Origin: Negativicutes bacterium
GTDB taxonomy: Bacteria; Bacillota; Negativicutes; UBA1444
Assembly: GCA_963665275.2 (NCBI GenBank)
Contig: CAXXIN010000016.1
Location: 32,001-96,000, forward strand
Length of the DNA: 64,000 nt
Direction of reading: 5' to 3'
Shown in pieces: positions 1 through 64,000 of the stretch; position 1 is the first letter of the stretch, and each line of letters starts with the position of its first letter. Under the pieces are notes generated by a model. It was not told the DNA's origin. It did no database searches and was given only the letters and a program-made list of their open reading frames with translations. The position numbers and the translations under genes are program-made.

Positions 1-507
1 GAAGACCTGAAGGGCATGAAAATACGCGTAATGGAAAATCGCCTCATGATTGATACGTTCAAGTTGTGGGGATGCGATCCGACACCGATACCTTTTACTG
101 AGCTCTATACGGCGCTCCAGCAGGGAACAGTGGACGGGCAGGAAAATCCGGTTACCTTGATCGAGACCAGCCGATTCAATGAAGTGCAAAAATTTCTGAC
201 GATCAGCAATCACTTCTATTCACCATTCATATTCTATTCCAGCAAAATGACTATGGATAAACTACCTGCCGATTTGCAAAAAGCGATTCGAGAAGCCGCG
301 CAGGAAGCCTGCGACTATCAGAAAAAATTAGTTCGTGAAGACAACGCCAAAGCGGTTGATAAGATGGAAAAAGCAGGCATGAAGGTGAATCGTCTGACGG
401 ATGCGGAACTCAAAGTGTGGGCAACAACATCGCGGCCCATTTACGAGATGTACAAAGATAAAATGGGCGCTGAGATTTACAGCAAAGTCATGAATGCCGT
501 CAAATAA
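1..507 (+). CDS. dctP: TRAP transporter substrate-binding protein (5' truncated by window edge)
   Basis: Motifs DLKGMKIRVM and ELYTALQQGTVDGQENP; followed by DctQ- and DctM-like genes. Confidence 0.93.
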   Translation, partial: EDLKGMKIRVMENRLMIDTFKLWGCDPTPIPFTELYTALQQGTVDGQENPVTLIETSRFNEVQKFLTISNHFYSPFIFYSSKMTMDKLPADLQKAIREAAQEACDYQKKLVREDNAKAVDKMEKAGMKVNRLTDAELKVWATTSRPIYEMYKDKMGAEIYSKVMNAVK

Positions 508-521
508 TCAAGATCGTGCGG

Positions 522-547
522 ACCGGGGGAGACCGCTCTTCCCCGGT
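522..547. repeat. Palindromic intergenic repeat, copy 1
   Basis: accgggggaga-ccgc-tcttccccggt hairpin; near-identical arms at 2542-2571. Confidence 0.65.
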
Positions 548-585
548 GATACTTACTTTGTTTCATGTCGTATTGAAGGGGTGAT

Positions 586-1092
586 ATGGTAATGCCAATC
601 TTAAAAATTATCTGGAAGGCCGAAGTTGCTTTCATTACGATCGCCTTGGGGATCATGTCTATCGTGACCTTCGGCGCTGTCGTCAGCCGTTTTACCTTCC
701 ATTATGCTTTGCCGTGGTCGGAGGAATTAGTCCGTTATTTATTCGCTTGGACCTCCATGGTGGGTTCGAGCGTAGCTGTTCGGGCGGGAGCACATATCGG
801 CATCAATGTTGTGACCGACAGGTTACCCCAAAAAATGAAAAAAGCAGCCGAAATCATTGTTACATTATGTAGTATCAGTTTTTGTATTGCATTGCTATTT
901 ATCGGATGGGACCAAGTGCTGAATCAGGCAGGACAGCTGTCGCCAGCTATGGAGCTCAATATGGCCGTCGTGTATGCTTGTTTGCCTGTAGGGGCTGTAC
1001 TGATGATTATCAGTTTGGTTGCGGTTCTTTTGCATGATCTAAATATCATTAAAATTAATACCAGTGGGATTGAGGTTAAGGAGGTTATCTGA
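586..1092 (+). CDS. dctQ: TRAP transporter small permease
   Basis: Four hydrophobic segments; PWSEELVRY and HIGINV motifs; lies between dctP and dctM. Confidence 0.92.
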   Translation: MVMPILKIIWKAEVAFITIALGIMSIVTFGAVVSRFTFHYALPWSEELVRYLFAWTSMVGSSVAVRAGAHIGINVVTDRLPQKMKKAAEIIVTLCSISFCIALLFIGWDQVLNQAGQLSPAMELNMAVVYACLPVGAVLMIISLVAVLLHDLNIIKINTSGIEVKEVI

Positions 1093-1094
1093 AC

Positions 1095-2376
1095 GTGGAA
1101 ATTATCATTATGATGTTTGTGCTCTTTTTCATATTGGCGTTCATGAACGTTCCCATAGCCTTCACCTTGGGAATCGCCGCTATCGTTCCTTTAATTATCA
1201 CCGAAGAATTTTCCATTAGTAGCTGTAACAATGGCTATGACGCAGTCCATCGACTCTTTTTCCGTTTATGGCGATTCCTTTCTTTATTCTTGCCGGTAAT
1301 TTGATGGATAAAGGAGGAATTTCAGGCAGGCTTGTCAGTTTTGCCAATTCGATGGTTGGATCCATTCATGGAGGTCTGGCGATCGTCACTGTAGTCGCCT
1401 GTACTTTCTTCGGCGCTATCTCTGGATCTGGCCCGGCTACTGTAGCGGCTATCGGCGGGATCATGATTCCCTATATGGTCAAAGAGGGCTACGGAGCGGG
1501 CTTTGCAGCGGCCGTTGCGGCGTCGGCTGGTTGTCTGGGACTCTTCATTCCTCCCAGCATCGCGATGATCACGTATGGAGTAACCACAGGTCAATCTATC
1601 GGAGCTCTATTTATCGGCGGCGTTGGGCCGGGAGTGATTACAGGCGTTGGGCCTCTGCATAGTGAGTTGGTGGATTCCAAAAAACGCGGCTATAAAGGAA
1701 ATATGCCGTTTTCGATGAAGAACGTAAAAGCAACAGGGAAAAATGCCATGTATCCGCTGCTGATGCCGGTTATTATTCTCGGTGGAATCTATGGCGGTAT
1801 ATTTACACCGACGGAAGCTGCGGCTGTGGCGGTTTTTTACGCCATTATCGTGGGCTTCTTTTTTACCCGCGAACTTAAAGTGTCGGATTTGCCTTCCATA
1901 TTGACGGGTTCCGCAGTCACGACAGCCATGGTAATGCTGATCATCGCGACGGCTTCGGCTTTGGTAGACTGTTGACGCTGTTGGAATTGCCGGCGGCTCT
2001 GGTGAACTTCGTTGTAGAAAATAATGTGAGCGCCGCAATGTTTCTCCTTGTTATCAATGTCGCGATGTTAATCATCGGCACTTTTATGGAACTCAATGCG
2101 ACGATTCTTATTTTGGCGCCAATTTTACTGCCGATCGCCAAAACGCTGGGGATTGATCCGGTTCATCTCGGTATCATTATGGTGGTTAACATGACTTTTG
2201 GATTGCTGACCCCGCCCTTGGGCGTTCATCTTTTTGTGGCCTGTGGCATAGCGAAAATGAAATTCGATGTAATTTGTCGGGAGATCCTGCCATTCTTGGT
2301 ATTGGCAGTGGTGGTTATCCTTATTGTCACCTACATCCCTCAGTCAAGTATGTGGCTGGTTAAGTTATTTTATTAG
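1095..2376 (+). CDS. dctM: TRAP transporter large permease, split by homopolymer indels (probably sequencing errors)
   Basis: Three consecutive ORFs carry AIPFFILAG, FGAISGSGPA, IPPSI, GIFTPTEAA and GLLTPP. The frame can be repaired by 1-nt changes near 1210, 1258, 1650, 1675 and 1960. Confidence 0.88.
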
Positions 2377-2541
2377 TTCCTTGATGAGGCCCAAATAGTT
2401 GATAGTTCGTGCTGGCGCTGCAGTGAGGCCGATTCAATGAAGTACTGCCAAGCTGGAAAGACGCGGGAGCTATAGAAATCTTCTAATGGGTATCGAAATC
2501 TATAATATAGCTATGATTGACGTTAAACAATAAAGACATCA

Positions 2542-2571
2542 TGACCGGGGAAGATATTTCTTCCCCGGTCA
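2542..2571. repeat. Palindromic intergenic repeat, copy 2
   Basis: Perfect 13-bp stem tgaccggggaaga-tatt-tcttccccggtca. Confidence 0.65.
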
Positions 2572-2789
2572 CGCTAATATCGCTATCCTGACAGATTGCT
2601 ACATCGTATGCTGATTATTCAAAAGCGATTATTAAACAATATAACTCATGGCTTGTAATAATTTTGCAAATATCACTATCAAAAGGTTGTCTCTATATAA
2701 AGGGTTGTCATCCGTACAAAAAAGAGAGGAAGACTGCAACCGATGCTTCTCAGAAGGTAATAAACTTGATGGAAAGGAAGAAAATGAAC

Positions 2790-5700
2790 ATGGCAAAGCG
2801 AAAAATGAAAACAATGGATGGAAATACTGCTGCTGCCTACGTGTCCTACGCATTCACCGACGTGGCAGCCATTTATCCAATTACGCCATCATCTCAAATG
2901 GCGGAATTGGTGGACGAGTGGTCGGCTTTAGGGAAGAAAAATATCTTTGGACAACCTGTTCGTGTGATGCAGATGCAATCAGAAGGCGGAGCTGCCGGCA
3001 CTTTGCATGGATCGCTGCAGGCAGGAGCCTTGTCCAGCACCTATACGGCATCGCAGGGACTCTTATTGATGATTCCCAACATGTATAAAATTGCCGGTGA
3101 GTTGTTGCCTGCAGTATTTCATGTCAGCGCCCGGTCTTTGGCCTCCAATGCACTCAGTATTTTTGGCGATCATCAGGATGTGATGGCAACCCGCCAAACC
3201 GGATTTGCGCTGTTGGCATCAAGCGGCGTGCAGGAAGCGATGGACCTGGCAGCGGTTGCTCATTTGGCCGCAATCAAGAGTCGTATCCCGTTTCTCCATT
3301 TTTTTGACGGATTTCGCACGAGCCATGAAGTACAGAAGATTGAAGTGCTGGAATATGACGAATTGGCGGGACTAATCGATATGGAGGCCGTTAAAGAATT
3401 CCGTAACCGGTCTCTCAGTCCGAATCGTCCGGTAATCCGCGGCACAACACAGAATCCTGATATCTTTTTTCAGACGCGCGAAGCAGTGAATAAATTTTAT
3501 GCAGCGCTTCCGGATATCGTTGAAACTTATATGCAGGAAATAAACAAACTGACGGGAAGACACTACAAATTGTTCAATTATTATGGTGCCAATGATGCCG
3601 ATAGAGTGATCGTGGCAATGGGATCGGCATGTGATACCATACGTGAAACTGTTGATTACTTAACCTCGCACGGAGAAAAGGTAGGCGTGTTGGAAGTCCA
3701 TCTGTATCGACCCTTTTCTATCGAACGCTTCCTTGCAGAGCTTCCAGACGGTGTCAAAAAAATAGCTGTTCTTGACAGAACGAAGGAACCAGGGGCTACC
3801 GGCGACCCACTATACCTTGATGTCCGCAACGCATATTATGAAAAAATAGCGCCTCCGGCTATCGTGGGGGGGCGCTACGGTCTCGGATCCAAGGACTTTA
3901 CTCCGGCGCACGTTGTCGCTGTTTATGAAAACCTCAAAAGTGAGAAGCCGAGAAAGGGGTTTACAGTCAGCATCGAAGATGATGTGACTTTCACTTCGCT
4001 GCCAGAGTACGAAAAAGACATCGATACAATTCCTGCAGGGACTACCTGTTGTAAATTTTGGGGCTTGGGATCAGATGGCACGGTGAGCGCGAACAAGAGT
4101 GCCGTTAAAATTATTGGCGATCACACCGATATGTACGTTCAAGCCTATTTTGCCTATGACGCGAAAAAGTCCGGCGGGATTACAATATCGCATTTGCGCT
4201 TCGGATATTCTCCTATCCGATCTCCCTATTTGATCAACAAGGCCGACTTCGTGGCCTGCCACAATCAATCATATGTCAATAAATACAATGTCCTTGCCGG
4301 GCTGCGGCCAGGAGGAATCTTCCTGCTGAACTGCGAGTGGGATCAGGCGGAATTGGAAGACAACCTGCCCAGCTTCATGAAACGTTTTATTGCACAAAAC
4401 AGTATTCATTTTCACACGATTGATGCGGCGAAAATCGCCTCGAAAATTGGGCTGGGAAGTCGCCTCAACATGGTCATGCAGGCCGCTTTCTTTAAGCTAT
4501 CCTCAATCATCCCGGTCGAGGATGCCATTGAGTATTTGAAAGAATCATTAGTCGTTGACTACGGCAAACAGGGTCAGCGGATCATTGACATGAATTATGC
4601 GGCCGTGGAGCAAGGCATGAAAGCCATCGCGACAATCATAGCGCCAGAAGGCTGGAAAGTTGCGGTTGACAAACAGGATGAGGTTCCGCATGTTGCCTGC
4701 GCTTGTTCAAGTGACATGGTGAATGCCGATTTGCCTACTTTTATTAAAGAAATTGCTGTTCCCATGAACCGACAAGAAGGTGACAAATTGCCGGTCAGTG
4801 CATTTAATGGGCGGGAAGACGGAACCTTTCCCAGTGGAACAACGGCTTATGAAAAACGCGGTATTGCCGCAGAGATACCGGAATGGCAGCCGGATCGTTG
4901 CATTCAATGCAACCAGTGTTCGTTCGTCTGTCCCCATGCCGTTATTCGTCCGGTGCTGATTAATCAAAACGAGATGGCAACGGCCCCTTATGATATGGCT
5001 GTGAAACCAGCGGTGGGGTATCCGGAAATGCAGTTTCATCTTGCGATTTCCCCTTTGGATTGCACCGGTTGCGGCAATTGTTTCGAGGTCTGTCCTGCCA
5101 AAGGAAAAGCCTTGGAAATGAAACCGCTGGCAGGCCAACTGCCGCAAGGCGAAAAAAGGTGGGGTTTTGCTATCGCTGTTTCGACAAAACCCATTGAGGC
5201 GAAACAAGCCCTCACCGTAAAAGGAAGTCAGTTTGCCAGGCCCTTACAGGAATTTTCAGGGGCTTGCGCCGGTTGTGGCGAAACCCCGTACGCGAAATTG
5301 ATTACCCAACTCGTTGGAGATCGGATGATGATATCCAACGCTGCCGGTTGCTCCACGGTATGGGGTGCGAGCGCGCCATCCACCTCATACACCACCAACG
5401 CGTCAGGCTGTGGTCCGGCCTGGGGTTTCTCACTATTTGAAGACAATGCGGAATATGGATTGGGCATGCATATCGGTGTAGCGCAACTGCGCCGGGCATT
5501 GAAAGAAAAAGTGGGGAAAGCGCTGAGCACAGTGAAGGACTTGTCGTTGCGAGAGGCCATGACTGAGTGGCTGCAGCACATGAATGAAGGGGAAGGAACG
5601 CGCGCCCGTTCCCGCCGCCTGATTGACATCCTGGAGAAATCTAAAGGCAATGATGCGTTATTGAACGAGATTTACGAGCATCAGGATTATTTGGTAAAAC

Positions 5701-6347
5701 GTTCCCAATGGATCTTCGGCGGAGATGGGTGGGCATATGATATCGGCTATGGCGGACTTGACCATGTGCTTGCTGCAGGGGAAGACGTTAACGTTCTTGT
5801 ATTTGATACAGAGGTTTACTCAAACACCGGTGGGCAGGCTTCGAAATCTACGCCGACGGCAGCTATGGCGCAATTTGCTGCCAGCGGCAAGAAAACTCGC
5901 AAGAAAGATCTGGGAGTCATGGCGATGTCCTATGGTTATGTGTATGTAGCACAAATTGCCATGGGTGCTGATCGTAACCAAACGCTAAAAGCTATCGCTG
6001 AAGCGGAAGCCTATCCAGGCCCTTCTTTGATCATCGCTTATGCGCCCTGTGTTAACCACGGAATCCGTGGAGGAATGCGTTTTAGTCAGTTGCAGGCTCA
6101 AAAAGCTGTTGAATCAGGCTATTGGTCTCTCTATCGATACAATCCCCAGGGCAAAGAGGCAGGCGTTAATCCTTTTACATTGGACTCAAAAGAGCCGACA
6201 GCCAGTTTCCAAGATTTCTTGATGAGTGAAGTTCGATATTCTGGACTCGCAAGACAATTCCCTGATACTGCGCAGGAGCTTTTTGCTAAAGCGGAGAAAG
6301 ATGCCAAAGATCGGCGGGATACTTATAAGCGCTTAGCGGCCCAATAA
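2790..6347 (+). CDS. nifJ: Pyruvate:ferredoxin (flavodoxin) oxidoreductase, homodimeric type
   Basis: MDGNTAAA, AIYPITPSS, two CxxCxxCxxxCP motifs, GACAGCGE, TPP motif GGDGWAYDIG; start chosen from RBS. Confidence 0.96.
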   Translation: MAKRKMKTMDGNTAAAYVSYAFTDVAAIYPITPSSQMAELVDEWSALGKKNIFGQPVRVMQMQSEGGAAGTLHGSLQAGALSSTYTASQGLLLMIPNMYKIAGELLPAVFHVSARSLASNALSIFGDHQDVMATRQTGFALLASSGVQEAMDLAAVAHLAAIKSRIPFLHFFDGFRTSHEVQKIEVLEYDELAGLIDMEAVKEFRNRSLSPNRPVIRGTTQNPDIFFQTREAVNKFYAALPDIVETYMQEINKLTGRHYKLFNYYGANDADRVIVAMGSACDTIRETVDYLTSHGEKVGVLEVHLYRPFSIERFLAELPDGVKKIAVLDRTKEPGATGDPLYLDVRNAYYEKIAPPAIVGGRYGLGSKDFTPAHVVAVYENLKSEKPRKGFTVSIEDDVTFTSLPEYEKDIDTIPAGTTCCKFWGLGSDGTVSANKSAVKIIGDHTDMYVQAYFAYDAKKSGGITISHLRFGYSPIRSPYLINKADFVACHNQSYVNKYNVLAGLRPGGIFLLNCEWDQAELEDNLPSFMKRFIAQNSIHFHTIDAAKIASKIGLGSRLNMVMQAAFFKLSSIIPVEDAIEYLKESLVVDYGKQGQRIIDMNYAAVEQGMKAIATIIAPEGWKVAVDKQDEVPHVACACSSDMVNADLPTFIKEIAVPMNRQEGDKLPVSAFNGREDGTFPSGTTAYEKRGIAAEIPEWQPDRCIQCNQCSFVCPHAVIRPVLINQNEMATAPYDMAVKPAVGYPEMQFHLAISPLDCTGCGNCFEVCPAKGKALEMKPLAGQLPQGEKRWGFAIAVSTKPIEAKQALTVKGSQFARPLQEFSGACAGCGETPYAKLITQLVGDRMMISNAAGCSTVWGASAPSTSYTTNASGCGPAWGFSLFEDNAEYGLGMHIGVAQLRRALKEKVGKALSTVKDLSLREAMTEWLQHMNEGEGTRARSRRLIDILEKSKGNDALLNEIYEHQDYLVKRSQWIFGGDGWAYDIGYGGLDHVLAAGEDVNVLVFDTEVYSNTGGQASKSTPTAAMAQFAASGKKTRKKDLGVMAMSYGYVYVAQIAMGADRNQTLKAIAEAEAYPGPSLIIAYAPCVNHGIRGGMRFSQLQAQKAVESGYWSLYRYNPQGKEAGVNPFTLDSKEPTASFQDFLMSEVRYSGLARQFPDTAQELFAKAEKDAKDRRDTYKRLAAQ

Positions 6348-6415
6348 ATTACTCAAGCTATGAAAGCGGAACTGCGATACACTCTTTTTATCAAGAAAAA
6401 GGAAGGTGGGCATCC

Positions 6416-7789
6416 TTGATTCAAATCGAAATAATCAACAAACTGGTCGACATAGTCGGCAAAGAGCACGTTCGTACTGATAAGGAAGATCTCATCATTT
6501 TTTCCTACGATGCAACTTCGATGACGGGGATGCCGGAGGCGATCGTTTCCCCGGCGAATGCTGAAGAGGTTGCGGAAGTGATCAAACTGGCGAACGAAAA
6601 ACTGATCCCTGTTGTTCCGCGCGGAGGCGGGAGCAATCTTTCCGGCGGCTCCATAGCGACGTCGGGGGGGATCGTTCTTTCCATGATGCGTATGAACCAA
6701 ATCTTGGAAATTGACGAGGAAAATTTGACGGCAACGCTCCAACCAGGGGTAATTACGGCTGATTTTAATGCGACCGTCGATGCTCGCGGGTTGATGTATC
6801 CACCGGATCCCCAGAGCGCTTCGATGTCCACTATGGGGGGAAACGTCTCCGAAAACGCGGGAGGGCCACGTGGAGTCAAATATGGTGTGACCAAGGATTA
6901 TATTCTCGGCTTGAGGGTCGTGATGCCGAATGGTGACATCGTCAAAGTCGGCGGCAAGATGGTCAAAAATGTGAGCGGATATGATCTTATTCGACTTTTT
7001 ACCGGCTCGGAAGGGACTTTGTGCGTTATTACCGAGATCACAGTCCGGTTGATTCCCAAACCGGAAGCGAAAAAAACGATGCTTGCCTTGTTTAATAGCC
7101 TGGATGATGCGGCAAATACTGTGGCTGGAATTATCAAAAGAAGGATCATTCCGACTACAATGGAATTGATGAACCAAGATGCCATGACCTTAATTGAAGA
7201 ATTCAAACCAGTTGGCTTTCCAACAGACGCCGAAGGAGCGCTGTTGATTGAAGTGGACGGCGCGCTGGCGGATGTGGAGCGACAAGCGGATAACATCATC
7301 GAAGTTTGCAAAGACTGCGGCGCTAGTGAGGTGAAAGTGGCTCAAAACGCGGAAGAGTCCGCCAAATTGTGGGCGGGGCGCAAGGCCGGGTTCGGAGCAT
7401 TTACCGCCAAGGCATTCACCGTATTAGCTGAAGACGCAACAGTTCCTCGTAGCAAGGTGCCGGACATCGTTCGCCGCATACAGGAGATCGCTAAAAAATA
7501 TAACGTTCGCATTCCCATTCTCGGTCATACCGGAGATGGCAACATGCACCCGAATATCATGTGTGACGGTCGTGACCCTGAGGAAATGAAACGCGTAGAT
7601 GCTGCGATTGATGAGATTTTCCGAGCCGCATTGGACTTGGGGGGGACCTTGTCGGGCGAGCATGGAATTGGACATTCTAAGCAAAAGTACATGAACTGGG
7701 AGTTCGGTGAAGAGGGGCTGAATGTTATGCGCAGCATCAAGAAAGCTCTTGATCCGAACAATATTCTAAATCCGGGCAAAATGCTTTGA
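6416..7789 (+). CDS. FAD-linked 2-hydroxyacid (glycolate/D-lactate) dehydrogenase, GlcD-like subunit
   Basis: PRGGGSNLSGG, YPPDP, GSEGTL, GHTGDGNMHP, LSGEHGIG, LNPGK. Confidence 0.9.
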   Translation: MIQIEIINKLVDIVGKEHVRTDKEDLIIFSYDATSMTGMPEAIVSPANAEEVAEVIKLANEKLIPVVPRGGGSNLSGGSIATSGGIVLSMMRMNQILEIDEENLTATLQPGVITADFNATVDARGLMYPPDPQSASMSTMGGNVSENAGGPRGVKYGVTKDYILGLRVVMPNGDIVKVGGKMVKNVSGYDLIRLFTGSEGTLCVITEITVRLIPKPEAKKTMLALFNSLDDAANTVAGIIKRRIIPTTMELMNQDAMTLIEEFKPVGFPTDAEGALLIEVDGALADVERQADNIIEVCKDCGASEVKVAQNAEESAKLWAGRKAGFGAFTAKAFTVLAEDATVPRSKVPDIVRRIQEIAKKYNVRIPILGHTGDGNMHPNIMCDGRDPEEMKRVDAAIDEIFRAALDLGGTLSGEHGIGHSKQKYMNWEFGEEGLNVMRSIKKALDPNNILNPGKML

Positions 7790-7801
7790 GGAGGCCGGGA
7801 T

Positions 7802-9040
7802 ATGAGTCACTCAATCGATGAATACAAAGAGGAGACGCTGAGGTGTCTTCGCTGCGGACTTTGCCACGCTGTTTGCCCTGTGTATTCCGAAACCCATGAA
7901 GAACAATCGGTGGCGCGCGGGAAACTGCGACTTGCGCGTGCCCTGCTAGAGGGAGATGTCGAAGTGACTCCCCGAATGAAACAGATCATGTCTTTATGCC
8001 TAAGTTGCGGGGCGTGCGTAAGCAATTGTCCGTCCGTGATCAAGACAGACAAGGTCGTTTTGGCAGCTCGGGCTTATGCCACTGAAAAAGATGGGTTGCC
8101 ACTGCCGATGAATCTGGTGTTGAGGAAATTGCTTCCAAGTCCATCGTTGCAGGCTTTGGCAGTGAAAATGGGCCATTTGTATCAATCAACCGGAGTGCAG
8201 AAGTTGTTGCGTAAGAGTGGCGCAATCCAGGCCGTATCCGAAGAAATGGCAGCAAAAGAAGGAATCATGCCTGAATTCGGCGATACGACATTCCGCAACA
8301 TGCTTGCTGAGATTCCTCGGAAAAGAGGCGGCAAATATAAAGTCGCTTATTTTTTGAGTTGTGTGACAAACATGATTAATCCGGACCTTGGCAAAGCCGT
8401 AATCCGGGTACTGGAGAAACACGACTGCGAAGTACTGATCCCAACAGAAGTACAATGCTGTGGCATGGCACACATCGGGTACGGCGATCTGGAAACAGCA
8501 CGAAAGCTTGCGGCAAATAACATGAAATATCTGTTGGCGACAAAGGCTGATTTTATCATCACAGATTGTGCGACGTGTGGAGCCACGATGAAGGAGTACA
8601 AGGAGCTTGTTCCGGGAAGCGGGGAGTTTTCGGCGAAAGTATTCGATATTTCGGAGTTTTTGGTGGACAAGGTCGGTCTCCAGGTAGGCGAAAAACAAAT
8701 AGAGGGAATAGTGACCTATCATGATTCTTGTCACCTGAATCGAGCGCAAAAAGTGAACTCCGCGCCACGCAAAATATTGAAATCGATACCTGGCCTAACT
8801 TTCCGGGAAATGCCAGAGGCGGATCGTTGCTGCGGAGGTGCAGGAACTTTTAACATGAGACACTATGATGTTTCGATGAAGATTCTTGACCGAAAAATCA
8901 AGAACGTCAAGAGCGTGAAGCCGACAATCGTAGCGGTGGGGTGTCCAGGTTGCAACATGCAACTTGCCTATGGCTTGGAGAAGAATGGGCTCGATATTCC
9001 CGTTACCCATCCGGTAGAACTGTTGAATCAGACATATTAG
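7802..9040 (+). CDS. GlcF-like Fe-S subunit (2x4Fe-4S plus CCG domains)
   Basis: CLRCGLCHAVCP, CLSCGACVSNCP, QCCG, YHDSCHL, CCGGAG; adjacent to GlcD-like gene. Confidence 0.9.
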   Translation: MSHSIDEYKEETLRCLRCGLCHAVCPVYSETHEEQSVARGKLRLARALLEGDVEVTPRMKQIMSLCLSCGACVSNCPSVIKTDKVVLAARAYATEKDGLPLPMNLVLRKLLPSPSLQALAVKMGHLYQSTGVQKLLRKSGAIQAVSEEMAAKEGIMPEFGDTTFRNMLAEIPRKRGGKYKVAYFLSCVTNMINPDLGKAVIRVLEKHDCEVLIPTEVQCCGMAHIGYGDLETARKLAANNMKYLLATKADFIITDCATCGATMKEYKELVPGSGEFSAKVFDISEFLVDKVGLQVGEKQIEGIVTYHDSCHLNRAQKVNSAPRKILKSIPGLTFREMPEADRCCGGAGTFNMRHYDVSMKILDRKIKNVKSVKPTIVAVGCPGCNMQLAYGLEKNGLDIPVTHPVELLNQTY

Positions 9041-9158
9041 TGACGGACTCAAGTTTCTTACTCCGAAATACGCGATAGAAGCTTGTTATACTGGTCAGAT
9101 TAGCATGAAACATCTTTCACAGGGCTGGAAAATGCAATTGTTTGTCACTTCAGTTAAG

Positions 9159-9202
9159 AAAGCGCTCAGCGGCTGACACAGCAATTGTCAGGGGCGCTTT
9201 TT
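9159..9202 (+). terminator. Putative intrinsic terminator after the GlcD/GlcF pair
   Basis: aaagcgctc..ctgaca / tgtcag..gggcgcttt hairpin plus T tract. Confidence 0.55.
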
Positions 9203-9246
9203 AAATAAACCCAAAAATGCGTGAATATTGAGGGGAGGCCATCCAG

Positions 9247-10752
9247 TTGAACGTTTCATCCTGCGCCGCGTTGCGGCCGTACCGCGTTGCTTCCATTATA
9301 ACAGTCCTGGGTCTTTTTATTTTGTCCGCGATTCCTTCTGTGGCGCTGGCTGCGGAAACGGCCGGAGAGGCCCCCGATATCGGCAAAATACTGCCAATGT
9401 GGATGGGATTGCCGTTCGTAGGAATTCTGCTTTCGATTGCTCTGTGTCCGTTGGTAAATTCGCACTGGTGGGAGCATAACGAAGGCAAAGTCAGCCTATT
9501 CTGGGCACTCGCCTTTTTCATCCCTTTTGCTATGCTGTTGGATTTTTCTTCCGCCATCTATTATTGCCTTCACATGTACATCTTTGACTATATTCCCTTC
9601 ATCATTCTGCTCGGCAGCCTTTTCGTAATATCCGGCGGCATCATCGTCCGAGGAGCCCTAAAGGGTACACCGATCTTCAATTGCATTCTGCTGATCATCG
9701 GAACCCTCTTGGCAAGCCTGATTGGCACCACCGGCGCTTCCATGCTGATGATTCGGCCGGTTATCCGGGCCAATGCATTTCGCAAAGCCAAAGCGCATAC
9801 GATGATCTTTTTTATCTTTTTGGTCAGCAATGTTGGCGGGTCTCTGACCCCGCTCGGCGATCCGCCTCTTTTTCTGGGCTTTCTGCATGGAGTGCCCTTC
9901 TTTTGGACGCTTCGTTTAATTTTGCCGTTCCTTGTTACGGCTGGTATTGTGCTGGCAATTTACTACATGGTTGACTCCTACTATTATCGCAAGGATATAC
10001 CGCAGCCTGCAACCGAACCCTGCGGCTGTGATGAGGATAAGGAAGCGATCTGCGTCGACGGACTTTTCAACTTTTTGCTTCTGGCCGGAGTGGTTGCCGC
10101 CGTTGTCCTGGGCGGAATTTATATCAAGGACCCTATGTTTTACGACGCCAGTACCGACACCAAAATCGGGTTTTCGCTCATGGCCCTGCACGGCCATACC
10201 CTGATCCTGCCCTACCTGAATTTGCTCTTTAACGGAACCATCTTGCTGCTGGGCTTCTTGTCACTCAAGCTGACGCCTTCTTTAATCCGCGAAGACAATC
10301 ATTTCACCTGGGGACCGATCAAGGAAGTGGCGGTCTTGTTCGCCGGCATCTTTCTCACCATTATCCCTCCGATGGCGATTCTTCAGGCAAGGGGCGCCGA
10401 ACTTGGGGTTACGCAACCTTGGCAGTTTTTCTGGGCTTCGGGAGTATTATCCAGTTTCCTCGATAATGCACCGACCTACCTGACGTTCCTCAGCGTGGCT
10501 GTTGGTCTGGGCGCCAAAATCGGCGTAGTCACCGACATGGGAACCGTACCGGAACAGATCCTGATGGCGATCTCCTGCGGCTCCGTCTTCATGGGCGCCA
10601 ACTCCTATATCGGTAATGCACCGAATTTCATGGTGAAATCCATTGCTGAAGAAAACGATGTAGCGATGCCTTCCTTTTTCGGATACATGGCCTGGTCGTG
10701 CGCGATTCTGGTACCGACCTTCGTTGTGGTCACCTTCTTGTTCTTCCGGTAG
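9247..10752 (+). CDS. Putative sodium:proton antiporter / ion-transporter superfamily permease
   Basis: Many hydrophobic segments; IGTTGASM, GGSLTPLGDPPLFLG, SSFLDNAPTY, YIGNAPN. Confidence 0.8.
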   Translation: MNVSSCAALRPYRVASIITVLGLFILSAIPSVALAAETAGEAPDIGKILPMWMGLPFVGILLSIALCPLVNSHWWEHNEGKVSLFWALAFFIPFAMLLDFSSAIYYCLHMYIFDYIPFIILLGSLFVISGGIIVRGALKGTPIFNCILLIIGTLLASLIGTTGASMLMIRPVIRANAFRKAKAHTMIFFIFLVSNVGGSLTPLGDPPLFLGFLHGVPFFWTLRLILPFLVTAGIVLAIYYMVDSYYYRKDIPQPATEPCGCDEDKEAICVDGLFNFLLLAGVVAAVVLGGIYIKDPMFYDASTDTKIGFSLMALHGHTLILPYLNLLFNGTILLLGFLSLKLTPSLIREDNHFTWGPIKEVAVLFAGIFLTIIPPMAILQARGAELGVTQPWQFFWASGVLSSFLDNAPTYLTFLSVAVGLGAKIGVVTDMGTVPEQILMAISCGSVFMGANSYIGNAPNFMVKSIAEENDVAMPSFFGYMAWSCAILVPTFVVVTFLFFR

Positions 10753-10915
10753 CCGACAATGGCGATGTATATGGTGCGAACATGCGTTGAAACTTGAGTT
10801 AGGTAATGCAACGAATATTTGATATAATGAATCCAAAATGTTGAAATATGAACGGGCGTGCCGCCAGGTGGTACTGGGGCGAAAGCCCGCTTTGCATTTG
10901 GAAGGAGGCCGTGAA

Positions 10916-12664
10916 ATGACGCATGAAATACATGGCGCTTTGATCGAAAATCTGAGAATCTATCAAGAATGCATTGCCTGTTCACCTAATGGGGTTATTA
11001 TTGTTGACGACGAAGACCGAATTTTTGAATATAACAAATCGACTGAAATTTTGACAGGTATCAAACGAGAAATTGCATTAAAGCAGAGGTTTGTTGATGT
11101 TTTGCCACAAATAACGCTGGGGCTTATTTCTGAGGAAGAATGCCGGTGTGCGATTAATGATAGAGATCTTTTGATTAAAAAAGTGTTTGTTCAGGCAAAA
11201 GGAACTCGCGGTCATTACCAGATTCTTATATTACAAGATTTGTCGGCGACGGTTAAGATGGCCATGGAAGTTGAAAAAACGCAAGACGCAATCAAAGAAC
11301 TTGAGATGATACTTGAAGGATCGTTTGATGGTATTTTAGTAACGGATAAAGACTGCAATGTCTTGATGGTTAATCAAGCATACGGACGCTTAACAGCTAT
11401 TGGCAAAGAAGAAATGACCGGAAAAAATATGCGCGAGTTGCTGAACCCGGTGTATATGAAAAATTCGGTGGCATTGGTAGTTGCGGAAGAGAAACGAACA
11501 GTATCGATGCATCACACAACACGGCATGGAAAAAGTGTTATTGTTACAGGCACACCTGTTTTGGATAATAATGGGGATTTGTATCGGATTGTTATCAATC
11601 TTAGAGACATTTCGGAGATATATAAATTACGGGAAGAATTGTTAAAGGCAAAGGCAGTGGAAAAGGTTTATTTTCAAAAAATGATGACCGACGAAACGGC
11701 GGAAGAACAAGCGACAGTGGTCATCGCTGCAAATGAAAAAGTGCGTGAGATTTTTGCGCTAGCGAAAAAAATATGTAATTATAATGTGACAGTTCTCATT
11801 TTGGGAGAGTCTGGCGTCGGAAAAGAAGAAATGGCTAAATATATTCATGGCAGCAGTATTCGCAAAGATGCTCCTTTCATCGCCATTAATTGCGGCGCCA
11901 TACCGGAAAATCTATTGGAATCCGAACTGTTTGGTTATGATAAAGGCGCATTTACGGGTGCCGCTAAAGAGGGAAAAAAAGGGCTCTTTGAAATCGCCAA
12001 TGGAGGCACGTTGTTTTTAGATGAAATTGGTGATATGCCGTTAAATATGCAGGTGAAGTTGTTACGGTTTTTAGAAAACCGCGAAATCGTCAGAGTGGGC
12101 GCAACGGCGCCTACTTCCGTTGATGTTAGAATTTTGGTCGCAACGAATAAAGATTTGTGGAAAATGGTCGAGAAGGGATCCTTTCGCGAAGATTTATATT
12201 ACCGTTTGAATGTTGTGCAATTAAATATTCCACCGTTGCGAAATAGAAAGGAAGATATTCCTTTACTATGTCTCCATTTCTTACAAAAATACAATAGGCA
12301 ATACCAGCAAAACAAAAAAATGACTTATGATGTTATCAAAAACATGGAAGAACAGCCATGGAGAGGGAATATACGAGAATTGCGTAACACAATCGAAAAA
12401 ATGGTTGTTCTATGCAATAATGAATATTTGCAATTGGATGATTTGCCTTGGGCGAGCCTGGGCAACAAAAGAAATTCCTCTGCGCTTGAAGGAACCAGTG
12501 AGAATATAACTTTTAATGAAGCAATAGAGGCACTGGAAAGGAAATTGTTGAGCGAGGCGCTTCAGAAATATAAATCAACTCGAAAGATGGCCGAAGCGCT
12601 AAAAATTGACCAATCTTCTATTGTACGAAAGATGGAGAAGTATTGTTTAAAAAATAAAGAATAG
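10916..12664 (+). CDS. PAS-domain sigma54 enhancer-binding transcriptional activator
   Basis: Two PAS-like regions, GESGVGKE, GAFTGA, LFLDEI, FREDLYYRL, C-terminal HTH. Confidence 0.94.
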   Translation: MTHEIHGALIENLRIYQECIACSPNGVIIVDDEDRIFEYNKSTEILTGIKREIALKQRFVDVLPQITLGLISEEECRCAINDRDLLIKKVFVQAKGTRGHYQILILQDLSATVKMAMEVEKTQDAIKELEMILEGSFDGILVTDKDCNVLMVNQAYGRLTAIGKEEMTGKNMRELLNPVYMKNSVALVVAEEKRTVSMHHTTRHGKSVIVTGTPVLDNNGDLYRIVINLRDISEIYKLREELLKAKAVEKVYFQKMMTDETAEEQATVVIAANEKVREIFALAKKICNYNVTVLILGESGVGKEEMAKYIHGSSIRKDAPFIAINCGAIPENLLESELFGYDKGAFTGAAKEGKKGLFEIANGGTLFLDEIGDMPLNMQVKLLRFLENREIVRVGATAPTSVDVRILVATNKDLWKMVEKGSFREDLYYRLNVVQLNIPPLRNRKEDIPLLCLHFLQKYNRQYQQNKKMTYDVIKNMEEQPWRGNIRELRNTIEKMVVLCNNEYLQLDDLPWASLGNKRNSSALEGTSENITFNEAIEALERKLLSEALQKYKSTRKMAEALKIDQSSIVRKMEKYCLKNKE

Positions 12665-12679
12665 AAACCTGCAAAATAG

Positions 12680-12728
12680 AAAAAACGATGCGAAATAACA
12701 TCTCTGATGTTATTTCGCATCGTTTTTT
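12680..12728. promoter_or_regulatory. Perfect 23-bp inverted repeat: tandem GATG(C/T)-N6-(G/A)CATC sites (putative enhancer) and/or terminator
   Basis: aaaaaacgatgcgaaataacatc-tct-gatgttatttcgcatcgtttttt, about 205 bp upstream of a sigma54 promoter. Confidence 0.65.
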
Positions 12729-12925
12729 TCTTTCCAAGCTGCATATTGCTAGTTTTGGCGAAGAAGTGGCGCTTTCTTAAATGTCGGTACGTACAATTGG
12801 CTATTAATCTAAACATAGCAAAGGTAAGTATATTGGCGCTTCAGAGAAATTAAAAGATGCTCAGAACTTTTGCAAAAACAGGATGCCTATTCATGGGGAA
12901 CCAATCATACAATTGCCTTTTTAGT

Positions 12926-12940
12926 TGGCATGGTTATTGC
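12926..12940 (+). promoter_or_regulatory. Sigma54 (-24/-12) promoter of the dehydratase operon
   Basis: TGGCATGGTTATTGC, exact GG-N10-GC spacing, immediately downstream of the activator gene. Confidence 0.85.
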
Positions 12941-13000
12941 ATAGTCATCTTATATCAATCACTTACATTGCTACCCAAAATGAAAACGGGGGGATTGTTC

Positions 13001-14218
13001 ATGGAAGCGAAGAAAACGTCTAAAGACCTATTGTCTGATCTGCTCGCCAAACACTATGAAGAAGCGGCAGACGCCAAAAAAAATGGCGAAATTGTTGCTT
13101 GGTCAACCTCCATTGCGCCGCAGGAGTTGTTGGAAACTTTAGACATTAAAGTTGTTTATCCTGAAAATCATTCTGCAGCAATTGGCGCGCGGAAATGTGC
13201 GCAGGAATTTATCGATCAGGCTGAAGGGGATAGCTATTCCAACGATTTGTGTTCTTATGCACGCGTTAATGTGGGATATATGACAATTCAGGAAAGTGTG
13301 GCCGGTAATATCCCGTTACCGGATGTTCTTTTTTGCTGCAATAACATCTGCAATACGGTTATTAAATGGTATGAAAACATTGCCAAAGAGTTAAATATCC
13401 CCATGATTCTTTTTGATATGCCATTCAACCATGAATACGAGGTTTCTGAAAATAATGTGCGTTACATCAGAGGTCAGTTTGAAAGCGCAATTAAACAATT
13501 AGAAGGCATTTCTGGAAAGAAATTTGACCGTGATCGTTTTAAAGACGTTATGGGCATATCTTCAGAAACTGCAAAATGGTGGAAAAAATCTACTTCATTG
13601 GCGATTGCCAAACCATCACCCTTAAATGGATTTGATATGTTTAATTATATGGCTACAATCGTTTGTATGAGGGGAAAGCAGGAAGGACTGGATCTTTTTA
13701 AATTGTGGGCAGAAGAATTGCAAGGGAAAATTGACCGTAAAGAAGGCCCTTGGAAGGATCAGGAAGAAAAATATCGGATTATGTGGGATGGTATTGCGTG
13801 TTGGCCTCATTTGGGCAATACCTATAAAGTTCTAAAGAAATATGGCATCAATATGGTAACTTCGACGTATCCGGACTCATGGAAAATCGTATATGAAAAT
13901 GATGATTTAGACGGAATGGCACGCGCCTATAGTTCAAACTATGTGAATCGCAATTTAGATTTTGGTACGGACAATATTGTCAATCTGGTGAATGATTTCT
14001 CGTTAGACGGGATTGTTTTTCATTCGAATCGCAGCTGTAAATTGATGGATTTTCGTCAATATGAAGTCCAACGTAAAGTGCAAGCTAGGACGGGAATTCC
14101 TTCCGTAATTTTTGATGGAGATCAAACCGATCCCCGCGCTTTCTCATTAGCACAATATGAGACTCGTATCCAGGCTCTTGTCGAAATGATGGAACAAAAT
14201 AAGAGAAAGGATGCATAA
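13001..14218 (+). CDS. hadB: (R)-2-hydroxyacyl-CoA dehydratase alpha subunit (HadB/FldB family; substrate unknown)
   Basis: YPENH, DLCSYAR, CCNNICN, NRSCK, FDGDQTDPR; symbol denotes closest family. Confidence 0.88.
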   Translation: MEAKKTSKDLLSDLLAKHYEEAADAKKNGEIVAWSTSIAPQELLETLDIKVVYPENHSAAIGARKCAQEFIDQAEGDSYSNDLCSYARVNVGYMTIQESVAGNIPLPDVLFCCNNICNTVIKWYENIAKELNIPMILFDMPFNHEYEVSENNVRYIRGQFESAIKQLEGISGKKFDRDRFKDVMGISSETAKWWKKSTSLAIAKPSPLNGFDMFNYMATIVCMRGKQEGLDLFKLWAEELQGKIDRKEGPWKDQEEKYRIMWDGIACWPHLGNTYKVLKKYGINMVTSTYPDSWKIVYENDDLDGMARAYSSNYVNRNLDFGTDNIVNLVNDFSLDGIVFHSNRSCKLMDFRQYEVQRKVQARTGIPSVIFDGDQTDPRAFSLAQYETRIQALVEMMEQNKRKDA

Positions 14219-14221
14219 AAC

Positions 14222-15352
14222 ATGAAACAATTACAGAGTTTGATAGCCGAACTCGAAACGGCAGCTCTCAATCCAATTAAAACCTTAAAAAAGGCGATGG
14301 AGACTTCGAAAAAACCAGCAGTCGGCTGTTTTCCCTATTACACACCAGATGAATTGATTTATGCTGCGGGATTTATTCCTGTAGGGTTGTGGGGTGGGCA
14401 AACAGATATTAAATTGGCTGACACCTATTTGCAAAGTTTTTGTTGTTCGATTATGCGAGAAAACATGGAGCAAGGGATGAGGGGTCAATATGATTTCCTG
14501 TCGGCCATCATTATTCCCACTTATTGCGATACATTAAAATGCATTTGTGAAAATTGGAAAGTGGCTGTTCCGCAAGTCCCTCTCATTCCCATGGTTTATC
14601 CTCAAAACCGCAAAATTCAGGCGGGCATTGATTACTTGGTGTCGGAATATAAACGAGTTCAAGAAATTCTTGAAGAGATTTCGGGCGAAAAAATTACCGA
14701 AGAAAATTTGGCGAGCAGTTTTGCGCTTTATGAAGAATACCGCAAAGTAATGCGTGAGTTTACGACTATGGCCGTTCATTACCCGATTACAATCAACGCC
14801 AAAACCAGGCAACTAATAATTAAAGCGGCGTTTTTTATGGATAAAAAAGATTATGTTCTCCAATTACAAGAGATTTGCCGAAAACTTTCAGAACAGCCGC
14901 ACGAAAAATTTGCGGGCAAAAAAGTAGTAATGACAGGGATTATGGCTGAGCCGGCAGGCCTACTGGACATATTTGTGCAAAATAACGTGGCCGTTGCGGC
15001 GGACGATTTGGCTGACTCATCCAGACAATTCAGATTAGACAGCTCGAGAGGGAATACTGTATATGAAAAAATGGCATGCCGCATTGCCGATCAATGTGGT
15101 TGCTCGTTGCTGTTTGACGCTGAAAAAGAACGCGGACAACTATTGGTTGATTTGGTCAAAGATACTAGTTCGGATGGGATCGTTGTCGCAATGATGAAAT
15201 TTTGCGATCCAGAAGAATTCGATTATCCGATTTACAAGAAGGAACTGGAAGCTGCCAATATTCCAATATTGTATCTGGAAATCGAGCAAAAAATGGACTC
15301 ACTGGAACAGATTCGAACACGGGTACAAAGCTTTATCGAAATGTTGGGATGA
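14222..15352 (+). CDS. hadC: (R)-2-hydroxyacyl-CoA dehydratase beta subunit (HadC/FldC family)
   Basis: YLQSFCCSI, CDTLKC, MKFCDPEEFDYP; adjacent to alpha subunit. Confidence 0.88.
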   Translation: MKQLQSLIAELETAALNPIKTLKKAMETSKKPAVGCFPYYTPDELIYAAGFIPVGLWGGQTDIKLADTYLQSFCCSIMRENMEQGMRGQYDFLSAIIIPTYCDTLKCICENWKVAVPQVPLIPMVYPQNRKIQAGIDYLVSEYKRVQEILEEISGEKITEENLASSFALYEEYRKVMREFTTMAVHYPITINAKTRQLIIKAAFFMDKKDYVLQLQEICRKLSEQPHEKFAGKKVVMTGIMAEPAGLLDIFVQNNVAVAADDLADSSRQFRLDSSRGNTVYEKMACRIADQCGCSLLFDAEKERGQLLVDLVKDTSSDGIVVAMMKFCDPEEFDYPIYKKELEAANIPILYLEIEQKMDSLEQIRTRVQSFIEMLG

Positions 15353-15408
15353 TTGGCGATGAAGCTGATTTGCAACAAAGGAAATGGAGACCAAACAAGG
15401 AGGCCAGT

Positions 15409-16173
15409 ATGTTTTTAGGTGTGGACATTGGCTCATCCTCATCCAAAGCAGTAATCTTGAATAATCAAAGAGAAGTGCTTTCCTTAGCTGTAATTAACAC
15501 AGGCACGGGTACGCGAGGGCCGGAAAAAGCAGTTGCGACTGCGTTGGAACAAGCAGAATTGATAACCTCCGACATAAAATATACAGTTGTAACCGGATAT
15601 GGCCGGATTACTTATGACAAGGCTGACCGGCAAATCACAGAAATCAGTTGCCATGGTCGCGGCGCGTTTTTTTTAGCGCCGCAGGCGAAAACTATTATTG
15701 ATATCGGTGGACAGGATGCGAAAATTATTCGACTTGATAACAATGGAAGAATCGAGAACTTTGTAATGAATGAAAAATGCGCAGCAGGAACAGGTCGGTT
15801 TTTGGAAGTCATGGCTCGTATTTTAGATTGCGGAATCGGAGAATTGTCGGATTTGTCGCTGCGGGCAACAAAGGAACTCGCTATTAGCAGTACCTGCACG
15901 GTGTTTGCCGAATCAGAAGTTATTTCGCAGCTGGCAGCTGGGGCAGCGAAAGAAGATGTTGCGCAAGGCGCCCATCGATCGGTAGCCAATCGTATTGCCG
16001 GACTAGCCGCGCGGATCGGCGTTCGCCAAAAAGTCGTCATGACCGGAGGGGTTGCCTTGAATTCAAGTATGGTTGCTTGCTTGGCGCAGGAAATCGGACA
16101 TGAAATTACAGTTCTGCCGATGTCGCAAGTGGTTGGTGCGCTAGGCGCCGCACTATATGCGGTCGAATCTTAA
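15409..16173 (+). CDS. hadI: 2-hydroxyacyl-CoA dehydratase activator (ASKHA ATPase, HadI/FldI/HgdC family)
   Basis: GVDIGSSSSK, TGYGR, EISCH, DIGGQD, MNEKCAAGTG, STCTVFAESE. Confidence 0.92.
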   Translation: MFLGVDIGSSSSKAVILNNQREVLSLAVINTGTGTRGPEKAVATALEQAELITSDIKYTVVTGYGRITYDKADRQITEISCHGRGAFFLAPQAKTIIDIGGQDAKIIRLDNNGRIENFVMNEKCAAGTGRFLEVMARILDCGIGELSDLSLRATKELAISSTCTVFAESEVISQLAAGAAKEDVAQGAHRSVANRIAGLAARIGVRQKVVMTGGVALNSSMVACLAQEIGHEITVLPMSQVVGALGAALYAVES

Positions 16174-16237
16174 AAATATTAAAAGGTACGCACAGGCAAA
16201 ACGTTTTCCGGTGCGTACACTGTGAGGTGAAGTGATC

Positions 16238-17008
16238 ATGAACTCACTAATTAGCATTGAAAAGACAGAGAGTATCGCTATAGTAAGGGTAAATCGTCCA
16301 AAGCAGTACAATGCCTTAAGCAGAGAAACCATTAATCAGCTTGATGCAGTTTTAGAGGCGGTTCGACAAGATGCCTCCATTCATGCGTTAATCCTGACCG
16401 GTGAGAAAAACTTCGCCGCGGGAGCGGACATCGGTGACATGACGCACTTAACGCCGCAAGAGGCGCAGGCTTTTTTATTCGCCGACACTTTCCGCAAACT
16501 GGAGTTATTACCAATACCGACGATTGCGGCTATTTGCGGGTATGCTCTGGGCGGGGGGCTCGAAATGGCGTTGGCGTGCGATATTCGCATTGCTTCAGAG
16601 GAGGCCCAGATGGGGTTGCCGGAGATTAGTTTGGGCATTATGCCCGGAGCAGGCGGGACTGTTCGTCTGCCCAAATTAGTCGGTATTGGAAAAGCGAAAG
16701 AACTGATTTTTTCCGGCCGGAAAATTGCCGCTGCGGAGGCCTTTCAATGTGGATTGGTCCAACAAGTTGTGGCGCCGGAGGATCTGATGTCCGCCGCCTG
16801 CGAATTGGCGAAAAAATTGGCTCGCCAATCGATGACAGCGTTGATGAGTGCTAAAACAATGCTGAATTTTAGTGCAGAAATGCCACCGGAAGCTGCTTTT
16901 AAAATGGAGGCGGGATACTGGTCAGGGCTTTTCGGTTCGCCGGATCAGGTTGAAGGCATGCAAGCTTTCATTGAAAAACGAAAACCTAAATTTAATATGC
17001 AGAAATAG
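16238..17008 (+). CDS. crt: Enoyl-CoA hydratase (crotonase)
   Basis: FAAGADI, GYALGGGLE, GLPEISLGIMPGAGGT; both catalytic Glu present. Confidence 0.88.
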   Translation: MNSLISIEKTESIAIVRVNRPKQYNALSRETINQLDAVLEAVRQDASIHALILTGEKNFAAGADIGDMTHLTPQEAQAFLFADTFRKLELLPIPTIAAICGYALGGGLEMALACDIRIASEEAQMGLPEISLGIMPGAGGTVRLPKLVGIGKAKELIFSGRKIAAAEAFQCGLVQQVVAPEDLMSAACELAKKLARQSMTALMSAKTMLNFSAEMPPEAAFKMEAGYWSGLFGSPDQVEGMQAFIEKRKPKFNMQK

Positions 17009-17024
17009 AAAAGAGGGTTTAAAA

Positions 17025-18206
17025 ATGAAAAATGTTGTGATTGTTGCTGCGTGTCGTACTGCGATTGGTTCATTGGGTGGAGTCTTTAAAGATCTTACCG
17101 CATTGGACTTAAGCATTCCGGTTATGAAGAATTTGCTTAGCCGGTCTGGAATCGAAGCAGGCGCTATTGAGGATGTAATCTGGGGATGCAATTATCAAAA
17201 AACATATAAAGAGAACAATCTGGCTCGCGTGGCTGCCGTTAAAGCCGGGTTGCCTGTGACCGTTCCCGGAATTACCGTTCATCGTAACTGCACTTCTTCA
17301 ATGTCCTCGATTCAACTGGGGTTCTATCAGATTCGAGCCGGTGAAGCGAACGCTATTATGGCTGGCGGCGCTGAAAGCATGAGTAATGCACCACACATGG
17401 TGCTGGATTTTCGACGCGGGAAAAAATTCGGCAATAGTGAAATCCGTGATTCGATGTGGGACTCGTTGACGAATTTGGGGATTGGACCGGCCATGGGGAT
17501 TACGGCTGAAAACCTGGCGGAGAAGTATTCGATTTCTCGTGAGGAGCAGGACGAATTGGCGTTCGTCAGTCAGGAACGAGCCGGTGTGGCGCTATATAGT
17601 GGAAGATTCAAAGACGAAATTATTCCAGTTTCGATTCACAGTAAGAAAGAGACAATTCAGGTTGATACTGACGAATATCCCAAAAAGGGAACGACGATGG
17701 AAAGCCTTGCTAAGCTGAAACCCGCTTTTAAAGACGACGGGACCGTCACTGCCGGTAATGCATCAGGAATGAATGATGGGGCTGCCGGAGTGATTCTTGT
17801 GTCGGAAGAAAAAGCGAAAGCGTGGGGTTTGCCGATTTTGGCAAGAATCGTTTCGGTTGCGACAACCGGAGTTGATCCTGACATTATGGGCATCGGACCG
17901 GTCAGTGCGTCTCAAAAGGCATTGGAAAAAGCGGGCCTGACGTTAAAAGATATTGAGTTGTTTGAAATTAACGAGGCCTTTGCAGCGCAGTATTTGGCTG
18001 TTGAAAAGGTATTGGGACTGGATCGTACCATTACCAATGTGAATGGCAGCGGTATTGCTTTGGGGCACCCAGTTGGCTGTAGCGGCAGTCGTTTGGTTAC
18101 TTCGTTGGTTTATGAAATGAAAAAACGCCACAATCGTTACGGGCTGGCTTCTTTGTGCGCCGGCGGCGGCATGGGAACCACGGTTATTTTGGAAGTGAAC
18201 GGCTGA
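17025..18206 (+). CDS. thlA: Acetyl-CoA C-acetyltransferase (thiolase)
   Basis: Active-site Cys (RNCTSS), NEAFA, GHPVG, CAGGG. Confidence 0.92.
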   Translation: MKNVVIVAACRTAIGSLGGVFKDLTALDLSIPVMKNLLSRSGIEAGAIEDVIWGCNYQKTYKENNLARVAAVKAGLPVTVPGITVHRNCTSSMSSIQLGFYQIRAGEANAIMAGGAESMSNAPHMVLDFRRGKKFGNSEIRDSMWDSLTNLGIGPAMGITAENLAEKYSISREEQDELAFVSQERAGVALYSGRFKDEIIPVSIHSKKETIQVDTDEYPKKGTTMESLAKLKPAFKDDGTVTAGNASGMNDGAAGVILVSEEKAKAWGLPILARIVSVATTGVDPDIMGIGPVSASQKALEKAGLTLKDIELFEINEAFAAQYLAVEKVLGLDRTITNVNGSGIALGHPVGCSGSRLVTSLVYEMKKRHNRYGLASLCAGGGMGTTVILEVNG

Positions 18207-18238
18207 TACCACATAATAAAGCAAGGGGTGATGGATTT

Positions 18239-19099
18239 ATGGGACAAAAAATTGGGATTATTGGCGCTGGCATGATGGGAGCGGAAATCGCTTTAGCTTT
18301 CGCCCAAAATGATTTTACTGTTATTCTTAATGATGTGACGTTACCAATGGCCGAAAGAGGGAAAACCATACAGACATCGATTCTGGATAAAAACATTCGC
18401 AAAGGGCAGTTGGCTCCACATGAAAAAGAAGCGATTTTGGCGCGCGTTACTCCTACTGATCAGCTGTCGGCGATGAGTGACTGTGATGCTGTAATTGAAG
18501 CTGCTTTTGAAGATTTCAATGTTAAAAGTAAAATCTTTGCTTCCTTGGACGGCTTGTGCAAAACAGAGTGCCTTTTTGCCAGCAATACGTCCAGTATTCC
18601 TATCACTAAATTGGCTTCTTCGGTGAGCCCTGAACGCGCGAAACAGTTTTTGGGCATGCATTTCTTTTCTCCTGCCAGCATAATGAAACTGGTTGAAGTC
18701 ATTCCGGGACTACTGTGCGAAGCAGATGCTGTTGTAAAGGCGCGTGAATTGGTGGTTGCCGTGCAGAAAACACCGATTACCGTGAAGGATGTGGCTGGAT
18801 TTGCGGTGAATAGGCTCTTTAATATCTTTAATATTGAAGCCATGCGATTGATTGAAGAAGGGGTCGCCAGCCCTGAAGATATTGATACCGCCTGTAAACT
18901 GGGATTAGGTCATCCCATGGGACCCATCGAATTGTTGGATATCACGAGCTTGGATTTGAATCTCAAAATCCATGAAGTGTTATTCAACGAATATGGGGAG
19001 CGGTTTCGTCCGCGTCCCCTGCTGCGAACAATGATAGCGGCCGGGTTGTTGGGTAAAAAAGTTGGCCGTGGTTTTTACAAATATAAACCAAAGCCCTAA
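18239..19099 (+). CDS. hbd: 3-hydroxyacyl-CoA dehydrogenase
   Basis: GAGMMG, ASNTSS, GMHFFSP, GFAVNR, LGKKVGRGFY. Confidence 0.92.
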   Translation: MGQKIGIIGAGMMGAEIALAFAQNDFTVILNDVTLPMAERGKTIQTSILDKNIRKGQLAPHEKEAILARVTPTDQLSAMSDCDAVIEAAFEDFNVKSKIFASLDGLCKTECLFASNTSSIPITKLASSVSPERAKQFLGMHFFSPASIMKLVEVIPGLLCEADAVVKARELVVAVQKTPITVKDVAGFAVNRLFNIFNIEAMRLIEEGVASPEDIDTACKLGLGHPMGPIELLDITSLDLNLKIHEVLFNEYGERFRPRPLLRTMIAAGLLGKKVGRGFYKYKPKP

Positions 19100-19219
19100 C
19101 ACCTAAACACATGTCGTAATCTATAGGCTATCGAGCGCATACCTGATAAAATGAAATGGAATACTTATTGGCAACAAAAAAACCGAAAATATTAATAAAA
19201 CTAAGGGGGATATAAAGGC

Positions 19220-20668
19220 ATGAAAACAGCGGAACAGTATGAAGCTAGCCTGCGGGAACTCAAGTTGAAGGTGTATCTTCAGGGTGAACTGGTTAACCCT
19301 GTCGACCATCCGATTCTCAGGCCATCCATGAACTCGGTTAAAGCAACGTATGAGTTGGCAGAAAAACCGGAATATGCAGATCTGATGACTGCGACCTCTC
19401 ATCTGACAGGAAAAAAAATTAACCGCTTCTGTCACTTGCATCAAAGTGCAGGTGATCTGGTGAAGAAAGTCAAAATGCAGCGATTGCTCGGACAAAAAAC
19501 CTCTGCTTGTTTTCAGCGTTGCGTAGGGATGGACGCGATCAATGCTGTTGACAGCGTGACCTTTGAAATGGACCAGAAGCTTGGAACACAGTATCATGCG
19601 CGTTTCGAAAAATTCTTGCTCAACATGCAGGAAGAAGATTGGACTGTCGATGGCGCAATGACCGACCCCAAAGGCGACCGCGGTTTGGCTCCCAGCAAAC
19701 AGGCAGATCCGGATTTGTTCGTTCACGTCGTGGAAAAACGTGCTGACGGTATCGTTGTCAGCGGCGCCAAAGCACATCAGACCGGTGCGATGAACTCTCA
19801 CTGGATATTGGTCATGCCGACAATCGCCATGAGCAAAGAAGATTCCGATTATGCAGTTAGCTTCGTCGCGCCGTCTGACGCCGACGGGATTTTTTACATC
19901 TGCGGACGCCAATCCTGCGATACCCGCAAATTGGAAGATGGAACCATCGATGTTGGCAACAAACAATTCGGTGGACACGAAGCATTGATGGTTTTTGATA
20001 ATCTGTTTATTCCATGGGAAAATGTGCTGATGTGCGGCGAGTATGAATTCAGCGGCGCATTGGTGGAACGCTTTGCCGGTTACCATCGACAAAGTTATGG
20101 CGGTTGCAAGGTCGGGGTTGGCGATGTGTTGATCGGGGCTGCGGCTTTGGCCGCCGATTACAACGGTGCGTACAAGGCGTCCCATCTCAAGGATAAATTG
20201 ATTGAGATGGTTCACTTGAACGAAACGCTATATGCCTGTGGAATCGCCTGCTCCGCAGAAGGATCCAAGACCGCATCGGGAAACTATATCATTGATCTGA
20301 TGCTGGCAAATGTCTGCAAGCAGAATGTGACCCGACTTCCCTATGAAATTGCCCGTTTGGCGCAAGATATTGCCGGGGGATTGATGGTGACGCTACCGTC
20401 GGAGAAAGATCTGCGAAGTCCTGAGATCGGGAAAGTCGTGGAGAAATACTTCAAAGGCGTAGCATCGGTTCCAACCGAACATCGTATGCGCATCCTGCGG
20501 CTCGTTGAGAATCTGACTCTCGGAACGGCGGCTGTCGGCTATCTGACTGAATCCATGCATGGAGCAGGCTCGCCGCAGGCTCAACGCATCATGATTGCGC
20601 GTCAGGCTAACCTCGAACAGAAAAAAGAACTGGCCAAGGCAATTGCCGGGATTCCTGCCGGAAAATAG
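19220..20668 (+). CDS. abfD: 4-hydroxybutyryl-CoA dehydratase / vinylacetyl-CoA isomerase
   Basis: CFQRCVG and YHRQSYGGCK Fe-S ligand motifs, AMTDPKGDR, ESMHGAGSP. Confidence 0.93.
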   Translation: MKTAEQYEASLRELKLKVYLQGELVNPVDHPILRPSMNSVKATYELAEKPEYADLMTATSHLTGKKINRFCHLHQSAGDLVKKVKMQRLLGQKTSACFQRCVGMDAINAVDSVTFEMDQKLGTQYHARFEKFLLNMQEEDWTVDGAMTDPKGDRGLAPSKQADPDLFVHVVEKRADGIVVSGAKAHQTGAMNSHWILVMPTIAMSKEDSDYAVSFVAPSDADGIFYICGRQSCDTRKLEDGTIDVGNKQFGGHEALMVFDNLFIPWENVLMCGEYEFSGALVERFAGYHRQSYGGCKVGVGDVLIGAAALAADYNGAYKASHLKDKLIEMVHLNETLYACGIACSAEGSKTASGNYIIDLMLANVCKQNVTRLPYEIARLAQDIAGGLMVTLPSEKDLRSPEIGKVVEKYFKGVASVPTEHRMRILRLVENLTLGTAAVGYLTESMHGAGSPQAQRIMIARQANLEQKKELAKAIAGIPAGK

Positions 20669-20674
20669 AGCATA

Positions 20675-20968
20675 ATGGACGCGCTGCAAAAAGTGATCGA
20701 AGACAAAATACGACCGATACTCCAATCGCATAATGGCGATATCGAACTAGTTGAAGTTACCCCTGATGGTTTTGTCAAAGTGAGACTGACCGGGGCATGC
20801 GCGGCATGCCCCGGAGCTCAAGCTACCCTCAACGAGGTAGTGGAATCCGCGTTGCAAGATGCCTGTCCAGAAATCAAGGGAGTACTTCCGGTAGCGCAAG
20901 TGGATCAGGAACTGATTGATATGGCGCTGAAAATCTTGCGTAGAGATAGAACCGGCCATGACGGGTAG
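20675..20968 (+). CDS. NifU C-terminal domain (Nfu) Fe-S carrier protein
   Basis: IRPILQSHNGDIEL, GACAACP. Confidence 0.88.
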   Translation: MDALQKVIEDKIRPILQSHNGDIELVEVTPDGFVKVRLTGACAACPGAQATLNEVVESALQDACPEIKGVLPVAQVDQELIDMALKILRRDRTGHDG

Positions 20969-21275
20969 CATTAATTTTTGCGGTGGATGTAACCCCAAAA
21001 TCGACAGAGTTGTCTTGGCGGAGGCAATAAAGAAAGCTCTGATCGCCCGAGGGATAAAGGTGGTCTACAATGCACTTGACGCTGATTTTACTGTGTATAT
21101 CAGCGGGTGCTCGGTCAATTGCGCCACTCGGTCGGTCGCTAGTGACCAATTCGCGGTCATTATTGCCGGTGCTGCCGTTGATTCTCAAGCGGTGTGCGAA
21201 GATTGCCTGGCAACCATAGCGATTCAACAAATAGAAGACTTCATTGCGAAAAAAGAAACTCCTGTCGTAGGATAA
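20958..21275 (+). CDS. Small Cys-motif hypothetical protein
   Basis: FCGGCNP and SGCSVNC; overlaps the Nfu gene end; followed by a terminator. Confidence 0.7.
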   Translation: MTGSINFCGGCNPKIDRVVLAEAIKKALIARGIKVVYNALDADFTVYISGCSVNCATRSVASDQFAVIIAGAAVDSQAVCEDCLATIAIQQIEDFIAKKETPVVG

Positions 21276-21291
21276 TCTATGACAGGAGTTT
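21256..21291. terminator. Bidirectional terminator between convergent genes
   Basis: aaactcctgtcgtag-gataat-ctatgacaggagttt. Confidence 0.7.
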
Positions 21292-21301
21292 TGCTTACAG
21301 C

Positions 21302-22282
21302 TTATACTACCTCAAACGGATTCTTTTGCCCTTCCTTGAATAAACAACAGCCGCTGATCGCGTGCTTGACCATGTCGTTAACCGCCTGATCGGTATAAAA
21401 AGCAGTGTGCGGGGTCAGGATGACGTTGGGAAAACTCTTCAAGATCGCCATTTCCTGATTGCCAAGAACTTGTGAGGTTAAATTTAAATAGTACAGTCCA
21501 AATTCGTTCTCAAGTACGTCCAATGCTGCAGCGCCCACTTTGCCGCTCTTGATACTTCTTATCAATGCCTGTGTATCAATCAGACCGCCTCTGGCGGTAT
21601 TTATTATAATAACGCCATTTTTCATCTTGTTCAATGTTTCGTCGTTAAGCAGATGGTAATTTTCAGGGGTGGACGGGGCATGAAGAGTAACGATATCAAC
21701 GTTTCTCAATAGGGTCTCTAAATCAACATATTTCGCATGTTTTTTCACTTCTTCATTGGGACAGATATCGTAAGCCAATATTTTACAGCCAAAACCGCTT
21801 AAATGTTGAATGAGTGTTTTGCCAATTTTCCCTGTACCAATTATGCCAACAGTACATTCTGATAGTTCGATCCCTCTTTTGCCTGCCAAAGAAAAATCCT
21901 GTACGGCATGACGGTCCATGATGCTCTTGACCTTCCGACATGACATCAGCATCAGCATAATCGCATAATTCGCAACGCTATTGGGCGAGTAGGCAACCGT
22001 GCTGATTTTTAGTCCCAATTCTTTTGCTTTGACCAAATCAAAATGTTCAAAACCGACAGATCGGCTGGTTATATATTTGATGCCAAAGTCATGAAATCGC
22101 TGCAAAATGTTTGCATTCATGTCGGATACGATAATGCTTACTCCTTCATAACCTTTAACCAGAGCAGCATTATCGATACTCGGATATTCTTTGGAGAATC
22201 CGATTTCAACACCGTATTCTTTGGAATATTTTTCGAAAAATTCCGCTTCGTCATCCCGGTAGTTATACACAAAGATCCTCAT
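21302..22282 (-). CDS. D-isomer-specific 2-hydroxyacid dehydrogenase (LdhA/VanH family)
   Basis: YSPNSVA, GTGKIG, INTARG, ALDVLENE, TPHTAFYT. Confidence 0.92.
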   Translation of the reverse strand: MRIFVYNYRDDEAEFFEKYSKEYGVEIGFSKEYPSIDNAALVKGYEGVSIIVSDMNANILQRFHDFGIKYITSRSVGFEHFDLVKAKELGLKISTVAYSPNSVANYAIMLMLMSCRKVKSIMDRHAVQDFSLAGKRGIELSECTVGIIGTGKIGKTLIQHLSGFGCKILAYDICPNEEVKKHAKYVDLETLLRNVDIVTLHAPSTPENYHLLNDETLNKMKNGVIIINTARGGLIDTQALIRSIKSGKVGAAALDVLENEFGLYYLNLTSQVLGNQEMAILKSFPNVILTPHTAFYTDQAVNDMVKHAISGCCLFKEGQKNPFEVV

Positions 22283-22461
22283 CGCTACTAGTATCCTCCT
22301 ACAGTTTTATACGTGTACTTTTTTCGCTGGGTCCAGCATCTTCAAGCTATCGTTTTGAATTCGCTCACGTTTCAGCCGAGATCTTTTCAGGGACAATTAG
22401 TTCATTTATTCAATTACAGTCTATCTTCGCGTATAAATACATTTGCACGGTGAATAACCTA

Positions 22462-22476
22462 GCAATTATCGTGCCA
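22462..22476 (-). promoter_or_regulatory. Sigma54 promoter of the D-2-hydroxyacid dehydrogenase gene
   Basis: Minus strand TGGCACGATAATTGC, consensus -24/-12. Confidence 0.88.
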
Positions 22477-22660
22477 GAAAATATTGTTCAACAACAAATG
22501 CTTTACTTGAGATTGTTAACCAACAATATACTCCTTGATGTTGTTGATATTATTGCTTTTTGTGCGCCGTGTATACATTTAATAAACACAGCCGAGATCA
22601 GATCGCTATAGGGATCATTGTGATAAAAAATTAATAATTGCGTTTTCTAGAGCCCGCAAC

Positions 22661-22696
22661 TATGTGAAACCGCATCGCTTGATGCGGTTTTGCATC
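22661..22696. promoter_or_regulatory. Tandem putative enhancer sites (TATGT-N6-GCATC and GATGC-N6-GCATC)
   Basis: Same motif and tandem layout as 12687-12721; about 185-220 bp upstream of the sigma54 promoter. Confidence 0.65.
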
Positions 22697-22904
22697 AGAA
22701 AATATAACATCAAATAAGATTTAACATTATTATTGCCTATTCATATGTTGAGTAGTGAGTTTTATTAAAAAAATGCGATTGGAACGATTGCTGCATGAAC
22801 AAAAAAGCCCGCACGTACTAGTACGTTCAGGCCAATCGCTGAATGCGCAATCTATTGCGACATAGTAATGCTGGGCAATTAAGTGTAATGAGCGGAAAAA
22901 AATA

Positions 22905-23720
22905 TCAATCGTTTTGAAAAGAAAGATCCAGTGGGTTGCGATTCGGCAACCGTCGAAATCCGTATTGGGGATAGCCGACCATGAGGGCTCCCGTCGGTTT
23001 TTTGCCGCTAGGAACTTCGAGCAACTCCAACAGCGGAGAGAAGCCTGAAAAAGCAGCTGCCTCAAGCAATCCGGCCCAGCAAGTTCCCAGGCCGATACTC
23101 GGTGCGAACAAGTCGACATAGGATAGAGAGAGCAAGGTGTTCTCCCGGCCGCGCGCAAATTTTATATCGGCGAGTCCCAGTACAAGAGCCGGCGCATCTC
23201 GCAAAATCGAATCGCGGGCATATTCTCGGTACATCGACACATATTGAGCATAAGTTTTGGCAGCAGGAGAATGTTGCTGTTCTGGAGCCTCCATCCAGAC
23301 AATCGTTTGCTCTGTGAGGGCGTGCAACGTTTCCGGCCGATCAATAACGCAGTAGGAGATACCCTGAGAATTGCCGCCTGAAGGCGCGAATCGGGCAATA
23401 TCTATCAGCTCGCGCAGTTTTTCGCGCGGAACAGGCTTGGTTTTGTAGCCGCGCATGGAGCGCCGTGAGCGCAGAAATAAGCGGGCTGCCGCTTCGCTGG
23501 GGACGTAGCCGGCTTCTAACGGGACTTGCCCGGCGAGCGGCGCCCGACAATTGTCGAGCGCTTTTATGGGGCAGACGGCCACACACTGTCCGCAGGCGAT
23601 GCATAGCTCGGCATGATTGTCTGTGGGCCATGGTGATAAATGAATCAACCCTCGCGGACAGACGGCGGCGCACAGCCCGCACTTGACGCAGAGGTGTTGA
23701 TCGGCAGTTAGCAGTTGCAT
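22905..23720 (-). CDS. Nitroreductase family protein with N-terminal 2x4Fe-4S ferredoxin domain
   Basis: CVKCGLCAAVCP, CIACGQCVAVCP, RRSMRGY, APSGGNSQ, GLGTCW. Confidence 0.9.
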   Translation of the reverse strand: MQLLTADQHLCVKCGLCAAVCPRGLIHLSPWPTDNHAELCIACGQCVAVCPIKALDNCRAPLAGQVPLEAGYVPSEAAARLFLRSRRSMRGYKTKPVPREKLRELIDIARFAPSGGNSQGISYCVIDRPETLHALTEQTIVWMEAPEQQHSPAAKTYAQYVSMYREYARDSILRDAPALVLGLADIKFARGRENTLLSLSYVDLFAPSIGLGTCWAGLLEAAAFSGFSPLLELLEVPSGKKPTGALMVGYPQYGFRRLPNRNPLDLSFQND

Positions 23721-23780
23721 TGGCGTCTATCCTTTCTCGGAGCAGTGCCCGAAATTGCAGAAAGTGGGGAAAAGTGCAGG

Positions 23781-24077
23781 TTACAGTGCGACCTGTTCGC
23801 CTTGATACACGGCGACGACTGTTTTTGCTGCCAGCAGGTCTTTCGACTGTTTGCGCCATTCGGCAATATGCGCGGAGGCGGCGTGTGTTCGCAAGGCATC
23901 CAAACTAGCCCATTCCTCCACAAACATGCAGCTGCCGGGATCATAGGAGTTGTCAAGCAGAATGTAACTGATACAGCCTTCTTCCGCATTCGTGGCTGCA
24001 ATAACCGTTTTGGCCAGGGTCAGCAACTCTTGCTTACATTCGGGTTTGACCGAGACTTTTGCGATAACAATAACCAT
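23781..24077 (-). CDS. ABM-family protein (putative quinol monooxygenase)
   Basis: EEGCISY, FVEEWASLDALRTHAASAH; 98 aa; RBS aaggagg. Confidence 0.85.
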   Translation of the reverse strand: MVIVIAKVSVKPECKQELLTLAKTVIAATNAEEGCISYILLDNSYDPGSCMFVEEWASLDALRTHAASAHIAEWRKQSKDLLAAKTVVAVYQGEQVAL

Positions 24078-24198
24078 TAATATGAGCCTCCTTAAAAATC
24101 TTTAATATTAGCTTTTTTCGTCAACATAGGGTTTGATTCCTGCAGGGTCTACGTTGGATGAATGAAAGAAAAAATCTCTATCACTATTTGTGCTCAAA

Positions 24199-24224
24199 AG
24201 GAGAAGCAGCTCTAAACCGCGAAT
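24199..24224 (+). promoter_or_regulatory. SigmaH-type promoter
   Basis: AGGA-N18-GAAT upstream of the Zn-dehydrogenase gene. Confidence 0.5.
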
Positions 24225-24239
24225 GTTTCACGTGGAAAT
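24224..24239. other. parS-like site
   Basis: TGTTTCACGTGGAAAT matches 14/16 of TGTTTCACGTGGAACA; intergenic. Confidence 0.4.
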
Positions 24240-24363
24240 ATTTCAAATCATGAAAATAGTGTTTGATGGATAATCGAGAAGAGCGGCAATGATATGTTTT
24301 TGGAAATACGCGTGTCAGAAATCAGGCAAATTGGGCTGAATGCAGGGAGGAATGGCGCAAGAG

Positions 24364-25377
24364 ATGAAGGCAATCTATTTGCAGTCTCCAGGTAACATCG
24401 TCATGACCGAGGTTTCCCAGCGTTCTCGTAAACCGGACGAAATATTGATTCGGGTTCGCAGTCTGGGAATTTGCGGCTCGGATATTGGAGCTTTCATGGG
24501 AACAAACCCGTTGGTATCTTATCCGCGGATTGTCGGACATGAAGTTGCAGGCGAAGTCGTTGAAATTCCGTCAAATGAGAAACACCTTGCGGTCGGCGAC
24601 CATGTTGTCTTGGAGCCTTATGTTTTCTGCGGCAAATGCTACCCGTGCCAAAACAATAAGACCAATTGTTGTGAAAACCTGACAGTCCTTGGGGTGCATA
24701 TCGATGGTGCAATGGCTGAATATTTTTCACATCCTCGTCACTTGGTTCACAAAGTTCCCAAAGATATTGCCTGGAATTTGCTGGCGATGGTTGAGCCGCT
24801 GACGATTTCCATGCATGCGGTCAAGCGCAGCCGCGTCAAATTCGGCGAGCATGTTGTGATTACCGGGGCTGGACCGATAGGGCTTTTGGCGGCCCAGTAC
24901 GCGTTGACACTCGGGGCGGTGCCGGTCATGGTGGACCCGGTGGAAGAACGGCTGAAGTTTGCCAAAAAAACGGGGATTGATCATGTCGTCAATCCGATAC
25001 AAACAGATGCAGTAAAGGTGATTAAATCAATCACAGGCGACCGGCTGGCAGAAGTGGTGATTGAAGCATCAGGAAACGCAGCCGCAATTCGCAGCAGCAT
25101 AGACTATGTTGCCTATGCGGGGAGGATCGCGTTGGTCGGCTGGCCCAAGAGTGAAATTTCATTGCCTACGGCATTTTTCACCAAGAAAGAACTCGACATC
25201 GTGGGTTCCCGGAATAGTTTTCACGATTTCCCGGAAAGTATAGGCTTGATTGCTCAGAAAAAAGTTGATGTGGCAGCCTTGATCACTAAAACCATCCCGT
25301 TTGCAGCGGTGCCGGAACTCATCGCTGATATTGCGGCGCATCCCGGCAACTATTTGAAAGTTGTCGCTCTGTTGTAA
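24364..25377 (+). CDS. Zinc-binding (MDR) sugar-acid/alcohol dehydrogenase
   Basis: GICGSD, GHE, CGKCYPC..CC, GAGPIG; start uncertain (24340/24352/24364). Confidence 0.88.
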   Translation: MKAIYLQSPGNIVMTEVSQRSRKPDEILIRVRSLGICGSDIGAFMGTNPLVSYPRIVGHEVAGEVVEIPSNEKHLAVGDHVVLEPYVFCGKCYPCQNNKTNCCENLTVLGVHIDGAMAEYFSHPRHLVHKVPKDIAWNLLAMVEPLTISMHAVKRSRVKFGEHVVITGAGPIGLLAAQYALTLGAVPVMVDPVEERLKFAKKTGIDHVVNPIQTDAVKVIKSITGDRLAEVVIEASGNAAAIRSSIDYVAYAGRIALVGWPKSEISLPTAFFTKKELDIVGSRNSFHDFPESIGLIAQKKVDVAALITKTIPFAAVPELIADIAAHPGNYLKVVALL

Positions 25378-25423
25378 AGGCTGATAAAACGATTACCACG
25401 TTGACGCAGATGCTAATGCCAAA

Positions 25424-25460
25424 CAAGAAGCCCAGCTCCGTAATGGAGCTGGGCTTCTTG
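25424..25460. terminator. Terminator hairpin between convergent genes
   Basis: 16-bp perfect stem caagaagcccagctcc / ggagctgggcttcttg. Confidence 0.75.
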
Positions 25461-25517
25461 TACTGTTCGATATTAAGAATGTTGCTGACATGAATGAAGA
25501 GGGATGATCGCTGTGAA

Positions 25518-26507
25518 TTACTGCACTTTGGCGACAATTTTTTCGATTTCGATGGATTTTTTCAGCATACCGTTTTGAATCAGGAAATCCTGCGTGCGTT
25601 TCAATTCTTCGATGTCGGAAGGTTTGACAGTTGGGTCGAAATCGTACCAGGGGTACATCTGCTTCACGGCGTCAAGCGCCAACCCCGTTTCCTCGGCCGT
25701 CATCTTTAAAGCTTCTTCTGGGTTGGATTTGAGTTCGGCTAAGGCAGTATTGTGTACTTGCAGGAATCGTTTGACGAGGCCGGGGTATTTTTGTAGAAAC
25801 GGTCCGCTGACGGCTGTCACGATGGTGGCTTCCACCAGTCCTTCGCCGTTGGTCAGAATCCGTGCACCGGCTTTTTCGGCTCGAATCGCATCAGGTCCGG
25901 CCGAGAGGGCGGCGGCAACGCTACCGTTCATAAGGGCGGCGGTTGAACTGGGGAGATCCATTGAGACGAACTCGATATCGTCTGGCTTCATGCCATTCTT
26001 TGCGAGTGAAGCCAGGATGAGCTGATGCAGAATGGTTCCTTTGGGACCGGCAACTTTTTTGCCTTTCAAATCGGTGATTTTCTGAATGGAATCGCCTTTA
26101 ACAAGCACCACAAACGCTTTTGGGGCCCGGCTGTAGATTCCAATTATCTTCAGATCAACACCGTTAGCGGCTGCGAGGATGGCCGAGGTTCCGCCCAAAC
26201 AATGGGCAAAATCCAACGAACCGGCTGCCAGGGCTTCGGTTTGTTTTGACCCGACGGTGATTTCAGGGAAAGTGACTTTGATATTGTCTTTGGCGAACTC
26301 TTTTTCAAAAGAGTTCATCTTCTTCTCAATGATGGAAGGCACGTTGAGTGGGGCTTTGACATAGGTGATGCTGATGGACGCCGGATTTTGCGCTGCAGGC
26401 TTGGCCTCAGGCTGCGACGGCGTGACGGGGCTTTTTCCGCAACCCGTTAGGGTTAGTAGTAGCGACAAGATCAGGACGAAAGAGAGTACAAGTGAGTTTC
26501 GTTTCAT
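25518..26507 (-). CDS. NitT/TauT/SsuA-family ABC transporter substrate-binding lipoprotein
   Basis: Lipobox LTGC, ALAAGSLDFA, DLKGKKVA. Confidence 0.87.
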   Translation of the reverse strand: MKRNSLVLSFVLILSLLLTLTGCGKSPVTPSQPEAKPAAQNPASISITYVKAPLNVPSIIEKKMNSFEKEFAKDNIKVTFPEITVGSKQTEALAAGSLDFAHCLGGTSAILAAANGVDLKIIGIYSRAPKAFVVLVKGDSIQKITDLKGKKVAGPKGTILHQLILASLAKNGMKPDDIEFVSMDLPSSTAALMNGSVAAALSAGPDAIRAEKAGARILTNGEGLVEATIVTAVSGPFLQKYPGLVKRFLQVHNTALAELKSNPEEALKMTAEETGLALDAVKQMYPWYDFDPTVKPSDIEELKRTQDFLIQNGMLKKSIEIEKIVAKVQ

Positions 26508-26585
26508 TTTGCTACCTCCAGTTTCGTTGAAGAATTTGCGTCTCGATTTGCGACAGGGTCGTATCGTCGGGTTTTGGGCTGTTGT

Positions 26586-27323
26586 TTAAAAGCCGCCGAG
26601 TGAATCCAGAATATCCTGTTGCACCCGCAAGAAGTCTTTATGGGTTGGGTCACGTGGATAAGGCATCTCGACAGGGATTTCTCTGACGAGTGTTCCGGCA
26701 TCCATCACCAGGATTTTCTGTCCCAGATAGATAGCCTCGGTGACATCATGAGTGACGAAAATCAGAGTCTTCTTTTGCTTCAGGAACAAATCCGTCATTT
26801 CCCGCTGCAATCTCTTGCGGGTAAAATAGTCGAGGGCTCCGAACGGCTCATCCATCAAGATGAGGTCTGGGTCGTAGCACAAGGTTCTTCCCAGAGCTAC
26901 CCGCTGAGCCATGCCGCCGGAGAGCTGCGAAGGATAGGCGTCGCGGAAGGATTGCAATCCGAGCTGGTTGAGCGTTGGGGTAACAATGGCGGATACTGTG
27001 GTCGGAGGAAGCGTCTTATCCAGCGAAAATGCCATGTTTTCATAAACGGTAAGCCAGGGCATCAGTCGGGGTTCTTGAAAAACAAAGCCGGTTTTGGGTG
27101 AGTTTTGTTGGTTTTGGAGATCCGACCATTGAATTTGGCCGGAGCTCTTCTGCTCCAGGCCGCCTAAAAGACGCAACAGCGTGGTTTTGCCGCAGCCGCT
27201 TTTGCCGACAATAACTGTGAAGCTGCCATGAGCGATCGTGGCGCTCACGTTATTCACAGCATCGATTGATTGTTCCCCCAGAACAAATTGTTTGGAGAGA
27301 TTCTGCAGCTTAGCCCCGGCCAT
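26586..27323 (-). CDS. NitT/TauT-family ABC transporter ATP-binding protein
   Basis: GKSGCGKT, FQEPRLMPW, LSGGMAQR, LMDEPFGALD. Confidence 0.92.
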   Translation of the reverse strand: MAGAKLQNLSKQFVLGEQSIDAVNNVSATIAHGSFTVIVGKSGCGKTTLLRLLGGLEQKSSGQIQWSDLQNQQNSPKTGFVFQEPRLMPWLTVYENMAFSLDKTLPPTTVSAIVTPTLNQLGLQSFRDAYPSQLSGGMAQRVALGRTLCYDPDLILMDEPFGALDYFTRKRLQREMTDLFLKQKKTLIFVTHDVTEAIYLGQKILVMDAGTLVREIPVEMPYPRDPTHKDFLRVQQDILDSLGGF

Positions 27324-28089
27324 AGTCGGTTTCCTCTCCTTCTTTCCACGGGACGAGTTTCTTTGCCAAGTGAAAGAAGACCCAGTCAATTAATGTACCC
27401 ATAATTCCAATGGTCAGAATGCCGACAATCACGATATCGGGGCGGGATAATTGTTCTGCATCCAAAATCATGTAACCGATGCCGGACGAAGCCGCAATCA
27501 ACTCGGCGCCGACCAACGCCCGCCAACTGTAACCAAGACCGAGCCTCATGCCGACGATGATCGAAGGCAGTGCTGCTGGAAGAACAACATAGCGGAGAAT
27601 TCGGCGCCGGTCCATGCCGAAGGATTTTGCGACTTCAACCAATTTGATATCACAGCTCCCGACTCCGTGCAGCGTGTTAAAAAAAATCGGGAAAAATGTC
27701 GCCATAATCACGATGAGGAGTTTGGGCAACTCGCCAATGCCGAACCATAGGATCAGGATTGGGATGGTTGCCAGCGGAGGAATATGCCGGAGGCATTCGA
27801 GAGAAACGTGCAGATACGGATTCCAGTTCTTGTTCATTCCCAGTAGGACTGCGATCGGAAAAGCTAACAGCAGTGCAGCGCTAAAACCAGCGAATACCCG
27901 AAAAATGCTGATAAGGAGGTGTCTGGACAAGGAACCGTCTCCAAGGGCTAGCAAAAAAGCATCTGCAACTTCAGTAGGCGGCGGAATAATATAAGCGTTC
28001 CATAATGCATAATGGGACCCTACAGCCCAAAGAAACAGGAAAATTAAGGGGATATAGAGTCCTTTGATAGTGTTGGTCGGGGTTCTCAT
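27310..28089 (-). CDS. NitT/TauT-family ABC transporter permease
   Basis: IPPLA..P..ILWFGIGE, EAA-type loop, LVGAELIAASSGIG. Confidence 0.92.
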   Translation of the reverse strand: MRTPTNTIKGLYIPLIFLFLWAVGSHYALWNAYIIPPPTEVADAFLLALGDGSLSRHLLISIFRVFAGFSAALLLAFPIAVLLGMNKNWNPYLHVSLECLRHIPPLATIPILILWFGIGELPKLLIVIMATFFPIFFNTLHGVGSCDIKLVEVAKSFGMDRRRILRYVVLPAALPSIIVGMRLGLGYSWRALVGAELIAASSGIGYMILDAEQLSRPDIVIVGILTIGIMGTLIDWVFFHLAKKLVPWKEGEETDYGRG

Positions 28090-28125
28090 AGTTCAGGACT
28101 CCGCGTCACGATTTCCTCACCTGCC

Positions 28126-28256
28126 AAAAAAATAAACTCTGCGCGATTGGCGCAGAGCAGATGAACAGTGTGACACAAGATTGCCGAAGCAAGTGCATCA
28201 TTTCGTCCACCCCTCGGCGTCAGGCCTGCGCCCTGTTCCTCAGGAGTCCGTATATC
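28126..28256 (-). promoter_or_regulatory. Structured 5' leader ending in an intrinsic terminator (riboswitch/attenuator candidate, family unassigned)
   Basis: Terminator ctctgcgc-caatc-gcgcagag plus U tract 37 nt before the permease start; cUUCGg hairpin; potential antiterminator ggcgcagg. Confidence 0.65.
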
Positions 28257-28262
28257 ATGTTA

Positions 28263-28291
28263 ATTATAAGCTGACGGAGAAAAATTATCAA
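28263..28291 (-). promoter_or_regulatory. SigmaA promoter
   Basis: TTGATA-N17-TATAAT on the minus strand. Confidence 0.75.
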
Positions 28292-28300
28292 TATCACGTA

Positions 28301-28747
28301 TTACCAGTAAAAGCCCGGCACTTCACTTTTTTCTTTGCCACCGGCATTGAGATTTGTTTCGCCGTTGATTATGCGTTCGGCGCGTTCAAGGTTGTCGACC
28401 TTGATGACAACCCTGGCCTCGGTTGCAGAGGTGGATGCGAAAGCGTACAAATATTCAACGTTGATGCTCGCGTTACTCAGTTTATCAAGCTGAACCATCA
28501 ATCCGCCCGGGTTATCTTCGACGGTCAGCGTCAATACTGGCGTGGATTTTACGGCATAGCCTGATCCCCGGAGGATCCGTTCCACTTTTTCCGGGTCGTT
28601 GACTACAATGCGTAGAATGCCAAAGTCGGCGGTGTCGGCAACAGACAGGGCGCGTAGGTTGATCTCATGTTCCTTTAAAACGCGTAGAACGTCCACCAAA
28701 GTGCCCGGTCGATTTTCGACGAATACAGAAAGTTGTTGAATGATCAT
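28301..28747 (-). CDS. Tandem ACT-domain protein
   Basis: QLSVFVENRPGTL, INLRALSVADTADFGILR, INVEYLYAF; usual partner of paaK. Confidence 0.9.
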   Translation of the reverse strand: MIIQQLSVFVENRPGTLVDVLRVLKEHEINLRALSVADTADFGILRIVVNDPEKVERILRGSGYAVKSTPVLTLTVEDNPGGLMVQLDKLSNASINVEYLYAFASTSATEARVVIKVDNLERAERIINGETNLNAGGKEKSEVPGFYW

Positions 28748-28764
28748 AATGCTCCTCCTTGTCG

Positions 28765-30063
28765 TCAGATATTCCTTTTGTCGATAACTCGTTTGGCTTT
28801 GCCCTCGCTGCGTTCAATTGTTTTGGGGCTGACTAGTCGTACCTTGGCGCTGACGCTCAAGGCACTTGCCAGTTCGGCTTCGATTTTGTGCTCGAGTACT
28901 TCCAGCCGCCGAATTTCATCAGAAAACATGCTTTCTGTCATTTCCACTAAAACGGTAAGATGATCGAGGTTATCGACCCGATCGACGATGAGTTGATAGT
29001 GGGGAGCTGTTTCTCCGAGTCCGAGCAGGACACTTTCCACCTGCGAAGGGAAGACGTTCACTCCTCGAATAATCAACATATCGTCGCTACGGCCCAAAAC
29101 TTTGCTCATACGGATCAACGTGCGGCCACATTCACAGGACTCGGAGGATAGAACGGTAAGGTCGCGCGTTCGGTAGCGCAGCATTGGCATGCCTTCCTTG
29201 GTAAGCGTAGTCAGCACTAACTCTCCCTTTTCACCATGCGGTAGCGATTGTCCTGTCAACGGGTCGATAATTTCCGGATAAAAATGATCTTCGTTGACGT
29301 GAAGGCCTGTTTGGCAGGCGCATTCGCTGGCGACTCCCGGCCCGATAATCTCACTGAGGCCATAGATGTCGAAAGCCTTGATGCCAAGCGCCTTTTCAAT
29401 TTCAAGACGCATTTTTTGCGACCAAGGTTCGGCGCCGAATACACCAGATTTCAGAGCCAAGGCGCTTGGGTCAATACCCATTTCCTTCATCGTTTCCGCG
29501 ATAAAGAGCGCATAAGAAGGCGTGCAGGCGATCATGGTTGTGCCGAAGTCTTTCATCAGCATGATCTGTCGTTGCGTGTTGCCGCTTGACACGGGGATCA
29601 CCGAAGCACCAACCGCTTCTGCGCCATAGTGGACGCCAAGGCCGCCGGTAAAGAGACCATATCCGTAGGCAACCTGAATGAAAGATTGTTTGTTGGCGCC
29701 TGCTGCGGTGAGTGTCCGAGCCATGACTTCGGACCAGATACCGAGATCCCGGCTGGTGTAGCCGACGACCGTGTGTTTGCCGGTGGTACCGCTGGATGCG
29801 TGCAGACGAACGATTTCTGCTAGAGGGACGGCAAACAGTCCGTATGGATAGTTGTCGCGCATGTCTTGTTTGCTAATGAAGGGGATTTTGCCGATGTCTT
29901 CCATTGAGCGGATTTCTTCCGGCAGCAGTCCGATTTTTTGCATCTGTTCACGATAAAAGGGTACCTGTCGATACGCCCGCCGTACTTGTTGAATCAATCG
30001 GGTGGACTGCAGTTCGGACATTTGCGTTCGATCCATGGTTTCCATAGGTTTGTTCCAATACAA
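28765..30063 (-). CDS. paaK: Phenylacetate-CoA ligase family protein
   Basis: [42 protein letters not shown]; TTG start after RBS ggagg. Confidence 0.92.
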
Positions 30064-30240
30064 AGCTGATTCCTCCCATCCTACAATGCTGCATTGACTA
30101 TCTAAAAAAGACCAAGCACAGAAATTATGAGGAGCGTTCACTTCGGGCGACTAACTCCGTGAGTTTGCACGTCGAAAATTGGTTGTCGAAACAAGGAGAA
30201 CATCAAAAGAGAAGAAAGACACGTAGCGACAATCTGCATG

Positions 30241-30250
30241 TTGTATACAA
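30241..30250. promoter_or_regulatory. Palindrome TTGTATACAA, possible GntR/FadR-type operator
   Basis: Perfect 10-bp palindrome in the paaK upstream region. Confidence 0.35.
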
Positions 30251-30896
30251 TATTATCAAGTATTGTATCAGCTGCTTGAAAACATCGCAAGAAGATAATT
30301 GCTAAAAATGAAAGCAGAAGTACGCCGGAAAAGGACTTAGCGGCCGTTAATAAAAACAAAGCACCGGAGACTGGTTAACTCGCGAATGAATTCCGAGGCG
30401 TGAGTAAAGGCATTTCGAGCGATAGATCTGCGAGTATCGTTGGTGTAAACTGCCGCCTCCAGACTGGATTTGTATTAAAAAAAATAGTACAATAAAAAAA
30501 TACGGAAACACAATTCCTTGAATTGTTGCTGTTAGTTAAATGAAACGTTGCCCCGTTTTTCTTCTGTTGACGTTATTCAATATGTAATTGCAGTGGAAAG
30601 GATGGTGTTTGCGGGATTCTCTTATTGACTTGTTGATTCTGCCTATTCCGGTTTTTTTCATCGCATCGCACGGTGGGCGGAGTACCCTTTGTTGCGATGG
30701 GCGGTAGAAAGACGTCGAAGTGGAACAACGTAACTGGCGCCGGTAATGCGGTGGAAGACTTGGGCGGTACCGAAGCAATCGGGGCCTCTTATTCTCAAAC
30801 CGACGGATTTGAAACAGGATCTTTAAACGGCGCAATCAGGCAGGTACCTTACATTCCCGCGAGGGTTGGGGATATGGGGTATGAATGGAAGGAGTA

Positions 30897-33645
30897 ATGA
30901 AGTTGAACGGTGAATGGTACCAAAAAAATAGCACAGAAGTAGTGGAGCAACTCGGCAGTGATTTGCATAAGGGACTGCCTGACATTGAAGCGGCGCAACG
31001 CTTGGAAAAGAATGGCCCGAATGAATTGAAAGGCAAGCCGCGGGCGACAATGCTAGAAAGACTGCTGGCACAATTCAAGGATTTCCTAGTTCTGATACTG
31101 GTGGCGGCCAGTGTGGTCAGCGCATTCGTTGGCGAAGTTACTGACTCTCTGGTTATTGTCGCTATCGTTATTCTTAATGCCGCCTTGGGAGTTTTTCAGG
31201 AGTCGAAAGCGGAGAAGGCTATGGAGGCGTTGCAAAAAATGGCGGCGCCCAACTCCAAAGTGCTTCGTGACGGCACAATCCAGGTCGTGCCCAGCAGAGA
31301 GCTGGTTGTCGGTGATATCGTGCTACTAGAGGCTGGGGACTACATTCCGGCTGATGTGCGCATTTTGGAATCCATGAATTTGAAAGTGGAAGAGGCTAGC
31401 CTGACGGGTGAATCTGTGCCGGTCGAAAAAGAAACGGTTGCCATGGATCATGAAGCGTCCTTGGCAGATCGTCACAATATGGGATATATGGGCACGGTTG
31501 TTACGTACGGACGGGGACGGGCTGTTGTTATAGGAACAGGGATGGACACCGAGATCGGCAAGATTGCAGAAATGATCGACTCTTTTGAAGATCAAAGCAC
31601 ACCGTTGCAGGAAAAGCTGGCGGAGTTCGGCAAGATCCTGGGGATTCTTTGTTTGGCGGTTTGCGCTGTGGTTTTTGTTCTTGGCATCTATCAGGGATAT
31701 CGGGACGGAAACTTAACAACTGATGAAATCACGCTGTTGTTCATGACGGCAGTCAGTCTGGCTGTTGCGGCGATTCCCGAGGGTCTGCCTGCAGTGGTGA
31801 CGATTGTGCTGGCCATCGGCATGCAGCGGATGGTAAAAAAGAATTGTATCGTGAAAAAACTGCATGCTGTTGAAACTCTTGGGAGTACGACAGTCATTTG
31901 TTCGGATAAAACGGGAACGTTGACTCAAAACCAGATGACGGTTGTTCGGCTGTATGCGGATGGTGGTTTGCTGGAAGTCAGTGGTGAAGGGTACACGCCG
32001 GAAGGTGTTTTTAGCAGGGACGGCAAATTGCTGGATGTCGCGGCGGAGCCGGGACTGGCCCTCTTATTGCAAGGGTCGGCTCTCTGTAACGATGCAATCT
32101 TGCAAACTGGAGTCGAAGATAAGGGTTGGCGAATCGCCGGTGATCCTACGGAAGGGGCGCTGGTAGTTGTAGCCGCTAAGGCTGGGATTTGATCGCGATT
32201 CCAGCAATGATAAGTGGCCACGTGTCCAAGAAATTCCTTTTGATTCCTCCCGCAAGATGATGACTACCTTCCATCGGATGCCTGACGGCAGTGTGAGAGC
32301 CTTCGTCAAAGGCGCCCCGGACATTATGCTGAATCGTTGCACTCGAATTTCTACCCGTCAAAATATTACAGAACTTAACGATGCGGTTCGTGAAACGATA
32401 TTTGTTGCCAACAGTGCTATGGCGAAGCAGGCGCTGCGGGTTTTGGCGGTCGCTTATCATGACTTTCCTGAGCTCCCGGCCAATCTAGAACCGGCAGCCA
32501 TCGAGAAGGACTTGATCTTTGTCGGCCTCTTAGGGATGATCGATCCTCCCCGCGCCGAAGTTCGGGATGCGGTTGCCATTTGTGCCAAGGCCGGCATCCG
32601 GCCGATCATGATTACGGGTGATTATCGTGACACTGCGTTAGCGGTGGCGATGAATCTGGGGATAGCCCAAGGCGAACATCAGGTCGTTACTGGGCAGGAA
32701 CTTAATGCCATGTCGAAAGACGAGCTCTGTCAGGTGGTGCGAAAAGCCTCCGTATTCGCCCGTGTCTCACCGGAACACAAGGTCGCTATCGTTGAGGCAT
32801 TCCAGTGCAATCACGAAATTGCAGCGATGACGGGTGATGGCGTCAATGACGCACCAGCGCTTAAAAAAGCCGACATTGGGGTGGCGATGGGTATTACCGG
32901 TACCGATGTCACCAAAGAAACTGCAGATATGGTGCTGACAGATGATAACTTTGCCAGTATCGTGGCGGCGGTCGAAGAAGGCCGTGTCATTTTTGCCAAC
33001 ATCCGCAAGTTCGTTTTTTTCCTGCTGTCCTGTAATCTGGCTGAAATCATGGTGATCTTTTTTGCAATGCTGCTGGGATGGCCGATTCCGTTATTGCCGA
33101 TTCAGCTGCTGTGGCTCAACCTCGTTACAGACGCTTTCCCGGCCTTGGCACTGGGGATGGAAAAAGCCGAGCCCGGTGTGATGGACCAGCAACCGCGTGA
33201 CCCGCAGGAACCACTGCTGAACAAAAACATGAAAAAGATGATTGTTATTCAGAGCGGTGTGCTGACCTTCGCCGTCCTTGGCGCCTATTATTATGCATTG
33301 AACAAATTCCCGGAAGACATAGACCTAACTATGGCACGGACCTTTGCATTTACGACGATGATCTCGGCTGAACTGTTGCGGGCTTATACAACTCGATCCG
33401 AGCATCTTTCTGTGTTCAAGATCGGCCTGTTTTCCAATAAATTCATGAACCTTGGCGTTTTTGTTTCGTTTGCACTGTTGATGTTGTCTCTGTATGGACC
33501 CTTGCACGTGGTCTTCCGCACTGACACACTAGGGCTAAACGAATGGGCAGTCATTGGTGCATTCGCCATCCTTCCGTTCGCTGCAGGGGAAATCGGCAAG
33601 CAGTTCCTGGATTTGTCAGGGTGCGCAAGGAAGAAAACAGAATAA
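30897..33645 (+). CDS. P2A-type (Ca2+-type) cation-transporting ATPase with one frameshift (probably sequencing error)
   Basis: [39 protein letters not shown]. Removing one G from GGG at 32184-32186 joins both ORFs. Confidence 0.9.
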
Positions 33646-33760
33646 TAAGTGTAGATTGACTTGGTTGATAGACCCTAAGTCCGGTTTTGTTGACATGACG
33701 AATAGTTCGTCGGGTTGGCGGACCGGGCTTTTCTTTGGAAGAGAGAAAGGAGAGTTGCGA

Positions 33761-34450
33761 ATGAAGGTAGGAGTCATCGGCGCCGGGCGCATGGGTAGGA
33801 TTCTGGCAGAGCGAATAGCAGCAGATCATGATGTCGTCTTATATGATGCCAATATCCAAGGGGCGGTCGTGGTTGCTGAAGCGTTAAAATTGACGAGCGT
33901 CGACTCGCTTTCTGCGCTGAACGTTGATGCGGTAGTAATGGCTGTGCCGGACAATGCAGTGGCGCCATGTCTGACTGAACTGCACGAAAGCGGAAAAAAT
34001 TTTAACGCGTTTAGTGTAGCGACCAATATTTCCCGGGAAACCCTTGCCTCGTTCGAACGCGAGGGGGTTCGCTGCCTGAACGTCAAAATTATCGGCCATG
34101 CCGGTGAGATGGGAAGAGGCGCCAAACCGGTAATCGTGATCGACCAAGGCGATTCGGAAATGATCCGCGTGGCGCAACAACTGTTTGCGAACGTTGGGCA
34201 GGTAGTGACCGGTGATGCAGATCAGGTTAAGCTAATCAACAGTGTGGCAACGGAGGAAGCTCTGAAAGCGGCTGTGTCAATAGAAAAAGCACTAATGGCG
34301 GCCGGGATATCTGATGCGGTGATTATTCGGGGCGCTTTGTCACAAGTTGCGCCAGGCGTGCTGAAAGCTTACGCAGAAGATGACCTGGGGCCGTTTGCCC
34401 GAAAAATAGTCAAGGCGTTACGTGACAGCGCTGACAAAGAAATGGTATAA
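33761..34450 (+). CDS. NAD(P)-binding Rossmann-fold protein (ProC/F420-oxidoreductase-like N-terminus)
   Basis: MKVGVIGAGRMG; RBS aaggag. Confidence 0.75.
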   Translation: MKVGVIGAGRMGRILAERIAADHDVVLYDANIQGAVVVAEALKLTSVDSLSALNVDAVVMAVPDNAVAPCLTELHESGKNFNAFSVATNISRETLASFEREGVRCLNVKIIGHAGEMGRGAKPVIVIDQGDSEMIRVAQQLFANVGQVVTGDADQVKLINSVATEEALKAAVSIEKALMAAGISDAVIIRGALSQVAPGVLKAYAEDDLGPFARKIVKALRDSADKEMV

Positions 34451-34495
34451 TTATAAATCAATTCGCGGCGATGTTGCTGCAAAAGACTGGAGGCA

Positions 34496-35383
34496 ATGAA
34501 AATGGAACAAGGAACGTACCGGGTTAAAGCCGGTTTGGCGCAGATGCTCAAGGGTGGCGTGATCATGGATGTGACGACGCCGGAGCAAGCGAAGATTGCG
34601 GAAGAGGCCGGCGCTTGCGCCGTTATGGCGCTGGAACGTGTTCCGGCCGATATTCGGGCCGCAGGCGGCGTGGCGCGTATGGCTGACCCGACGATTGTGA
34701 AACGGATTATGGAAGCGGTGACGATTCCCGTCATGGCTAAGTCCCGAATTGGGCATTTTGTCGAGGCGCAAATTCTGGAATCCCTCGGTGTCGATTATAT
34801 TGACGAAAGCGAAGTTCTTACCCCTGCTGACGATAAATATCACATCAACAAACACCAGTTCAAAATTCCTTTTGTCTGTGGCGCCCGCAACCTTGGAGAA
34901 GCCTTGCGGCGTATCGCCGAAGGCGCGGCCATGATTCGGACGAAAGGAGAACCCGGCACCGGTAACGTGGTCGAGGCGGTTCGCCATATTCGCATGGTTA
35001 ATGCCGAAATTCGTCAGCTTACCAATCTGCCTGATGATGAAGTGCCGAACTTTGCCAAAGAAATCGGCGCCTCGCTGGAAATAGTATGGGAAGTTAAAAA
35101 ACTGGGCAAATTACCAGTGGTCAATTTTGCTGCCGGCGGGATTGCGACTCCTGCCGATGCAGCCTTGATGATGCAACTGGGCTGCGATGGAATCTTCGTC
35201 GGTTCCGGCGTGTTCAAATCCACCGATCCCGCCAAACGTGCGCGCGCGATCGTGGATGCGACCACTTATTTCAAGGATGCGCAGAAATTGGCGGAAGTGT
35301 CGGAGAATCTTGGGGAGGCGATGTCCGGCATTGAGATTGCGAACATTGCTCCGCAGGACCGGATGCAGGAACGCGGCTGGTAA
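34496..35383 (+). CDS. pdxS: Pyridoxal 5'-phosphate synthase lyase subunit
   Basis: [44 protein letters not shown]. Confidence 0.98.
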
Positions 35384-35388
35384 TCCTC

Positions 35389-35973
35389 ATGCAGGATGGG
35401 AAATTGCGAATCGGCGTTTTGGCTCTTCAGGGGGCATTTCGCGAACATAAGCTTATGATGGAACGTTGTGGAGCTGAAGTTGTTGAAGTTCGGAGTCCGG
35501 AGCAACTCGACGACATGAGCGGTCTGATTATTCCTGGCGGCGAGAGCACCACGATTGGCAAGATGATGGTGCGGTGGGGCTTGCTGGAAAAGATTCGCGA
35601 ACGACACGCAGCGGGAATGGGGATCTACGGAACTTGCGCCGGAATGATTCTACTGGCGAGGGATATCGTCGGCAGCGATCAGCCGAGGCTTGATCTCATG
35701 GACATTCGGGTGAAACGTAACGCTTTCGGCCGTCAGCGTGAAAGTTTCGAGGCGGATCTTATGGTGCCCGAATTTGGCCCGGAGCCTTTGCGGGCAGTGT
35801 TCATTCGTGCGCCTTACGTTGAAGCTGCGGGACCGGCTGTGCAGGTACTGGCCCGAGTGAATGACAAAATTGTGATTGCCCGTCAGGGTCGGTTGCTGGT
35901 GACGGCGTTCCACCCAGAGCTCACGCACAGTGATCAAGTGCATCGATATTTCATGAAAATGTTGCAAGAATGA
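35389..35973 (+). CDS. pdxT: PLP synthase glutaminase subunit
   Basis: GVLALQG, PGGEST, GTCAG, FHPE; follows pdxS. Confidence 0.97.
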   Translation: MQDGKLRIGVLALQGAFREHKLMMERCGAEVVEVRSPEQLDDMSGLIIPGGESTTIGKMMVRWGLLEKIRERHAAGMGIYGTCAGMILLARDIVGSDQPRLDLMDIRVKRNAFGRQRESFEADLMVPEFGPEPLRAVFIRAPYVEAAGPAVQVLARVNDKIVIARQGRLLVTAFHPELTHSDQVHRYFMKMLQE

Positions 35974-36035
35974 GCAGGTTAAAGCCGCCAGATTCCTTTG
36001 GGACTGGCGGCTTTTGACCGGCAGGAGGCGGAACT

Positions 36036-37379
36036 GTGGCCGAAGAATGTGTAATGGCGCAGGTTTTAATGGCTGGTTGGAACGATTTCTCCCTGTCTAA
36101 GGAGCGATTCAGGCAAATAGCCACAGACTTTGCGGCGGCAATGGACGACGGACTAAACGGCCGCCCCTCGCCGCTCCAGATGCTGCCGGCATTTGTCGGT
36201 CGACCCGCTGGAAATGAGAGTGGAAAATATCTGGCTTTAGATTTCGGCGGCACCAATCTGCGAGTGGCGGAGGTTGAACTATGTGGCACAAAAAAACCTC
36301 GCATCAGCAAAATGCATAAATTATCGCTAAAGCAAGCAGAGGGCGGTGTAGACTACACTTCGGCAGACGTCGACGTCGACACTCTGTTCGATTTTATCGC
36401 GCAGCAGATTGCGATAGTTGACAATGGTACGGAAGCATTGCTGCTTGGTCATTCTTTTTCCTATGCAAGCGAGCAGACTTCGCTCGGAAGGGCTAAGCTT
36501 GTCGGATGGACGAAAGAAATCAAAGTTACCGGTGTGGCCGGGCAGGATATAAACGGGCTGCTAACTGCCGCATTAGCACGCCAATCCATTGGCAACATCC
36601 AACCAGTAGCGGTGATCAATGACACAACTGCGACCTTGTTGGCGGCTGCTTATTCGAAGCCGGAAGCTGATTTGGGCTCCGTTTGCGGAACCGGGCACAA
36701 TACCTGCTATTATGAAGCGTTTTCGCCGCAGAAAGCTTCGACGCGGATGATGGCCTACAATAGCGAGTCCGGCGGTTTCGACAGACTTCCGTTTAGTGCA
36801 ATTGACGATCAGCTTGATGCGGACAGTGAGTACCCAGGGCAGCAACGATTGGAAAAGATGGTTGCCGGGCGCTATTTGGGGGAGCTGACGCGCCGGATAT
36901 TGCTCTCGGGGCGTAGCGACTGCGGCATGATTTTTATTGATGGATGCCCTGCTTTTCAAAGGGTTGATGGAATTTCAGGCATCGATGTGGCGGTTTTCGC
37001 TGGCGATGAAACAAAAGATCTGGCTGATATTAAGTGCTGGATTGAAAAACAATTGCCGGGATATTCGGGTGCTCTTGCTGAAAGACATTTTATCAAAGCA
37101 GTTGCCGAGATGGTTGTGGACCGTTCAGCCGCGTTGATTGCCGCATCCTACGCAGGTTTTCTCCTGCGGATGGATCCGCAGCACCGCCGGAAACATGTTA
37201 TCGGCATCAACGGATCGCTTTATGAAAAGATGCCGAGGTTCGCGGGAGGGATCCAGATGGCCTTGGAAAACTTCGGCGACTGGAATTCTGAGCAAGTGAT
37301 CTTTCACCTTGTGGATGAGGCGCCGCTCATTGGGGCGGCGATCGCGGCAGCGATGGCAAAGGACGGTGACATTTCTTGA
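36036..37379 (+). CDS. Hexokinase (eukaryote-type family)
   Basis: LALDFGGTNLRV, WTK, INDT, GTGHN, PGQQRLEKMVAGRYLGE; GTG start after AGGAGG. Confidence 0.88.
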   Translation: MAEECVMAQVLMAGWNDFSLSKERFRQIATDFAAAMDDGLNGRPSPLQMLPAFVGRPAGNESGKYLALDFGGTNLRVAEVELCGTKKPRISKMHKLSLKQAEGGVDYTSADVDVDTLFDFIAQQIAIVDNGTEALLLGHSFSYASEQTSLGRAKLVGWTKEIKVTGVAGQDINGLLTAALARQSIGNIQPVAVINDTTATLLAAAYSKPEADLGSVCGTGHNTCYYEAFSPQKASTRMMAYNSESGGFDRLPFSAIDDQLDADSEYPGQQRLEKMVAGRYLGELTRRILLSGRSDCGMIFIDGCPAFQRVDGISGIDVAVFAGDETKDLADIKCWIEKQLPGYSGALAERHFIKAVAEMVVDRSAALIAASYAGFLLRMDPQHRRKHVIGINGSLYEKMPRFAGGIQMALENFGDWNSEQVIFHLVDEAPLIGAAIAAAMAKDGDIS

Positions 37380-37951
37380 TGTTGGAACGCTGTGGGTGGT
37401 GTGTCGGTGATCCGCTATACGAGGCATATCACGATCGCGAATGGGGAGTTCCCCAGCACGATGATAAGATTCTGTTTGAGTATCTGGTGCTGGAAGGAGC
37501 GCAAGCGGGATTGAGCTGGATCACTGTGCTGAGGAAAAGACTTCGCTATCGGGAAATGATGCATAATTTTGATCCTGAATCGCTATCTTTATGGGGAGAA
37601 GTAGAAATTGCGGCCTTGATGCAGGAACCAGGGATCATCCGGAACCGTCTGAAATTGGAATCAACCGTGAAGAATGCGCGGGCGTTTCTCAATGTGCAGG
37701 AGGAATACAGCAGTTTTGACACATATATCTGGCGTTATGTTGACGGTGTCCCAGTGCAAAATACATGGCAGTCGTTGCAAGAAGTTCCTGCCCAGACGCC
37801 GGCGGCGTTGGCAATGAGTAAGGATTTAAAAAAGCGCGGCTTTAACTTTGTTGGGCCAACCATCTGCTATGCGTTCATGCAGGCTGTCGGGTTGGTGAAC
37901 GATCATCTCGTGTCCTGTTTTCGTCACAGTCAATTGAATGGTCGATCATAA
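37376..37951 (+). CDS. tag: DNA-3-methyladenine glycosylase I
   Basis: RCGW, YHDREWG, LEGAQAGLSW, IIRNRLK, FVGPT, NDHLVSC. Confidence 0.96.
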   Translation: MMLERCGWCVGDPLYEAYHDREWGVPQHDDKILFEYLVLEGAQAGLSWITVLRKRLRYREMMHNFDPESLSLWGEVEIAALMQEPGIIRNRLKLESTVKNARAFLNVQEEYSSFDTYIWRYVDGVPVQNTWQSLQEVPAQTPAALAMSKDLKKRGFNFVGPTICYAFMQAVGLVNDHLVSCFRHSQLNGRS

Positions 37952-38044
37952 AATCCTGCTGCTTTATTGCAGCAGGATTCGGAACTGCCATAGCGAAATA
38001 GTTTCAATAAGACAAAATCGATTTATGAAGGGGGCTATTGTAAA

Positions 38045-38518
38045 ATGATTGCAGGACATCTGGCTCACTGGAATACTGAAAAGCATCTCTACGCCCCGGG
38101 ACTTCAAAAAGCGATGGCGTGGCTGCAGGCAAATGACCTAGCGGCGCTTCCGACCGGTCGCCAGGAGCTTGACGGCGACAAATTATATGTGATGGTCAAC
38201 GAATATATATCAGAACCCAAAGAAAAACGGCGGGCCGAAGCACACCGGAAATACGTGGATGTGCAGTACATCGTTAAAGGCAGGGAAGTTATTGGGTATG
38301 CTCGCTTGCAGGATGGGTACGAAGTGTTGGAAGATAAGTTGGCCGAGAAAGATGTGATTTTTTATAGGAATCCGGCGGATGAATCCGATATCCTTCTGAG
38401 CGAGGGCATGTTCGGCATCTTTTTCCCATGGGATGTGCACCGCCCCAACTGTGCAGTGGGAGAGCCGGGTCCGATCCGCAAAGTGATTCTAAAAATCAGC
38501 ATGGACAGCTTGAAGTAA
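38045..38518 (+). CDS. YhcH/YjgK/YiaL family protein
   Basis: EAHRKYVDVQY, IFFPWDVHRP. Confidence 0.9.
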   Translation: MIAGHLAHWNTEKHLYAPGLQKAMAWLQANDLAALPTGRQELDGDKLYVMVNEYISEPKEKRRAEAHRKYVDVQYIVKGREVIGYARLQDGYEVLEDKLAEKDVIFYRNPADESDILLSEGMFGIFFPWDVHRPNCAVGEPGPIRKVILKISMDSLK

Positions 38519-38539
38519 TGATTATGTGATCAGAATGCA

Positions 38540-38570
38540 GAGAAGCCCCGGTTTGGCGCCGGGGCTTCTC
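38540..38570. terminator. Terminator hairpin between convergent genes
   Basis: gagaagccccgg / ccggggcttctc. Confidence 0.7.
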
Positions 38571-38598
38571 AATGAACAGATTATGGAGTTCAGGTAAT

Positions 38599-39213
38599 TT
38601 ACTTGAAAATCCCGAAGGGCTTGCCCATTGGCAGGAACGGTTTGCCGAAGTGGGTGTTCAACACGACTGCGGATGCAGCGTAGAAAGAAATCAGAGCAGT
38701 AACCATCTCGGCCATTGCGCCGATCATGTGGGTGGTGTGGGCGGCGACGCCGAAAGCATTAAGAGAAAGTGCTGCCAGCAGGACGTCGATGACGACCATA
38801 TCGGCGAAGATAACTTTGTTAACTTCCATCGCGCCGATTGTCATGAATACAGAAAAAATCAAATAGCCCAGAAATGCGAAACCCAGCTGATTGACATCGG
38901 CGGCGGCAGCCAACTCTTTGCCAAAAACCCCCATCTTCATCATCCAGCAGGTTGCGACAGCATACCAAAAGAAGGCATATGCGCCGAAGACCGTGGCGCC
39001 CCAGATGTTTTCATGCAGAAAATCGAAGATTGAGGCAATTAGCTGCGCGGTAGCACCTAAAAAAAGCGCATATACGATGACGAATGAAAGTCCGGTTGTG
39101 AGACCCAGCTTCTGTGATGAAGCGACAAAGGTCACCATGGCAAGGCCGAAAAGACCGAGTCCGGTCGGGTTGGCCACTGAAATTTTCATGTGTTGGGTGT
39201 CGTTTGCACTCAC
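38599..39213 (-). CDS. satP: Acetate uptake transporter (GPR1/FUN34/YaaH family)
   Basis: ANPTGLGLFG, FGAYAFFW; six hydrophobic segments. Confidence 0.87.
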   Translation of the reverse strand: MSANDTQHMKISVANPTGLGLFGLAMVTFVASSQKLGLTTGLSFVIVYALFLGATAQLIASIFDFLHENIWGATVFGAYAFFWYAVATCWMMKMGVFGKELAAAADVNQLGFAFLGYLIFSVFMTIGAMEVNKVIFADMVVIDVLLAALSLNAFGVAAHTTHMIGAMAEMVTALISFYAASAVVLNTHFGKPFLPMGKPFGIFK

Positions 39214-39606
39214 TTAATCATTTTCCCCCTATGAATTTAATCAAAGAATAGCAGGTTGCCGGTATAATCGTTAAAATGTTGTTGCCACGTCAGCCGTATA
39301 GGCCCAGTCTCCTTTCTTTGAGCAGGGTGCTTTTTTTACGTGTGATGATAAAAATTTTACCCCATCATTAGTATAACCAATTTCGCGTAAATAACGCAAT
39401 ATTAGCTTGAAAAAAGCTGTATTCAGAAATAAATTTGAATTTACATTAATTATCATCCGATTCCGTGAATTTTTCTCTTGGAAGAATGAAGGCACATGTG
39501 CAGGAGGAGTTTGGGATCGCGGGCGAGAAGTTGTTTTTTAGAGGTTTGGGTTAGTGGCATAGCGGAAAAATGGCAGTTGGATTGGCAGATTGGAAGGAGT
39601 ACCTCT

Positions 39607-40911
39607 ATGAATTTTCAACTCGGCGTTACATGGATGTTGGAAATATTGATCGTCCTGCTTCTCGTGGTTCTTGTTTTGCGTAGTGGCGGCAGGCAGGGGA
39701 GCGAGAGACTGGAGCGACTGATCCGGGATGAAGCTGAGCGTTCGCGCCAGCAGGCTTCGCTTAGTGATCGAGCGATTCGCGAAGAGCTGACGGCGCTGAT
39801 TCACCAATACAATGAAGCGGTTGTGAGGCGACTGAGCGAAAACTCCGGGAATCAGCTGGCACAGTTAGACAGCTTTGCAAAACAGCTCCAGCAATTAACA
39901 CAGTCGAACGAGCAGAAGCTTGAACGCATGAGGGAAACGATTCAAGTTCAACTTGGCGTGCTGCAGGAAGACAACAGCCGGAAACTCGAAGCAATGCGGC
40001 AGACCGTCGATGAGAAGCTGCACGCCACTCTCGAGAAGAGGCTGGGAGAATCATTCCAGATGGTGAGCGAGCGACTTGAGCAGGTTCACAAAGGGTTGGG
40101 CGAAATGCAGACGCTGGCAGCCGGTGTCGGGGATCTGAAAAAAGTATTGACCAATGTGAAGACTCGCGGCACGTGGGGAGAGATACAGCTGGGCGCCTTG
40201 CTCGAACAAGTTCTCGCTCCCGGCCAGTACGAATCGAATGTGGCAACGAAACCGGGGAGCGCCGAGCGGGTTGAATTCGCGATCGTGCTTCCAGGCAGAG
40301 GGGATGCCGGAAATGTCTATCTGCCGATAGACGCCAAATTTCCGCAGGAAGATTATCAACGACTGCTGGAAGCGCAAGAAATGGCAGATGTTGCGGGAGC
40401 GGAAGCTGCAGCCAAAGCGCTGGAACTTCGGATTAAGGCGGAAGCGAAAGATATTCGCGATAAATATCTCTCGCCGCCCCATACAACAGATTTTGGGATA
40501 CTGTTTTTACCGGTTGAGGGTCTCTATGCAGAAGTTCTACGGCGAACCGGGCTGTATGAGATACTGATGCGCGAATATCATGTCACCATCGCCGGTCCTA
40601 CTACGTTGGCCGCCATTCTCAACAGCCTGCAGATGGGATTCCGGACGTTGGCGATCGAGAAACGGTCCTCCGAAGTCTGGATGTTGCTCAGCGCGGTCAA
40701 AACCGAATTTGGCAAGTTCGGAGATATTCTAGATAAGACGAACAAAAAATTGCAGGAAGCAAGCAACGTGATGGATGATGCGGCGCGCAAAAGCAGGACC
40801 ATTGAACGCAAGCTCAGGGCAGTTCAGTCATTGCCTGATGCAAGCGCTGAAAAGCTGTTGGCAGAGGCAGTTGAAGCCGACGAAGGGGTGGACATTTGCC
40901 CCCCGCTATAA
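39607..40911 (+). CDS. rmuC: DNA recombination protein RmuC
   Basis: N-terminal hydrophobic segment plus coiled coil; KTRGTWGE, PIDAKFP, FLPVEGLY, GPTTL. Confidence 0.93.
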   Translation: MNFQLGVTWMLEILIVLLLVVLVLRSGGRQGSERLERLIRDEAERSRQQASLSDRAIREELTALIHQYNEAVVRRLSENSGNQLAQLDSFAKQLQQLTQSNEQKLERMRETIQVQLGVLQEDNSRKLEAMRQTVDEKLHATLEKRLGESFQMVSERLEQVHKGLGEMQTLAAGVGDLKKVLTNVKTRGTWGEIQLGALLEQVLAPGQYESNVATKPGSAERVEFAIVLPGRGDAGNVYLPIDAKFPQEDYQRLLEAQEMADVAGAEAAAKALELRIKAEAKDIRDKYLSPPHTTDFGILFLPVEGLYAEVLRRTGLYEILMREYHVTIAGPTTLAAILNSLQMGFRTLAIEKRSSEVWMLLSAVKTEFGKFGDILDKTNKKLQEASNVMDDAARKSRTIERKLRAVQSLPDASAEKLLAEAVEADEGVDICPPL

Positions 40912-40954
40912 TACAATATGGGACAACGAAAAGGAAAAAATGGGGTGGGACGAA

Positions 40955-41620
40955 ATGAAAAAAACAATTCTGGTGTTCGTTGCCATCATGGTGTTGGCGA
41001 TAGAATCCGGTAATGGCCTGAAGGTAGCCGAAGCGGTCAAAATGTTGCCGACTGGCGGAGTCTCTAATGCAGCTTGTCTCAACTATGGCATTGAAATGCG
41101 CGATGCGAAAACGGTCAAATCCTGTTTGTTGGCGACTCCGGCAGATTTTACGACTGTCGGCGACCAACCAATTTCCTGTTCGGCGAAATATTCTATCGCA
41201 TTTCGTCCTGATGGAAAAGTTGAGTACTGCACTGTGAGCAAAGATATGTCGTTCCGCCGAAATGTGCAGGATGTGGTTCCTGCCATGGCCGGAGGGCGAG
41301 CAGCTTTTTATCCCTCAGGGACGCTGGAAGTAGTGAAACTCAAGGCGACAATGCAGCTTCCTTACGCGAAAGATAGGGCGGTGGCCTGCAAGGCGGGATC
41401 GCAAGCGACTTTCCGCGCTGACGGCAACGTGGCGACTTGCTTTTTGGAGCAGGAAAGCCTCTTTTCCAGCGGGACCAAGAAAAAAACCGCCAGTACCTGC
41501 CAGGCCGGCGGACTCATTACGTTTGATGAATTCGGAGCGTTTAACGGCTGTTATCCACCTCCGCCGGTTAAGACTGCCGCACCGGCAGGAAACACAACAC
41601 AGGGAGGCCAGACAAAATGA
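40955..41620 (+). CDS. Secreted hypothetical protein with about five Cys-bracketed beta-hairpin repeats
   Basis: Signal peptide; repeated C-x6/7-F-x2-(D/S)G-x4-C units; overlaps next gene (ATGA). Confidence 0.75.
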   Translation: MKKTILVFVAIMVLAIESGNGLKVAEAVKMLPTGGVSNAACLNYGIEMRDAKTVKSCLLATPADFTTVGDQPISCSAKYSIAFRPDGKVEYCTVSKDMSFRRNVQDVVPAMAGGRAAFYPSGTLEVVKLKATMQLPYAKDRAVACKAGSQATFRADGNVATCFLEQESLFSSGTKKKTASTCQAGGLITFDEFGAFNGCYPPPPVKTAAPAGNTTQGGQTK

Positions 41621-42783
41621 GAGAATTTGTATCACACAAGGCTGCACAATTCAAAGAATCCGTAATTCGGGAGATGTCCCGGGTAGCAGCCAAACACAAA
41701 GCAGTGAATCTGGCCCAAGGATTTCCTGATTTTCCGGCGCCACCTGAAATCAAAGATGCCGCCTGCCGGGCCATAATGAACAACCATAATCAATATGCCA
41801 TTACTTGGGGTACGAAAAGCCTGCGGGACGCTATCGTTGCCAAAGTGAAGCGCGACTATGGCGTTGCCTTTGATGCGGAAACCAATCTGACGGTTTGCTG
41901 CGGGGCTACGGAGGGAATGATCGCTTCGTTGATGGCAACAGTCAACCCTGGCGAAGAAGTTGTCATTTTTGAGCCTTTTTATGAGAATTACGGCCCGGAC
42001 GCTATTCTTTGCGGCGCTACGCCGCGGTTTGTCAGCCTGCATGCGCCGGATTTCTCTTTCCGTCACGAGGAACTGGCTGCTGCTTTTAATGAAAAAACTC
42101 GCGCCATTATTATCAATTCGCCTAACAACCCGACAGGCAGGGTTTTCTCCAAAGCTGATATGGAATTCATCGCTGAATTATGCCAAAAATATGATGTGCT
42201 GGCCATTACTGACGAAATTTATGAGCACATCCTCTACGATGGTGCGGAATATATTCCGCTGTGGACGCTGCCTGGCATGGCGGAGCGTACCATCGCAGTC
42301 AACAGCGTTTCCAAAACGTACAGCGTGACGGGCTGGCGTATCGGATTCATCCTGGCCTCTGCGGAATTGACAGCCTCGATCCGCAAAGTTCATGATTTCT
42401 TGACGGTGGGGGCCGCGGCGCCTTTACAGGAAGCGTGCGCCGAAGCCTTCGCATTCCCGGAATCCTACTACCAAGAACTATCCGCGTTTTATCTGGAACG
42501 GCGGGATTATCTGCTGGGAGCGCTGGAAGAAGTGGGTTTCCGCTGCGTGCGTCCCGGGGGCGCGTACTATATTATGGCCGGAATTGAACCTTTTGGGTGG
42601 GATGATGATGTTGCTTTCGCTTTCCATCTTGCGGCGGAAATCGGTGTGGCAGTAGTTCCGGGGTCGAGTTTTTACCAACCCGGACATCCCGATGCGAAAA
42701 AATATATCCGGTTCTGCTTCTGCAAAGAATTGGCGACACTAGAAGCTGCAGTGAATAACTTGAAAAAGTTGAAACGAAAATAA
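41617..42783 (+). CDS. PLP-dependent class I/II aminotransferase (YbdL/MtnE-like)
   Basis: NLAQGFPDF, NSPNNPTG, DEIY, SKTYSVTGWRIG, IRFCFCK. Confidence 0.92.
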   Translation: MREFVSHKAAQFKESVIREMSRVAAKHKAVNLAQGFPDFPAPPEIKDAACRAIMNNHNQYAITWGTKSLRDAIVAKVKRDYGVAFDAETNLTVCCGATEGMIASLMATVNPGEEVVIFEPFYENYGPDAILCGATPRFVSLHAPDFSFRHEELAAAFNEKTRAIIINSPNNPTGRVFSKADMEFIAELCQKYDVLAITDEIYEHILYDGAEYIPLWTLPGMAERTIAVNSVSKTYSVTGWRIGFILASAELTASIRKVHDFLTVGAAAPLQEACAEAFAFPESYYQELSAFYLERRDYLLGALEEVGFRCVRPGGAYYIMAGIEPFGWDDDVAFAFHLAAEIGVAVVPGSSFYQPGHPDAKKYIRFCFCKELATLEAAVNNLKKLKRK

Positions 42784-42851
42784 GATACTACTAACGACCT
42801 CTGTTGAAAACCTTACAGTTTCACAATAAAAATGCGCAATATTTAAACTGG

Positions 42852-42880
42852 TTGACAGTAAGTTTGTTACCTGATACAAT
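42852..42880 (+). promoter_or_regulatory. SigmaA promoter of the aroF leader
   Basis: TTGACA-N17-TACAAT. Confidence 0.85.
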
Positions 42881-42922
42881 AACAACAATTATTCAAGTGA
42901 AAAATGTGAGGGTGCTCCGATT

Positions 42923-43060
42923 ATGAAGAACGATACCGTAACCGTTCTGCAAACCCAATATTTTACCTCTTTTGGCTGGCGCTACTTTTTTAGCGTTGGC
43001 TTTTTTACGTGGGGTAAAAAGAATAGCGGGTTTGCGAAGGAGTACTTGCCGATGAGTTGA
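42923..43060 (+). CDS. Aromatic amino acid leader peptide (45 aa; 7 Phe, 3 Tyr, 2 Trp)
   Basis: MKNDTVTVLQTQYFTSFGWRYFFSVGFFTWGKKNSGFAKEYLPMS; RBS gagggtg; lies between promoter and terminator upstream of DAHP synthase. Confidence 0.82.
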   Translation: MKNDTVTVLQTQYFTSFGWRYFFSVGFFTWGKKNSGFAKEYLPMS

Positions 43061-43101
43061 CCGCTCCAGGAAGTGGCGGCAACAAAAATCATAGGCTGTG
43101 T

Positions 43102-43130
43102 AAGAAGGCTCGTTCGGGGCCTTCTTTTTT
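43102..43130 (+). terminator. Attenuator terminator upstream of aroF
   Basis: aagaaggctc-gttcg-gggccttctt plus T run, 40 nt before aroF start. Confidence 0.85.
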
Positions 43131-43169
43131 GTTACCCATTCACGAATGAAAAGTAGGGAGGATGACATC

Positions 43170-44183
43170 ATGGTTATCGTATTGCATACCGCGGCGACTC
43201 CGGCACAGGAAGCTGAAATTCTGCAAGAAATCGCAAAGGGCGGTTGCAGCGCCTGCAAAACGAAGGATTGTTCCAGGGTTGTTTTCGGCGTGATTGGTGA
43301 TACGAAGCACATTGACCGCGACAAAATTCAAGCGATATCCTGTGTGGAACAGGTACATTCGGTGAAAGAGCCGTACAAACGAGCCAATCGGTTGTTTCAT
43401 CCGGAAAATACCGTAGTCCAGGTCGGGGACCAACAAATTGGTGATGGTAACGTCACGGTGATGGCCGGTCCTTGCTCGGTGGAAAGCGAAGAGCAGATTG
43501 TCAGCATCGCGCAGGCGGTCAAAAATGCCGGCGCCGGTTTCTTACGGGGCGGCGCCTTCAAACCGCGCACCTCTCCGTACAGTTTCCAAGGGTTGAAGGA
43601 AGAAGGGCTGGAGCTTTTGAAAATTGCCAGGGAGGCAACGGGGTTGCCGATTGTCAGCGAGATTATGTCCGCTGCAATGCTGGACAGATTTGTGTCGGAA
43701 GTGGACGTCATTCAAATCGGCGCCCGCAATATGCAGAACTTCGATTTGTTGAAAGAGGTGGGGCAGACGCGGAAGCCGGTTTTGTTAAAACGCGGTCAGA
43801 GTGCAACGATCGAGGAGTTTCTCATGTCGGCGGAATATATCATGGCCGGTGGAAATGAAAACGTTATTTTGTGTGAAAGAGGAATTCGAACCTTTGAAAC
43901 CTACACCCGCAATACCCTTGACTTGAGTGCAGTTTTAGCGATCAAAAGAATGAGCCATCTACCGGTATTGGTTGATCCAAGTCATGCCGCCGGCCTGTGG
44001 TGGATGGTGGAATCCCTTTCCAAAGCAGCGGTTGCAGTGGGAGCAGACGGCGTGATCATCGAAGTTCATAACGATCCTGAGAATGCCCGGTGCGACGGGC
44101 AGCAGTCAATCACTCCGGATCGATTTGCCAACTTGATGCAATCATTGCGGGCGATTGCACAATGTGAAAACAGGGTAGTCTGA
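43170..44183 (+). CDS. aroF: DAHP synthase, type I-beta with N-terminal regulatory domain
   Basis: AGPCSVES, RGGAFKPRTSPYSFQG, QIGARNMQN, LCERGIR, DPSH. Confidence 0.96.
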   Translation: MVIVLHTAATPAQEAEILQEIAKGGCSACKTKDCSRVVFGVIGDTKHIDRDKIQAISCVEQVHSVKEPYKRANRLFHPENTVVQVGDQQIGDGNVTVMAGPCSVESEEQIVSIAQAVKNAGAGFLRGGAFKPRTSPYSFQGLKEEGLELLKIAREATGLPIVSEIMSAAMLDRFVSEVDVIQIGARNMQNFDLLKEVGQTRKPVLLKRGQSATIEEFLMSAEYIMAGGNENVILCERGIRTFETYTRNTLDLSAVLAIKRMSHLPVLVDPSHAAGLWWMVESLSKAAVAVGADGVIIEVHNDPENARCDGQQSITPDRFANLMQSLRAIAQCENRVV

Positions 44184-44306
44184 GAGAAATGCTCTCCACT
44201 GACGAACAGGGGCTACTCTTGTTTAATTGTAGCGAACACACTACAATTAATAAATACAAGTTTGGGTGATGCGCATCTACCCATCTACCATATGGGGGAC
44301 TGTTGT

Positions 44307-45062
44307 TTGGAAGTTACAACGATGTTGTTCGTTTTCGGAGTTATTTTATTCGCAGGAGTAGTACAAACGGTTACCGGATTTGCGTATGCACTGATTGCAG
44401 TGCCTCTGCTGGCGATGGTGACCGGACCCCGTGACGCAATCGTTCTGGTGTTGTTTACCGGAATGATGATGAAAATCATGATGGTGTGCAAGACGTGGCA
44501 TGAAGGCGATTTCTCGCGCATCTGGCTGATTTTTGTCGCCAGCCTGTTTGGCAGTTTGCCGGGTGTTTATGTTTTGCGATGGATTGATGACGGGACACTA
44601 AAAATTTTTATCAGCATTGTGCTGCTGCTCTGTACTGCCGGCTTGTGTGCGCAGTGCAAGGTGACGATCCGGCGGCCGTGGCTGGCAAAGTCGGTGGTGG
44701 GAGTCATCAGTGGTTTTCTTGGCGCAACCACCGCCTTCAACGGTCCCCCTATTGTTCTTTATATGATGAATGAAAATGAAGATAAAGTGGTAATGCGGGC
44801 CAATCTGGTTCGTTACTTCATGCTCGGGAATATAGCGACGCTGAGCATGTCTGTGTACATGGGCAGCTTGCCTGTGGGGAGGGAGCTTTTTACTTACGCG
44901 ATGCTTTCGGTTCCGGCTATCGTACTCTCCTGGTGGTTGGGCAATAAAGTTTTTCAGGGACTGAATCCGGTTCTGTTCCGGCGGATTGCGATGGTGATTA
45001 TCGGCTGCAGCGCAGTGGTGACGCTGGGGACTGGTCTTGCTCCGTGGTTTCGGAGACTATAG
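44307..45062 (+). CDS. Sulfite exporter TauE/SafE family protein
   Basis: AGVVQTVTGFAYALI, G..SGFLG....NGPP; about eight hydrophobic segments. Confidence 0.85.
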   Translation: MEVTTMLFVFGVILFAGVVQTVTGFAYALIAVPLLAMVTGPRDAIVLVLFTGMMMKIMMVCKTWHEGDFSRIWLIFVASLFGSLPGVYVLRWIDDGTLKIFISIVLLLCTAGLCAQCKVTIRRPWLAKSVVGVISGFLGATTAFNGPPIVLYMMNENEDKVVMRANLVRYFMLGNIATLSMSVYMGSLPVGRELFTYAMLSVPAIVLSWWLGNKVFQGLNPVLFRRIAMVIIGCSAVVTLGTGLAPWFRRL

Positions 45063-45166
45063 GCGGGTTGAATTCGGGGCGGAACTTGCAGGAAAAAGTA
45101 AGGTTATGGAGAATGCCTTGTTAAAAGATTTTAAACGAAGTATATGTTGTGAAAGAGGGAGTAAGA

Positions 45167-45598
45167 ATGCGCTCATTGCTGGTGGGTCTGCTGATTGTTT
45201 TGCAAATGGTAGTATCCGGTTCACAAGTCGCACTTGCCGCGTTTTCATCGACCACCGTTAAAGTATCAGTGGATGAGGCGTTTTGGGATCAATATCACCT
45301 CGTCAATCCGAGCTCGGTCAGTGGCGATGTGGAAAAGATTTATAAGATTAAAAAGGTCGAAGTTCGTTTGATGGCTGGCGATAGGGAGTTCGGCGTACAT
45401 ACTTTTACACGTGAGGATAACAAACCCCAGAAATTCGAACTGTTGCATGGGGTTTCCGCCACGCTGATGGTTCGTATCAAGTCCTCCGCCGCCGACAATG
45501 TGATCTGGATGAGTTCTTATCCGTTCAAAGACACCGGCGATGATATTGTGATCAAAGCGATACCGGCCTCGGTAACTCTCAATTATCCCGGTCTCTAA
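45167..45598 (+). CDS. Secreted hypothetical protein
   Basis: Signal peptide ending ALA; RBS gagggag; sigmaH-type promoter at 45090-45114; downstream terminator. Confidence 0.7.
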   Translation: MRSLLVGLLIVLQMVVSGSQVALAAFSSTTVKVSVDEAFWDQYHLVNPSSVSGDVEKIYKIKKVEVRLMAGDREFGVHTFTREDNKPQKFELLHGVSATLMVRIKSSAADNVIWMSSYPFKDTGDDIVIKAIPASVTLNYPGL

Positions 45599-45606
45599 AA
45601 ACAAAG

Positions 45607-45646
45607 AAAACACCTGCGTGAGAGCGACTCATCCGCAGGTGTTTTT
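45607..45646. terminator. Bidirectional terminator
   Basis: aaaacacctgcg..cgcaggtgtttt. Confidence 0.7.
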
Positions 45647-45648
45647 GT

Positions 45649-46872
45649 TTACAGTACCTGACTGATATGCATAACTTTAAATTTGCCGCCGCTGAGTTCG
45701 GCGGCTTTGGTCATTTGAACCAGGCACGTCGGACATTCGGTTACTACGATGTCGGCTTGCGTATTTTCGATGCTGGTTCGCTTTTTTTCGAGCAGTGAGC
45801 CGGCAACCTCGGGATAATCGATGTGAAATGACCCTGCTCCGCCGCAGCACGCATCGGCGCCCTTCATTTCAATGTAGTTGCCTGCCGCCTTCAACAGTTC
45901 GCGCGGTTGCGAGCGGACTCCCTGGCCGCGACCAAGGTGACAAGGTTCGTGGAAGGTAAGTTTTGCATTGGTTTTTTGTCGCGGCTTATATCCTGCCGTG
46001 ACCAGGTATTCGGTCAAATCCATGATTTTCTTGCTGAAGGCTTCCGCGCGTTCTTTCCATTCCGCATCATCGGCAAAGTATTTGCCGAAATGTTTCAGGG
46101 TGCTGCTGCAACTGGCGCAGTCCGTAACGATGACATCCGCCGCTTCAAACAGGCGGATATTATCTTTGGCCATTTTATAAAAATCTTCTTGCATGCCGTG
46201 TGCGATGTGGAGCAGTCCGCAGCAGGTGTTGTCGACAAATTGCGGGTCTGTGATGGAGGATAGGATTTCGCGGGTTTTGTTCGCAGCATCAGGAAACATC
46301 ATTTCCATGCCGCAGCCCCGGAAATAGGCCACCTTGGTATTGGCCGAAACCGATACGGCAGGTAGGTCTGCAGGCGCTCCTAGTGCTGCGGGACCGGCAA
46401 AAGCGGCAGTATATTCATCTCGGGTGAATTCGCAGGGAACCACGCCGTGAGGAACCAATTTGTTGACGCCGATTTTTCGCATAACGCCGAGCGCACCAGC
46501 TGAAAACTTCACCATCAGCCGGTTTTTCATCAGACTACCGAGCACTTTATATTCCAGACTTACGCTGCCGCTGGTATGCGACAGATACTGCCGCAATGCC
46601 ATCATCGCTTCATCGGTCTGCACTTTGGTAGGACAGTTGTCGACGCAGGTTCGACACAACAAACAAAAATTCATGGCGTCCAGTACTGCTGGTGTCGGCT
46701 TGACCACGCCCTGCAGCAGCCCGAGCGCGAGGTTGTTCTTTCCCCGGGCGCTGGAGGACTCCACATCCTTGGCGCCATAAAGGGGACATACCGTCAGGCA
46801 GGTGCCACAGCGATCACACTGACTCACGATTTCCTGAACTGTTTGGAGTAATTCCTGTTGAGTTTTCATCAA
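45649..46872 (-). CDS. GlcF-like Fe-S/CCG subunit (second paralog)
   Basis: CDRCGTCLTVCP, CLLCRTCVDNCP, CCG, FHEPCHL, CCGGAG. Confidence 0.9.
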   Translation of the reverse strand: MMKTQQELLQTVQEIVSQCDRCGTCLTVCPLYGAKDVESSSARGKNNLALGLLQGVVKPTPAVLDAMNFCLLCRTCVDNCPTKVQTDEAMMALRQYLSHTSGSVSLEYKVLGSLMKNRLMVKFSAGALGVMRKIGVNKLVPHGVVPCEFTRDEYTAAFAGPAALGAPADLPAVSVSANTKVAYFRGCGMEMMFPDAANKTREILSSITDPQFVDNTCCGLLHIAHGMQEDFYKMAKDNIRLFEAADVIVTDCASCSSTLKHFGKYFADDAEWKERAEAFSKKIMDLTEYLVTAGYKPRQKTNAKLTFHEPCHLGRGQGVRSQPRELLKAAGNYIEMKGADACCGGAGSFHIDYPEVAGSLLEKKRTSIENTQADIVVTECPTCLVQMTKAAELSGGKFKVMHISQVL

Positions 46873-46890
46873 TTCTGCAGGCTCCTTCCC

Positions 46891-48285
46891 TTAGCTTTCC
46901 CAGATTTTGCCCGGATTGAGGATTCCCTTCGGGTCCAGCGCCTGTTTGATCGCTTTGTGGGCGTTGACGCCGGCTTCGCCCAGCGCGTTGATCAAGTAAG
47001 GCTTTTTGGTGATGCCGATGCCGTGCTCGCCGGAGAGTGTGCCGCCAACAGCCAGTGCTTCGGTGAAAATTTCGGCGATGGCATGGTGAACCTTGCCGGC
47101 ATGGTCAGGATTGGACATGTCGCATAAAACCGAAGGATGTACATTGCCGTCGCCGGCATGTCCGTAGACTGCAATTGTCAGGTCGTATTTCTCAGCGATC
47201 TTGCGGATGCGACGGATGATTTCCGGAAAAGCATCGCGGGGGACGGAGATGTCTTCGCCGAATCGGTTGGGAGCCATGGCGCCGATGGCAGAACTGAGGC
47301 CGCGGCGGATCGCCCAGATTTCTTCTGATTCTTTGAAGGATCCGGCGATGCGAACTTCTTTGACGCCGTGCTGACTGGCGATTTCTTTGATTTTTTCCGC
47401 TTGCGCGTCCAGGGTTGCACTGTCAGGTCCATCGATTTCGAGGATGATACAGGCGGCGATTGAGGGGTCGATGTCTAGCTTGCGGTGACGGGCAACGGCC
47501 TGAATACTGGTTTTGTCCATTAGCTCGGCAGCGGCGGGAATGAGTCCGGACTGCAGCATCGTATGGATGGTGCCGCAAGCTTCATCTAGGGAGGGGAACA
47601 TCAACTGCAGCGTATTTCGCGCCTTGGGCATAGGGATGAGGCGCAACAGGATTTTGGTGACAACGCCAAGAGTGCCTTCGGATCCGACCAGAAGCTGCGT
47701 CAGGTTATAACCGGTGACGTTTTTGATGGCTTTGCCGCCGGTTTGGATTACCGACCCGTCGGCCAACACGACTTCCAGGCCCATCACATAGTTGTTGGTT
47801 ACGCCATATTTGACAGCTCTCATGCCACCGGCATTCTCTGCAATGTTGCCGCCAAGGGTGGAGTATTTCCAGCTTGCAGGATCGGGTGGATAGAACAGGC
47901 CTTTTTCCGCACAATAATTATACAGGTCCATGGTACGAACACCTGCTTCAACATGGACCATCATATTCTTTTCATCCAACTCGAGTATTTTGTCCATGCG
48001 GGTCAGCGAAAGGGCTATGCCGCCTGAGAGCGGAATACTGCCGCCGGTGCGCCCGCTGGAAGTTCCGCGCGGAGTTACCGCAATCCCGTTGGTGTTGGCG
48101 AGCGCCATGACTGCCGAAACCTCTGCTGTCGTTGCAGGACGGACCACAACTTCTGGTTGGTTTTTGTCGGCTAGCGCAACAAAGGAGGAATCATACGAAT
48201 AACCGAAACGATCGATGTCCGAGTCCAGAACGTACTCCTTGCCGACAATGGAGCGTAGTTGATTCTTGAGGTCTTCATTGATCAT
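46891..48285 (-). CDS. GlcD-like FAD-linked oxidase subunit (second paralog)
   Basis: YPPDP, GSEGTLG, GHAGDGNVHP, LSGEHGIG, LNPGK. Confidence 0.91.
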   Translation of the reverse strand: MINEDLKNQLRSIVGKEYVLDSDIDRFGYSYDSSFVALADKNQPEVVVRPATTAEVSAVMALANTNGIAVTPRGTSSGRTGGSIPLSGGIALSLTRMDKILELDEKNMMVHVEAGVRTMDLYNYCAEKGLFYPPDPASWKYSTLGGNIAENAGGMRAVKYGVTNNYVMGLEVVLADGSVIQTGGKAIKNVTGYNLTQLLVGSEGTLGVVTKILLRLIPMPKARNTLQLMFPSLDEACGTIHTMLQSGLIPAAAELMDKTSIQAVARHRKLDIDPSIAACIILEIDGPDSATLDAQAEKIKEIASQHGVKEVRIAGSFKESEEIWAIRRGLSSAIGAMAPNRFGEDISVPRDAFPEIIRRIRKIAEKYDLTIAVYGHAGDGNVHPSVLCDMSNPDHAGKVHHAIAEIFTEALAVGGTLSGEHGIGITKKPYLINALGEAGVNAHKAIKQALDPKGILNPGKIWES

Positions 48286-48597
48286 CTAGACACTTCCCTC
48301 CTACGTTATGCTACAAATGTTTCGCCGGAGCAAGAACAAGTATAGTATTTGTATCTATTGATATCATAAAAGCTTGGATAAATACAATATAATGTAATAA
48401 TGTTATCATGAAATGCTTTCATGTATATGCTAATACTTCGATTTGTGTTATCGATCCAGCCGGATAGTTCGCACTATCTGGCAATAGTGCGCCAGCTTAG
48501 ACCATTGGTTGTAGTGAAAGATAAAGAGGACTTTCGGATAAATTATCGAAATATTGCGTAGACGCAGTTTTGATAAGTGTAAAATAGGGAGGGGAGC

Positions 48598-48756
48598 ATG
48601 AGGGTGACAGATGAGATTCAAAAGAAAGTAAATGAGATCATGGGTTGCGTCGAGGAAGAGACCACTGCCGTCGAAACCTTGGCTTTTGAACTGCAGCAAT
48701 TATCGGCAGTCAGCAATCAACTTTCATCCGCCATTATGGCTCAAGGCAAGATGTGA
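48598..48756 (+). CDS. 52-aa acidic coiled-coil microprotein (absent from ORF track)
   Basis: RBS agggagggg; MRVTDEIQKKVNEIMGCVEEETTAVETLAFELQQLSAVSNQLSSAIMAQGKM; hairpin immediately after the stop. Confidence 0.62.
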   Translation: MRVTDEIQKKVNEIMGCVEEETTAVETLAFELQQLSAVSNQLSSAIMAQGKM

Positions 48757-48797
48757 AATAGGCAGCTTTGCATATTTAATACGCAAAACTGCCTATT
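48757..48797. terminator. Hairpin / possible bidirectional terminator
   Basis: aataggcag(c)tttgc..gcaaaactgcctatt. Confidence 0.6.
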
Positions 48798-48847
48798 CGC
48801 TATTTCGGTTATTAATGTAAAAAGAAACGAATTTTTGAGAATTGATG

Positions 48848-48959
48848 TTCGCGGTCCGACACTACCAAGTGCCATGCTGACGAGCATTCATGCTGGTCAG
48901 GTGTTTGGCGCCATTTTGTCCTGCCGTACGCTGTCAGGAATCCCTGACAGGCCCGCGAA
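48848..48959 (-). ncRNA. Candidate structured ncRNA (multi-stem junction)
   Basis: Closing stem ttcgcgg/ccgcgaa encloses three hairpins; sigma54 promoter about 30 nt upstream on the same strand; no credible ORF. Confidence 0.45.
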
Positions 48960-48990
48960 TAGATTGCGTGAAACTGAAAAATATAAACAT

Positions 48991-49005
48991 GCAAGTATCG
49001 CGCCA
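48991..49005 (-). promoter_or_regulatory. Sigma54 promoter divergent from the activator gene
   Basis: Minus strand TGGCGCGATACTTGC, exact GG-N10-GC. Confidence 0.72.
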
Positions 49006-49107
49006 AGCTAATACTGTTTGGCGGTCAATGTTTATTTGAAGGGGAATGCAACCTGAAAAAATGGAGAGATTAGCTCACGGATAGTATGGAATGAAGGCGG
49101 ACACACT

Positions 49108-50490
49108 ATGAATGAAAAAAACACGGATATTGTTCAGGAAAATCAATTATTATGGCGATTGGTGGATTCTTCTTATGATGGAGTATTTTTGACTGATGCT
49201 GAGGGAGTTGTTGTATATTGCAACGAATCTTATCTGCAGATATCGGGATTGAAACGGGAAAAAATCATTGGACGGCAGATTGTTGAGATGGTAGAAGCTG
49301 GAGAAATCCCTGATGCATGCTCGCCGGACGTAATTGCGCAGAAAAAGCCTTTGACAAAGGTTATAAACTATTACCATGGGGTTTCGGCGCTCGTAACCAG
49401 CACGCCGATTTTCGATGAAAGTGGTCAGTTGATTCGTGTATTTTCAAATGTCAGAGATATTACCCAATTAATTCAGCTCAAGGAAAAGCTGGGTGAATAT
49501 TCGCGACGGTTGCGGCAAGCAGAACGGGCAGGCCGGGATGATACAAGAATGTTGGCTGTCAGCAAAGAAATGGAAGACATTGTAAAGACGGCGACGCGCG
49601 TGGCGAGCTTTTCCTCGCCGGTTCTGATTCAGGGCGAGTCTGGCGTGGGAAAGGATATGTTGGCGCGATATATCCATGATTGTAGTGATGTATCCGAAAA
49701 TCGGCCCTTTGTGCAGATCAATTGTAGTGCGATTCCCGAAACTCTTTTGGAATCTGAACTTTTTGGCTATGAATCCGGCGCCTTTACCGGCGCCTCGACT
49801 AAAGGGAAAATTGGGCTGCTGGAGCTGGCCAATAACGGGACCTTGTTTTTGGACGAAATTGGTGAAATGCCTATGTCATTGCAAGTTAAAATGCTGCAGG
49901 TCCTTCAGACTAGCACAATGTTTCGAGTAGGGGGAACAAAAAAAGTCGAATTGACTACGCGTATTATCGCGGCGACCAACAATGATCTAAATAAATTGAT
50001 GGCGGTTGGCCGGTTTCGGCAAGATCTGTTTTATCGCCTGAATGTTATCCCGATTTACATCCCGCCATTACGCGAGCGAAAGGCAGACCTGATTCCGCTG
50101 ATATACCACTTTCTCGAAAAGAAAAATCTTAAATTTAATCTCAACCGCAAATTATTGCCGTCGGCGATGGAAATTTTGTCAAATTACGATTGGCCCGGCA
50201 ATGTGCGTGAATTGAATAACGTGATTGAACGTATGATGATTATGACGGAAGGCAATGTAATCGATGAAAAAAGCATCCCGCAATTCATTACGCAGTCCGT
50301 TAAAAAGCCTTTATACATCGATACCCCCGATTACTTTGACTCGTTTGATTTGGGCGAAATCATCACGACAGTGGAAAAAGAAGTGATTCGCAAAGCGATA
50401 GCAGAGTTTGGGGCATTGCGCAATGTTTCTGAGCATTTAGGAATTGATCTGTCTACACTCGTTCGCAAAAAGCGAAAGTATAAACTGTAA
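49108..50490 (+). CDS. PAS-domain sigma54 enhancer-binding transcriptional activator
   Basis: PAS region, GESGVGKD, GAFTGA, LFLDEI, WPGNVREL, C-terminal HTH. Confidence 0.94.
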   Translation: MNEKNTDIVQENQLLWRLVDSSYDGVFLTDAEGVVVYCNESYLQISGLKREKIIGRQIVEMVEAGEIPDACSPDVIAQKKPLTKVINYYHGVSALVTSTPIFDESGQLIRVFSNVRDITQLIQLKEKLGEYSRRLRQAERAGRDDTRMLAVSKEMEDIVKTATRVASFSSPVLIQGESGVGKDMLARYIHDCSDVSENRPFVQINCSAIPETLLESELFGYESGAFTGASTKGKIGLLELANNGTLFLDEIGEMPMSLQVKMLQVLQTSTMFRVGGTKKVELTTRIIAATNNDLNKLMAVGRFRQDLFYRLNVIPIYIPPLRERKADLIPLIYHFLEKKNLKFNLNRKLLPSAMEILSNYDWPGNVRELNNVIERMMIMTEGNVIDEKSIPQFITQSVKKPLYIDTPDYFDSFDLGEIITTVEKEVIRKAIAEFGALRNVSEHLGIDLSTLVRKKRKYKL

Positions 50491-50723
50491 AGTCGCCTTT
50501 ACATCGAGAAAATCGGTAAATTAAGTTTGGTAAAGCTAAATTAGTAAGCTGTCAGTGACATTGCTGCGCACGTGCATATGCAATAATGCTCACGGCAGCT
50601 TTTTATATTTGCGGCGCAATCAAGTCGCTGAATTGTCTGATAAATTATTATAAGCCGCTACAGCCCCAATCGGCGCGATGGATGCCGGTTTGTGAAAGAA
50701 AAACAGGCAAAAGACGTTATTGT

Positions 50724-50738
50724 TGGCATATATAATGC
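50724..50738 (+). promoter_or_regulatory. Sigma54 promoter upstream of a small ORF
   Basis: TGGCATATATAATGC, exact spacing, downstream of the activator gene. Confidence 0.7.
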
Positions 50739-50794
50739 ATAGTTAGTGAGTCAACAGAGGACGCGCGAATAGTAAAAATGAGGAGGAGAAAAAA

Positions 50795-50980
50795 ATGAGT
50801 GTCGCGACCATTACTCGTGACGGATCGGCAAGAGTTTCTGATGAATTGATCAACGCTTTTCTCACATTGGAGTCACTGACAAATATGCTTAGAATGTCGG
50901 AAACAGTTATAAATTTCTCGACCAACGAATATGAGGTATTGATGGATAGCCTTATCGAAGAATATGGCAATAAAATTTAG
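50795..50980 (+). CDS. 61-aa acidic hypothetical microprotein
   Basis: Strong RBS gaggaggag; follows sigma54 promoter; long hairpin downstream. Confidence 0.7.
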   Translation: MSVATITRDGSARVSDELINAFLTLESLTNMLRMSETVINFSTNEYEVLMDSLIEEYGNKI

Positions 50981-51008
50981 AATGATTCAAGTAATGCAGG
51001 GCCTTGAA

Positions 51009-51065
51009 ATTACCCGCCCCCTTGTGATGGTTATATTACATGACCATTGCAAGGGGGCGGGTAAT
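51009..51065 (+). other. 26-bp RNA hairpin between two microprotein genes
   Basis: Fully paired, with three G-U wobbles on the + strand; no U tract. Confidence 0.6.
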
Positions 51066-51139
51066 AAATGAAACATTTCAGCAACTATCGACCACTACTT
51101 TAAAAGCTCGACTCATGGTGGATAGAAAGGAAGTGCAAT

Positions 51140-51334
51140 ATGGAATCTTTCGTTAAAGAAATGCAAGACAGTGCTCCTATTGAACCCATCTATTCCTGGA
51201 CTGAAATGAAAAGCAAGATTAACTCACCGGCAGCTGCGGTTACCGAATGCACGTGTTCAACCCTTCACATGGCAGTTCATGATGCAATGTGCCCGGGCTG
51301 TTGGGCAAGGCTGATTGAACGAATGGGTCACTGA
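51140..51334 (+). CDS. 64-aa microprotein with Cys/His-rich C-terminus
   Basis: RBS gaaaggaag; CTC-x11-CPGC; terminator at 51381-51422. Confidence 0.68.
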   Translation: MESFVKEMQDSAPIEPIYSWTEMKSKINSPAAAVTECTCSTLHMAVHDAMCPGCWARLIERMGH

Positions 51335-51380
51335 GGTAGGATACGTTCCTGGAAGAGATTCTTAAAGGATGACATTGTTT

Positions 51381-51422
51381 AAGCGGCTCTCACCTGAAAT
51401 GATAGATGAGGGCTGCTTTTTT
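51381..51422 (+). terminator. Intrinsic terminator
   Basis: aagcggctctca..tgagggctgctt plus T run. Confidence 0.7.
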
Positions 51423-51492
51423 GTGTAGCTGTCACCTCATGAAAAAAGCGATATAATAATAAAGGCATTTGATTGGTTGAGGAGAGTTATGA

Positions 51493-51837
51493 ATGGAAGA
51501 ATCTAAAGCGGTAATTTCAATTCAGGCCTTTCGATATGATCCGGATCGGCCGGACGAGAGTGGCTTTCAGGCGTATGAGGTTCCGGCGCAAGAGCCTTTG
51601 TCGGTAATGGCGCTGTTGACGAAAATTCATGAAATGGATGCGTCGTTCGCTTGTCGAACCTCGACGTGCTATAAGGGACAGTGCGGGTCCTGCCTCGTCC
51701 GGGTCAACGGGAAAGATGCGCTGGGATGCGTGACCTTGGTCAAGCCGGGTGAAGCAGTGAGGCTGGAACCTCACTCAAAATACCGGGTGATCCGGGATGT
51801 GGTTGTTGATTTTTCGACGCCGGTGGTGGAATCATGA
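51493..51837 (+). CDS. 2Fe-2S protein (SdhB/FrdB N-terminal domain only)
   Basis: FRYDP, C-x4-C-x2-C-x11-C (CYKGQCGSC..GC), VIRDVVVD; 114 aa. Confidence 0.85.
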   Translation: MEESKAVISIQAFRYDPDRPDESGFQAYEVPAQEPLSVMALLTKIHEMDASFACRTSTCYKGQCGSCLVRVNGKDALGCVTLVKPGEAVRLEPHSKYRVIRDVVVDFSTPVVES

Positions 51838-53534
51838 GAACTCTGCAGCGATGCGAAACAGATGTGCTGGTGGTTGGCGGAGGCGCCGCAGGGCTGCGCT
51901 CTGCCCTGGCCGCTGCTGAATCAGGTTCACGGGTTGTAGTTGTCAACAAGGGGCCGGTATCCCGCTCCGGCATCACACTCGCTGCGGCTGGCGGCATGCA
52001 AGCGCCATTTCATCAGGACGACAGCGTAGAGCAGTTTTTCCAGGATACTCTTCACTGCGGCTATGGAATTGGAGATCAAAATCTGGCATGGACTTTCACG
52101 GCGGGAGCTTGCGACGCTGCGCTGGATCTGGAACGCTATGGCGCCCGTTTCGTGCGCAATGCGGACGGCGGTTTGGCCTTGGGGAAGTTTCCAGGCCAAA
52201 CCTATCCACGCAACCTTTTCGTCAAAGGCGGCGGTGTGGGCATCGTTTCGGCTCTTTGGCGGGCCTGCCTGACGAATGAGTGTATAAGCATCCGGGATGA
52301 TTTTTTTGTGACCGGACTGGTAAAAGGCAAAGCAGCAGGATCTTCGCATGTGGCCGGCATTTTGGGTCTGGATCTTCGTAACGGCGACTTTGTTTTGATT
52401 CGTGCCGGCGCAGTAATATTGGCAACCGGAGGCTGCCAACGCTTATGGGAAGTAAATGATTGCCCAGCCGACGCTACGGGTGAAGGATTGTCGTATGCCT
52501 ATCGCGCGGGGGCCGACCTCGTTGATATGGAAATGGTTCTTTTCTACCCGTCGGTGATTGTGTGGCCGCCATCGTTAAAAGGTGCATTTGTTCACTATGA
52601 GTTTTTGGCGGAAAATATTTTGGATGGGAATGTTTACGATAAATTTGGTGTTGCCGTATTGCCAAAACCATTGCCTATACGCGACCAAGCGATGCGGCTG
52701 ATGGAGGAGGCCATCAGAGATGGACGGGGCGGCGAGCACAATGGATTGTTGTGGTATGTTGGTGATTCTCCCAAGGGGAGCGAAGTCGTTCGGAAAAAGC
52801 TCGATATCGCCCAGTATAATTACATCAAGGCGCATGGCGTGGATCCTGCGGACGCAAGGATTGAAGTCGCGCCAGGGGCCCATTACCTGATGGGTGGAAT
52901 TCATATCGATGAAAACTGTCAGACGACACTGAAAGGGTTATTCGCCACGCCAGAGTGCGCGGGAAATTTTGACGGAGCTAATCGCCTGGCTGGCAGCGGG
53001 ATAGCGGCGACGCAGGTATTCGGAACACGTGCAGGTCTGCATGCGAGCCGATGGGCAGCGGCTAACTCGATGGTGAATGTTGATGAGGTATCTGTTGAAG
53101 TTGAAATGGAAAGGGTTTTCCGGCGGATCTCGCGTGTCCCACTAAGCAGTTCGGTTGGCGCAGGGAGCGTTCTTACAACTTTGCAAGGCAGGCTGAAAGA
53201 GGCGGTGCAAAAGTATGCCGGAGTCAGCCGCGAGCAGACGGGGTTGGCCCGGTTGGCGCAGGAAATCTGTGCTATAAAACAGGAACTGGAGCGGCAACAA
53301 GTGCCTGACGTGAAAGTTTATAATCAGGCGTTGGTAGATATTTTGCAAATGGAATCGATGTGTGAAGTGGCGATGTTGGTGGCGGGCAGTGCGCAGCTTC
53401 GCACGGAATCGCGTGGGCACCATTATCGCCGAGATTTCCCTGTGCAGGATGATTTGCGGTGGTTGCAACATACTTGCGCAACTAGACAGGGAAATGAAGC
53501 GGTGTTCGGAATGAAGCCCATCCGAACGATTTGA
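51834..53534 (+). CDS. SdhA/FrdA/NadB-family flavoprotein, atypical active site
   Basis: DVLVVGGGAAG, ILATGG, HYLMGG, GANRL, RTESRGHHYR; coupled to the 2Fe-2S gene by ATGA overlap. Confidence 0.88.
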   Translation: MRTLQRCETDVLVVGGGAAGLRSALAAAESGSRVVVVNKGPVSRSGITLAAAGGMQAPFHQDDSVEQFFQDTLHCGYGIGDQNLAWTFTAGACDAALDLERYGARFVRNADGGLALGKFPGQTYPRNLFVKGGGVGIVSALWRACLTNECISIRDDFFVTGLVKGKAAGSSHVAGILGLDLRNGDFVLIRAGAVILATGGCQRLWEVNDCPADATGEGLSYAYRAGADLVDMEMVLFYPSVIVWPPSLKGAFVHYEFLAENILDGNVYDKFGVAVLPKPLPIRDQAMRLMEEAIRDGRGGEHNGLLWYVGDSPKGSEVVRKKLDIAQYNYIKAHGVDPADARIEVAPGAHYLMGGIHIDENCQTTLKGLFATPECAGNFDGANRLAGSGIAATQVFGTRAGLHASRWAAANSMVNVDEVSVEVEMERVFRRISRVPLSSSVGAGSVLTTLQGRLKEAVQKYAGVSREQTGLARLAQEICAIKQELERQQVPDVKVYNQALVDILQMESMCEVAMLVAGSAQLRTESRGHHYRRDFPVQDDLRWLQHTCATRQGNEAVFGMKPIRTI

Positions 53535-53591
53535 AGCGGAACGATTTTATAAATGGCAGAGTGTAAACCTGCCAGATAATGAGGAGATGCG

Positions 53592-53849
53592 ATGAAGGCG
53601 ATAGAGCTTGGCAATGAATTAAAGCAGGACGCTATAGGCGGCATCAAACTGTTTTTTCAGCAACAACGGGATGAGGAGTTGAGTGATTTTCAAGCAGCGA
53701 CTATTTTAGAGTTTATTCTCGCCGAGCTTGGTCCGCATATCTATAATCAGGCATTGGCGGATGCTCATACCCTGATGAGCAAGCAAATTGAAGAGTTGTA
53801 CGGACTGCAAAAATCACCACGTTCGTCGCTTGGCCGTCTGAAAAAGTGA
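53592..53849 (+). CDS. DUF2164 family protein
   Basis: RDEELSDFQA..ILEFI..LGPHIYNQAL.DA pattern; 85 aa. Confidence 0.8.
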   Translation: MKAIELGNELKQDAIGGIKLFFQQQRDEELSDFQAATILEFILAELGPHIYNQALADAHTLMSKQIEELYGLQKSPRSSLGRLKK

Positions 53850-53890
53850 AATACGTCGGTCATGAAAAATCAGTTAAGGGAAACTTCGTT

Positions 53891-54322
53891 ATGTTCCGCA
53901 TGCCAACACGCGTGATCTTTGGGGCCGGAGCCTGTAAGAACGTCAACACATTGGACTTCTCAGCGGATGCGGTCATTGCTTTTGGTGGCGGCAGCCCGAT
54001 GGCTGTCAAATCAGCGCCATTAGCGCAAGCGAGCCGCAAGGATTTGCTAACGGAATTATGCTGTCCTATGTGATGGATTGCGCTGGGGCAAGACGTCGCA
54101 GGGCTGGACATTCAGAATGCTGCCCAATTATCCGTGGAGGCTGTAACCTTGTTCAAGCAGGATATTGGAATCCCGGCGGCATTGGCAGAAATCGGTGTTT
54201 CAGCAGAGGCTCTGGAAGGAATCGTGAGGGTCGCATCGACATATCGGCAACTTGGTAACAGCCCGCGACCGTTGACTGGAAATGATCTTCACATCATCGT
54301 TTCGCAGGCATTGGCGCTGTAG
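53891..54322 (+). pseudogene. Internally deleted iron-containing alcohol dehydrogenase remnant
   Basis: Collinear fragments FRMPTRVIFGAG, VIAFGGGSPM, GFANGIMLSYVM and IGIPAALAEIGV..NSPRPL across different frames within about 430 bp. Confidence 0.78.
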
Positions 54323-54400
54323 CCAATTTGATTTTTTTGCAACAGGAAAAAGGACTTGAACCAATGCATGAAGAATAACCATATTCGGGAGGGATGAACC

Positions 54401-54607
54401 ATGCGAATTGTTGAACAGTCTTTTATCGCGACGGATCGGATGACGGACATCAAAGCAGAGTACCCGGTAGATAACTTGTTTCAAGTCTTTGTCAAAGGGA
54501 AACTTCAATACGGACCGTCTTACCGGCTGGAAGGGAACATGATCATTTTTGGCTTTGACTGCCTTCAAACGGGAGATGTCGTGCAGATATTCTACCAACT
54601 CCCCTGA
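54401..54607 (+). CDS. 68-aa beta-rich hypothetical protein
   Basis: RBS gggaggga; sigmaH-type promoter 54351-54376; terminator about 54626-54658. Confidence 0.72.
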   Translation: MRIVEQSFIATDRMTDIKAEYPVDNLFQVFVKGKLQYGPSYRLEGNMIIFGFDCLQTGDVVQIFYQLP

Positions 54608-54767
54608 AATCGTGACTTATCTAGAAAGAACCCGGCAAAAAAACGCCGGGTTCTTTTCATAAATCACACAAATTTGACATAACTTTGCCACAGTTGTGTG
54701 ATATTCTGTTGCTGGGTAATTCAAGAAGACGGCAGATCGTGTATTCGACAAACAATAGCAGGGAGGC

Positions 54768-55529
54768 ATGCTCGTGAAAAAAACCGGAAAAGCGATATTG
54801 TGGGGGTTACTCTTATTGTTGGTGTTTAGTTCTACGACAATGGCAGCGCAGGCGGAGTGGCATGATCAGGAATACAACTACGGAGCGCCTAAATATATTT
54901 TGGTTATGCCGCCAAGCTTTAGTTACGACGGCTATGACTTAGGTGATCGCAATAAATTCAATCGCTACCCGTATGCTGTGGAGAAAATCAACGACATGCT
55001 TACTGGAAAAACTCGCGATCTTACGAAGCACCGCATTGTTACTATGGATTATGTGTTGAACCAAATCAAAGCGAATGCGCCGCTGACGGAACCTTTTGAC
55101 CCAAAAGCGCCAGGGTTTGCAGCAATGGTCAAGAGCGAAATGGGGAAATACGTCGACTTGCTTATGTACCTTGATGTGCGCGACTATGGCTGGTATTACG
55201 AATATCATGATGCATACAAGACGACAGAAACCTATACGGATCGGGTTTATTATAGCCGCAGAAATTCAGATGGGCGGGAAGTCAGCGGCTGGGAAGACGT
55301 GCCGCGTACACGGCGTGTTTACCATCCGGCGGGTTATTACATCTCGGACTGCGCTGGGGCAGCCTTCCGTCTGTATGACGCCAAAACTGGCAGAGATGTG
55401 TGGAAATACACGGATTCCCGCTCTAGGCGATCGCCTGTGATCAGCGACGGCTATGATCCGTCAGGCCCGGAATCGATGATGAGAAGAATCTTTGAGGACG
55501 CCTTCAAAAAAATTCCCCTGGCGAGCTGA
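54768..55529 (+). CDS. Secreted hypothetical protein
   Basis: Signal peptide; RBS gggagg; RLYDAKTGRDVW motif reminiscent of CsgG/LpoB-like envelope proteins. Confidence 0.75.
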   Translation: MLVKKTGKAILWGLLLLLVFSSTTMAAQAEWHDQEYNYGAPKYILVMPPSFSYDGYDLGDRNKFNRYPYAVEKINDMLTGKTRDLTKHRIVTMDYVLNQIKANAPLTEPFDPKAPGFAAMVKSEMGKYVDLLMYLDVRDYGWYYEYHDAYKTTETYTDRVYYSRRNSDGREVSGWEDVPRTRRVYHPAGYYISDCAGAAFRLYDAKTGRDVWKYTDSRSRRSPVISDGYDPSGPESMMRRIFEDAFKKIPLAS

Positions 55530-55558
55530 TTTGCGGCCAGGGGGAACGGAATTGAAAA

Positions 55559-57289
<1,731 letters not shown>

Positions 57290-57326
57290 TTAACAATAGA
57301 GGGCTACAGAAAATCAGCGGATACAC

Positions 57327-58082
57327 TCAGTGCGAATCATCAACGAGTTGAGCCTTGTCGTTGAAAAACCCACGGTAGGCCCAAAAACTGGCTACGAAGC
57401 CGGAAATGGTAACCGCGCCGGTCAGCATGAAGATAACCATGATTTGATATTTGATCGCCAATTCCGGCGGAGTGCCGGCCAGAATCAAGCCGGTCATCAT
57501 ACCGGGAAGCTGAACAATACCCAGTGTTTTCATGGAGTCGATAGTCGGGATCATTGCCGTGCGGATGCTGCTTCGGATCAAGGTGCGAGCTGCTTCGCGC
57601 GGAGCAGCTCCCAGACAAAGCTTGACTTCGACTTCCTCGCGGCGGTCTTTGAAACTGCTGAGCAGATTGCGATAGAGTAAGCCCAAGGCAACCATCGAGT
57701 TGCCGACAACCATGCCGCTGACAGGGATGACTTCGCTGGGATTAAAGGAAATAGCCTGAAATGCCAGTAGGCCGGACAGAGTGATGACCAGGCCGGCTAG
57801 TATTGAGCAAAAAGAGATCAGGCGAACGCCGCTGATGCCGGCGCCTCTCTTGGTTGCGACTACAGCGGCGTTATAGACCATCAGAAGCAGAATGACGATA
57901 GTCAAGGCAATATTGTCAATGTTAAAGACGAATTTTAGCACAAAACCAACGGCGGAGAGTTGCACAACAGCCCGGATGCTGCCGATAAGCATGTCTTTTT
58001 CAAGTCCTAACTTTTGTCGGTAGGAAATGAACAGCGCGATCAAAACTAGGCTGAAAGTTAACGCCAAAGCCATATTATTCAT
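57327..58082 (-). CDS. fetB: Iron-export ABC permease (UPF0014/YbbM family)
   Basis: RAVVQL, IPVSGMVVGN, GIVQLPGMMTG, AIKYQI. Confidence 0.9.
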   Translation of the reverse strand: MNNMALALTFSLVLIALFISYRQKLGLEKDMLIGSIRAVVQLSAVGFVLKFVFNIDNIALTIVILLLMVYNAAVVATKRGAGISGVRLISFCSILAGLVITLSGLLAFQAISFNPSEVIPVSGMVVGNSMVALGLLYRNLLSSFKDRREEVEVKLCLGAAPREAARTLIRSSIRTAMIPTIDSMKTLGIVQLPGMMTGLILAGTPPELAIKYQIMVIFMLTGAVTISGFVASFWAYRGFFNDKAQLVDDSH

Positions 58083-58770
58083 CGTTCAGGCCCCCCTGCC
58101 GTTTGAAGAAATCGTCCTTTGGACCACAAAATTCGAGTTTTCCCTTTTTAACATATAGAACGGTCGACGCCAGACGTCGAAGCTGTTCGGATTGGTGGGA
58201 AATAAAAAACACGGTCAGAGATTTGGCAGCCCACTCGCTGCGGATCATTTCTTCCAGCAGGATTGTGTTCGCCTCGTCCAGGGACGCCGTCACTTCATCC
58301 AGAAGCAGAACTTGCGGTTTGGCCAATAATGATCGAACTAAGGCAACTCGTTGTTGCTCACCGCCAGACAGCTCGCTTTTGGTCTTTTTTAGAATTGCCG
58401 ATGGCAAGTTGACGCGTTCGAGATAACTCAGGATTTCAGGTTGCGTTGGCGTTTGTCCCCAGACTTGGTATGCGTACTCTAAGTTATCCTTCACAGTGCC
58501 GTCAAAAAGATAAGGTTTTTGCATGACATAGCCAACTTCCCGGCGTAACTGAACAGGATCAAGTTGAGCGAGGTCACGGTTTTTATATAGTATCGACCCT
58601 TGAGTTGGACTGCGCATCAAATTCATCATGCGTAGCAGCGAGGTCTTGCCGGAGCCTGAAGGACCGGCCAGGCCGATAATTTCGCTTTGCTCCGATGAAA
58701 AGGAAATGGAGCTTAGGATGGACTGGCCTTTAATTTCTAAGCTGACTTGGTCAAAAAGAAATATTGCCAA
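58075..58770 (-). CDS. fetA: ABC ATP-binding protein (YbbL/FetA-like)
   Basis: GPSGSGKT, LSGGEQQR, LLLDEVTASLD; overlaps fetB. Confidence 0.82.
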   Translation of the reverse strand: MAIFLFDQVSLEIKGQSILSSISFSSEQSEIIGLAGPSGSGKTSLLRMMNLMRSPTQGSILYKNRDLAQLDPVQLRREVGYVMQKPYLFDGTVKDNLEYAYQVWGQTPTQPEILSYLERVNLPSAILKKTKSELSGGEQQRVALVRSLLAKPQVLLLDEVTASLDEANTILLEEMIRSEWAAKSLTVFFISHQSEQLRRLASTVLYVKKGKLEFCGPKDDFFKRQGGLNDE

Positions 58771-58948
58771 ACGTATTCACCACCGTCATCAGATTTCTCC
58801 TATTTATCATACGCTACATTTGGTCGATTTCAAGTGCATTTACAAGTGCGTGTTAATCCCGAAATTAAAGGATCGCCAAAGTGGTTGACGCGAATGTGTG
58901 GGGGGTTGTAAAATATACATGTTAGACACAAAAATGAGGGGGAGCGAA

Positions 58949-60118
58949 ATGAAGAAACACTTTGCGGTTGTCTTGGTAGTACTATTGTCCATGGCTCTAC
59001 TTGCTGGATGCGGCGGAGAAAAAGCTAAGCCGGCTGCCGAATCCAATGAAATCAAAATCGGCGCTAACTTTGAATTGACCGGTGGCGTTGCCAATTTCGG
59101 CAAACAGACACTTAACGGAATTCAAATGGCAATTAAAGAAGCAAATGCAGCTGGCGGCGTTCTCGGCGGCAAGAAACTCGTACTCGTCATCGCGGACAAC
59201 AAATCCGAACCGGCTGAAGCGACCAACGCTGTGACCAAACTCATCACCCAGGATAAAGTTGTTGCGGTTTTAGGCCCGGTGACCAGTTCCAATGTGCTGG
59301 CGACTGTTCAGGTTGCACAGGACAATAAAATTCCGGTGTTAACTGCAACCGGTACGAACGAAAAAGTCACTGTTGATAACGGCAAGGTGCGACCTTTTGC
59401 ATTCCGCGCCTGCTTCATTGATCCTTTCCAGGGCCGGGTAATGGCGAATTTTGCTTCCAACTCGTTGAAAGCTAAAACCGCCGTTATTTATATCGACAGC
59501 AGCTCCGATTATTCCAAAGGCCTGTCGCAGTCGTTTGAAGCGACTTTCACACAAAATGGTGGAAAAATAGTTGGGAAGGAAGCTTTCCTGCAAAAAGATC
59601 AGGATTTTAAGGCTACTCTCACCAAAATCAAAGCTATGGGTGCGGACACAATCTTTATCCCTGCCTATTACGAAGAAGTGGGCAAGATTGTAAAACAGGC
59701 GCGTGAACTAGGAATCAACACCCCGCTAATTGGAACCGACGGCTGGGATGATCCCAAGGTTGTCGAAATCGCCGGCGCCGGCGCATTGAACAACACCTTC
59801 TTCAGCAACCACTATTCTTCACAGGATAAGGATCCTAATGTCGTTAAGTTTGTCGAAGCGTATAAAAAAGAATTTAATCAGGAGCCGAGTGCACTTGCTG
59901 CCCTGGGATATGACTCCGGACTGATGCTCATCGACGCTATCAAACGGGCCGGCGCCGCGGATCCGGTCAAGATCAAGGATGCTCTCGAACAGACCAAAAA
60001 CTTGCAGGTCAGTACAGGCATACTCACGATTGACAGCAACCACAATCCCGTAAAGAGTGCGGTTGTTATCGAAATGAAGGATGGCAAGCAGACCTTCAAT
60101 GTAAAAGTGAATCCGTAA
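58949..60118 (+). CDS. Branched-chain amino acid ABC substrate-binding lipoprotein (LivJ/K-like), standalone
   Basis: Lipobox LAGC, IKIGANFELTG, FRACFIDPFQG, DGWD; followed by terminator at 60142-60172. Confidence 0.9.
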   Translation: MKKHFAVVLVVLLSMALLAGCGGEKAKPAAESNEIKIGANFELTGGVANFGKQTLNGIQMAIKEANAAGGVLGGKKLVLVIADNKSEPAEATNAVTKLITQDKVVAVLGPVTSSNVLATVQVAQDNKIPVLTATGTNEKVTVDNGKVRPFAFRACFIDPFQGRVMANFASNSLKAKTAVIYIDSSSDYSKGLSQSFEATFTQNGGKIVGKEAFLQKDQDFKATLTKIKAMGADTIFIPAYYEEVGKIVKQARELGINTPLIGTDGWDDPKVVEIAGAGALNNTFFSNHYSSQDKDPNVVKFVEAYKKEFNQEPSALAALGYDSGLMLIDAIKRAGAADPVKIKDALEQTKNLQVSTGILTIDSNHNPVKSAVVIEMKDGKQTFNVKVNP

Positions 60119-60208
60119 TAACTGTCAAAAACCAATCCATTAAAAGGGCCGGCTTATGCCGGTTCTTTTTTTATAAAAATAATTGTCTGGAATTTTTGAA
60201 TTTTTGGC

Positions 60209-60234
60209 AGGAATTCGCTGCATTGAACACGAAT
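60209..60234 (+). promoter_or_regulatory. SigmaH-type promoter
   Basis: gcAGGAatt...GAAT with 18-nt spacer. Confidence 0.6.
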
Positions 60235-60302
60235 CAAAAAGTGTTTTCATTGTATGGTATTCTATAAAGAAAATGGGGTTACAAGAAGGGAGTCGGTTAC
60301 AA

Positions 60303-62315
60303 ATGTTAAATGTACTGGTGTTTTTTGCTCTAATGTTTTTAGCGTTCGGGTTATCGGCGGTTATGATCTACGGGAAATACAAGAACACGTTGCATGGAAA
60401 ACCGGAAAATCGCTGCGACCGACCGGGTGATCGCTGGAAATATTTCCTGACAAATGTAGTAGGGCAGGATAAAGTTTTGCAGGACCCTATTTCAGGCATC
60501 TCGCATGTCATGTTGATGTGGGGGTTTGTGGTTCTTGGGTTTGGCGCAGTCAACCTGGCGGTTGAAGGCCTGTTTCATGTCCCGGTGCCTTTGATTGGAA
60601 ATAATCCACTATTCATCGGATTGAAAGATCTGTTTCTATTGCTTGTCTATCTTGGCGTTATCGGTGCAGTACTGCGCCGAACAGTGCTTAAGCCGGCCCG
60701 GATGGAAAACTCGGTCGAGGCTTTTGTTATTCTGGGCCTGGTCTGTGTAATCGTTACCGGCGATCTGCTCTACAGCGGGGCAAATTTTGCGCTTGGCGAA
60801 CGGGCGGATATCAGAGGGGCTGCTTTTTTTGGGAATTTTGTGGCGGGACGATTGGCGGGAACGTCTCCGGAAAGTTTAAAAACCTTGGCAATGGTAGCCT
60901 GGTGGGCGCATTTCCTAGCGATGTTTACTTTCGCGGTTTTGATTCCGAGTTCGAAACATCTGCATCTCGTATTTGCCCCGTTCAATGCCTTCTGGCACAA
61001 CCTGCGGCCAAAAGGATCGTTGGCCAAAGTTGATTTTGAAGATGAGTCGGCCGAAACTTTCGGCGTGAACAAGATGGAAGAGTTCACATGGAAGCAGCTG
61101 TTCGACACGTACACCTGCGTTCGCTGTGGTCGATGTACGGAAGTGTGCCCGGCGTTCCAGACGGGAAAACCACTTGATCCGAGATCTTTGCATGTCGAAT
61201 TGCGGGCCCATGTTGAAGAAAAAGCTCCGCTACTTGATAAAATCAAGGCAGCCGGTGACAAGGCTCCGGAGTTTACCGAAGCGGAACAGGCGATTCTGGA
61301 CAAAACAATCGTTGACGGACTGTTCTCCGAAGAATTCATCTGGGCTTGTACTACCTGTCGTGCCTGTGAACAGGCTTGCCCGGTTTCCAATGAGCATGTT
61401 CAAAAGATCGTCGATCTTCGACGTTACATGGTAATGACCGAAGCTAAAATGCCGGAAGACGTGCAGCGCACATTCAACTGCTTCAAGAGCGGCAACCCTT
61501 GGAAACTGCCTCGCGGCAACCGCGGTGAATGGATGACAGGGCTGGATGTTCCGGCTTGGACCGAAGGAACTGAATATCTTCTATATGTAGGCTGTGCAGG
61601 CGCTTATGATGATCGGGCGAAAAAAGTCAGCCAAGCACTCGTGAAGGTATTCAAGGCTGCGGGCATCAGCTTCGGGGTACTCGGCAACGAAGAACCCTGT
61701 TGCGGCGAGACGATTCGTCGGATGGGCAACGAGTTCGAGTTCCAGCCGCTTGCCGAAGGCAACGTGGAAATGTTCAAGGAATTGGGCGTCAAGAAAATCA
61801 TTACTCTCTGCCCGCATTGCTTCAATTCATGGAAAAATGATTACCCAGATTTTGGCGGTGACTTTGAAGTCCTTCATCATTCCGAGTTTTTGGCCAAGCT
61901 GGTTCGGGACGGAAAAATTAAAGCGACCCATTCGTTTGACGCTAAGATCGTATACCATGATGCTTGCTATCTCGGCCGTCACAACGATGTCTATGAAGCG
62001 CCGCGCGATGTCTTGAAATCCGTGCCTGGCATCCAACTGACCGAAATGGATCGAAACCGCAAGACGGCCTTCTGCTGCGGTGCCGGCGGCGGACGTAACT
62101 GGATGGAAGAACATGTCGGTAATGGACAGCAAAGGATCAATGAAGTGAGAACCCAAGAAGCCCTGGATACCGGAGCTGAGGTTATCGCCACAGCCTGCCC
62201 GTATTGCCTGACCATGATGTTCGACGGCACGAAAGCACACAATGCTGAAGAGAAAGTTCGGACATTGGATATTGCCGAAATTTTGGCGCAGTCGCTGGAA
62301 GAACCGGCAAAATAA
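60303..62315 (+). CDS. Membrane-bound Fe-S/CCG oxidoreductase (FadF/HdrD-related)
   Basis: N-terminal membrane domain (SKHLH), two 4Fe-4S motifs, CCG, CPHC, YHDACYLGR, CCGAGGG, CPYC. Confidence 0.9.
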   Translation: MLNVLVFFALMFLAFGLSAVMIYGKYKNTLHGKPENRCDRPGDRWKYFLTNVVGQDKVLQDPISGISHVMLMWGFVVLGFGAVNLAVEGLFHVPVPLIGNNPLFIGLKDLFLLLVYLGVIGAVLRRTVLKPARMENSVEAFVILGLVCVIVTGDLLYSGANFALGERADIRGAAFFGNFVAGRLAGTSPESLKTLAMVAWWAHFLAMFTFAVLIPSSKHLHLVFAPFNAFWHNLRPKGSLAKVDFEDESAETFGVNKMEEFTWKQLFDTYTCVRCGRCTEVCPAFQTGKPLDPRSLHVELRAHVEEKAPLLDKIKAAGDKAPEFTEAEQAILDKTIVDGLFSEEFIWACTTCRACEQACPVSNEHVQKIVDLRRYMVMTEAKMPEDVQRTFNCFKSGNPWKLPRGNRGEWMTGLDVPAWTEGTEYLLYVGCAGAYDDRAKKVSQALVKVFKAAGISFGVLGNEEPCCGETIRRMGNEFEFQPLAEGNVEMFKELGVKKIITLCPHCFNSWKNDYPDFGGDFEVLHHSEFLAKLVRDGKIKATHSFDAKIVYHDACYLGRHNDVYEAPRDVLKSVPGIQLTEMDRNRKTAFCCGAGGGRNWMEEHVGNGQQRINEVRTQEALDTGAEVIATACPYCLTMMFDGTKAHNAEEKVRTLDIAEILAQSLEEPAK

Positions 62316-62340
62316 ACAAAAAATATTTAACAATATATGA

Positions 62341-62382
62341 AAAAGAGAACCTGAAGCTTATGGCAGCAGGCTCTCTTTTTTT
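62341..62382. terminator. Bidirectional terminator
   Basis: aaaagaga..cctg / cagg..tctctttt between convergent genes. Confidence 0.6.
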
Positions 62383-62402
62383 GCAGTTACGGTGGAACCT
62401 TC

Positions 62403-64000
62403 TTACTGGAAGGATTGTTCTGTGCGGTCAATGATTTCGTCCTGGAGTTCGCGGCTGAGGTTGTGGAAGTGGTCACTATAACCTGCAACCCGTACAATCA
62501 GGTCCTTGTACTCGTCTGGGTGCTGTTGGGCGGCTAGTAGGGTGCTGCGGTCAATGACATTGAACTGAATGTGATGGCCGTCCAGGCTAAAATACGACCG
62601 GATGAGCGCGGCCATGTTTTCGAGCCCACGTTCGCCAGACACGACGGAGGGTGTGAATTTTTGATTTAGCAGTGTACCGCCGGTTTGCAAATGGTCCATT
62701 TTGGACGCCGACTTGATGACTGCGGTGGGGCCTTTGCGGTCTGCGCCTTTTTCCGGTGAGATTCCTTCTGATACCGGCTTCCCGGCGAGACGTCCATTGG
62801 GGCTGGCTCCCATAACCGAGCCGAAGTAAACGTGGCAAGTGGTCGGCAACATATCGATGCGATACTGTCCGCCCCGGCAATTGGGCCGCCCGGTGACTTC
62901 ATCATAATATGCCTGAAAAGCCTGGACCATGAGTGGGTCGGCATACGCATCGTCATTGCCGTACTTCGGCGTTTTTTCCTTAACGAGATTTCGAATGGTT
63001 TCACTGCCGAAGAAATTGGCGTCCATTGCTGCCAGCAATTCTTTCATGGTGAAGCGTTGTTTGTCAAAAATGTTGTATTTGATGGCCGCGAGACTGTCGG
63101 TGAGAGTGCCGATGCCCACTCCCTGAATATAACTGGTATTGTAACGGGCGCCGCCTGCATTGTAATCCTGTCCTTTGGCAATGCAATCCTCAACGACGAC
63201 AGACAGGAAAGGCACCGGCATTTGAGTGGCATATAGTTTTTCAATGATATTGTTGCCCTGCACCTTGATATCGACGAAGTGGTGCAGTTGCTTGCGGAAG
63301 GCGGCAAAGAGGTCTTCGTAGGATCCAAAGGTAGTGGCGGCGCCGGTATGTGGGCCGAGCTGGAGGCCGCTTGTTTTATCAAAACCGTCAGTAAGTGTGA
63401 GTTCGAAGATTTTGGGCAGGTTGAGATAACCGGTCAAAATGTATGCTTCAGTGCCAAACGCACCGGTTTCAACGCAGCCGCTGGCGCCGCCTTTACGAGC
63501 ATCCACGATGTTTTTGCCGGCGTTCAGCAGTTCCTGAACAATCGATTCGGTATTGTAAAATGCCGGTTGCCCCCAGCCCTTGCGAGAGATTTCGCACGCC
63601 TTGCGCAAAAAGGCATGGGGGTTCTTGCGGCTGAGCTGGACGTTGGAACTGGGTTGCAACAGAGTCAGCTCGTCCATAGTTTCTAAAATGAGATAAGAAA
63701 CCTCGTTGACTCCATCCGCGCCATCAGGAGTGATTCCGCCGGTATTGATGTTGGCGAAGTCGGTATAGGTGCTGCTTTCTTTTAGCGTGATGCCGACCTT
63801 GGGCGGAGCCGGTTGGTTGTTGAACTTGATCCAGAAGCATTCCAGAAGTTCTTTGGCCTGTTCCCGGCTTAGTGTCCCGGCAGCATACTCCTCTTGATAG
63901 AAGGGCGCCAGATGTTGATCCAGACGACCGGGGCTGAGTGCATCCCAGGGGTTGATTTCACTGGTGACGCCGAGATGAACAAACCAGTACATTTGCAGGG
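62403..64000 (-). CDS. hypD: Glycyl radical enzyme, trans-4-hydroxy-L-proline dehydratase (5' part outside window)
   Basis: GCVE Cys loop, RVAGYS Gly loop; HypD-type motifs ESSTYTDFANIN, EAYILTGY, MLPTTCH. Confidence 0.88.
   Translation of the reverse strand, partial: LQMYWFVHLGVTSEINPWDALSPGRLDQHLAPFYQEEYAAGTLSREQAKELLECFWIKFNNQPAPPKVGITLKESSTYTDFANINTGGITPDGADGVNEVSYLILETMDELTLLQPSSNVQLSRKNPHAFLRKACEISRKGWGQPAFYNTESIVQELLNAGKNIVDARKGGASGCVETGAFGTEAYILTGYLNLPKIFELTLTDGFDKTSGLQLGPHTGAATTFGSYEDLFAAFRKQLHHFVDIKVQGNNIIEKLYATQMPVPFLSVVVEDCIAKGQDYNAGGARYNTSYIQGVGIGTLTDSLAAIKYNIFDKQRFTMKELLAAMDANFFGSETIRNLVKEKTPKYGNDDAYADPLMVQAFQAYYDEVTGRPNCRGGQYRIDMLPTTCHVYFGSVMGASPNGRLAGKPVSEGISPEKGADRKGPTAVIKSASKMDHLQTGGTLLNQKFTPSVVSGERGLENMAALIRSYFSLDGHHIQFNVIDRSTLLAAQQHPDEYKDLIVRVAGYSDHFHNLSRELQDEIIDRTEQSFQ

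Follow-up and report, generated by a model that had tools for sequence, protein, structure and literature searches.

An enhancer-binding protein is usually taken to switch on an operon of enzyme or structural genes. In the GlrR-GlmY and CbrB-CrcZ systems, the direct products of such proteins are sigma54-dependent small RNAs. LuxO, GlrR and CbrB, the few such proteins known to work through small RNAs alone, are central regulators in Proteobacteria and response regulators with receiver domains, and the RNAs of their systems are Hfq-dependent base-pairing or protein-sponge RNAs. A different precedent is given by EutX and Rli55, orphan riboswitch-derived small RNAs that stop at a terminator with no ORF behind it and that act in trans. 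For the LuxO/sigma54/Qrr system of Vibrio, excerpts of two papers (PMC4878744, PMC11407668) present an activator that has small RNAs as its direct products.

Here we analysed a locus within a 64-kb window (the whole stretch of DNA under study) from an uncultured Negativicutes bacterium, whose 3.97-Mb genome contains rpoN. As with LuxO-Qrr, GlrR-GlmY and CbrB-CrcZ, the predicted direct output is a sigma54-dependent small RNA and not an enzyme operon. Whereas those systems use receiver-domain regulators, the activator here has a PAS-domain sensor and comes from Negativicutes; its putative RNA also differs in being a three-way-junction RNA derived from an mRNA leader, in having microproteins as co-outputs and in matching no Rfam family. 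Like EutX and Rli55, for which trans action is known, the window RNA is of the leader/aptamer type and ends at a terminator with no ORF behind it; in contrast to them, no expression platform was found in it and its riboswitch status is putative. No relevant description of such sigma54/small RNA/small-protein modules in Firmicutes or Negativicutes appeared in the excerpts of the literature searched. We think it probable that the locus forms a sigma54 regulatory module complete in itself, whose outputs are an RNA and microproteins.

Promoters and RNA were compared across six same-genus orthologous loci, palindromes were counted across 13 genomes, and the microprotein A family was surveyed in 12 other genomes of the same family. 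The features are:

48432-48587, no strand: deletion scar, filled by 156 nt that bear no relation to the ancestral gene (G005 has 1215 nt there)
48598-48756, plus: 52-aa ORF, left over from the 3' end of a soluble MCP-signalling-domain gene of 415-419 aa and still in the ancestral frame
48752-48979, minus: predicted sigma54-dependent small RNA of ~228 nt, its ends placed from promoter and terminator
48758-48797, no strand: hairpin T1, predicted to terminate both the small RNA and the former MCP gene; covarying stem in 6 orthologs
48990-49005, minus: putative sigma54 -24/-12 promoter TGGCGCGATACTTGCA, 1 mismatch to consensus
49108-50490, plus: enhancer-binding protein with PAS sensor, AAA+ sigma54-interaction domain with GAFTGA, and Fis-type HTH (Pfam)
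50546-50601, plus: hairpin T2, predicted to terminate the activator gene; -22.7 kcal/mol, with a U run behind it
50724-50739, plus: putative sigma54 -24/-12 promoter TGGCATATATAATGCA, from pattern match and conservation
50795-50980, plus: microprotein A, 61 aa, strong Shine-Dalgarno sequence, helices predicted
51016-51058, plus: 19-bp hairpin between the two small ORFs, -33.6 kcal/mol, no U run
51140-51334, plus: microprotein B, 64 aa, Cys4His2, with an invariant C-x-C-x3-H-x3-H-x3-C-x2-C pattern
51381-51424, plus: predicted intrinsic terminator closing the sigma54 unit, -19.8 kcal/mol, U6
51429-51457, plus: sigma70-like promoter CTGTCA-17-TATAAT of the 2Fe-2S/flavoprotein genes, outside the module

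The activator, its two promoters and a candidate binding site

The activator has the domain order of an enhancer-binding protein: an N-terminal sensor domain (PAS_9/PAS_4, residues 19-121), a AAA+ domain (Sigma54_activat, PF00158, 8.2e-66, residues 150-316, with AAA_lid_14) in whose translation the GAFTGA motif is seen, and a C-terminal Fis-type HTH (HTH_8/HTH_50, residues 414-459). Its orthologs are 67-85% identical and the HTH is invariant among them. The best-scoring named family was PrdR, which activates the proline reductase genes of Clostridia through sigma54 and which aligned over activator residues 8-458. However, the score of 421.2 bits lies far under the NF041552 equivalog cut-off of 795, and only model positions 129-576 were covered, leaving the first 128 without a match. 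No prd genes occur among the ORFs listed in and around the locus. On this comparison the protein is PrdR-like, but it is not PrdR.

Sigma54-type matches in the window alone are not above chance (31 found versus 38 expected at up to two mismatches), and the case for the two promoters comes from comparison. Both lie at the same positions in all six same-genus loci, with GG and GC elements at canonical spacing. The sequence-only reading had placed one outward -24/-12 promoter on each side of the activator. The plus-strand element TTGGCAY-N5-ATGCAT is invariant in 6/6 loci while its flanks diverge, giving a phylogenetic footprint. The minus-strand element is kept as TGGCGCGAWWCTTGCA in G009, G008, G001 and G005 and as TGGCTCGAAACTTGCA in G006. 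That both depend on sigma54, and where their transcripts start and end, we infer from these patterns. Since the genome holds ~30 paralogs of the activator (30 matches at E <= 1e-60), either promoter could be served by a different one.

The hairpins on either side of the activator gene suggest where it may bind. The apex of T1 carries the palindrome TTGCATA-N5-TACGCAA (48768-48786), the sole exact match in the 3.97-Mb genome. At the apex of T2 (50564-50583) is a degenerate copy, cTGCGCA-N6-TATGCAA, ~150 nt upstream of the plus-strand promoter; exact palindromes occupy the T2 position in G005 and G008. The enhancer-like sites proposed earlier at 50563-50592 fall in this apex of the activator gene's terminator hairpin and represent the degenerate copy. 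Across the 13 genomes, TTGCRTA-N5-6-TAYGCAA has seven exact sites, five of them in this locus and two inside coding genes, and the reversed control gave one. The palindrome is likely to be the activator's site and is our candidate for it; T1 sits downstream of the minus-strand promoter, a position atypical for an enhancer.

The predicted minus-strand RNA and its relatives

Behind the minus-strand promoter the window has no ORF before T1. The predicted RNA comprises a three-way-junction core (48844-48965), a poorly conserved tail of ~55 nt and then the conserved hairpin terminator T1. Its folding energy is -77 kcal/mol (z = -5.5), and 16/55 pairs of the consensus fold covary among six orthologs, which upholds the earlier description of a structured non-coding stretch. 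In the core fold, compensatory changes occur in 25/37 pairs, and 92% of cells pair, versus 34-43% with partners slid, in a model-based alignment of the small RNAs with leaders (A9) that is fitted to the structure and so inflates pair counts. A MAFFT alignment of the same kind (A8) was set aside as its 5' halves were misaligned. No Rfam 15 family fits the RNA, the matches in the window being chance miRNA-like hits on terminator hairpins, and Rfam 15 gave nothing at the RNA sites of loci L084-L086.

Covariance models matched the leader of the microprotein A gene in relatives: in G012 (E 3e-18, model R2), in G136 (9e-14), and at 1e-5 to 1e-3 in G011, G002 and G010. In these relatives the same fold forms a 5' leader sited between a sigma54 promoter and the 61-aa gene. 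Further copies lie upstream of genes for a GDSL hydrolase, a cNMP-binding regulator and a dCache-MCP chemoreceptor, so that a covarying structured core precedes several unrelated genes, as in cis-regulatory leaders. Judged by these matches, the three-way-junction core and the 5' leader of the microprotein A gene are homologous. The RNA is therefore not the stand-alone invention first supposed, and belongs to a family of leader RNAs that normally precede the 61-aa gene; in the window copy neither the expression platform nor the downstream gene of a riboswitch was found. Scanning genome contigs for the core pattern returned only five sister MAGs, all already in the set, and a degenerate pattern applied to metagenomes gave 30 loci, 0/30 with R2 E <= 0.01, which we take as chance matches. 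We also considered pairing of the small RNA with the 5' UTR of microprotein A, through a 9-nt complementarity in the window (CUAUUCGCG/CGCGAAUAG), and dropped the idea because the complementarity is lost in G005 and G008.

The end of the RNA faces a third small ORF, of 52 aa, that had been counted as part of the module. The ORF is there, running convergently to the RNA, but as a module member it does not stand: from its homology it is what remains of a chemoreceptor-like gene, complete in sister species but deleted here, and it is thereby the deletion debris that the sequence-only reading had named as counting against its proposal. Its sequence shares 63-68% identity with the C-terminal ends of 415-426-aa open frames in G009, G005, G001 and G008. 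In the 419-aa homolog of G005, MCPsignal covers residues 244-412 (1.5e-28) and the 52-aa ORF matches the last 52 residues only; the ORF itself has no Pfam match and lacks a complete MCPsignal domain. By blastn, window positions 48200-48431 and 48588-48798 match G005 and G009 and the stretch between does not. The 1215 nt of G005 at this point correspond to the 5' UTR and about 364 codons. The scar filler is unique in the genome, and contigs from two studies span the scar with 0 differences.

The deletion bears on an alternative in which the window RNA is still a cis-acting leader (attenuator or riboswitch), with T1 read-through running antisense over the MCP remnant into glcD/ldhH-like genes on the same strand (48285-45649); in that case a catabolic operon would be under the sigma54 promoter despite everything. 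The family does act as a 5' leader elsewhere, the aptamer-like core, linker and terminator have an attenuator-like layout, and after the deletion the glcD-like gene is just ~470 nt past T1. However, five sister species retain a full convergent 1.25-kb gene between T1 and glcD, the linker is poorly conserved, and the region upstream of glcD, with its sigma70-like hexamers, is conserved with G005. Nor was a conserved antiterminator found: partners of the T1 5' arm are weak (2-6 kcal/mol) and differ from species to species. We consider read-through of T1 unlikely and prefer the reading in which the RNA ends there.

The microproteins and the border with the enzyme genes

The plus-strand promoter leads, as described earlier, into 61-aa and 64-aa ORFs closed by a terminator. 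Microprotein A has 11 near relatives and 13 cluster representatives among 1.84 billion; it is present in 9/12 other genomes of the family and in three genomes of two other families. Its dN/dS was 0.07 (G010/G002), 0.06 (G010/G011), 0.44 (G008/G005) and 0.33 (G000/G008), below the value near 1 that the sequence-only reading had named as counting against it, and on these ratios A is under purifying selection. An AF2 model gave two long helices at low confidence (pLDDT 66.6), and the ESM Atlas returned no match above 0.78.

A sigma54-promoter match precedes A's ATG by 56-229 nt in 11/12 loci with upstream sequence (chance rate of the pattern used, ~0.02 per 330 nt). An activator ortholog adjoins the A gene in 11 of the same 12 loci, including G200 and G119 (both of family f25) and G136 (family f27). 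Activator, sigma54 promoter and 61-aa gene hence recur together in differing genomic contexts and in three Negativicutes families, the carriers all being uncultured genomes. In the group-B relatives G010, G002 and G003, the A gene converges on an fdhA-like gene and so is monocistronic, with nothing downstream.

Microprotein B is probably metal-binding, judging from its cysteine and histidine pattern. Relatives were found at 86% and 78% identity, along with those in G008 (47%) and G012 (29%), and the G012 gene has its own sigma54 promoter, TGGCGCAAATCTTGCA. Its predicted structure is of low confidence (pLDDT 54). Assignment to YgbA_NO (PF11756) was unsupported: the ESM Atlas gave a feature match of 0.88, yet hmmscan found no family at E <= 0.1. 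The 19-bp hairpin between the two ORFs is absent from G008. In G009, G001 and G006 the plus-strand promoter precedes other tiny ORFs and not A and B, and so the protein output is not fixed.

Since the usual neighbours of sigma54 activators are enzyme operons, the plus-strand promoter might serve the 2Fe-2S/flavoprotein (TfrB/TfrA-like) genes by read-through, leaving the small ORFs as leader peptides or incidental. Those genes do come next, and point the same way, in every group-A locus reaching that far. Between the units, however, 5/5 of these loci have a hairpin with T's behind it as well as a conserved -10 element of sigma70-like type, the latter kept as GCGATATAATAA in G005, G008 and G006 and as GGTATAATATAA in G009. 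The selection on A argues in the same direction, as does its retention of promoter and activator in contexts without these enzymes. We find it improbable that the enzyme genes are the target. Conservation supports the reading in which the activator's flanking sigma54 promoters would serve the small RNA and the microproteins and not the neighbouring dehydrogenase genes. The earlier proposal of a small RNA/microprotein module between dehydrogenase loci thus survives in its core, through conservation and recurrence elsewhere, but without the 52-aa ORF or a stand-alone RNA. We saw no functional link between the module and the flanking flavin/Fe-S loci.

A possible mechanism and its meaning

Folding energy favours neither strand of the RNA, the opposite strand being similar or lower in 4/6 orthologs, and the element is the immediate upstream neighbour of the activator gene. 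The conserved structure could accordingly be a plus-strand one, serving the activator gene as its 5' leader or the MCP gene as its 3' UTR, with the minus-strand -24/-12 match being another kind of conserved binding site. This is very improbable: G-U and A-C occur at 24:9 in the helices when these are read on the minus strand, every homologous leader is in sense to the gene behind it, GG and GC are exactly spaced in the promoter match of 6/6 loci, and T1 gains ~6 kcal/mol in stability as a minus-strand hairpin (-27.4 versus -21.4 kcal/mol). That the whole stretch is functionless, decaying debris of a larger operon is barely credible: the 52-aa ORF is debris and the small-ORF content past the plus-strand promoter varies by species, but conservation, covariation, purifying selection and recurrence in three families all speak against it.

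Under the preferred reading of a self-contained module, a cytoplasmic PAS-domain enhancer-binding protein would bind the inverted repeat TTGCRTA-N5-6-TAYGCAA at the apices of T1 and T2, the hairpins that bracket its gene, and open the two outward sigma54 promoters through ATP hydrolysis. The plus-strand promoter would give an mRNA of ~675 nt that ends at the intrinsic terminator and encodes the helical A and the Cys4His2 protein B. The minus-strand promoter would give the RNA of ~228 nt. In this genus subgroup the leader appears to have become uncoupled from its ORF and now to end at a terminator, and because of this it is most likely a free regulatory RNA.

A more tentative reading, which we hold to be possible but doubtful, is that the core is the aptamer of an undescribed riboswitch class (or a docking site for an RNA-binding factor) that is restricted to a small number of Negativicutes lineages. 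Together with activator, promoter and microprotein A it would form an ancient two-input switch, taking a transcriptional signal via the PAS domain and a second signal via the RNA. In the window's lineage the aptamer, freed from its ORF, would have become a sigma54-dependent orphan-riboswitch small RNA, and microprotein A (with B) would feed back on the activator or on flanking redox or chemosensory proteins.

The locus looks comparable to the LuxO, GlrR and CbrB design, in Negativicutes. Three of its parts lie outside the libraries searched: the RNA fold with its covariation (Rfam), the family of 61-aa proteins with about a dozen cluster representatives, and the Cys4His2 microprotein. A recognisable promoter and palindrome tie these parts together, so that experiments can be designed straight from the sequence. 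The locus would also present a leader RNA that was uncoupled from its gene and yet kept as a free RNA.

The activator and two flanking candidate sigma54 promoters

The window genome (3.97 Mb in 20 contigs, 92.6% complete, with the window at 32001-96000 of contig 16) encodes sigma54 (PF04552, 5.3e-57) and holds 30 paralog matches at E <= 1e-60 to the product of 49108-50490. That product had been read, from the DNA alone, as a PAS-GAFTGA activator, and this was borne out by PAS, Sigma54_activat, AAA_lid and HTH domains and by GAFTGA in the translation. Its best-scoring match was PrdR, yet below the PrdR cut-off. The close relatives among public genomes are only metagenome-assembled genomes, labelled uncultured Veillonellaceae or Negativicutes, and all carriers of the module are uncultured. 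Across the six same-genus orthologous loci (in the window's own genome, G000, and in G006, G009, G008, G001 and G005), the activator is 77-85% identical; its HTH is invariant in nine aligned orthologs. The elements around it are:

48758-48797, hairpin T1, predicted sRNA terminator
48844-48965, minus strand, RNA core, a three-way junction, from the consensus fold
48990-49005, minus strand, sigma54 promoter TGGCGCGATACTTGCA, pattern match
50546-50601, hairpin T2, terminator of the activator gene
50724-50739, plus strand, sigma54 promoter TGGCATATATAATGCA, pattern match
50795-50980, plus strand, 61-aa ORF, microprotein A
51140-51334, plus strand, 64-aa ORF, microprotein B

Sigma54-type patterns matched 31 times in the whole window against 38 expected, i.e. 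there was no enrichment, so the promoter case rests on conservation. The proposed -24/-12 promoters, one on each side of the activator, are both kept in six of six same-genus loci, the minus-strand one as TGGCGCGAWWCTTGCA (variant TGGCTCGAAACTTGCA in G006) and the plus-strand one as TTGGCAY-N5-ATGCAT. From the activator stop to the small ORFs, conservation is confined to the promoter, a hairpin apex and one short A/T-rich patch. The window has two other good matches to a sigma54 promoter: TGGCACGATAATTGCT (22461-22476, minus strand, 0 mismatches), which stands upstream of ORF 22282-21302, and TGGCATGGTTATTGCA (12926-12941, plus strand), ~260 nt past ORF 10838-12664. The latter ORF spans another sigma54-activator match (G000:C16:43273-44646, window 11273-12646), and a terminator hairpin and GCTGCATATTGC stand between it and that promoter.

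The palindrome TTGCRTA-N4-7-TAYGCAA occurs once in the window genome, at the T1 apex. In 13 family genomes there were seven sites, against one with the reversed control. Five of the seven are in the activator locus (T1 of G000 and G006, T2 of G005 and G008, and ~140 nt upstream of the G012 B promoter); the other two lie within acetate-kinase-like and oxidoreductase-like coding regions. Degenerate enhancer-like sites had also been noted, and the window's T2 apex (50564-50583) is indeed a degenerate version of the palindrome, with the plus-strand promoter ~150 nt further downstream. We infer that the palindrome is a candidate enhancer, at which the activator would bind.

The region beyond T1

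The sequence-only reading had counted a 52-aa ORF as part of the module. Judged from alignments, this ORF is the relic of a longer MCP-domain gene, i.e. deletion debris, an outcome that had been named in advance as counting against the reading. Open frames of 415-426 aa in G009, G005, G001 and G008 match it at their C-termini with 63-68% identity; in the 419-aa G005 homolog, residues 244-412 form an MCP signalling domain and the N-terminal half lacks an assignment. By blastn, window 48200-48431 and 48588-48798 match G005 and G009, and the 156 nt between these blocks stand in place of 1215 nt in the sister genomes. This filler occurs once in the window genome, and the deletion junction is bridged without difference by contigs from two studies, one of them possibly the window's own source.

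Read-through of T1 into antisense-MCP/glcD has an outside chance of being the true output of the minus-strand promoter; a conserved antiterminator was not found, and sister species have the whole convergent gene in between.

Microproteins and the boundary with the enzyme genes

The 61-aa ORF is present and conserved, with 11 close relatives (61-67 aa). At E <= 1e-3, microprotein A matched 13 cluster representatives among 1.84 billion, ~11 convincingly, and a profile picked it up in nine of the 12 other f1 family genomes, and weakly in G200, G119 (family f25) and G136 (family f27). Its dN/dS was 0.06-0.44, not near 1, for pairs with dS < ~1.4; many other pairs were saturated in dS and uninformative. 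We examined the 12 A loci with upstream sequence, G004 being excluded by a contig edge. A sigma54-promoter match lies upstream of the A gene in 11 of them, ~205-229 nt from the ATG where a leader is present and ~56-60 nt in G000, G008 and G005. An activator ortholog likewise adjoins the gene in 11 of 12, the exception being G007, where the leader is truncated. That copy (L105, G007:C34) keeps A but has lost the 5' half of the leader, with no upstream sigma54 match and no activator ORF on the 2.2-kb piece, and may be decaying or re-wired.

Microprotein B was convincing in only G000, G008 and G012 of 41 genomes searched; its relatives are 86%, 78%, 47% (G008) and 29% (G012) identical, with an invariant CxC-H-H-CxxC pattern, and the G012 gene has its own promoter, TGGCGCAAATCTTGCA. 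Predicted structure models of A and B were of poor quality. Window 51016-51058, between the A and B genes, forms a hairpin of 19 perfect base pairs (-33.6 kcal/mol) that lacks a U run; it is absent from G008 and could be a processing/stability element or a partial terminator. The small-ORF cassette is variable, since G009, G001 and G006 carry different tiny ORFs behind the orthologous promoter: one of 23-25 aa that has a strong Shine-Dalgarno sequence and reads MF(D/G)VT...DGNRR (MFGVT in G006), and a second of 57-72 aa. These replacement cassettes are:

L036 (G009), about 9140-9400
L042 (G001)
L072 (G006), about 2180-2330

The terminator proposed to close the small ORFs was recovered as a hairpin followed by T's at the cassette end in all five loci that reach that far. 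Behind it, a conserved -10 element of the TATAAT type precedes the 2Fe-2S gene (GCGATATAATAA in four loci, GGTATAATATAA in G009). Read-through from the plus-strand promoter into the 2Fe-2S/flavoprotein genes is accordingly improbable, these being set apart by the terminator and their own promoter. Directly 3' of the flavoprotein gene is a DUF2164 gene (3.1e-22, 53592-53849). In G010, G002 and G003, the A gene is convergent with an fdhA-like gene and therefore has nothing downstream. The fdhA-like gene of these relatives (L068 9009-11693 in G010, L070, L071) is split in two, a 350-aa and a 539-546-aa open frame, which could reflect a selenocysteine TGA. The predicted sRNA/microprotein module between two flavin/Fe-S loci is supported by conservation. 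A tie to the flanking dehydrogenase genes is not supported, because the module has other neighbours in G010/G002/G003 and in G012.

A predicted structured RNA with a fold shared by mRNA leaders

From the minus-strand promoter to the conserved hairpin T1 is ~228 nt. The structured stretch suspected here has a shared, covarying fold in six orthologs (mean identity 71%), with compensatory changes in 16 of 55 consensus pairs; the folding energy of the window copy is -77 kcal/mol (z = -5.5). Three elements meet in the core: a closing helix that does not vary (UUCGCGG/CCGCGAA), one short hairpin, and a long arm that has lost its tip in G005; 3' of the core, ~55 poorly conserved nt lead to T1. No Rfam 15 family matched the window RNA or the relatives' copies. 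MFE alone did not discriminate between the strands. Homolog orientation and promoter direction place the RNA on the minus strand, as do the ratio of G-U to A-C (24:9) and the stability of T1, whose minus-strand fold is the more stable one by 6 kcal/mol; a plus-strand element is very unlikely. That the whole stretch is pure debris is scarcely credible.

In G012, the match of the core covariance model R1 falls precisely in the gap that separates a sigma54 promoter from the 61-aa gene; R1 matched additional copies in G011 and G008. We rebuilt it on 10 sequences (alignment A9, model R2). In A9, 25 of 37 pairs changed on both sides and 92% of cells were paired, against 34-43% with partners slid, the alignment being fitted to structure; the RNA alignments hold 10-13 sequences, all from related genomes. 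Among 151 sampled genomes of the class, R2 found 15 copies spread over 10 genomes, all f1 and f27 (the G104 copy being weak, E 0.005), and only one in the window's own genome. With filters off, it also found the 61-aa gene leaders of G011, G002 and G010 (E 1e-5 to 1e-3). Further copies lie upstream of other genes:

L085 (G011:C403), L116 (G006:C416), L117 (G009:C186), GDSL-type hydrolase
L086 (G008:C199), L113 (G005:C13), cNMP-binding (Crp-like) regulator
L118 (G006:C165), dCache-HAMP-MCP chemoreceptor

None of these six has a sigma54 promoter match nearby. This gene set suggests that the fold defines a family of cis-regulatory, or riboswitch-like, elements confined to these lineages. Judged by eye, the pyrimidine-rich 5' strand of the relatives' leader has two complements, a purine-rich 3' strand and the Shine-Dalgarno sequence, and this double complementarity suggests translational control of A by the leader. 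In the window, CGCGAAUAG in the 5' UTR of A (50762-50775) is the complement of the closing helix's 5' strand in the sRNA (48957-48965); this complementarity is absent in G005 and G008, and CGCGAAUAG may be what is left of the 3' strand of the leader.

The module has a logic similar to that of LuxO-Qrr, GlrR-GlmY and CbrB-CrcZ; the abstracts found on sigma54 activators with small-RNA or small-protein outputs, including in Negativicutes, describe no such module. We propose that a cytoplasmic signal sensed by PAS would switch on the activator which, bound to the palindrome, would open both sigma54 promoters. The structured RNA would then be made as a free molecule, beside a short mRNA encoding A and B; in the window's lineage, the leader stands apart from the ORF.
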